From Guillardia theta CCMP2712 (taxonomy: Eukaryota > Protista > Cryptophyta): 32,207 nucleotides of DNA. The notes below the pieces were generated by a model, which was given only the letters and a program-made list of their open reading frames with translations, did no database searches and was not told the DNA's origin. The stretch spans positions 49,747 to 81,953 of the forward strand of contig NW_005434541.1 of assembly GCF_000315625.1 (NCBI RefSeq), read 5' to 3'. Position numbers and translations under genes: made by a program. How positions within the stretch are numbered: position 1 is the first letter of the stretch; each line of letters opens with the position of its first letter. Shown one piece after another: positions 1 to 32,207 of the stretch.

Positions 1-3000
1 AGGAGGAGGAGGAGCTGTGGTAGTTGTGGAAAGGGAGAAGAAGCATGAAGAATGGGGGGAAGAGTGAGAGAGGACCAAAAACCTGGCAGAGATGAGGATG
101 TACTGGAATCCGAACAGCCATGAGAAAATATTGAAGACAAACTGCCAACAAGGTTAGTCTCAGCCATGCCTCTTCCCTCCCCTCTTCTTCTTCCTCCTCA
201 TCTCTCCGCCCTGCTCTTGCCACCCATCCTCCTGCTCCTCCTTCTCCTCCTCTCCCCACCCCATCCCCTCTCTCTGCACGCACCAGGAGCACTGGGAGCA
301 AGGACAGTATGAGGCACACGAAGCCGGCGGTCTGGTCGAGGCGGGAGAGTGACGGGAACGATTGTCCCCATTCCTTGCTACCGGGCTCGTGAGAAGGAAG
401 CAAGTGCACGTGCTGTACCCTTACAAGCCTTCCTCCGTAAAGGTCGTGACGGTCACGTCCAGCATCCATGCAGCTTTCACCTGCGGAGAAAACACAGTCA
501 CCCCTCCTTCCATTTCTTCTTCCCTCCCTCCTTTCCTTCCTACCCTCGCTCCCTCGTCCAACGTTCCTTTTCCTCTTGGGACCCCTTCCCCTTGAACTTT
601 GTGTTTTGTTTCCCTCCTCTTCTAAAGCGACTTTCTTGTCCTTTCTCCGTCCTCTCTCCCCCCTTCTACTTGTTCGTCTCCCCTCCCCTCTCCTCCCTAG
701 TTGTCCCTTGCCATCCCTCACTGAACCATGTGAAAATTCACCTGCCACGGCAGCCCCAGCCGCTTGTTGACGAGCCTCGAGATCCACTGGAGCAGCACAA
801 GCATCGATCGCTTCAGCCCTGCCCTCCCGTTACCATCCCCCAGACTGCTACCAGCATGCTCACCCGACTTGGGAAGGCCGCCTGGGGTGCGAGGATGGAG
901 GAGATCTGGGAGGAGTAAGAGAGGAAGAGGAGGGCGACGAGAGGGTGGGTGGGGGGGGGGGGGGGGGAAAAGGATGGTGGCGGAAGGGAAGGCAGGAAGG
1001 AGAGTGAGTAGATTCGCAGATTTTCGACAAGCCCAACGAGAAGGGGGACCCCAAAAAGGGGGAGGACGAGGGGGGCGAGGGGGACCAAGGGGATGGAGAT
1101 GCTCTTCCCCTCTCTGTCTGGGGGGGGGTGAGCAGAAGAAGAGGATTACCATCCTGCAGCAAACGTGAAAAGCTTAAAAGCCCTCCATGAAGGAGTTCAG
1201 GCGCCCGAGAAGAAAGGGAAGGAGGGGGGGCTTGGGCCCCCCTTCTCTGGCCCAGGGGTAAAAGCCCCCCCATCTCCTTCATCTGAGATTGCGTATAGGT
1301 ATATGGATAGGAGCAACCATAAAAGNNNNNNNNNNNNNNNNNNNNNNNNNNNNNNNNNNNNNNNNNNNNNNNNNNNNNNNNNNNNNNNNNNNNNNNNNNN
1401 NNNNNNNNNNNNNNNNNNNNNNNNNNNNNNNNNNNNNNNNNNNNNNNNNNNNNNNNNNNNNNNNNNNNNNNNNNNNNNNNNNNNNNNNNNNNNNNNNNNN
1501 NNNNNNNNNNNNNNNNNNNNNNNNNNNNNNNNNNNNNNNNNNNNNNNNNNNNNNNNNNNNNNNNNNNNNNNNNNNNNNNNNNNNNNNNNNNNNNNNNNNN
1601 NNNNNNNNNNNNNNNNNNNNNNNNNNNNNNNNNNNNNNNNNNNNNNNNNNNNNNNNNNNNNNNNNNNNNNNNNNNNNNNNNNNNNNNNNNNNNNNNNNNN
1701 NNNNNNNNNNNNNNNNNNNNNNNNNNNNNNNNNNNNNNNNNNNNNNNNNNNNNNNNNNNNNNNNNNNNNNNNNNNNNNNNNNNNNNNNNNNNNNNNNNNN
1801 NNNNNNNNNNNNNNNNNNNNNNNNNNNNNNNNNNNNNNNNNNNNNNNNNNNNNNNNNNNNNNNNNNNNNNNNNNNNNNNNNNNNNNNNNNNNNNNNNNNN
1901 NNNNNNNNNNNNNNNNNNNNNNNNNNNNNNNNNNNNNNNNNNNNNNNNNNNNNNNNNNNNNNNNNNNNNNNNNNNNNNNNNNNNNNNNNNNNNNNNNNNN
2001 NNNNNNNNNNNNNNNNNNNNNNNNNNNNNNNNNNNNNNNNNNNNNNNNNNNNNNNNNNNNNNNNNNNNNNNNNNNNNNNNNNNNNNNNNNNNNNNNNNNN
2101 NNNNNNNNNNNNNNNNNNNNNNNNNNNNNNNNNNNNNNNNNNNNNNNNNNNNNNNNNNNNNNNNNNNNNNNNNNNNNNNNNNNNNNNCGGGCTGACCGCA
2201 ACACCGAACCTCGAGAGGAACTGAGTCTTGTCCATGCTGTTCACCTGCTCGGAAGTGAGCGCGAGAACGGGGAAGACACAGAGGAGGAAAGCAGGGGAAT
2301 GGGGGGGGGGGCATGCAGCAGGTGGAGGCAGGCAGGAGGAGGAGCAAGAGGAGGAGAAAGGGGATTAGGAGCAGGATAGAGGAGGAGGAGGAGAAGGAGG
2401 AGCAAAGTATGGGCGGGAGTTCGAGGAGGAGGACGGGAGGGAGCGAGGGAGCGAGGGAGCGAGGGAGCGAGGGAGGGAGCGAGGGAGGGAGCGAGGGAGG
2501 GAGGGAGCGAGGGAGGGAGCGAGGAGGAGGAGGAGAGACCATCTGGCCCGAGGAATCCTGGAACATGCGAGCGATGGTGAACTGCTCGCGCTCACTCGAC
2601 TTGAGGTTCTGCTCCTGCAGCTTCTGGCGCACAACCTCGCAGAGGACGGACGAGTCCCTTCCTGATCTCCTCAGAACCCTCGGAGGCTGGCACCTCTTCT
2701 CCCTCTCCTGCCTCCTCCTGTCCCACAGGCACTCCGGCACCTCCTGCCGCATCACAAACTTGCTGGGATGGGCAGAGAGCAGTTTGGTCTCCTTGGGGTC
2801 CTTGCGGCGGACGGGATACTGGTCCCAGACGTTCTCATCCTGTAAGAGGAGGAGAGCTTGAGAGGAGAGCGAGGAAAGAAAGTTGGAGGGTTTGTAGAGG
2901 ACGGAAGCAAACAGCGAGAGCAAGAGGAGAAGGACGAGATGATGAAAAAAGGACAGAGATAACGAGGAGGAGGAGGAGGTTACCTCAGAGAAGATCCAGA

Positions 3001-3394
3001 AAGTGTCAAGCCTCTCCAGCAGAGCTTTCAGCTGCGCCTCTTCGTCCGAGCCCTTCTCCGCAAACATCTTCTTCACCTCGCCCAGCAGCCGATCCCAGCT
3101 CGATGCCTCTTGCTTCTTCCTTGCCAGCGAGCTCAACGAGGAGAGGAGGAGGCCCTGCATGCTGTCGACCTCATGCAGGAGCTGCTGCCACTGGACGAGG
3201 ATGGAGGATGGAGCCTCCCTTGAGGAGTAACGGGGAGGAGGAGAGTCGATGAGGTTGAAGTCCTGCAGGCAGACGATGTCGACGAAGCAGGGAGGGAGAA
3301 GCACCTCTAGATCGTCATCGATGTCCCTCCCGAAGACCTTCAGGGAAGACAATAGCAGATTTCAGTCCTCTCATCATCTCCAGCCCAACCATCT

Positions 3395-3447
<53 letters not shown>

Positions 3448-5944
3448 CCCCATCCCCTTCCTCCCCCTCCTGAGTCAGCTCTCCAACCCTTGCCTCCCTT
3501 CTGCCCTTCTGCCCTTCTTTATCCATCTCCATTCCCCCCGCTCGTTCACCTGCACTAGAGGGTGACGTTGCATGTCCTGCAGCCGCCAGTCGATGCATCG
3601 CTCAAGATGGTCGATGCAGATCTGCTTCTGCTCCGACAGCAGCGGCAGCACCTGCCCGTGCGTGCGAGCATGCACGTACTCCGACGCCAGCTAGGGCTCG
3701 ATCAGCCAACAGACGAGCAGGGGAACAAGGATAGATGCGGGGGTGGAGGAGGGAGAAGATGGATACACGAGTGGAGGAGAGCAGGAGTAGCGGGGTAGAA
3801 GGAGGAGACGGGGAGGAGAGTTGAAGAGAGCAGAGTGACGAAGAGGAAAACAGCAGCAAGAGAGGGAGAAGAGAGCGATACATGGGGAAAGAGAAATGGA
3901 GGTCAGGACAGCAAGGGAAGTATGAGAACAAGAGGTCGAGAGATCGGGAGAGAACCTTGCGGGCCCTTGAGATGATCTTCCATCGAGTTGAGGCGACTTG
4001 CCTGGATGATCAAGGAAGACGAGAGCAGGAGCAGGAGCAGGAGCAGGAGGAGGAGGAGGAGGAGGAGGGACCGATATATTGTTAGCTTATCGTCTTTGAA
4101 ACCCCGCGCTGAGTCTCACCTGGACTGGCCACTCTTCCTCCTCTCCTCAGGGGAGCACATTGCCTGGATGAGATTTCCAGCGCTCCTATCGAGGTTCGCT
4201 CGACTCGAGGAGGATGAGGAGGACGGCCAGCAGCCGTCGAGGAAGCGATCAAGCATGTCAAGGAGGAGGGCAGGCTTCAGCTGCTGCTGCTCGTTGAGGT
4301 TCCTCTGCTTGAAGAAGGCGGCCTTGACGACGCGCAAGATGTCCACGAGGATAACGGAGAAGAAGAGCAGATTCCCGTGGATGTAGAGCTCATCATCTTC
4401 GCTGTGCATCCTGGCGCCTGTGATTGTCATCCACAGCCCGATGTAAATCTTGATCTCCTCCGCCCGCTGAATGTTCCCATCCCTGCCCCATTGTCACCAG
4501 CTCCTCCCTCCCCCCTCCCGATCCTGCACCCTCATAACTCTTGAATTTCGAACTTCCTCTTCCCCCTTCCCCCTCGTCCCCCTCGTCCTCCTCCTCCTCT
4601 CTGCCCTCCATAACTCACCGGACGAAGTTTCCTCCTCGTTCCCTCATCAGCAGGTACGCAAACGCCGTCCGAAGGAAATTATAGAGTCGAGGCTGCAGCT
4701 CGAGCAGCTCCCATCTTAACCCTCGCTGTGTCAAGCACCAATCAGCCCCAGCATTCCACAATCTCTCCGCCATCCCCCCCCTAACCCCACCCCCCCTCCT
4801 CCCCTCCTCCCCGATGCCCTGAGGATTCTCAACGCTTCTCTTTGACGTTTGCCTTCCCATCTCCTGATCCACCTACCTCCTCCCCTTTTCTTCCCTCGTT
4901 CTCTTTCCTGCCCTGCTTTTCCATTCTCGCACCTCCTCTCTCCCCCTCCCTCCTCTCCCCTCCCCTCCCCTCCCCTCAACTCACCGAGGGATGCGCCACC
5001 ATCCGAGGATCCAAGCAGATCGCCTTCTCTGTCACTCTCTCGATGAGCATCTCGATGGCCTTGAGGTGCCGCCGGTTGGGTCGGAGGTCTCGAGTCGTAT
5101 GCTCCAGACACATGGGCGTCAGGCTCGGCATCCTCCCTCCCTGTCCTGTCACGAAGCACGAGGTGTCGAGCCAGAACGCCGAGAGGACATCAAGAGTCTG
5201 CTTGACCTCGATCGGATCACCCTTCATCAGCTCCTCCAGGTACTTGTGGAGGACCCTCAGGTATGCGTCTGAGCTGCCCCTCGTCTGCATGCTCAGGTTG
5301 CTCATGGAGACTCGCGCGTCCAAGTGTCTGCATACCACGGGAAACGCGCCGATGGCATAGAGGAGGAGCTGAGACGCCGAGCATTCAATCGCCACTGGCA
5401 TGTTCTGGCGTGGGATCAATTTCTCCGGAAGAAACCTGCTGGGGAACTTGAACTGCGAATACTGCCGCAGCTTCCTCACTGCAAGAAACAGTCCTCCAGT
5501 CTTCCCATGCTGATTCCGAGAGGAGGAGGGAGTCCCGTGCCTCCTCTCCCCCGTCATCTTGGCTCCTTCGACAATCGCCAGCACCAGAGCTTCTAGGTCA
5601 AGATCGACCTGATCAGGGCTGAGCCTCGACACCAGCAGGGGGGTAGGGATCTTGGTCTTCTCGTCCATCTGCATGATCTCCTCCAGGTCCGTGGGGATGC
5701 CGAAGATCGACTTGATGAACTCAGGGAGAACCTTCTCGAACTCGTCGTGGTTGTTGCTCGAAACTTCTGCCAGGTAATTCGCCACCTGCGAGCATTTCAG
5801 ACCTCCTGCCGTCGCCACGCTCGAACTTACCCATCGGCAGTCTATCCACTTCGCCATTCCTGTCTTGGGCGCCATACCTCCTGCCGCCCCCCCTCCGGCC
5901 ATCACGCCCGCCATTCCTATCCCTGACGCAGTCCTTCCCGCCAT
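1..5944 (-). CDS. SMPD4: Sphingomyelin phosphodiesterase 4-like protein (neutral sphingomyelinase 3 / NET13 family); multi-exon, spans the N-gap, 3' end probably at or beyond the window start
   Basis: ATG at 5944. Collinear blocks resemble SMPD4 motifs as I recall them: LPEFIKSIFG, GGLFLAVRKL..QFKFPSRFLP, SSDAYLRVLHKYL, LDVLSAFWL (exon 1); LQPRLYNFLRTAF (~4660-4700); YIHGNLLFFSVILVDIL (~4340-4385); LLQWISRLVNKRLGL (~750-800). Hydrophobic C-terminal exons (GFVCLILSLLPVLL / FVFNIFSWLFGFQYILISA at ~85-330) fit a tail anchor. Exact internal exon borders and the assignment of exons left of the gap are uncertain. Confidence 0.72.
1326..2187. other. Assembly gap (862 N)
   Basis: Run of N. Confidence 1.
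3395..3446. repeat. (CTCCTG)n microsatellite, intronic
   Basis: About 8 tandem CTCCTG units, the reverse complement of CAGGAG. Confidence 0.95.
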
Positions 5945-5959
5945 GTGTCCTGGCCTCTG

Positions 5960-6270
5960 CCCCTCTTCCCCGCCCTGACCCAGGATTCAGGAATCTGCCC
6001 AGGAATCCGATGATCTGCCGGGCCGGGCCCAGTCAGGGCCCAGTGGCCCGCCGGGACTCCCGGGAGCTCGGGCCGATCCGCCGGGCCGCGGCCGGCACTT
6101 CCGAGGCTTCGGCACACTTCAGTGAGGCTGGCATCATGGGGCCGGAGCCCGCGGGGCTCGGAGCACTCAGATCTCTGTGCCAGTGAATCTGCTAGGCTGA
6201 GGAGCTGCAGTAGGTGCTGCCCCCCCCCCCCGCCCGAGGAGCGGCCGGGCAGCCCGCCGCCCGCGTGACT
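5960..6270. promoter_or_regulatory. GC-rich CCGG/GACTC island upstream of the SMPD4-like gene (putative promoter)
   Basis: Very high GC with CCGG/GGCC clusters, lying between the receptor stop (6343) and the SMPD4-like ATG (5944). Same character as the islands at ~11.7, 22.0 and 30.5 kb. Confidence 0.4.
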
Positions 6271-6342
6271 GGACTTTTAGCCGAGATGATTGATTTTGTG
6301 AAACATCGAGTCTATTTACAACAAGATTGTGACTTCCTTGAA

Positions 6343-9300
6343 TCATATCCCTCGCGTGCTCTCAGCACGAAGAATCCTGTACAACTTGTGCATCTGCAGC
6401 AGGAGAGGAAGTGAGAGGAGGGGGAGAGGAGGGTAGGGGAGAGGGAGAGCCGGGAGGGAAGGCAGGAGGGGGAAAGGAGGGAGAGCGGAGGGCGTACAAG
6501 GGAGAACAAATACCTTGATCTTCATCTGGTGAATCTTCTTATCGTGTAGCTGTATCTCCCCGATGATCTTCATGCCGCAGTTGGTCGTGAACAGGACGCC
6601 GATGGTCAAGTCCCGGTAGCCCTCCTGCGACTCCGAGGCGATGAACTTGTTCTTCACCCGGCATACCTGCGGGCAGCGTGAGAGGGAGAAAGGCAGCAGC
6701 TCCGATCCGGACCTTGATCCCTGAAGACTCGTCGAGGCTGTTGAACCACTCGAAGATCTCGAGGATCTTCTTGGGCCCCTCGCAGATCACTGAGAGCCGG
6801 ACCTGCCATGGGCATCACTGACGTGCGGCCGGCCGATGGCGACGCGTCACCGGGTCCAAGATGTACCCGCTGTAGGGCCTGACGCAGCGCAGGAGAGGGT
6901 CCGCGTACTTAAAGAGCTTCTGGCTCATCCTCGCTAGCGACTTGACTGGAGCGAAGGACACCTCCACCCGTCTCACCCCTTCTTCGAATTTGCAGTCCAT
7001 GGTGATGGAATGGTGTAGGATGTCGTTGTGGTCGTCATCGAAGTCCACACAGATGGTACTCTGGTCTGAGGAGCCCAGGACCGCCTCCTCCCAGTGCACA
7101 GTCGGCTCCTTGTCATGGCTGCGTGTTCGACCCACCACCTCGTGCGACTGGATGACCTGGAGGACCCTCTTCTGAAAGGCGTGGTTGATCAGCTTCGCTC
7201 TGAGGTGGAGCTGCGATATGAACACATCTTCGTTGTGCACTCTGTACCCGCTGGGCGAAACCTGGATCATTTTGTTCTCTTCCTGATACAGCATTTCCTT
7301 GGCATCCTCTTCGTGCATGCGGATCGCCCCAACCTGCAAGCCCACGAGCGTCAGAGTCACTCCTGCTGCGCACGAGCTCATACAAACCTCATCGTCTGAT
7401 TGCTTGTACGGCGAGTATCTCCTGGGCGGGTCGTGCGAGTCCTGAAAGACGACGAGCTTTTCTCCTGCCGCTTCCTTCTGCATGTTCTGGAACCTCGTCT
7501 GGCAGTGCTGCCCCAGCATGGCCATGTGCTTTGATACCGCAGCCTTCAACTTGGGAAACAAGTTCAGCTCGTCATCATGCCAGATGTTGATCTTGGTAGC
7601 TTTCTCCAGGAAGAAGGCGAACCTCGTTTCAAAATCATCCAGACCCTCAGTAGACGACTTCTCGGGCGAGTCATCCGGCATCAGCATGGCTTCGCAGCAC
7701 CCGACAACGAAGTCTCCCAGCAGGTAATACCGCATCTGTTCGTCACTCACGACACTCTGCAACGAGCCTCCATGATCGTGACTGTGCTCGAACGACGACA
7801 GGTTCGAGACAGTCTCGGTCTCGGCCAGCGGATGGAAGATCGCCGAGCTCCTGAGCCAGCTGCACATCGCGTTCACGTACTTGAGCTCGAAGTCCTTGAC
7901 CAGGGCGAGCCTTGCAAGATGCTCCAACAATTGATAGTCAATGACCGTCATTCTCCTTCTAGTCAGAACGAACTTCCGGTACCGCACCTCCTTGCTCGTC
8001 AGGAACCCATCCCTCCTCGTGAGCTTCAGCTGATGCCGAATATGGTGGATCATCCTTATGATCTCCACGTCATGATCTTCAACTTCAGTGTTCTTGCAAC
8101 AGTAGTACCAACTCAACAAAGCAACGACGCAAAAGAAAGCAAAGATCAAAGTAGTCGAGAGTACGATGGCTAGCACCGTCTGGGAATTGCTGGTAGAAAT
8201 GCTGGGACAGCTCTTTTCAATGTTCGGGCCGTTCCCTCCAGGCCAGGTTAAGGCGACGTTGAGCCAGGTCTGTTGCGAAACTTCCCGCTGCACTAGATAT
8301 GTGATGGTTCCTGCCTCCCATTGCGCGACGGAAATAGTGCCGTTTTCGTTTGTGTTGACCAGATCATACCTGCAGTATAGAGGACAAACACAAGATCGTC
8401 AGCAGATGAAGGAAACGGATAAGGATAAGGATTAGGATTAGGATAAGGATAAGAGAAAGGAAGAGAAGAAGGCAGCGGCGGCGGCGGTGGAGATGATGGT
8501 GATGGTTACAGCGAAAATGGAGGGGGGAGGGGGAGTAGGAAGAGCAGGAGGAGCAGGAGAATCTGTCTCACTTTGCATCCGACGGGTCCAGCTCCCTATT
8601 GAAGGTGATCAGTCCTGAAGCTCCCTCGAACCGCAGGCTGCGAAAAGTTTCTACGATGGCGGGCACATTGAAGACGGACAACCCTTTCTTGATCATTGCG
8701 TCAAACGCACGTGCCACCGCATACGTGGCATCATAGGAAAGCACCAGGTATGGGTTCGTGAACACATTCGTCAGACCCGGATACTCGTTCGGGTCTAATC
8801 TTCCCCAGAAATTCTTCATCCGCGCGAACTGAGGATTGGTTTCGTTGAAACCAACCTTCATGCCGATGTACCCCACAGGCAAGCCCGATGCAAGGGAAGT
8901 GACGGACTCACTGCCCAGCCAAATGATCTTCCCAGAAGCACCGATGGCTTTCGCAGCATCGAAGAGCTCGAGTGCGTCGGTGTTGTGCATCGCCAAGATG
9001 TAGAGGCGCGTGTTGCTGCAGTTGTCGTACATCGTCTTCAGCAAGCTCTTGGTTCCCGAGGGATTTCCAAACTCCCAGAAGAACGTCTGCTCCACCACAA
9101 TGCCAAGTTCCTGACTTCTCTGCAGGAATCTCTCTGCAAGTCCAGTGCAATAGACATCTTGGCATCCAATCAGTTGACACCTTTGCCATTTGAAATGCGC
9201 CAGAACGTCTGCAATGGCCTGTCCTTGCAGATTGTCGGAGGGGCAGGTACGTGCAAAGTTGGGGAACCGGGTGATGTTGGAAAGCACATCACTTGTAGAG

Positions 9301-10976
9301 CTGTAGCTGATGTCGAACATGTCAAGTTGAAGATTCTTCATGGCAGTGAGGGTGAGGATGGTTTCCGAGCTGAAGCCGGGACCAACGACGGCCGTTGCAC
9401 CGTTGACTGACAGATTCTTCACTATCGTAGACATTGCATTCTGCCGCACTGACTGGAAGCTGCTGCCAGAAAGGAACCCGTTCTGAGCAATCGCTCGCAC
9501 TGCAGAAGTGTCTCCGATATCCAGCTGAAAGTCGATCCCTGACAAGAGAGTTTTGTCCTCATTGATCATCATCGCTGCGACCTTTGCAGCCGCCGCTGCT
9601 TGAGCATCAGCATATCCCTTGTTCCAGCTGACAACAAACATCCCTCCCAACACGATCTTTTGACAAACTCCAACAGCTCCGTCCTCTAACGCAGGTTCGC
9701 TGCTATGGAAAGTCAACCCCCCATGACTTGTCCAGGACCCAATGTTGATCAGAGTGTTGTTGCTGATCTTCTGCTCTATATTATACCGAGCATCTTTCGG
9801 ACCGAGATCACTGTTGAAAGCGACATATCCCGACACCCCGTAAAATTGTACTTCCAGGAATGCCTCCTTGAGTGCAGTTGTGTTGTCAACTGATTGATTC
9901 CGCTCAATCAACGTTTGAAAAGCATATGCTAGCGCAAAAACTGCATCATATGCTAGTGGAATATACGAGTAGCTCTCCCACATGTCCGCACTAGGAATGC
10001 TCACATTTCCAAACGCAGAGTTCGAAAGATGGATGGGACCCTGCGCCCACAATGACTTCAGCTCCTGCATTTTGGGACTGCTGTGATTCGAAGACATCTT
10101 CAACCCTATGTAATTCGGAGGAAGGTCCTTGGGAAGCAGACTGCTTACCCCCTCCCCTCCTATCCAGATAATCTTGTGCAACACGTTGAGCTCCTGGGCT
10201 GCTAGGAAGACATTGGTTGCTTCCACATCCGTCATCAACAAGACGAAAGTCTTCGAAGCCACACAACTGGCAACAGCCTTGCTCAGATTGGCTTTCACCC
10301 CACTTAGGTCTGACATGTACCACAGGTGCATGGTGTAGGCAATGTCCATCGCCTTGGCGTGCTGGGCAAACTTGGAAGAGAGACCAGAGCAGTATACGCT
10401 GGAGCAAGTGATGATTTGACAAGACGTCAACTCCAGTGACTTCACCAAGTCCGCTAGCGCCAGGCCTTGGTAGGAGTCTGGTGGGCAAATCTTCACGAGG
10501 TCTGGGAAGGTTGTTCGGTTCGAGAGCACGGGACTGGTCGTGCTGACCACCACGCTCAGCAGGTCGCGCTGGTCCAGGTAAGGACTCAGCGCTATCGCCT
10601 CCGAGCTGTAACCAGGACCGATCAGCGCCGTTGGCACACGCGGCATCCGGTCGATGGCATCAATGAGAGAGTTTTCCACGAGCAAGCTGAACTGTGCAGG
10701 AGACACAAGATCGTTTTCAACCAGCGTCCTGGTGACAGAGATGTCACTGATCTGCATCTTGAGCTTCGTTTGAGGTAGAATGTCATTTCTGCTGTTGATT
10801 ATGTCTACTGCTGCGAGAGTGGCCGCTGCAATATATCTCTCCCAGTATGACTCTGACCAATCCACCACAAATAGCCCGCCAATGGCGATCTCGCTCGGCG
10901 GTGAAAATGCGGCCGAGAGGGATGCCGAGAGCAAGAAGAAACAGAGAAAAAAATGCGAAAGCGCAGGTATCCACAT
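6343..10976 (-). CDS. Single-pass membrane receptor: signal peptide + 2 Venus-flytrap (ANF_receptor / PBP type 1) domains + TM + cytoplasmic linker + RelA/SpoT-like synthetase (nucleotidyltransferase-fold) domain; ~1387 aa
   Basis: Exons 10976-8572, 8369-7388, 7333-6851, 6802-6713, 6666-6514 and 6393-6343, all GT-AG, total 4164 nt and one open frame. The 7387-7334 intron is in-frame and inferred. Signal MWIPALSHFFLCFFLLSASLSA. VFT motifs occur twice: IGPGYSS/VGPGFSS, TSPVLSNRTTFP/TSDVLSNITRFP, PPDSYQG/PSDNLQG, AYDAVFALA/SYDATYAVA, FYGVSG/FEGASG. TM TVLAIVLSTTLIFAFFCVVALLSWYY at ~8179-8100. C-terminus reads PVKSLARMSQKL...ILDPVRLSVIC...RVKNKF...GYRDL...GEIQLH...HKLY. Confidence 0.88.
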
Positions 10977-11714
10977 GGTGGATGTGTGCTGTTTGCAAAG
11001 TTGAAACAAGGAGAAGATTCAAAGGTACGTGGAGAGCTCCGAGCCTTGAGCGCAAAGGGCAAGGCAGGAAATCTAACGATTTCGAACCCTTCGCCAAAAT
11101 TGAGCACCGATGAAATTCAATCGAGGGGAGTTGCTGTCAAATGCTGCAGATTTCTTTTTGCGCTACATGAGATACCGCCACCATCGATCGCAACCAAGGA
11201 CTACAATTCTCAGTTGTGACCATTGAGTAGGGCGTTCGTGTTACCGCCATGTACGTTTCAACCTTGCGTCTGCAACATCCTTATCATTCTACTCAACTTC
11301 TCCGCCGGTACAGGAAAGAAGGAACCACACATCCAGACAACCATGAGCTCGCTGTCACTGCTTCCGATCCATCTTCCCCGTGCCGCCCTGGTTCTTCCCA
11401 TTCCATGCCGCATCCTGATAAACTCCCCGGGTCTAATGATGGAGAAAACTTGGACCACCCCACCCTTTTATCTAATGTACCCTACCCTTGTACCCTTTTT
11501 GCACTGCACCCCTCGATTAACACCCCTTACATAATTTGTATGGGTCCTTCTGACTACCATGAGTCACTTCCCGATCCAGCACCCTTCCTATCCCCAGAGC
11601 CCACCCTACCGAATAAGTCCCTTGCCACCACCCACCCCTACAGCATGGCTATTCGGTACCCTCACCCCTCATGGTCCTTTTTCTGCACCTCACGGATGAT
11701 GGTAGACCAGAATC

Positions 11715-12125
11715 CGACTCAACCCGGGATCGGACTCGGGAGTCACGTGACTGCGGCAGTCACTCAGGGCTGAGTCACAGTGCCGCCGAGTCGCGGCCGC
11801 CCGGCCCGGCGACTCACGACGGTGAGTCAGCCACAAACTTCCGACTCCCGTCGGCCGGCGTCAGTTTTGGCCCGGGCCCGTTCAACGGAGGCGGCCTTCT
11901 TGTCAGCCTGAGCCTCGGAACTTCAGTGCCGGAGGGAGTCCAGCGCCGTTCACAGCGGCGCCGCCGCGGCGAGAAATCTCGAGGAGTCACAGTGACATGC
12001 TGCTGTCTCCTGCTCGATCCCCCGTCCGATCCATAGGCGGAGCCTCGGAGTGCTACCATGGTGCACTACTCAGTGACCGGCTCCACAGAACGGCGCGGCT
12101 TCCGGGCCCGGGGCGGGCCCTGCCC
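11715..12125. promoter_or_regulatory. GC-rich island with TGAGTCA/GACTC motifs between the divergent receptor and JTB-like genes
   Basis: TGAGTCA at 11771 and 11823; palindrome AGTCACGTGACT at 11741-11752; many CCGG sites. Confidence 0.45.
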
Positions 12126-12522
12126 TGCCAATCGTTTATAACCCGTTTACTGAAATTTGTAGGACTTTCCCAAAAATTTGGTCGTAAACGCAATAAAAAA
12201 TGTCCATAATTCTCCCCGTTACATAAAATTTGCAGTCGTCATTGCCAGACTCGCCGTTGTGCTGGGATGGTGGAAGAAGCAGGAAGGGAGGAGGGCAGCT
12301 GAGAGGGAGCGGAGAAGGTGTTGTACAGCAGCAGGAAGGGAACGGAAGAGGAGGAGAACGAGTAGCTCGTAACGACAGTTTGGGAGACACGGTGGATGAT
12401 AAGGAGGTATAAGGTGACTGTACCGCTGTATGACTTGGTTTGGTGGGTGAGGTCGCCAGAGGTCGAGGGATTGTCCTTGTAAGTAGCAGCAGCCATGCTT
12501 CCAGTCTAGCGCGTTGGACCAG

Positions 12523-13361
12523 ATGATGAGGGAGGTCGGCTTCGTCTACATCCTCCTGCTCCTGCTCTGCGGAACGCACGGAGAAGGGCAGACCAAGGAC
12601 AAGCAACTGAGCCTTCGGCGGAGTGCTACGACGCACCTGCGAAGGCTGAGCAGAAGTCAGGACTTTGTGGTCTACACCCGACCAGACAAGTCAGGAAACT
12701 CGACATGGAAGACGGCCAGCGCGTTTGAAGCTGCCAACTCGACAGCCAGCAGCTTCTATCAGTTCCTTCCCAGCTACAGCGCATACACCAGCTTCATGCA
12801 GGGTCGGTCGAAGAGCAAGACGCAGTCACAGGCAGGAGACGGGGAAGGAAGGCCGCTATCTATCGGCATGTGGCAAACTGAAGGCTTCCTGGGCCCGAAG
12901 ACGTTGAGGGGCTCGCAAGGTGGCAGGAAGGGAAGCAAACGAGGAGGAGGGTCGAAAGAGTGCAACGTGACTTCAGAGTGCGAGCAATGCTCAGAGGCCT
13001 CGCTACAGGACAACGCAGACTACTGCATGAAGACAGGATGGATGCAGGTGAAGTGCCTGTATGACGTCGTTGCTTCTGACGTGAAGAACTGCCAGCGGGT
13101 GCAATGTAGGGACTTGAAGACAAACCAGATCGAATCGTTTTTCGAGTCGTGCAAAGCGCAAGGTTACGTTCTATCAGACACAGGGGCGGTCGTGCAGGTA
13201 TGCTGCTGGATGCTCGTGTCTGTTGTTGATGGTCCATGCAGATGGAGGCTGGCTGGGCATTCTTTCTGGTGGTGACCTGGACTTGGATGAAGAGGAGGAA
13301 GCGGCTCCAGCCGGGATCTCGTCTAACGGACAAGAGCGAGGTGCAGATCCCCATGAGGTGA
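12523..13361 (+). CDS. JTB (jumping translocation breakpoint)-like type I membrane protein
   Basis: Exons 12523-13047, 13096-13197 and 13242-13361. Signal peptide MMREVGFVYILLLLLCGTHG. Six-Cys module ECNVTSECEQCS...YCMKTGWMQRVQC...FFESC matches the JTB spacing as I recall it (ECxxC...CxxTG...C...FxSC). It is followed by a hydrophobic segment (MEAGWAFFLVVTWTWM) and a basic stop-transfer KRRKR. Confidence 0.7.
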
Positions 13362-13609
13362 AGAGAGGAGAGTTGTCAGTGTAACTTTCTTACTTCCCTC
13401 GTCAGAGTTCGCTACGAGGCGTTGCAGAATGTTTGATGGGGAGATAGTTGGACAGGTTCGAACTTTTATCGTATCATCTGCCGTAGGAGCGATGGGCAGC
13501 CATAGATCGGACTTGTCATGTCCGGTTGTGTCCGTCTTTGATTTCATTTCAACAATTGTTTAACGACTGATTTAACTTTCAACTTTTTTGCATTACACCA
13601 TGATTGTCA

Positions 13610-14921
13610 TCAACTCAAACGCCTCTTTGCTGCTGGTTGGCTATCCATCATCGTTGTGGTGCTGGTCACCTGTACGGACGACACGTGCTCGCAGAATCAG
13701 GTAACAGTCAGCTCCCTCCGTCCACTATACTCCACCGCTCCCCCCCCCTCCGCCATACCCACACCCTGGAACCCCTTGGCTGAACTCAAAACCCTTCCCA
13801 CTATCACTCTTTCCTCTTACATAACGTCTCTTGATCCGCCATCGTGAGTCCCATGCCTCGAGCTCGAATGAGGTCAGGCTGCAAGGGCACCTCCAGCAAA
13901 AGCTGGCTACCACCGCGATGCGCTTCCTGTTGATCTCCCAAGTCCTGCAGTGCGTCTCCATGGGCAGCAGCAGCGGGGTGAGGGACAGCAGCATCGACTC
14001 GCCAACCCGCAGGTGGAAGGGTATGATCATCGAGCACTGGAGGGCGGTGAGCACGGGGAGGAAGCGTTGTCCCGTCACGTTGAGGGAGCGAGTGATGCTG
14101 TGGATGCGGCGCTCGACGGAGTCGCGTCTCAGGTCGGGCAGGAAGCTCGTGCTGCAGAGGTAGAGGCCCCGCACCTTGCTTTCGCGAACGATCTTCCGCA
14201 GGAGGAGACAAAGCTTCTGCTCCATACTCCCCCGCTCCTGCTAGGAGCTCTCCACCGCAGTGCGGGAAAGCGAGCTTGTCTGGATTCCCACGTTCTAGGC
14301 TCTGGATCACTTCATGTTGAACCTTGGTCAGCTGGAGAGCAAGCATCAACCTCCTCCGCCATCGCGCAAGTCATCGTCACCTTGAACAGCTTCGACATCT
14401 CCTTTTGCGCCTCGTTCAGCCATGACGTCAGGTTCCGTATCTCCGACCTCGCTGCTGAGAGCGACACCCTCGATTTCCCATGCTCCTCCTTCTCGTGTCG
14501 CAGCTCTGCCTGCACCTGCGCAGGATGTCATGCTCTCGAACCGCAGAACTTCCTGATGCAGCTGCTCTCCTTCTTACTTGGGCCAAGTAGTGCAGCATTT
14601 CCTCCCTCACGTCTTCAACAACTGTGTTCCTCTCCCTCTCGAGCTCCTCGAAGGCTGCTGAAAGCTCGTCGTTCTCTTCCTTCTTTGCTTGCAGCGCAGC
14701 CTTCAGCTCTTGCATCTCCTGCAGCTCGACGCGGTATGGCTCTATCTGGTTCTCAAGGAAACTGCGATTGAGCACACGAAATCAGTGAGGGTTGTCAAAC
14801 ACATTTGAACATACATGATTCTTCCTTTCAACACCTCCAGCGCATCGTTGTGTCCTTTTTGCATCTGCGTCATCAGAAGCATGCTTTCCGAGTGCAACCT
14901 GGATTTTTGATCCAAGAGCTG
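13610..14921 (-). CDS. Hypothetical coiled-coil protein, multi-exon; start and last exons uncertain
   Basis: Spliceable E/Q/K-rich heptad segments (LENQIEPYRVELQEMQELKAALQAKKEENDEL..., AELRHEKEEHGK...LNEAQKEMSKLFK) flanked by GT/AG sites. A possible last exon ends ...PAAKRRLS*. Confidence 0.5.
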
Positions 14922-15165
14922 AGAGATTCCCAAATGTCAGACAAACATCGGATTAACAAGGCATGACATTGATTTTGGCACATGCGACTGAAACTTGACA
15001 AGGCTTTTATCACATCTCATAGTTCATAACATCCACGACAATAAAGAAAAGAAATCAGCAACACCATGAGAGCTATTGCAAATTACCCCAAACCAGTTGG
15101 CAGTGAATGATCTCTCAGCTTGCTAACTGACTGCAACTGAACCTAACTTCGAAGTTCGTCCACCA

Positions 15166-15395
15166 GCCGCCATCCCTTCTTCTACCGTACTATATCTCCA
15201 TCACTAGTCACCTGAGTATCCTCCTAGTACCCCGCCGCCATCTCTTCTTCTAGTATCTCCATCATATCCTCCTACCCCGCCGCCATCTCTTCCGAAGTTC
15301 TACTATCTCCACCAGGGCCTCCTACCCCGCCCGCCATCTCTTCTTCTACTATCTCCACCAGGGCCTCCTATAGTACCCCGCCGCCATCTCTTCCT
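15166..15395. repeat. Degenerate minisatellite, ~5 copies of a ~45-65 bp unit
   Basis: Recurring core CCGCCATCTCTTC(TTC)TACTATCTCCACCAGGGCCTCCTACCCCG with small indels. Confidence 0.85.
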
Positions 15396-15757
15396 CTCGC
15401 ACTCACTCGCTCCAGCTCCACATGCTTTCGTCGCATCTCTTCGCACTCCGGACATGCCGCCGCCGTCGGGCATGCCGACATCGCCCGGCAGGTCAAATGG
15501 CACCCACCTACCCTGATGAAAATTTTCTTATCCTTTCTCCACCACCCACCTTTTCACCTCATATTTGCATCAATATAACCCGTGTCAATCCAGTGCTGGG
15601 AACCCCTACCCCCCAAAGCACCAAAACCAATTTTCAAAAATCATACCTCGTTATATATAATTATGTATAATGTGTTGGAATCGGGTTGACCTTGGGCAGG
15701 CCATGCACCATCAGTCGCATCGGGTAGGGGCTGAGCGGCCATGGCGGCGGGGAGAGG

Positions 15758-18700
15758 ATGGCAGGGAAGATAGCGGACATGCGAGCAGAGTCAAGACAAG
15801 GGATAGGACATGATGAGACGAGCGAGCTGCATGCAGCAGCAGCAGCAGCACTGACTTGGATGGCAATCCATCGATTCCGTCGCCCCCAGTTCAACAACAG
15901 TAGCAGCCTGTTGCTGAGCTTGCTCGTGGTGTTCACGTGCTCTGCTCGAGTGGTCGGGTATGAACCTGGCAGCAAAGGCAAGGACGACAACAGCAACCTG
16001 CAGGCAACGCCGCAGATCGATGCCGCTGCACAACATTTCAGAGCAGCCATTGTGAAATTCCCCGACGAGCCCTCGAATTATGAGAACCTCTTTCAGGCTC
16101 TGTTCCTGGATGACAGGAGAGAAGAGCTCGCTCACTGGATGAGAGCCTACAGAACTCGCTTCCCAGCGCGATCGCAGACATGCTGGTTCCACTTCAACAT
16201 GGCAATGACGCTCTACGGGCTACAGGCTCACGAGGAAAGCTTGTATCACTTCGTACATGTCATCACCCTCCCTACAACTCGTCGCGCGATCGGAGGATGC
16301 ATGCTGCTTCTGACTTCCTCGTCCGATCGTTCCACCACATCGGTCTCCTCCTCGAGCTCTTCGGACATGAGCAACAAGCTTGCCGCGCGTTTTGGACCAC
16401 TTTGAGACTGAAGTGGGAAGATCCCAAGTATGGCATGTACCTGGTGACCTGCTTGCTGAGTTCGGAGAGGGTGAGTGAGGCTGCGAGCATCCATGCTGCT
16501 CTGCTAGGGACGAGGTCGGCAGAGTTCCCGAGGCCCTGGGAGGACATCCTGCGGTTTCGATCGAGCAAAAGGAGCAGGATGAGTCCTTGGCATGGGATCA
16601 TATTCCATCTGCTCGACAAGCTGGAGAGGGTGTACGACATGAAGGCTGCGCGGAATATCTCGAGGGAGGCTCGAGAGCAGATGATGCAGGAGGTACACAA
16701 CCGCCAGCACCCCCACGATTGCTCCCGAGCCCAGGTTATGGTGTACAGCATGAAGAACGCTTTCGCTGGGCTAGGAGCCGAGGTGCACGGGCTGGTGCTT
16801 GCGCTGAACCTCGCTCATGCTCTGAAGCGAACGTTGGTCATGCCGCGGAGAGACTCTTGGTGGTACTCGGATCCTTCCAAGTGCGAGCAGGGAGGGTGGG
16901 AATGTCACTTTCTCCCGGTAGAGGTTGCTGGTGCTGTCAGGGGAGGGGATGAGAGCTTTGCAGATCTCATCGTGTCATGTGGAGGACACTGTGTTGAAGA
17001 AGTAAGTCTTGACGTGTAATGGAGTTGACGACAATCCCCCCTTGGTCCTCCCCGCTGTTCCTGATATCCTCCCTTGCTCATTCTTGTTGTTCCTGAAATG
17101 TTCTTTCCCCTTCCCGCTGTTCCTTATCGTTTCGAACAGCCGCATGGAGTACAACCACAAACTTGCCATCGAGATGCGAGGTCACAACCCTTCCAAGGCA
17201 AGGGATGAGAATGGGAAGTAACTGTTGTTTGACGTGCTGCTGCCTGCTTGCTAGGCTGATCTGCTCGCATGGAGGGGAGCCATGGCGGACTACCTGATGC
17301 GACCCAACTCCCTCATGCAGGGGAAGATGGAGGAGCTCAAGGTGAAACGAAAGTCTGCTAGACGTGTAGATGTTGAGCAGGGAGTTGGTCCAGACTGCAG
17401 TGAGCTGGCCTGTCAAGTCAACTGAGAGGGTCCTGGCACTTCACATCAGACGAGGCGACAGGATGGTCTCTTGCACAACTTGTTGTGAAGACGTCATGAC
17501 ATGAAGTACCAGGTGACAAGGAGGCCTGTCTCAGTCGCGCAGTACTTGGATGCGACATACGAGATGGTAACGCGAGAGAGCAGGGCTGAGTCGTGTCATG
17601 ATGGACCAAGGCGAGGGGATCAAGGGGAGGGACGGGCGAGGAGGAGCGGGGGGAAGGAGGACGAGAGCTAGTTGAGGTGGAGGATGGTGGTTTGAGGAGG
17701 AGACAGAGGGGTTCGAAGAGGGAGACGGAGGAAGGGTTTGATCGTTGAGTTTGTTGGAGGAAGGAGTGGAGGAGAAGGGAGGAGGTTTGTTCAGGGTGTT
17801 GGAATCCAGGTAGTGACTGAGCTGTCCGCTTTCCAGCTCCAACGCAGTGTTTTCCAATACGTTTTCTTGTGCACTGAGAACGATGAAGTCGCCTCAACGG
17901 TCGAGAAAGGTTTTCTGCTTCCTTCGCTTCCTCCCTCGTTCTTGCTGTTCCTTCTGGTTGTGTGTTTTTGTTCCTCCCTCATCAACCTCCATTTTTTCCC
18001 CTCATTTCCTCCTCCGCTCACCTTTCCTCTAACTCCCCACCTTCTGCTTCCCTTCATCCTGTCTCATCAAGCTTTCCTTTCGGCCAACATCCTTGAGAGA
18101 AACAACTCGTGTTCTTTTACCTCAGCTCCTCTTTCCACTCTCTTGTCACCTCATGACGCCTCCTCCAGCCTTCGAGGGAGACTCTCGCTTCCTAGGCATC
18201 GGTCTCCTGTATGACAGGGCAGGTGATGGAGATGGGAGGAGGAGGAGGAGGAGGGAAAAGAGATGCTGAGCCTTGATGATGAAGAGACGAGAAACTCAGT
18301 GGAGAACTCGAGAGTGCTTGAGGTTGAGTCATCGCATCCCCTCCACCTCCCCACTCACTCGCGTTGTCCTCCTCTTTCTCCTCCTCACCTCGCAACCCTC
18401 TCCTCCTCCTCCTTGTCATCTCCTCTTCGATCGTCCCTGGTCTCTTCCCTCCCTCCCCCCTCCTCCCTTCCCTCCCTCCCTCCCTCCCTNNNNNNNNNNN
18501 NNNNNNNNNNNNNNNNNNNNNNNNNNNNNNNNNNNNNNNNNNNNNNNNNNNNNNNNNNNNNNNNNNNNNNNNNNNNNNNNNNNNNNNNNCGTCAAAAAAA
18601 GGGAGGCCGCTGCTCCATCCTCCTTTTCTGTCTACAATACCCTTTATTCCTTCCCTCCTCCCTCCTCGCTTCCCTTCCTCGTTCTCGCCCCCCCTACACT

Positions 18701-19089
18701 CTCCTGTACCTTCACCTCTTCTCTCCCCTCCTCTGATCCTTTTTCTCCCCTCCTTCCTCCTCACGACTTGTGCAGTCACATGGTCTGCGGGTTTGGATCT
18801 CACTATGCGCGACTGGCCTACGAGATCGGTCACCCACCAATCCTCTTCCTCCCCTTCTCCTCATGTCTGCTCCTCCTCCTGCTGACAACTCTTCCTCCTC
18901 GCCCTTGCTCGTCGTAGCTCTACCTCCTCCCTTGCAACTCCCTCCTCCAGCTCTTCCCTCCGACCCTCTCTGTCCCTTCTCCTTCACTCTTCAGTTGCTC
19001 AATCCCCCTGAAACTCCCTTGCAGCATACAGCAGGAACGGGCAGGTCAGCCCCCCTATCGTCGTCGACATACCATGGACTTCCATGTAG
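15758..19089 (+). CDS. TPR-containing alpha-1,6-fucosyltransferase-like glycosyltransferase (GT23/FUT8/NodZ fold); multi-exon, spans a 100-N gap
   Basis: Hydrophobic anchor LLLSLLVVFTCSA, then TPR-like helices (AAAQHFRAAIVKFPDEPSNYENL; CWFHFNMAMTLYGLQAHEESLYHF). FUT8-like blocks follow in order: QHPHDCSRAQ, GLGAEVHGL...AHALKRTLVM, GGWECHFLP, DYLMRPN, LALHIRRGD (HIRRGD at 17442-17459), YVFLCTEN, CSHMVCGFGSHYARLAYEI (~18770-18827). Last exon 19025-19089 ends ...VVDIPWTSM*. The start could be ATG 15758 or 15860. Confidence 0.8.
18490..18589. other. Assembly gap (100 N, size likely arbitrary)
   Basis: Run of N inside the GT23 gene. Confidence 1.
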
Positions 19090-19361
19090 CACTAGTGTAG
19101 ATAGAAGAGCCGAGTGATCCAATCCCATGCTGAACATGCTACCTCCCCCTGCTCGCTCCAGCTCGATCCCATGATCCTCACAGTTCAACATCGCAACATC
19201 TCACATTCTCATCATCTGAAACGTTGACGCCGCTCACTTCCATCACGATTCATCGTTTACTTTCATCGTATCACTTGACATTTCACATCTCACTTCACAC
19301 TCAGCCCAGCGTTCACAGCTGGAACTCAGTTAGCTAACCCCATTCCCCTTCCTCGAGCTTC

Positions 19362-21323
19362 TTAGGCATCGGTGAGGGCGGCAACGCCGGGGAGGACGAG
19401 GCCCTCGAGGAGCTCGAGCGAGGCTCCTCCACCAGTGGAGATGTGGGACATCTTGTCGGCGAGCCCGGCCTTCTCCACGGCAGCGACGGAGTCTCCTCCT
19501 CCGATGATGGTGATGGCTCCCTTGCTGGTGCACTCAGCGAGGGTCTTGGCGACGTCGTTGGTGCCCTTGGCGAACTTCTCGAACTCGAACACACCCATGG
19601 GTCCGTTCCAGATGATGGTGTTGCAGTCAGAAAGCTCCTTCTGGATCATCTTGGTGGACTCGGGGCCGTTGTCAAGACCCATCCAGCCGTCGGGGATGTC
19701 GGAAACGCTGGCGACCTTGGTGTTGGCGTCGGCGGCGAACTTGTCGGCAAGGACGACGTCGGTGGGGAGGATGAACTTGACTCCCTTCTCAGCAGCCTTC
19801 TTCTCGAGGGACTTGGCGAGCTCGAGCTTGTCCTCCTCGACGAGGGAGGAGCCGACGTTGAGGCCGCGGGCCTTGAGGAAGGTGAAGACCATGCCGCCTC
19901 CGATGACGAGCTTGTCGCACTTGCCGAGGAGAGACTCGATCACTCCGATCTTGGAGGAAACCTTGGAGCCTCCGACGATGGCAGCGAAGGGGCGCTTGGG
20001 GTTGGCAACAGCTCCATCAAGGTAGTCGAGCTCCTTCTGGAGGAGGAAGCCAGCCACGGAGGTGGGGATGAACTCGGTAACGCCGGCGGTGGAGGAGTGA
20101 GCACGGTGAGCGGTACCGAAGGCATCGTTGACGTAGATGTCGAAGGGAGCGGCGAGCTTCTTGGAGAACTCCTTGTCGTTCTTCTCCTCCTGCTTGTAGA
20201 AGCGGGTGTTCTCGAGGAGGCAGATCTGGGCAGAGGGGATCAGGAAGTGGAGGGGACGGGGAGACTCTTTCTGACCTCTCCGTCCTTGAGGGAATCGACG
20301 AGCTTGGTCACGTCGTCACCGATGCAGTCCTTTGCCATCTTCACGTCCTTGCCTGCCATGGCACCGCAGTATCAGCGACCAGCCTTTCCCACGGCATTCC
20401 TCCGCCACTTACCGAGCAACTCTCCGAGGCGGGTGGCGCAGGGGGCGAGGGAGAACTTGTCCTCGGGACCATCCTTGGGACGACCCAAGTGGGAAGAGAC
20501 CTGCATGACCGTCAGATCCCTTGGAGGCCTCGGCACTGCAGCTACTCACAGCAACACGAGCACCGTTGTCGAGGAGGTACTTCAAGGTCTGGACGGAGGC
20601 CCTGATGCCTGGCAGCGGGTGAGGGGAGGGGGGACGAGGGCGCGCTGGTGATCTTACGGGTGTCGTCGGTGATCTTCTTGCCATCAAGGGGGACGTTGAG
20701 ATCGCAGCGGATGAGAACCTGAGCACACGCGTGAGCCCGAGCATGGCGGGGGAGGTAGAGGCAGCAAAAGGAAAGGTGGATGGAGGGGCGGTGGAGCAGG
20801 AAGAGGGGTGGAGAGTAGGATTGGAAGGGAGATGTCACCTTCTTTCCCTTGAGGTCCGCACCCTTGAGGTCGCCAACGGACTTCTTCTTAGCAGCAGCCA
20901 TGACGACCTTGGAGAGGGGAGCCATGCGAGCAGGGCGGGCCACAGGCTGGGAGCTCCTCAAGCGGGGGGTGAAGGAGGAGGCGGCGACAGCGGGGGCAGT
21001 CTGGTGCAGAACTTGTCAGTTTCTGTGCAGAATAGGATGATTTGGATCAGGAAGGACATTTAAGAAAGAAATAACAAGGCCGACTAATATGCACAAAGAA
21101 ACCAAGTCTGACATGCACAGCAACATCTCTTCTACACCGCGGAAAGTAGCCACCTTTGAGCAGCCAAGACAAGAACAATCTTGAACTTGCAGCACAACAG
21201 ACAACACCAGCGGGAGTATCGGAGAGGATGAAGATTCACCTGCTGTCTGATCCCGAAGGAGGAGGGGACAGGGACGTAGGCAGAGGCAGCAGCAGCGCCA
21301 CAGAGGAGGAGAGCCTTGCGCAT
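19362..21323 (-). CDS. PGK: Phosphoglycerate kinase, plastid-targeted (bipartite presequence), multi-exon
   Basis: Motifs [56 protein letters not shown] and [15 protein letters not shown]. Exon 1 (21323-21240) encodes signal [15 protein letters not shown]|YVP. Exon 2 from 21000 encodes an S/A/R-rich transit peptide. Strong C/G-ending codon bias. Confidence 0.97.
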
Positions 21324-21999
21324 GGCAGCAGACGTGGTGGATCCTTGGCAGGCGGTGGCTTATAAGGGCCGCGATCCTGGAACCGGTGGTCCTTTCCCTT
21401 AGGGAACATCCTGGGAAATGGACGGGTAGTGTTGTCAAGGGGTGGGTCTTTGTAGAGAAAAGAGGGGGTATTCCTCAATTGTGATCGAAGAGGGTGGGGG
21501 GTGTAAGTTGAGGGTCAAACAGGTGGGTCCTAGCAGTCGAAATATAGGGTGGGGTACTTTGTCATGATCGACGGGTTCTAGAAGGGGCATAACCATGAAA
21601 CTGTGGGGTGGGGTCATACCAGGAGAATTGGAGGGTACTCTGTTTGATAAGGGGGGGTCCTAATGGGACACACGATGATCTGAAGGTGTTCTGTGTGACC
21701 CACCTCTCCATTATGCAGAAATCCCGTGAGGAAAAGGGGGTGGAGGGTGGGTCTAGGTGACTGATGCTTCCTCCACCCACTCAATTCCTGGCTTAAAAGG
21801 GGGTAGGGTACTGGCAGGACTGATTTCTTCAAGTTCCGCCGTTGGACTCCTCCTACACGAGAAGGAACAGCACTACCCCTTGTTCCGTACTGATTTGATG
21901 GGGTAGTAGATGGTCCGTTCAACTGTTCGTGCACGGCTCGGCCAGGTATAAGGAGACGAAAGGCACGCAGGCTGGCAGGCTGGCCAGCTTGCCAAGTTG

Positions 22000-22450
22000 G
22001 GGCTACAAGTCACTGAATCCGGGACTCGGGAGTCCGAGCCGGACTGGGGCCGGGGCCCGGGCCCGGGCCGCCGCCGGGGCGGCCGGGGCCCAGGGAGTCA
22101 CCGCGGGGGCCAGACTGAACCCGGTGACCGTTAGGTGACGGTGGCAGCCGCTGCCAGGCGGCCCGGTACGGTCAGGCCGCCGGGCCGTCACGCCACGGTG
22201 GGTGATAGTACTATGGCCGGGCACCGTACGGTCTCCGGGCGGCCCGGTCCGCGCCCCGGGCCGGGCCCCCGGGGGCGCCCGCCCAGCGGCGGGGGCCGGC
22301 CATGATCAGAATAGTGATCGGATCAGGCAGCAACTTGACCGTTGCCTTGAACATCCAACCGTGAACGGACTGAGTTGGTGACCGGCCCGGCGGGCGCCCG
22401 CGCCCCCGGATCCGAGTCATCGGATCGCCCTGACTTGCAGGCTCTGCCAC
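22000..22450. promoter_or_regulatory. GC-rich CCGG/GACTC island upstream of PGK
   Basis: Extremely GC-rich with GGGGCC/CCGG repeats. Shares the 13-mer GGACTCGGGAGTC (22022-22034) with 11732-11744. Confidence 0.4.
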
Positions 22451-22701
22451 AACGGTACTACTATGATGCTTCGGAAGCCTTGAAGCAGGCTGCGCGGCAA
22501 CGGAGTCAAGTTGAGAGTCCAAACACCTCAAGCCTCACGGTGGCCACGGTCTCAATGTGCGGTCCCTCCGGCGATCGGACCGCACGGACCACACATTGAA
22601 ACTTGAAACAATGGAAGGAAAACTTGACTGAAATTTACAGAGCCGTCACGGTACAACTTGACATCTTATCGCTGACGGAAATGGTTCAGAAGCGCCCAGC
22701 C

Positions 22702-23952
<1,251 letters not shown>

Positions 23953-24148
23953 TCCAGTTGACCCGAGAGATTTTGACCGGGCGGTTCAACTGACGAGGAT
24001 GCGAAGGCAGAAAGACATTGATAACAAACACCATTAGCTCCACAAATCACTGCCTTTCAGCCTTGCGGGACAGCCTTTAACCCACACCTAGTCACTCGCC
24101 TAAGTTGAAATTGCTGTCCTTTCATATGTCGTGCTTGGCAGGATCAGC

Positions 24149-26113
24149 ATGAGGCCGGTCGGGAAGGTTGTCGGGGTAGGACAAGGTGAGGGAGGAGGAG
24201 GAGGAGGAGGAGGAGGAGGAGAAGGAGGAGGAGGAGGAGGAAGGGGAAGAGGACGAGGACGAGGAGGAAGACGAGGACGAGGACGAGGAGGACGAGGACG
24301 AGGACGAGGAGGAGGACGAGGACGAGGAGGAAGAAGAAGATGACGAGGAGGAGGTAGAGGAGGAGGTGGTGGAGGAGGAGAAGATAGAGGAGAAGATAGA
24401 GGAGAAGATAGGCAGAGGAGGAGGCAGAGGAGGCAGGAAGAATAGAGCGGGGTAGAGGGAGACAGCGATACCCGCTTTCTCTTTGTATTAGTCATCAGAA
24501 CACCCTGACATATCATACCAGATGTCGAAACAGCTCAACCAGATCCGGCAGCAAACGGTACTCCCGCCCTCACTTGTTGCTGTTGTCCTGATTAAAATAT
24601 GATCCTTGACTCTACAGCAGCAGACGATGAGCAGCTTGTGTTCACCAAAACAGCGCAAGAAATCTTTGAGGACCTCTGTTGTGACTGGCCACAGATAGCA
24701 TGCGATGAAGCGATGCTTTTGATGGATAGTCTGACAGAGCTGAATGGATCGGGGCAGGTGCGATTACACATGGTGCTGTGTTTGCCGTCTCCACTTCATC
24801 TATCCAACTTCTTCTCCCTATCCTGTTCTCTTCACCATCCTCCTCCCTACCTCCTCCCTCCCCTTCCCCTTCCCCTTCTTCCTCCTCCTCCTCCTCCTCC
24901 TCCTCCCGTCCCTCAACTGAAGTCTCCGCAGCTGCGCTTTCAGAGGCAGCCTTGGTTCAGACTCTGCGAGAAACTTCTCAAGAGTCTGGTCTTCCTCCAC
25001 AACTCCGGCCTGTCAGGGTCTGCTGCAGACAGGATGCTGAAGGGACGACCGGTGCTCGCTCCCTCTTCCTCCCTCATCATCGTCAACATCTTGCTGCCCC
25101 TAGAGCTCATTTGCGGGTCCAGCATGGAGGAGGGGAGCAGGTGGCTACAGGAGATCCACTCGGATGTGCGGCATGAGGATCTTGGAGGTTTCTTGGAGGA
25201 ACAGAAGCAGGCAAGGGAGCAGGAGGAGGGGGAGAAGGAGAAAGGGGAGGAGAAGGAAAAGCAGGATGGGCAGCAGGATGGGCAGGAGGAGGAGAAGTTG
25301 GCGACGGAGGAAGACGATGACGATTTCGAGTTTGAGCCTATGGAAGGCAACGCGGATGAAAGCCTGAGCAAGCTGATGGAAGAGAAGTGCGGTCAAAAAG
25401 AGAAGAAGGAAACAAGCTGGGAGGAGGTGTTCTCCAAAATCGTCAAGGTGAGGGGTTGACAATTGTTTTGAGGAGAATGATGATGGTGGAGATGATGATA
25501 ACAATCACAAAGATGATAATCATGGTGATGATGGTAGCAAAGAAATGAGATGACAATCATGACAGGTTGTCAAGGTTGTAACTTACGCAAGAATCGCGGA
25601 TGGCTGGAGGGACTTTCAAGTGGACGAAGTTCTCATCCGAACTTTACGATCCCTCGTCTCCCATCCCGCGGGAAAGCTTGGCTATCCCCTCGTCCTCCAC
25701 ATCTTCTTCCTCATCCGCTCTCGGCTCCTCGACAAGCTTGACGCCTCCTCCTCCCTCCTCTCCTCTTTCCTCTCCCTCATCGACCCCAATGACCGCTCGG
25801 AGGAGTCTTCATCCTCCCTCCTCCGCTGTCTCGCCCTCCACGTCTGCGCCGCTGCATCTTGCGTAAGAGGAGGAGGAGGCTCGTCCGGTGCTCTGACAGA
25901 GGCGCAGGGGCAGCAGCAACAGGGAAGGAGAAGTTTCTTCCCTTGCAGCGAGGAGGAGGGGCGGCGAGCGCGGAGTGTCTGGGCGGATGAGGAAGTGAGC
26001 GAGCGAGTCTGCAGGCTGCTTGCTGTTCGCCTGCTGGCGCTGCCGGCGGGAGGAGGAAAGGAAGCTGTGTGAGTGAAGGAGGCAGGAGGCAGGAGGCAGG
26101 AGGCAGGAGGCAG

Positions 26114-26164
<51 letters not shown>

Positions 26165-27259
26165 CAGGCAGATGGCGGGTTCATGTTCAAGGAATGGGGA
26201 GAGCGACTCAGCTTGTAATGGAGGGCTGAAGTAGGTAGGGAGATCCTTTTGAACGAGCGAGTGCGGAAGAGGATTGAGACATGAGAGGCGGGTCAGCGAG
26301 GGAGGAGGAGGGGAGCTGGCGTAACAATGGCAGCAGGAGCGAGGCGCTGCCGGAGCCCGTGGAGGAGGAGGAGATCTTGACCTGCCGCGTCCTCTCCTCC
26401 TTCGCTCTCGGCGCCTCCAGTCATCTGCTCGACACCCTCCTCCTCAAGACCGGAGGAATCCGATCCCTCGCTCACAGACTGACCTGCCAGACAAGTCCTG
26501 GTGCTGCCCCCTCCCTGCCTCCTGCCCCCTGCCTCCTGCCCCCTGCCTCCTGCCTCCTGCCTCCTGCCCCCTGCCCCCCTGACTCCTGCTCTTGTTGCTG
26601 CTTCTCCTTCCCTTTGCGTCTCGTCTCGTTCTGCTCTCTTTTTCCCTTTCCTGTTATCCCTCCTCCTCACTCAACGTTTCTCCGCCCTTGAGCCTCCTGT
26701 CTCCCCCCCCTCCCTCTCTCCCTCTCCCTCCGCCTCCGCCACTCCCTCGATCTGCTTCCTCTTCCTCCTCTGCCCTCTCTTGTTTTCCTCTGGCTCTCTT
26801 CGCTCTCTCTCACTGACCCCCTCCTCCCCTTTCATTGCTTCCTCCCTTATCGTCTCCTCCCTTGTCGTCTCCTCCCTTGTCGTCTCTTCGCTGATCGCCT
26901 CCTCCAGAGGCCCATGCTCGCAAGGTCGGCACTCTCGTCCTCCTCTCCGGCTGCTCGCACGAGATTTTCAGCTTCGTCCGCCGCCTTCCTTCCTTCACCC
27001 AACAGCTCGGCTCTCCGTTTCACGAGCTCATGCGCTTTTTTGCCCTCCTTCATCAACCGGACTCCTCCTCCTCCTCCTCCTCCTCCTCCTCCTCCTCCTC
27101 CTCCTCCTCCCCCGACTCAGCAGAGGTTCCTCCTCGTCTCCTACTGCGTCTTCTGACCTCTCTCCGCAGAAAGTCTGTGAGGATCTGATCCTGATTCTTG
27201 AGAGCTGGAGCTGCGAATATGAAGGATCTTCTCTGCTGAAGGAGCAGGAGCAAGAGCAA

Positions 27260-27298
<39 letters not shown>

Positions 27299-28156
27299 AA
27301 GAAGGATGAGCAGGAGCAGGAGAAGAAGGAGGAACAGGAGAAGCAGGAGAGTGCAGGGCTCCTCCTCCTGCAGGTCCTCAGCATTCTTCTCAGCTGCCAG
27401 AACAGCAGGAACCTTCGGACGAGGATAACCAAGAGATTTCCCCTCCTCCTCTCGAGGATGCGCGAACTTCAGGCCAAGGTCACTGTCGACAAAGCCTCCT
27501 CCTCCTGGAGAACTCCTGGCCCGTTCACTCCCCACTCTCCATTCCTCTTCCTCTGCTCTTCTTTTCTTTCCCTCGTTCCTTTTTCTTTCCACATCTCTCT
27601 TCTCCTCTCCTCCCACTCCTCCTCCCCTTGTCTCCTTCCTCCTCCTCCTCTTGTCTCGTTCCACCTCCTTCCCTCCCCCCCTCTTCGTCCTGCTGAAAAT
27701 CCACAGGTCCAAAAGGCGATTGCCGAGCTGCAGTCGGAGATTCTGCGGGTGAGGGGAAGGGGAGAGGGAGTTCAACATGTCGTGATCCTGATCAAGGTGG
27801 AGCAGCAGGGAACCAGTGAGCTTCAGGTCGAACAGGTCGAGGAGGTCGAGGAGGTCGGGGAGGTCGAGGAGGTCGAGGAGGTCGAGGACCGACAGAGGAA
27901 GCGGAGGATGCAAGCCTTGCGGAGGAGAAAGGATGTGAGAGCGGCAGCGGAAGGGAGGGGGATGGGGGATGACGTACATCGCAGGCCCTCCTCGGCTCCA
28001 GCCTGCTGCTCAAGAACGTGCTGCTCGACCCTCACTCGCGCAAGGCGGACTGAAGGAAGAGTTTGTGAGTACAGGAAGTACACTGGACTCTCTGTTCCGC
28101 CCTCAGCCAAGGTGGTGTGTGGGGTGTATGGAACGAGGAGGAGGAGTGGATGGTGA
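24149..28156 (+). CDS. Hypothetical multi-exon protein (helical, Leu-rich with acidic tracts); ends uncertain
   Basis: Spliceable exons MRPVGKVVGVGQ|DVETAQPDPAAN|AADDEQLVFTKTAQEIFEDLCCDWPQIACDEAMLLMDSL...|LRFQRQPWFRLCEKLLKSL...KIVK|...VDEVLIRTLRSLV..., KVCEDLILILESWS...LLLLQVLSILL...RELQAK|VQKAIAELQSEILR, separated by low-complexity introns. No family recognised. Confidence 0.5.
24186..24445. repeat. Purine-rich (GAG/GAC)n low-complexity tract, probably intronic
   Basis: About 260 bp of GAG/GAC/GAA triplets immediately after a GTGAG donor at 24186. Confidence 0.85.
26078..26170. repeat. (AGGCAGG)n/(GGCA)n compound microsatellite
   Basis: Heptamer then tetramer tandem array following a GTGAGT donor-like site. 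Confidence 0.9.
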
Positions 28157-28369
28157 ATAGGGGGAGGAAGAGAGGAGAAACGACCAACTGGACAACTTGT
28201 TGTAAGAACTCGCCAGGAGTCAGATGAAGTTCATTCGCATGATGGGAGAGGTCGCGATGGCCAGGGTGCGGAGGAGGAGAAGGAGGAGGAGGTGAAGGAG
28301 GAGGTGAAGGGGATGGCAAGGATTCAAGTATGTTGTTCTTTCATTCAGATCACATGCTCATCAGCTACC

Positions 28370-28885
28370 TCACTTGGGTCCCTGCTCGAAGCGGGGGAGA
28401 CCGTCCTCGGGGAGAACAGGGATCGCCTTCTCGCTCGTCCAGATGTGGAACTGAGCAGCAGGAGGCTTGTCCATCAGGCCGCACGGGAGCACGTAGAACT
28501 CTCCGGCGTTGCCGTACACGTACGTTCCGCAGTCCTTGCAGAAGTGACGCGGCATCTGCTTAGCAGCGAAGCTGCCGGTGCTCTCGCCGTTGACGATCTT
28601 GACGTTGTCCTTGGGGAAGCCAGAGCCGTGGAAGTAGGGGGCAGCGCAAGTCTTCCTGCACTCGACGCAGTGGCAGTAGGCGACGAACATGGGGTTGCCG
28701 CTGTACTCAACCTGGAGGACGAGGATGAGAAACAAGTACAAGGAGGACGAGGATGAGAAACAAGTGCAAGGAGGACGAGGATGAGAAAGAAGTACAAGGA
28801 GGACGAGGATGAGAAAGAAGTACAAGGGAGGACAAGTCAAGGTTCTCACCTTCACCTTTCCGCAGATGCAACTGTAGGAGGACAT
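28370..28885 (-). CDS. GFA / CENP-V family Zn-binding protein (glutathione-dependent formaldehyde-activating enzyme-like), 125 aa
   Basis: Exons 28885-28850 and 28711-28370. SCICGKV...CHCVECRK...RHFCKDCGT...HIWTSEK...DGLPRF is the GFA CxCG / CHCxxCRK / FCxxCG signature. Confidence 0.9.
   Translation of the reverse strand: MSSYSCICGKVKVRTLTCPPLYFFLILVLLVLLSHPRPPCTCFSSSSSLYLFLILVLQVEYSGNPMFVAYCHCVECRKTCAAPYFHGSGFPKDNVKIVNGESTGSFAAKQMPRHFCKDCGTYVYGNAGEFYVLPCGLMDKPPAAQFHIWTSEKAIPVLPEDGLPRFEQGPK
28714..28828. repeat. 28-bp tandem repeat (~4 copies) in the GFA intron
   Basis: Unit GGAGGACGAGGATGAGAAA(C/G)AAGT(A/G)CAA, head-to-tail with no spacers. Confidence 0.92.
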
Positions 28886-30489
28886 TGCTGCAGAACACAG
28901 CAGATCAGTATGCTGCGACATGCAAGGAGAAATGCCGATAGGGATTTGACAACTGCTCGCAAAGACAGTGGGGATATGATGGCCAGTGCGAACCTTTAGC
29001 CAGTGAAGAAGAACTGACAGGGACCACAAACAGGAGAAAGAGGAGAAAGCTAGCTTTGAGGATGGCAGACATCATCTTGGACACAAGCCGATTCCTTCTT
29101 TCTACACACTAAAATCAACAGCAGAAGAAATAGAGAATTCAGCAGTTATATGGCATTCGAACCATCAGAATCACCATCTTTCCTACATCTAGTCACAGTA
29201 TCTAAATCCTTTAACTTTGCAGAGCACCTTTCTTCCTTCCGTTTCCGCATCCTCCTCCTCTTTTTGCTCACGATCTCTCCGACGTGCGGACCTCAGTCTC
29301 TCTCCTCTTCTCTCTCTCTCCACTCTTCTCTTCGTCTCTCTCCCCTCTTCTCGCTCTTCTCTACTCCTTCTTCCTCCCGTCCTCTCCTCCTCTCCCTCTC
29401 CCTCTTTTCCCCTCTCCCCCTCTCTCCCTCTCTCCCTCTCCCTCTCCCTGCTCCCCTCCCTCTTCTTGAAGTGCCCCAGCCCTTTAAAACCATTTAAAAG
29501 CCACTAAAATGAGTTTTAATTAGCCACACTCAAGGGTTACCAGTCACCACCGGTACTTTTCTCTGCTAGTACTGGGGTGTGATTCCTTAGGCTGGGGTAG
29601 GTGGTTCACTTGCACCACGGGTAGGGTGGTACACTCACAAATGACAGGGTACTTTTAACAGTATTTTGCCGTTCCGAGATGGGGGTAGGGTAAATTGTGA
29701 GGGTGGGGTACTACAGGGGAATAGGGGTAGTTGGTAATGTTTGATGGGGGTGTGATCCAGCAGGGTGGTAAAATTGATAGGGTAGGGTGAATCTAGAGAG
29801 GGTAGCAGTGGGGTCAGTAACGGTTTGGTGGGTGGGGTAATGCTCAAGGTGGGGACCGCCTTTTAAAGCGATAGAAGGGATGTTCCAAGTAAAACGGTAT
29901 ATCATAGGGGGTAGGGGTATGATCATCAGGTGGGTAGCGGTAATCATCTAGGTGGGTAGGGGTAGACATCATCGGGGTACATGTCAAAACAGGTGGGTCG
30001 TCTTCAAAATGGATGCATGACTCTTAAAGGGTGGGTAGTAAAGATAGGATTGGGGAAATGGGGGGTTATCAATGACAATTAGAGGGGTGGGGGTAATTTA
30101 TTGTACCTTATTGACCACCAAAACTGCATTGTTTGTAAGGGGTGTACCAAAATAGAAAGGGGTGGGGGTAGTTTAATAGGGGGTAGTGCTCAGGACGGTG
30201 CTCATCAGTGCCACCTTGGTTGCATGTTGCCACATCCCCCCACCCCTGACCCCCTGAAGTACCTGACCCCTACCCGCTCAATCTCAAATGTACTTCAGGT
30301 ACCCTACTTTGTTATGAGCAAATGTACCCCCACCCTCTCTTTTTCCATTCCTTAATTGGGGAAGCACCCCATAATTTTGTCCACAACGACATACCCACCA
30401 CTCTGGTGTGTAATCATTAATCATGTACCCCTCCCATAGCCTTGAAGGACCCCATGACTCGGACGGTATCGCCTCAAGTTCAAGACCTG

Positions 30490-30980
30490 TTAAAGTCACG
30501 CCTCTCTGTGACTCTGCCCCACTGCGCCGGGCGAGTAAAGCCGCTGAGCCGCGGCTGCCGCCTGAGCCGCCGCTGACTCGAACCGGCGCCGACTCCGGCC
30601 CGGCGGTCCGGAGCCCGGCCCTCCCGGCCCGCCGGGCAGAGTCACGGCGGGGCTCAGCTGCGAGCCTCTGTCACGTCCCCAACGGTGAACCGTCACCCGG
30701 CCGCAGCGTCACTACTAATAACTGACTCAGGCCGCCCGGCCGCTTTCACGGCTCGGAGTACCGTAGGCTCATTACTCAAGTTAAGTTAAAAATCACTGAG
30801 TACGCTACTACGGCCGCCGGTACTGGACCGGCGTTGCGCCGGGCCGGACCGCCGGCCCCGCAACTTGATTTGAAGCCCGGCGCCGAGCCTCCCAGGCCCG
30901 GCCTGTCCGGGCCCCGGCGCTGCCGGACGCCACCGCGCGACCGGGCCGTCCGGTACGATCTCATCCGCCCTTTAGGCTTT
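30490..30980. promoter_or_regulatory. GC-rich CCGG/TGACTC island upstream of the RCC1-repeat gene
   Basis: High GC, TGACTCA at 30723, several GACTC/GAGTC and CCGGCC motifs. Confidence 0.4.
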
Positions 30981-31119
30981 ACTTGAAAGTACTGCCAGAC
31001 TGATCCGCCGATCCGGCCATTCAGGGGGCTGTGAGGCATCCGAGTTTTACGGCTATTTTCTTTGTTTTGATTTTTTTGGTTTTTTTGGTGTCTGCAAAAG
31101 GGACTGGGTGATCCGGAAC

Positions 31120-31186
<67 letters not shown>

Positions 31187-31262
31187 GGGAGCAGGAGCAA
31201 GTGCAGGAGCAGGAGCAGGAGCAGGAGCAGGGGCAGGAGCAGGAGCAGGAGCGGGAGCAGGG
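31120..31262. repeat. (CAGGAG)~23 imperfect microsatellite just upstream of the RCC1-repeat gene
   Basis: Hexamer array with a few substitutions. Confidence 0.97.
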
Positions 31263-31297
31263 GCAGAGAAAGAACGAGAACTCGATGTAACCTCGCG

Positions 31298-32207
31298 ATG
31301 GGCCGGGGAGAATCGTCTGAGATTGCGTTGGACCTTGACGCTTGGGGGAGTGCGAGGAGGGCGAGACCAGCATCTCTCGTGCAGTTGGACCTGTATGCAC
31401 TCGATCAAGACGATGTAGAGGAAGATGATGGAGAGGAGGAAGCGGAGGAGGAGGGAGAGAGGGGGGAGCGAGAAGACGGAGACATGGACGATGAAGCCGA
31501 TCTTGAGAGTTGGGATCCAACTGAGGACCAGCTTGTGGTGGATTTCAAGGTCTTGCCGATGCTGCCTGCGGCATGAGACGTGAGCACTCTTGACGCAGGC
31601 GTACGCGATCGGAGACAACGAGGGCGGCGAGCTCGGAGTCGGAAGAGCAGGGGGAGGAGAAGCAGCTACGAAGATGGTGGGGGGTTCCTCGTCTCGTTCC
31701 ACTCGATCTCATCCTCACACTGCCCCAGCAAGTCATGACGTCCAGCTCCCTCTACGGAGGGTCCCCACTAGCTCAGAGCAACCAGCAGCTTCCACGTTCG
31801 ACTTCCCCTCGCCCCTCGTCCCCTCCCGTGCTGACCCTCGCACAGGAGTAGCAGCATGCGGCGACGCGTTCTCCGTCTTCCAGGTGCGGGTCACCCCATC
31901 TGGACCCGAGCTGAGCTTGGCCACCAGTCGCTTGCTGGCGAGCTGTTCTCAGTCGGGCTGGCTAACGGCGGGAGGCTCGGGCTGGGCCACCTGGAGGTAC
32001 ATGCTCTCGGAAAGTCTAGTACTCCTCATAGCTCTGAAGGACAAGGTCCATCCCACGCCGGTGCCCCTCCCTAGAGTGAAGGTATGTCGACCCTGTCCCC
32101 CCCCCCCCTCCCTCTTCCGTGGACTGATGGGAGGATCAGGTCTCTAGAATGGCGTGCGGCGCCAGGCATTGCGTGCTGGTAGGAAGAGACCACAGCGTGT
32201 GGGGATG
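31298..32207 (+). CDS. RCC1-repeat-containing protein with acidic N-terminus; multi-exon, truncated by the window end
   Basis: Acidic first exon (to ~31549), then RCC1/BLIP-II repeat motifs AYAIGDNEGGELGVG, VAACGDAFSVF, HPTPVPLP and MACGARHCVLVGRDHSVWG, separated by GT-AG introns. Confidence 0.78.

Follow-up and report, generated by a model that had tools for sequence, protein, structure and literature searches.

Receptor guanylyl cyclases, such as NPR-A (the ANF receptor), consist of a Venus-flytrap (VFT) ectodomain, one transmembrane (TM) helix, a regulatory region, and a nucleotide-converting C-terminus. To our knowledge, the (p)ppGpp synthetases characterized from eukaryotes are enzymes of the plastid. 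RelQ/SAS1 and RelP/SAS2 of Bacillus and Staphylococcus are soluble bacterial homotetramers of ~210-aa proteins, and are detected by the Pfam family RelA_SpoT (PF04607). The toxSAS and effector RSH (RelA/SpoT-type synthetase) proteins CapRel, FaRel2, and Tas1 are bacterial toxins or immunity effectors under the control of antitoxins or phage proteins, and their acceptors extend beyond GDP/GTP to tRNA and ATP/ADP. CapRel and FaRel2 transfer pyrophosphate to tRNA at its 3'-CCA terminus. The plastid RSH of plants and algae (Rsh1-4/CRSH) are soluble, plastid-targeted, long enzymes with HD and SYNTH domains (PMC10107265). Atkinson et al. 2011 (PMC3153485) noted a divergent eukaryotic SAS named divRel in fungi, Dictyostelium, and diatoms. 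They report proteins that consist of a synthetase domain only, identified with RSH HMMs, and nowhere mention a signal peptide or TM segment.

The present study analyzed a window of 32,207 nucleotides from the cryptophyte Guillardia theta CCMP2712. An earlier note, based on the sequence alone, proposed that a gene in this window has the layout of a receptor guanylyl cyclase with an alarmone-synthetase-type domain at its C-terminus. This proposal was supported for the structure by transcripts, Pfam, and fold models. The note also knew of no described system of this kind, and we found no description of a cryptophyte or eukaryotic receptor-RSH fusion in the literature searched. The features of the gene are as follows (positions in the window).

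8572..10976, minus strand: exon 1, aa 1-802, from transcripts and the spliced model
10908..10976, minus strand: start codon and signal peptide (predicted), aa 1 to ~23, MWIPALSHFFLCFFLLSASLSAA/FS (slash, cleavage site)
9657..10898, minus strand: first VFT (ANF_receptor) domain, ~aa 27-440, approximate
8586..9599, minus strand: second VFT (ANF_receptor) domain, aa 460-797, last strands in exon 2
8370..8571, minus strand: intron 1, 202 nt, GT..AG, between the ectodomain exon and the TM exon
7388..8369, minus strand: exon 2, aa 802-1129, end of the second VFT, stalk, TM helix, cytoplasmic helical region
8096..8176, minus strand: single TM helix, aa 867-893 (VLAIVLSTTLIFAFFCVVALLSWYYCC), ending in LLSWYYCC
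7244..8095, minus strand: cytoplasmic helical region, aa 894-1159 (~265 aa), contains intron 2
7334..7387, minus strand: intron 2, 54 nt, GT..AG, in frame and read through in the raw ORF
6851..7333, minus strand: exon 3, aa 1130-1290, last residues ILDP
6346..7243, minus strand: RSH-like domain, ~aa 1160-1387 (~230 aa), with introns 3-5 inside
6854..6856, minus strand: codon of Asp1289
6803..6850, minus strand: intron 3, 48 nt, GT..AG, skipped in transcripts
6713..6802, minus strand: exon 4, aa 1291-1320
6667..6712, minus strand: intron 4, 46 nt, GT..AG, skipped in transcripts, missing in the paralogs L009 and L011
6514..6666, minus strand: exon 5, aa 1321-1371, CRVKNKF ... GYRD ... IIGEIQLHD
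6556..6558, minus strand: codon of Glu1357
6394..6513, minus strand: intron 5, 120 nt, GT..AG, missing in the paralog L009
6343..6393, minus strand: exon 6, aa 1372-1387 (MHKLYRILRAESTRGI) and TGA stop

The locus is an expressed G. theta gene with a single spliced mRNA. Six GT-AG exons on the minus strand (10976-6343) splice to 4164 nt, which encode 1387 aa and the stop. This frame, already proposed in the earlier note, was confirmed by transcripts from three studies and by an ortholog from Hanusia phi (P0151; transcript-derived, 1381 aa), which is 74% identical and aligns end to end. A transcript contig of 4634 nt (run X2, record 6) spans 6300-11050 and lacks all five introns; contigs of X1 and X4, from two further studies, have identical splice joints. 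The junction 8572/8369 between the ectodomain exon and the TM exon, which the note had singled out for confirmation, is present in the contigs of X1, X2, and X4. Intron 1 is absent from these contigs, and the ortholog reads DAK/YDLVN across the joint. Intron 2 is also absent from them and matches an 18-aa gap in the alignment with the ortholog; a five-exon model of 1405 aa that retains this 54-nt intron was ruled out by the same alignment and the transcripts. Intron 5 is skipped in the contigs of X1, X2, and X4 and in 7 raw RNA reads (X19), and the three 3'-most joints were seen in the raw reads of this run. Intron 3 is missing in the paralogs L009 and L011, in which ILDPVR is uninterrupted. 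In the raw ORF track, the coding sequence is broken into ORFs of 813, 492, 83, and 104 aa, as expected if the VFT ORF were one gene and those downstream of it others, or if the C-terminal exons were fortuitous. However, one transcript contig joins the VFT exon to the 6343-8369 region, its joints recur in three studies, the Hanusia transcript ortholog is collinear, and the intron-less paralogs are continuous across the junctions. Fusion by artefact is refuted by these transcripts, and we give it practically no credence.

The N-terminal hydropathy peak (aa 1-27) is signal-like, the N-terminus of the Hanusia ortholog is equivalent, and the cleavage site was placed by eye. PF01094 (ANF_receptor) matched the 813-aa ORF in two stretches above the gathering score (E 5.1e-82, 276 bits). 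The best stretch, residues 471-808 of the ORF, corresponds to aa 460-797 of the protein, and the ortholog was matched at 459-807 (E 2.5e-80). The first VFT was delimited by eye, on the basis of its similarity to the second. The sole internal hydropathy peak lies at aa 864-894 (Kyte-Doolittle 2.7); 12 N-glycosylation sequons are N-terminal of the TM helix and one is C-terminal of it. These features indicate that the protein is a type I single-pass membrane receptor with a tandem VFT ectodomain that is glutamate-receptor-like. Thus, Pfam and hydropathy bore out the signal peptide, the two VFT domains, and the single TM helix ending in YYCC that had been read from the sequence. Hydropathy revealed only one internal hydrophobic segment, and neither a 7TM domain nor an ion-channel pore follows the VFT domains, unlike in class C GPCRs and ionotropic glutamate receptors. 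Beyond ANF_receptor, no Pfam family was identified in the cytoplasmic 492-aa ORF or the ortholog, and neither a kinase-homology nor a cyclase (PF00211) domain was detected. The likeness to receptor guanylyl cyclases is confined to the layout, and the present protein differs from them by its RSH-fold output and two tandem VFT domains.

A signal peptide and one TM helix do not by themselves specify the plasma membrane. The receptor may instead reside in an endomembrane (the ER, the outer plastid membrane that is continuous with the ER, or the vacuole) and sense a lumenal metabolite. This would leave the output chemistry unchanged, and the biology would be that of organelle-to-cytosol nutrient sensing. 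The residue after the predicted cleavage site is aromatic (F in G. theta and Y in Hanusia), which is reminiscent of the plastid-directed presequences of cryptophytes. However, the VFT fold starts ~6 residues past this site, which leaves no room for a transit peptide, and plastid targeting was judged to be unlikely. The 12 sequons and the presence of CUB and Ephrin_rec_like ectodomains in the family, both typical of surface proteins, also argue against an endomembrane location, which we consider unlikely.

The helical region that follows the TM helix is confidently helical in the AF2 model of the ortholog and matches many family members. No match above the helical background (Z <= 6.9) was found for it in the PDB. 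A degenerate HD hydrolase was considered for this region and was not supported: PDB matches did not exceed background, and HD_4 matched only the two canonical RSH genes. A homodimer prediction for the cytoplasmic region of the ortholog scored 0.00, and was counted neither for nor against a dimer.

The C-terminal domain contains motifs in the order found in RSH (APVKS..RM..K, ILDPVR, RVKNKF, GYRD, EIQ, and MHKLY), in agreement with the earlier note, and its Asp and Glu equivalents are invariant. The family profile matched aa 1162-1385 of the window protein with 236.5 bits (E 1e-74). With PF04607, no match at E <= 10 was obtained for the exons of the window gene, for the paralogs, or for any of 19 family members. 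The family profile found no RSH among PDB sequences, and neither did a single paralog query; the matches obtained were at the level of chance (mL99, E 0.44; HCN C-linker, E 0.17). An Atlas feature search with the 492-aa ORF gave no usable match. An hhalign comparison with E. coli RelA alone was weak (E 0.005, probability 6.8%). Its register places LDPVR on FD275VR, GYRD on GYQS, EIQ on E335-I-Q, and MHxLY on AH354WKY. D275 and E335 of RelA are the catalytic Asp and Glu. An indirect bridge in sequence was provided by a distant G. theta paralog (ORF L021:990-4046) that matched RelA_SpoT at aa 893-1008 (E 1.5e-8, 35.4 bits; cut-off, 27) and the family profile at an overlapping stretch, aa 831-978 (iE 2.5e-11).

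Fold models were made for the ortholog, the core of which is 85% identical to the window protein, and for a paralog that is 33% identical. The AF2 model of the paralog domain (L009:488-1117) had a pLDDT of 87 and pTM of 0.82. All of its top 50 Foldseek matches in the PDB were RSH synthetases, and the best was SAS1 (5ded, E 8e-7). The top 30 VIA matches were also all RSH (RelQ, RelP, Rel, CapRel, SpoT, Tas1, RelA, and FaRel2), with Z 15.3 to 5ded_E (155 residues aligned, rmsd 3.0), whereas other nucleotidyltransferases (NTases; for example, TdT and pol lambda) reached Z <= 8.1. The model of the ortholog cytoplasmic region (pLDDT 86.2, pTM 0.84) again gave only RSH in the top 50 of Foldseek, and when it was compared exhaustively with 48,161 chains by VIA, RSH occupied each of the first 11 places (Z 13.0 to 7.8). 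These models support the assignment of the C-terminal domain to a very divergent RSH-type nucleotidyltransferase fold (a mixed sheet of five strands flanked by helices) that is far closer to RSH than to other NTases. Regarding the RelA/SpoT-like synthetase proposed in the earlier note, the fold was recovered with Foldseek and VIA in both models, whereas a match to PF04607 was not.

The best structural matches were RelQ/SAS1 and RelP/SAS2 (PDB 5ded, 6fgk, and 6ewz; Z 13-15.3), with 155-168 residues aligned and 17-21% identity. Strands and helices succeed one another in the same order, and conservation extends to the Asp in strand 2, the Glu-x-Gln in strand 5, the Gly-Tyr loop, and the His-x-x-Tyr helix. 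In contrast to these soluble, PF04607-detected enzymes, the present domain forms the C-terminal part of a 1387-aa eukaryotic membrane receptor and escapes PF04607. The canonical GYxSxH and ExQxRT of RelQ/RelP are replaced by GYRD and EIQxHD, and the first Arg of the canonical RxK is Ala in the window protein. Because of these altered motifs, the acceptor and even catalysis itself may differ. The toxSAS and effector RSH share the fold (Z 8.4-11.6), and are not ligand-binding receptors. Plastid RSH belong to the same superfamily; however, the window protein has no HD domain and instead carries an ER-type signal peptide and a TM helix. As a separate observation, RSH relatives overlooked by Pfam are recovered by predicting structures.

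The divergence beyond Pfam detection and the altered motifs may reflect a pseudo-enzyme that retains the RSH fold for nucleotide binding or protein interaction and signals through recruitment or another partner. Inactive RSH half-domains in RelA and SpoT provide precedents. However, among 130-170 family domains, K1260, R1264, K1268, D1289, R1292, K1325, N1326, GYRD1336-1339, E1357, and Q1359 show 95-100% conservation, and none of them is missing from the window protein. D1289, E1357, and Q1359 are 100% conserved, and G1336/Y1337 95-96%. The catalytic Asp/Glu equivalents and six basic residues are 97-100% conserved in sequences that are otherwise ~40% identical, a pattern typical of retained catalysis. 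Loss of activity therefore appears to be improbable.

We consider it fairly likely that the protein is a ligand-controlled RSH-type receptor, in which sensing by the VFT domains leads to cytosolic pyrophosphoryl transfer by the RSH-like domain. A small molecule would bind the ectodomain and rearrange the cytoplasmic module, probably within a dimer by analogy. The RSH-like domain would thereby be switched on and, in an ATP-dependent reaction, place a pyrophosphoryl group on the 3'-OH of an acceptor nucleotide. (p)ppGpp, (p)ppApp, or a compound related to them would result and serve in the cytosol as a hyperphosphorylated nucleotide signal. We infer that the ligand may control how (p)ppGpp, or a nucleotide related to it, is made.

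Another acceptor may be a macromolecule. If the domain modified the 3'-CCA of tRNA as toxSAS do, the receptor would throttle translation directly, and the external trigger could, for example, be stress or a signal from kin or from a pathogen. The structural matches include CapRel (7ztb, Z 11.5-11.6) and FaRel2 (8pu4, Z 8.4), and the acceptor-side motifs GYRD and EIQxHD are unlike those of (p)ppGpp synthetases. A dedicated cytosolic alarmone hydrolase was not found in the G. theta genome: a search for a stand-alone Mesh1-like hydrolase identified HD_4 only in the two canonical long RSH genes, which carry HD_4 and RelA_SpoT. This negative result also counts against the reading with a cytosolic alarmone product, which would need to be removed. 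However, the best Z and E-values were obtained with the nucleotide-acting SAS1, SAS2, and RelP rather than toxSAS. Moreover, G. theta has at least 15 loci of the receptor family, and constitutively encoded, expressed paralogs in this number are more suitable for signaling than for toxin-like growth arrest. We regard a macromolecular acceptor as quite unlikely, and favor a nucleotide acceptor for the ligand-controlled receptor.

An exhaustive search identified 180 relatives, and all named family members are from cryptophytes. The architecture, for which the earlier note had suggested a search in other proteomes, was found in the Hanusia ortholog. The same cytoplasmic module occurs behind CHASE, Phosphonate-bd, Peripla_BP_6+ANF, ANF+Ephrin_rec_like, and OpuAC-like ectodomains, and a CUB-type ectodomain is also present among the members. 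One module with several unrelated ligand-binding ectodomains is as expected for a sensor-output design. Names in public databases follow the ectodomains only (for example, 'CHASE domain-containing protein' and 'Receptor ligand binding region domain-containing protein'). Similar to divRel, the cryptophyte family comprises synthetase-only, nuclear-encoded eukaryotic RSH relatives outside plastid Rsh1-4; unlike divRel, it is receptor-linked and below detection by Pfam RelA_SpoT. We tentatively speculate, with somewhat more doubt than confidence, that cryptophytes possess a class of 'receptor pyrophosphokinases' in which interchangeable ectodomains (VFT, CHASE, phosphonate-/betaine-type, and CUB/ephrin-like) couple a ligand to a hyperphosphorylated nucleotide made in the cytosol, be it (p)ppGpp, (p)ppApp, or a novel compound.

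Whether alarmone-type nucleotides act as signals in the eukaryotic cytosol is a long-standing, unsettled question (discussed in PMC3153485), and this receptor family makes it accessible to concrete tests. The receptors are expressed, their ligand-binding domains can be recognized, and their only plausible catalytic output is the RSH-fold domain, the active-site residues of which are conserved. If the domain is active, it would add a new output chemistry to the kinases, phosphatases, and cyclases of single-pass receptor enzymes, and could provide ligand-gated nucleotide-synthesis modules for synthetic biology. If the class of receptor pyrophosphokinases exists, cryptophytes would have a non-plastid, receptor-driven eukaryotic alarmone second-messenger pathway, parallel to that of receptor guanylyl cyclases.

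The raw ORF list held frames of 813, 492, 83, and 104 aa on the minus strand between 11009 and 6343. Joining these at GT..AG boundaries gave a 5-exon frame of 1405 aa, which was rejected because it showed an 18-aa surplus relative to P0151, a complete ORF of 1381 aa from the Hanusia phi transcriptome. The surplus corresponded to an extra in-frame 54-nt GT..AG intron, leading to the same six-exon, 1387-aa frame that the earlier note had proposed:

10976-8572, minus strand, exon 1, spliced model (GT..AG)
8369-7388, minus strand, exon 2, spliced model (GT..AG)
7333-6851, minus strand, exon 3, spliced model (GT..AG)
6802-6713, minus strand, exon 4, spliced model (GT..AG)
6666-6514, minus strand, exon 5, spliced model (GT..AG)
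6393-6343, minus strand, exon 6, spliced model

The five introns are 202, 54, 48, 46, and 120 nt long. Contigs and reads from public sequencing runs were aligned to window 6300-11050. A contig of run X2 (record 6, 4634 nt, depth 458) spanned this interval and lacked exactly the five introns, with skipped ends of CT..AC on the plus strand, i.e., GT..AG on the minus strand. Identical splice joints were present in contigs of X1 and X4, which derive from two other studies, and the three 3'-most joints were visible in raw RNA-seq reads (X19). The RNA origin of the Logan runs was only guessed; however, the absence of the introns shows that they are cDNA-derived. Intron-less paralogs were continuous through ILDP/VRLSV, GIKV/CRVKNKF, and K/MHKLY. 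The spanning contig, the shared joints, and the paralogs exclude the possibility that the Venus-flytrap (VFT) exon and the 6343-8369 region are separate genes. At window 6545-6663, X2 and X4 contigs (record 7) matched short stretches only and then diverged ("skips 74, same length, diverged"); these are probably transcripts of a 54%-identical paralog on contig C108. Runs of N at window 1326-2187 (862 bases) and 18490-18589 (100 bases) are assembly gaps, and account for the block of apparently low GC that the composition profile shows at 1001-2000.

Pfam identified ANF_receptor in two stretches of the product (E 5e-82) and no significant match downstream of it. Hydropathy peaks were limited to an N-terminal signal-like segment and one transmembrane (TM) segment (aa 864-894, ending SWYYCC), and 12 N-glycosylation sequons preceded the TM segment while one followed it. 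These results bear out the predicted signal peptide, two VFT domains, single TM segment ending in YYCC, and cytoplasmic linker, and define the following layout: signal peptide, VFT1, VFT2, stalk, TM segment, a cytoplasmic region of ~265 aa, and a C-terminal domain of ~230 aa. The +1 residue of the predicted signal-peptide cleavage site (window 10900-10976; aa 20-26) is Phe, and Tyr in Hanusia. Plastid presequences of cryptophytes and diatoms follow an aromatic +1 rule, and this Phe is reminiscent of it. No spacer of transit-peptide length was found between the predicted cleavage site and the VFT fold. We consider an endomembrane instead of a cell-surface location to be unlikely, and this estimate is independent of the chemistry.

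Sequence methods alone failed to place the C-terminal domain. In Pfam scans, PF04607 (RelA_SpoT) matched no family member tested, and the family profile found no RelA/SpoT homolog (RSH) among PDB sequences. Structure prediction was decisive. An intron-less paralog domain (L009:488-1117; alignment A1) was modeled with pLDDT 87 and pTM 0.82, and its best 50 Foldseek matches in the PDB were all RSH synthetases, headed by SAS1/RelQ 5ded (E 8e-7). VIA-align gave Z 15.3 to 5ded_E (155 residues, rmsd 3.0); rows 1-30 consisted solely of RelQ, RelP, exported SAS, Rel, CapRel, SpoT, Tas1, RelA, and FaRel2, and TdT and pol lambda ranked below them (Z <= 8.1). The cytoplasmic region of the Hanusia ortholog, 72% identical to that of the window protein (85% in the catalytic core), was predicted as one unit (pLDDT 86.2, pTM 0.84), with RSH enzymes only among the Foldseek matches listed. 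In an exhaustive, Foldseek-independent comparison with 48,161 PDB representatives, RSH enzymes were the first 11 (Z 13.0 to 7.8), each matching model residues ~254-491. Searches of the ESM Atlas by shape and by feature also reached PF04607 clusters (TM 0.64, feature score 0.91), which we treat as leads only. According to these models, the C-terminal domain is of the RSH type, as the earlier note had expected. The helical region between the TM segment and this domain had no clear structural relative among the 48,161 representatives. Models resembling the helical-plus-RSH-like module occurred in ESM Atlas clusters of proteins with ankyrin or TPR repeats, and the module may also be used in non-receptor contexts.

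The profile-sequence alignment with Escherichia coli RelA was weak (E 0.005), yet in the expected register: LDPVR aligned with FD275VR, GYRD with GYQS, EIQ with E335-I-Q, and MHxLY with AH354WKY. The aligned RelA residues, including D275 and E335, are the catalytic or essential ones of that enzyme. Residues K1260, R1264, K1268, D1289, R1292, K1325, N1326, G1336-Y-R-D1339, E1357, and Q1359 were 95-100% conserved in 130-170 family domains, and the spliced window protein (236.5 bits against the family profile) carries every one. The synthetase motifs are in the order originally described. Beside this conservation, it appears improbable that the C-terminal domain is a pseudo-enzyme. Several motifs are altered relative to the canonical forms: GYxSxH to GYRD and ExQxRT to EIQxHD; in the window protein, Ala also replaces the first Arg of RxK. 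These changes suggest that GDP/GTP may not be the acceptor. We judge a tRNA-type acceptor like that of toxSAS enzymes to be quite unlikely. We favor, as reasonably probable, a reading in which a ligand at the receptor would control the RSH-like domain, which would transfer pyrophosphoryl in an ATP-dependent manner to a free nucleotide. Under this favored reading, it is perhaps an even guess that the product is (p)ppGpp itself. HD_4 hydrolase domains were confined to the two canonical long RSH genes of Guillardia theta and, therefore, the genome search revealed no obvious cytosolic degrading enzyme.

A G. theta ORF of 1019 aa (L021:990-4046, minus strand; C1:833000-838000) bridges the family to known RSH proteins, with PF04607 above the cut-off at aa 893-1008 (35.4 bits) and the family profile at aa 831-978 (iE 2.5e-11). 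It has a tandem copy of similar length near C1:840562-842925. Each frame carries two RSH-like domains; one of the two frames passes Pfam RelA_SpoT (35.4 bits), and both frames contain LVDxV, RVKNRF, and GYRD motifs; they look like a soluble, more canonical branch of the same cryptophyte RSH-like radiation. Two open frames of ~1500 aa in inverted orientation (L022, C206:45000-51500, and C206:54493-57024) have two domains each that match the family profile (iE 1e-11 to 1e-12), and show zero Pfam matches. A 616-aa ORF (L019, C214:9182-12454; ORF 49-1899, plus strand) shows sub-threshold RelA_SpoT (E 0.002, aa 485-591) and no match to the receptor-family profile, and may be another divergent RSH relative.

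Queried with the 492-aa ORF, a word-indexed search gave no relatives owing to its length window; exhaustive phmmer identified 180. The G. theta genome (87.1 Mb, 669 contigs), in which the window is C133:49747-81953, contains at least 15 closely related loci, along with several that are more distant, and one paralog locus (L004) encodes GUITHDRAFT_122367 exactly. The A1 profile, built from 19 C-terminal domains, matched 195 further proteins, none with Pfam annotation. The named sources of these proteins are cryptophytes only (Guillardia, Hanusia, and Cryptomonas curvata), the remainder being unnamed metagenome or transcriptome sequences. The ectodomains preceding the cytoplasmic module were as follows:

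one or two ANF_receptor domains
Peripla_BP_6 plus ANF_receptor
ANF_receptor plus Ephrin_rec_like
CHASE
Phosphonate-bd
OpuAC-like domain with Cys-rich repeats

Relatives matched over the juxtamembrane part had CUB, beta-helix, and Ephrin_rec_like ectodomains. Such an exchange of ectodomains is the hallmark of a family of sensor-output receptors. Family members that form near-identical inverted duplicates ~15 kb apart on two contigs (L011/L012, C80:110438-111001 minus and 126722-127285 plus; C47:5616-6183 minus and 20138-20744 plus), suggest the recent segmental duplication of receptor genes.

The layout parallels that of receptor guanylyl cyclases, as previously noted; however, those receptors have kinase-homology and cyclase domains, and the window protein has neither. 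Bacterial small alarmone synthetases are closest to the output fold. Divergent synthetase-only RSH proteins were described in fungi, Dictyostelium, and diatoms by Atkinson et al. 2011 (PMC3153485), who nowhere mention a TM segment or signal peptide. A review from 2022 discusses (p)ppGpp signalling in algae as belonging to the chloroplast, without mention of transmembrane proteins or cryptophytes. Our literature searches yielded nothing relevant on a receptor-type RSH, in agreement with the earlier note, which knew of no such system. The kinds of domain are themselves known; what is new in these cryptophytes is the receptor-type architecture around an RSH domain.

Follow-up and report, generated by a model that had tools for sequence, protein, structure and literature searches.

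A predicted, very divergent RelA/SpoT synthetase-type domain at the C-terminal end of a Venus-flytrap receptor in Guillardia theta

Within a 32,207-nucleotide stretch of the Guillardia theta CCMP2712 genome (hereafter the window), the minus strand at 6343-6960 encodes a synthetase-like domain that forms the C-terminal end of a spliced receptor gene. The receptor consists of a signal peptide, two Venus-flytrap domains, one membrane helix, a helical juxtamembrane region, and the synthetase-like domain as its output. Homology of this domain to RelA/SpoT synthetases is real but remote, and modeling places it as a very divergent member of the RSH synthetase (SYNTH) fold. Judging by its conserved residues, the domain is most likely still an enzyme. 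We favor, with some reserve, a reading in which a ligand outside the cell would lead this divergent SYNTH-fold receptor output to make a 3'-pyrophosphorylated purine nucleotide inside.

The gene is interrupted by five introns, and its splice borders are GT..AG. Exon 1 (8572..11009, minus strand as for all features below) encodes a signal-peptide-like start and two tandem ANF_receptor (Venus-flytrap) domains. A 202-nt intron (8370..8571) links this ectodomain exon in frame to exon 2 (7388..8369), which carries the end of the ectodomain, one transmembrane helix (~8096-8176, a hydrophobic stretch of the ORF), and a juxtamembrane region of ~235 aa (7388-8092). The following 54-nt intron (7334..7387; phase 0, open in frame) was not predicted from the ORFs; in paralogues, too, an acceptor site immediately precedes VGAIR. 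Exon 3 (6851..7333) starts with V-G-A-I-R, ends with ...ILDP at 6851, and provides helix alpha1 and strand beta1 of the synthetase-like domain. It contains the putative donor-phosphate motif P-V-K-S-L-A-R-M-S-Q-K (Lys 6943-6941, Arg 6931-6929, Lys 6919-6917) and, in I-L-D-P, the predicted Mg-binding Asp (6856-6854). A 48-nt intron (6803..6850, GT..AG) with an in-frame TGA precedes exon 4 (6713..6802), which encodes strand beta2, V-R-L-S-V-I-C (invariant Arg 6799-6797), and the next helix. After a 46-nt intron (6667..6712, GT..AG), exon 5 (6514..6666) supplies beta3, the G-loop, beta4, and beta5 of the core (VCRVKNKF...GYRD...GEIQLHD...), with the motifs R-V-K-N (corresponding to RxKD), G-Y-R-D (Tyr 6618-6616, Asp 6612-6610), and G-E-I-Q-L-H-D (predicted catalytic Glu 6558-6556); this exon has at least 14 paralogous matches within the G. 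theta genome. The last intron (6394..6513, 120 nt, GT..AG) is CT-rich and open in frame. Exon 6 (6343..6393) contributes the last 16 codons (6393-6346) and the TGA stop (6345-6343). Its H-x-x-Y motif reads MHKLY (His 6390-6388, Tyr 6381-6379) and aligns with MHRLYK of single-exon paralogues; the protein ends ~14 residues past this motif, with no additional domain after it.

Transcript contigs from two studies (X1, X3) splice out exactly the 120-, 46-, and 48-nt introns. The 120-nt junction (6393/6514) was seen in an X3 contig and 7 raw RNA reads, while the 46-nt intron is absent from X1 and X3 contigs and 3 raw RNA reads, and the 48-nt intron from X1 and X3 contigs and 1 raw read. These raw reads come from a stranded RNA run (X20); a DNA-type run (X13) had none of the three junctions. 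The 54-nt and 202-nt introns are likewise spliced out in X1 and X3 contigs, and one X3 record spans 6294-11100, from the ectodomain through the stop, as a single spliced mRNA. Moreover, three paralogues (L010, L011, and L012) encode the entire domain within one exon; the four window exons align with them end to end with zero missing columns, and ILDPVR runs uninterrupted in paralogues across the site of the 48-nt intron. The first-pass annotation had quoted five peptides of this domain, all of which lie on the minus strand within 6343-6960. Its splice model is borne out at all three junctions by the RNA contigs, the raw reads, and the single-exon paralogues, but it missed the additional intron at 7334-7387. 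For the analyses below, exons were searched singly, and the single-exon paralogues served as proxies in place of the joined spliced protein.

Pfam detected ANF_receptor (PF01094) in two stretches of exon 1 (E 5e-82). The same output domain also ends receptors with ANF_receptor, CHASE, phosphonate-binding, or Ephrin_rec_like ectodomains, and in one metagenomic relative it directly follows a guanylate/adenylate (class III) cyclase domain. The G. theta genome holds ~15 close and ~10 distant copies of the synthetase-like domain (~25 genes), together with two canonical RSH genes above the Pfam cut-offs; the latter contain its only two HD_4 hydrolase domains. Long RSHs carry an HD hydrolase region. 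The juxtamembrane region, which is mostly helical and conserved among family members, was considered as a decayed form of such a hydrolase, and this was rejected: its model (pLDDT 76.7) matched no fold above background, HD hydrolases included, and the best score (Z 7.0) was to unrelated helical proteins.

Conventional sequence searches largely failed to place the output domain. RelA_SpoT models (Pfam, NCBIfam) did not match the window exons or the intact single-exon paralogues, and none of 46 family members matched Pfam PF04607 RelA_SpoT even at E <= 10 (gathering cut-off, 27 bits), although a sister type on contig C1 scored ~21 bits (E 0.02). Plain phmmer and a 5-sequence profile returned zero matches among PDB sequences, and a protein homologue search with the large exon found nothing, probably because non-conserved sequence in the exon diluted the query. 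Bacterial and archaeal genomes scanned for a near relative gave 30 pattern matches, none confirmed, a weak negative. A 46-sequence family profile, however, retrieved RelP as its best PDB match (E = 0.002), with K-S..K, Asp, GYR, and EIQ aligned against KVKDYI...NGYRSLH...EIQIRT of RelP, and with the family Asp and Glu on RelP D87 and E154 (SaRelP D107, E174). The sister type L017 matched solely small alarmone synthetases in the PDB (four SAS chains) and was linked to the window family by hhalign (probability 95%). The RelP profile alignment and the sister-type comparison together fixed the register of the Arg and Ser in exon 4.

The SYNTH fold was examined on a model of the paralogue L012 (pLDDT 89.4, pTM 0.85), which is ~45-50% identical to the window gene. 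With this model, the top 50 Foldseek matches were all RSH synthetases (best E 1.1e-6). In VIA, RelQ scored highest (Z 15.1, rmsd 2.8 A over 154 aa), followed by RelP (13.3-13.8), CapRel (12.6), the exported SAS SaEAS (12.5), and Tas1 (11.3), with FaRel2 at 8.0; the top 25 entries were all RSH (Z 15.1 to 9.2), and the first non-RSH entry was Pol mu at 8.4 (Pol mu/TdT Z <= 8.4). An Atlas shape search returned a 100% PF04607 cluster (TM 0.63). As modeled, the domain resembles solved RSH synthetases more closely than it resembles other nucleotidyltransferases.

In SaRelP, R78 and R112 stack the adenine, K80, S84, K88, and R91 hold phosphates, D107 and E174 hold Mg, Y151 stacks the acceptor, and H190 contacts the ribose (PMC5794853). 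We counted conservation of the corresponding positions over ~100-155 representatives of the family, whose mean column identity is ~33%. The metal site is nearly invariant (D101 99%, E167 100%, Q169 98%), as are the donor-phosphate Lys residues (K72 99%, K80 97%). Other conserved positions are R76 (97%), R104 (100%), R134 (90%), K136 (95%), N137 (100%), Y148 (84%), and D150 (91%), and the window gene matches the consensus at every position named here. Elsewhere it departs from its relatives: position 93 is Arg, where 94% of the family have Trp. At the acceptor-stacking position, a further 5% of the family have Phe; the window gene has Tyr, and its G-Y aligns to N-G-Y of RelP. The first-pass annotation had noted the Mg-binding Asp, the catalytic Glu, and the stacking Tyr in this one gene and proposed checking them across paralogues; all three are present, and the counts above extend them to the family. 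The His of H-x-x-Y lies 16 residues past the catalytic Glu, the same distance as between E174 and H190 of SaRelP (PMC5794853).

The side that would bind the nucleotide donor has changed more than was first supposed. Both Lys of the canonical RxKxxxSxxxK are kept (99% and 97%), but the first Arg is Pro (70%; Pro in the window gene) and the Ser is Arg (97%). In DxxGxR, Gly is Arg (100%) and the second Arg is Ser (79%; Ser in the window gene), giving D-P-V-R104 with an Arg two residues before the canonical position. Hence, the full donor motif, R-x-K-x-x-x-S-x-x-x-K plus D-x-x-G-x-R with its two adenine-sandwiching Arg, is not found in the family. The first-pass annotation had described the ATP-binding motif as kept, which is true of its Lys residues but too generous overall because both donor-adenine-stacking Arg (SaRelP R78, R112; PMC5794853) are absent at their canonical positions; similarly, what it read as DxxxxR with shortened spacing retains the Asp, but has Ser at the canonical Arg position and its Arg two residues earlier. 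The donor pocket thus appears to have been rebuilt, with both sandwiching Arg gone from the canonical positions and two new invariant Arg nearby. Rel is strongly impaired when its adenine-stacking Arg are mutated (bioRxiv 10.1101/670703), so the donor site here may bind ATP differently from known enzymes or may have lost ATP binding altogether. Nevertheless, the two new Arg adjoin the lost ones, a pattern more like compensation than decay, and the strand register suggests that they may rebuild the adenine sandwich. In SaEAS, the ATP-contacting R124, equivalent to Tas1 R330, is three residues past the active-site D121 (PMC12691689); this numbering, as distinct from a residue alignment, implies the same D-x-x-R spacing as in the family, which we take as a lead rather than as proof of equivalence.

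On the acceptor side, R-x-K of RxKD is kept (R 90%, K 95%), and its Asp is Asn (100%). P-K-x-N before G-Y is unconserved, with Asp or Gly preceding G-Y. In G-Y-x-S-x-H, Ser is Asp (91%) and the His position is variable (K37, M25, S14, T7); in EIQIRT, Arg is His (63%) and Thr is Asp (82%). The guanosine-specific acceptor set (K-D-Y-I..P-K-x-N-G-Y-x-S-x-H, E-I-Q-I-R-T) is therefore absent. The changes of His to Thr, Ser to Asp, and Arg to His had been reported correctly for the window gene; these substitutions are features of the family, not oddities of one gene. The broader claim that acceptor-site residues are altered holds for the Ser, His, Arg, and Thr, all replaced family-wide, and needs amending in that R-x-K is kept and the donor side has changed too. 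By this comparison, residues around the Tyr that would read the acceptor base and phosphates have been replaced, partly by conserved acidic residues. The His and neighboring Lys/Asn contact GDP in Rel-Seq, a point to which we gave no evidential weight; in the literature searched we found nothing that spells out precisely what the Ser and His of G-Y-x-S-x-H or the Arg of EIQIR do. The RxKD motif sets GTP/GDP preference and is the proposed holder of the acceptor phosphates (PMC2666561), and the retained R-x-K points to a nucleotide acceptor that still bears phosphates.

The identity of the acceptor, and so of the nucleotide product, cannot be read from sequence. The suggestion in the first-pass annotation that the product may not be ppGpp is plausible, a reasonable hypothesis rather than a finding; an adenosine-type or promiscuous product appears at least as likely as (p)ppGpp. 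In the mechanism that we propose, the Asp before beta2 and the Glu of E-I-Q on beta5 would bind the Mg2+ of the donor, a nucleoside triphosphate whose phosphates would be held by the two Lys and the family-specific Arg on the first helix. The Tyr on the beta3-beta4 loop would stack the acceptor base, and the acceptor 3'-OH would take the pyrophosphate. From the architecture, we infer that extracellular ligand binding would switch on this intracellular synthesis of a 3'-pyrophosphorylated purine nucleotide. A bolder version, which we advance only tentatively, is that both pockets have been re-engineered such that these eukaryotic receptors turn an extracellular small-molecule signal into a cytosolic hyperphosphorylated nucleotide other than (p)ppGpp, either (pp)pApp or a mixed A/G product.

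An ordinary (p)ppGpp synthetase would share this general mechanism and differ in its product alone: pyrophosphate would pass from ATP to GDP/GTP as in RelP and RelQ, and the substitutions would be drift in a tolerant pocket. RelQ and RelP are indeed the nearest solved structures, RelP is the best sequence match, the stacking Tyr, G-Y-R of the G-loop, E-x-Q, and R-x-K of RxKD are kept, and RxKD-type enzymes use GTP (PMC2666561). However, P-K-x-N, S-x-H, and R-T of EIQIRT have been replaced family-wide, partly by conserved Asp; the genome sets just two HD_4 hydrolase domains, those of the canonical RSH genes, against ~25 synthetase-like genes; and the D-x-x-R spacing is that reported for the promiscuous SaEAS (D121/R124, PMC12691689), not of RelP (D107/R112, PMC5794853). 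We regard this reading as rather unlikely. Slightly less credit goes to a pseudoenzyme, in which the fold would persist as a nucleotide-binding or protein-interaction module incapable of pyrophosphate transfer. Dead enzymes typically lose the metal-binding Asp/Glu and the phosphate-binding Lys, and here these are 99-100% and 97-99% conserved despite the ~33% mean column identity, while the two new invariant Arg beside the lost ones resemble compensation; this has to be set against the loss of both canonical adenine-stacking Arg, a sequence too divergent for Pfam, and a distant paralogue (L009) in which Ala replaces the Gln of E-x-Q.

The acceptor might instead be a macromolecule, with the 3' end of tRNA/RNA pyrophosphorylated as by FaRel2, CapRel, and PhRel2, resulting in translational arrest (a defence or growth-arrest switch) and no diffusible messenger. 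CapRel ranks near the top of the structural matches (Z 12.6), the motifs do not exclude such an activity because tRNA-using toxSAS have no clear reported sequence signature (bioRxiv 10.1101/2021.04.30.441581), and, as is often so in immune-type receptors, this expanded family is attached to a wide range of sensors. Yet no antitoxin-like domain is fused or adjacent, the protein ending ~14 residues past its last motif, and PADLOC defence models had no match (PADLOC and PHROGs searches gave nothing meaningful). The net charge of the domain is mildly basic (median +4, a rough proxy for RNA binding), the acceptor-side R-x-K is kept, and the ectodomains are small-molecule sensors (ANF_receptor, CHASE, phosphonate-binding), so signaling fits better than pathogen sensing. 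We consider this reading improbable. Finally, the lack of Pfam, NCBIfam, and plain phmmer matches for the exons or the intact paralogues could be taken to mean that the motifs arose by chance on an unrelated fold or from a wrong splice model. The RNA junctions and single-exon paralogues confirm the splicing, and the RelP profile match, the SAS matches of L017, the Foldseek result, and VIA Z scores of 9-15 to 25 RSH entries ahead of other folds refute this explanation; the motif likeness to RSH synthetases seen in the first pass is more than chance. Among these possibilities, the divergent, still enzymatic receptor output is the one that we prefer.

Compared to known systems, the domain shares its fold with RelQ (SAS1/YjbM) and RelP (SAS2/YwaC) of Firmicutes, along with five synthetase motifs in the same order and spacing, the Mg-binding Asp and Glu, the two phosphate Lys, G-Y-R, E-x-Q, and the His 16 residues past the Glu. 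It differs from them in being only ~14% identical and missed by Pfam, in its motifs (RxK to PxK, Ser to Arg, DxxGxR to DPVR-x-S, KDYI..PK.NGYxSxH to KNKF....DGYRDx with the last position variable, and EIQIRT to EIQ(L/V/I)HD), and in residing in a membrane receptor of ~1,400 aa, whereas RelQ and RelP are free tetrameric enzymes. The SYNTH fold is also common to Tas1/Apk1 and SaEAS, which are (p)ppApp-specific or A/G-promiscuous; Tas1 showed the top identity among the structural alignments (22%), but these are bacterial toxins or secreted enzymes without a receptor context. The toxSAS FaRel2, CapRel, and PhRel2 have the fold in common as well, and tRNA-pyrophosphorylating toxSAS keep the Asp, the Tyr, and R-x-K-x-x-x-S-x-x-x-K-type donor contacts (PMC11782079). 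In FaRel2, the D90...R95 spacing is canonical and R64 is present (PMC11782079), neither of which holds for the G. theta family; nor does the G. theta domain have the antitoxin or pseudo-zinc-finger domain of FaRel2/CapRel systems; it was unmatched in PADLOC.

Eukaryotic RSHs, namely plastid RSH1-4/CRSH and the 'divRel'/'FunRel' of fungi, Dictyostelium, and diatoms, have an RSH synthetase domain too (PMC3153485). The described ones are soluble or organellar and found by standard models; by contrast, the G. theta family is missed by these models, lies on the cytoplasmic side of a plasma-membrane-type receptor, and is expanded. PMC3153485 and bioRxiv 10.1101/575399 make no mention of a transmembrane or receptor-linked RSH, and our literature search found no paper describing a receptor-borne synthetase-like domain of this kind. 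In layout, the closest parallel is with receptor guanylyl cyclases, which follow the same logic with the same ectodomain family (Venus-flytrap, one helix, C-terminal nucleotide-converting enzyme). Their output is a cyclase rather than RSH-type, and the juxtamembrane region of the G. theta receptor has no kinase-homology domain and no recognisable fold; the likeness is best seen as an analogy of design, not homology of output.

Known RSH synthetases act in the stress responses of bacteria and plastids or as toxins of bacteria. In the alga G. theta, the RSH catalytic fold is predicted to serve as the output of surface receptors that bind ligands and form an expanded family, whose members public annotation calls 'hypothetical' because standard domain models miss the divergent form. 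For mutagenesis, the kept and moved residues single out the Asp, Glu, and Tyr, both relocated Arg, and the conserved Asp that follows G-Y-R, and the family offers a natural experiment in donor and acceptor choice by RSH enzymes, a matter poorly understood even in the bacterial enzymes. If the domain is active, it would tie extracellular sensing directly to an alarmone-type nucleotide in the eukaryotic cytosol; and should the product prove to be a nucleotide other than (p)ppGpp, as we tentatively suggest, these receptors would constitute a second-messenger system so far undescribed in eukaryotes.

The synthetase-like domain at 6343-6960 on the minus strand is encoded in four coding pieces with GT..AG borders, and reading this strand in three frames recovered every peptide quoted in the first-pass annotation. 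Exon 3 ends at 6851 and closes on I-L-D-P, exon 4 (6802-6713) opens with V-R-L-S-V-I-C, exon 5 (6666-6514) carries V-C-R-V-K-N-K-F, G-Y-R-D and G-E-I-Q-L-H-D, and exon 6 (6393-6346, then TGA) opens with M-H-K-L-Y. The intervening introns of 48 nt (6803-6850), 46 nt (6667-6712) and 120 nt (6394-6513) are skipped in transcript contigs of sets X1 and X3 (two studies). In the same order, reads across these three 3' junctions numbered 1, 3 and 7 in raw stranded RNA data (X20), and a search of a DNA-type run (X13) for splice junctions returned none. We also searched the window exons one by one, taking single-exon paralogues as proxies for the joined protein. In the 87 Mb Guillardia theta CCMP2712 assembly (669 contigs), the core exon had at least 14 paralogous matches; three copies (L010, L011 and L012) hold the whole domain in a single exon, two others (L006 and L008) are uninterrupted up to the last intron, and one same-genome paralogue is XP_005839779 at 100% identity. 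The four window exons align head-to-tail with these paralogues with zero missing or extra columns. Paralogues and RNA, two independent lines, thus show that the splice model is right.

Contigs from three runs matched only 6545-6569 and 6644-6663 within 6545-6663; the equally long stretch between the two matches has diverged and the flanks are unrelated, for which cross-matching from the conserved core exon of a paralogue is the simplest explanation. Family position 93, at ~6877-6875, is the Trp of a near-invariant W-P pair in 94% of relatives but Arg in the window gene; since RNA contigs agree with the genome there, the Arg is a real residue. Elsewhere in the window, an assembly gap (962 N) causes the apparent fall in GC to 0.18 at ~1001-2000.

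The domain is remote from its characterized homologs in sequence. Pfam and NCBIfam models found no match on the window exons. Pfam RelA_SpoT also missed the intact paralogues and, with the cut-off relaxed to E <= 10, all 46 family members, so that Pfam's own criterion does not place the domain in RelA_SpoT; phmmer and a 5-sequence profile retrieved nothing from PDB sequences. Searching 1.84 billion representatives with a profile recovered 1,345 relatives. With the profile of the 46-sequence family alignment (A3; mean column identity only 33%), the best PDB sequence was RelP (6fgk, 'GTP pyrophosphokinase YwaC', E 0.002), and K-S...K, Asp, G-Y-R and E-I-Q were paired at high posterior probability. 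L017, a sister type that G. theta also encodes, has the D-x4-R spacing of canonical enzymes, gives a faint Pfam signal, matches four small alarmone synthetases and nothing else in the PDB, and is joined to A3 at 95% probability (hhalign). The AlphaFold model of paralogue L012 (pLDDT 89.4, pTM 0.85) had RSH synthetases as all of its best 50 Foldseek matches (top E 1.1e-6). VIA ranked RelQ best (Z 15.1, rmsd 2.8 A over 154 residues), followed by RelP (13.3-13.8), CapRel (12.6), exported SAS (12.5), Rel (11.8), Tas1 (11.3) and long RSHs (9-10), with unrelated nucleotidyltransferases beginning only at Z <= 8.4. The ESM Atlas agreed with this assignment both by features and by shape. Collectively, these results establish a SYNTH-type fold and remote RSH homology.

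Residues were mapped by HMMER alignment to B. subtilis RelP (numbering offset 20) and counted over ~100-155 representatives of the family; the window exons were aligned on their own. In S. aureus RelP (SaRelP), stacking falls to R78 and R112 for the ATP adenine and to Y151, a G-loop residue, for the acceptor base, while phosphates are held by K80, S84, K88 and R91, Mg2+ is held by D107 and E174, and H190 contacts the ribose (PMC5794853). The window gene retains K80 (family Lys 99%), K88 (Lys 97%), D107 (Asp 99%), Y151 (Tyr 84%, Phe 5%), E174 (Glu 100%), the Gln of E-x-Q (98%) and H190 (His 57%, with the same +16 spacing from Glu). Conservation of the Asp, Glu and Tyr thus holds across relatives despite the low column identity. 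S84 is Arg in the window gene and in 97% of the family, R91 is Lys (family Glu 59%, Lys 25%), and the Gly of DxxGxR is Arg (100%). Around the acceptor, the first-pass annotation had correctly read His to Thr, Ser to Asp and Arg to His, and substitution at these positions is a family feature: the His of G-Y-x-S-x-H is variable (Lys 37, Met 25, Ser 14, Gln 8, Thr 7%), its Ser is Asp (91%), and the Arg of EIQIR is His (63%), Gln (15%) or Arg (5%). The Thr of EIQIRT is likewise Asp in the window gene (family 82%).

The earlier view that catalytic residues are kept and the acceptor site altered therefore stands for Asp, Glu, Tyr and the acceptor substitutions, but remodelling extends to the donor site. 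Neither of the Arg that sandwich the adenine is kept at its canonical position: R78 is Pro in the window gene (family Pro 70%, Ala 8%, Arg 5%) and R112 is Ser (79%). Two near-invariant new Arg lie close by. R76 lies in turn one of the helix that binds the phosphates (secondary structure of the L012 model), and R104 is on strand beta2, two residues before the canonical Arg position (register from the A3-RelP and sister-type alignments), so by strand alternation the two positions are predicted to share a sheet face. We infer that the moved Arg rebuild the adenine sandwich. Because mutation of the canonical Arg pair strongly impairs Rel (bioRxiv 10.1101/670703), the change must be either compensated or consequential.

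Near-identical inverted or tandem paralogue pairs are frequent, a few kb to 16 kb apart (C80 110447/127118; C47 5613-6177/20144-20747; C206 46675-49191/54499-57015; C1 834103/840553), and L006 and L007 have only ~3 differences in 200 residues; this pattern suggests recent local duplications. Sister types occur in long ORFs of other architectures. L017 (C1:841129-844425) and L018 (C1:834679-837975), the latter also with D-x4-R spacing, have hydrophobic segments downstream. In L009 (C81), which also contains long poly-Ser tracts and an assembly gap, Ala replaces the Gln of E-x-Q. Relatives with an organism label are cryptophytes (Hanusia, Cryptomonas), and nearby ESM Atlas clusters are labelled ciliate and diatom. 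A pattern scan of 185,579 bacterial and archaeal species genomes, a weak negative, found no close relative. Databases name these proteins only as 'hypothetical' or 'uncharacterized', and none of 64 relatives had a precomputed Pfam domain. RSH surveys place eukaryotic small synthetases in fungi, Dictyostelium and diatoms only, and mention no transmembrane or receptor-linked RSH (PMC3153485, bioRxiv 10.1101/575399); our literature search on alarmone synthetases with receptors, cryptophytes or Guillardia found nothing relevant.

Upstream on the minus strand, exon 1 (8572-11009) encodes an ectodomain of two ANF_receptor (Venus-flytrap) domains in tandem (Pfam E 5e-82), and exon 2 contains a single hydrophobic helix (~8096-8176, by ORF and hydrophobicity) and a family-conserved juxtamembrane region of ~235 aa (7388-8092). 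RNA contigs skip a 202-nt intron (8370-8571) and a 54-nt, phase 0 intron (7334-7387) that is open in frame and hence invisible to ORF reading; at the equivalent place in every paralogue, a splice acceptor immediately precedes a conserved V-G-A-I-R. One X3 record of 4,634 nt covers 6294-11100. Given this exon, this helix and a single mRNA, the domain forms the C-terminal, cytoplasmic end of a single-pass receptor. In its model (pLDDT 76.7), the juxtamembrane region is mostly helical, and its residues 87-113 form a disordered insert; no solved structure scored above background (best Z 7.0), and we rejected an HD hydrolase as no such match appeared among solved folds. Long relatives ending in the domain have ANF_receptor, CHASE, phosphonate-binding periplasmic-type or Ephrin_rec_like/NCD3G ectodomains. 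A JGI metagenome protein of 573 aa (P0148) combines two nucleotide-converting outputs, a class III guanylate/adenylate cyclase domain (220-414, Pfam E 4.5e-43) and, immediately after it, the synthetase-like domain (415-567).

The pockets offer hints, none of them decisive, to what the domain may make. On the acceptor side, the family retains R-x-K from the RxKD motif (Arg 90%, Lys 95%, then Asn 100%; R-V-K-N in the window gene). This motif sets GTP-versus-GDP preference, and its Arg and Lys were proposed to hold acceptor phosphates (PMC2666561), which argues for an acceptor that still bears 5' phosphates. Cytosolic (p)ppGpp as product is slightly disfavored by hydrolase supply: against ~25 genes with a synthetase-like domain, the genome has two HD_4 domains, both within canonical long RSH genes (C47:131263-132737 and C24:131220-132315; HD_4 and RelA_SpoT each above Pfam cut-offs), and we detected no stand-alone Mesh1-type hydrolase in it. 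Among toxSAS, enzymes that make (pp)pApp show differential conservation of motifs, but those that use tRNA lack a clear signature (bioRxiv 10.1101/2021.04.30.441581). An RNA acceptor seems somewhat less likely given that the protein ends ~14 residues beyond the last motif with no antitoxin-like domain, PADLOC models gave no match, the charge is only mildly basic, and the ectodomains are small-molecule sensors. Faint hints point instead to an adenosine-type or promiscuous product: the family's D-x-x-R spacing equals that implied by SaEAS numbering (D121/R124, R124 being structurally equivalent to Tas1 R330; PMC12691689), no structural alignment of the L012 model has a higher sequence identity than that with Tas1 (22%, VIA), and the residues that surround the Tyr in guanosine enzymes have gone. 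The interpretation in the first-pass annotation is supported in part: the RSH-type domain, the kept catalytic core and the family-wide substitutions hold, and a product other than (p)ppGpp is plausible but no firmer than that.

In sum, this is a genuine, expressed, very divergent RSH-type synthetase domain in which the catalytic core is conserved and the two substrate pockets have been rebuilt. The receptor shares a common design with receptor guanylyl cyclases, namely an outside sensor, one helix, a regulatory region and a terminal nucleotide-converting enzyme. By this parallel, and judging gating by ligand from architecture only, the domain would be a ligand-gated synthetase of a nucleotide messenger.
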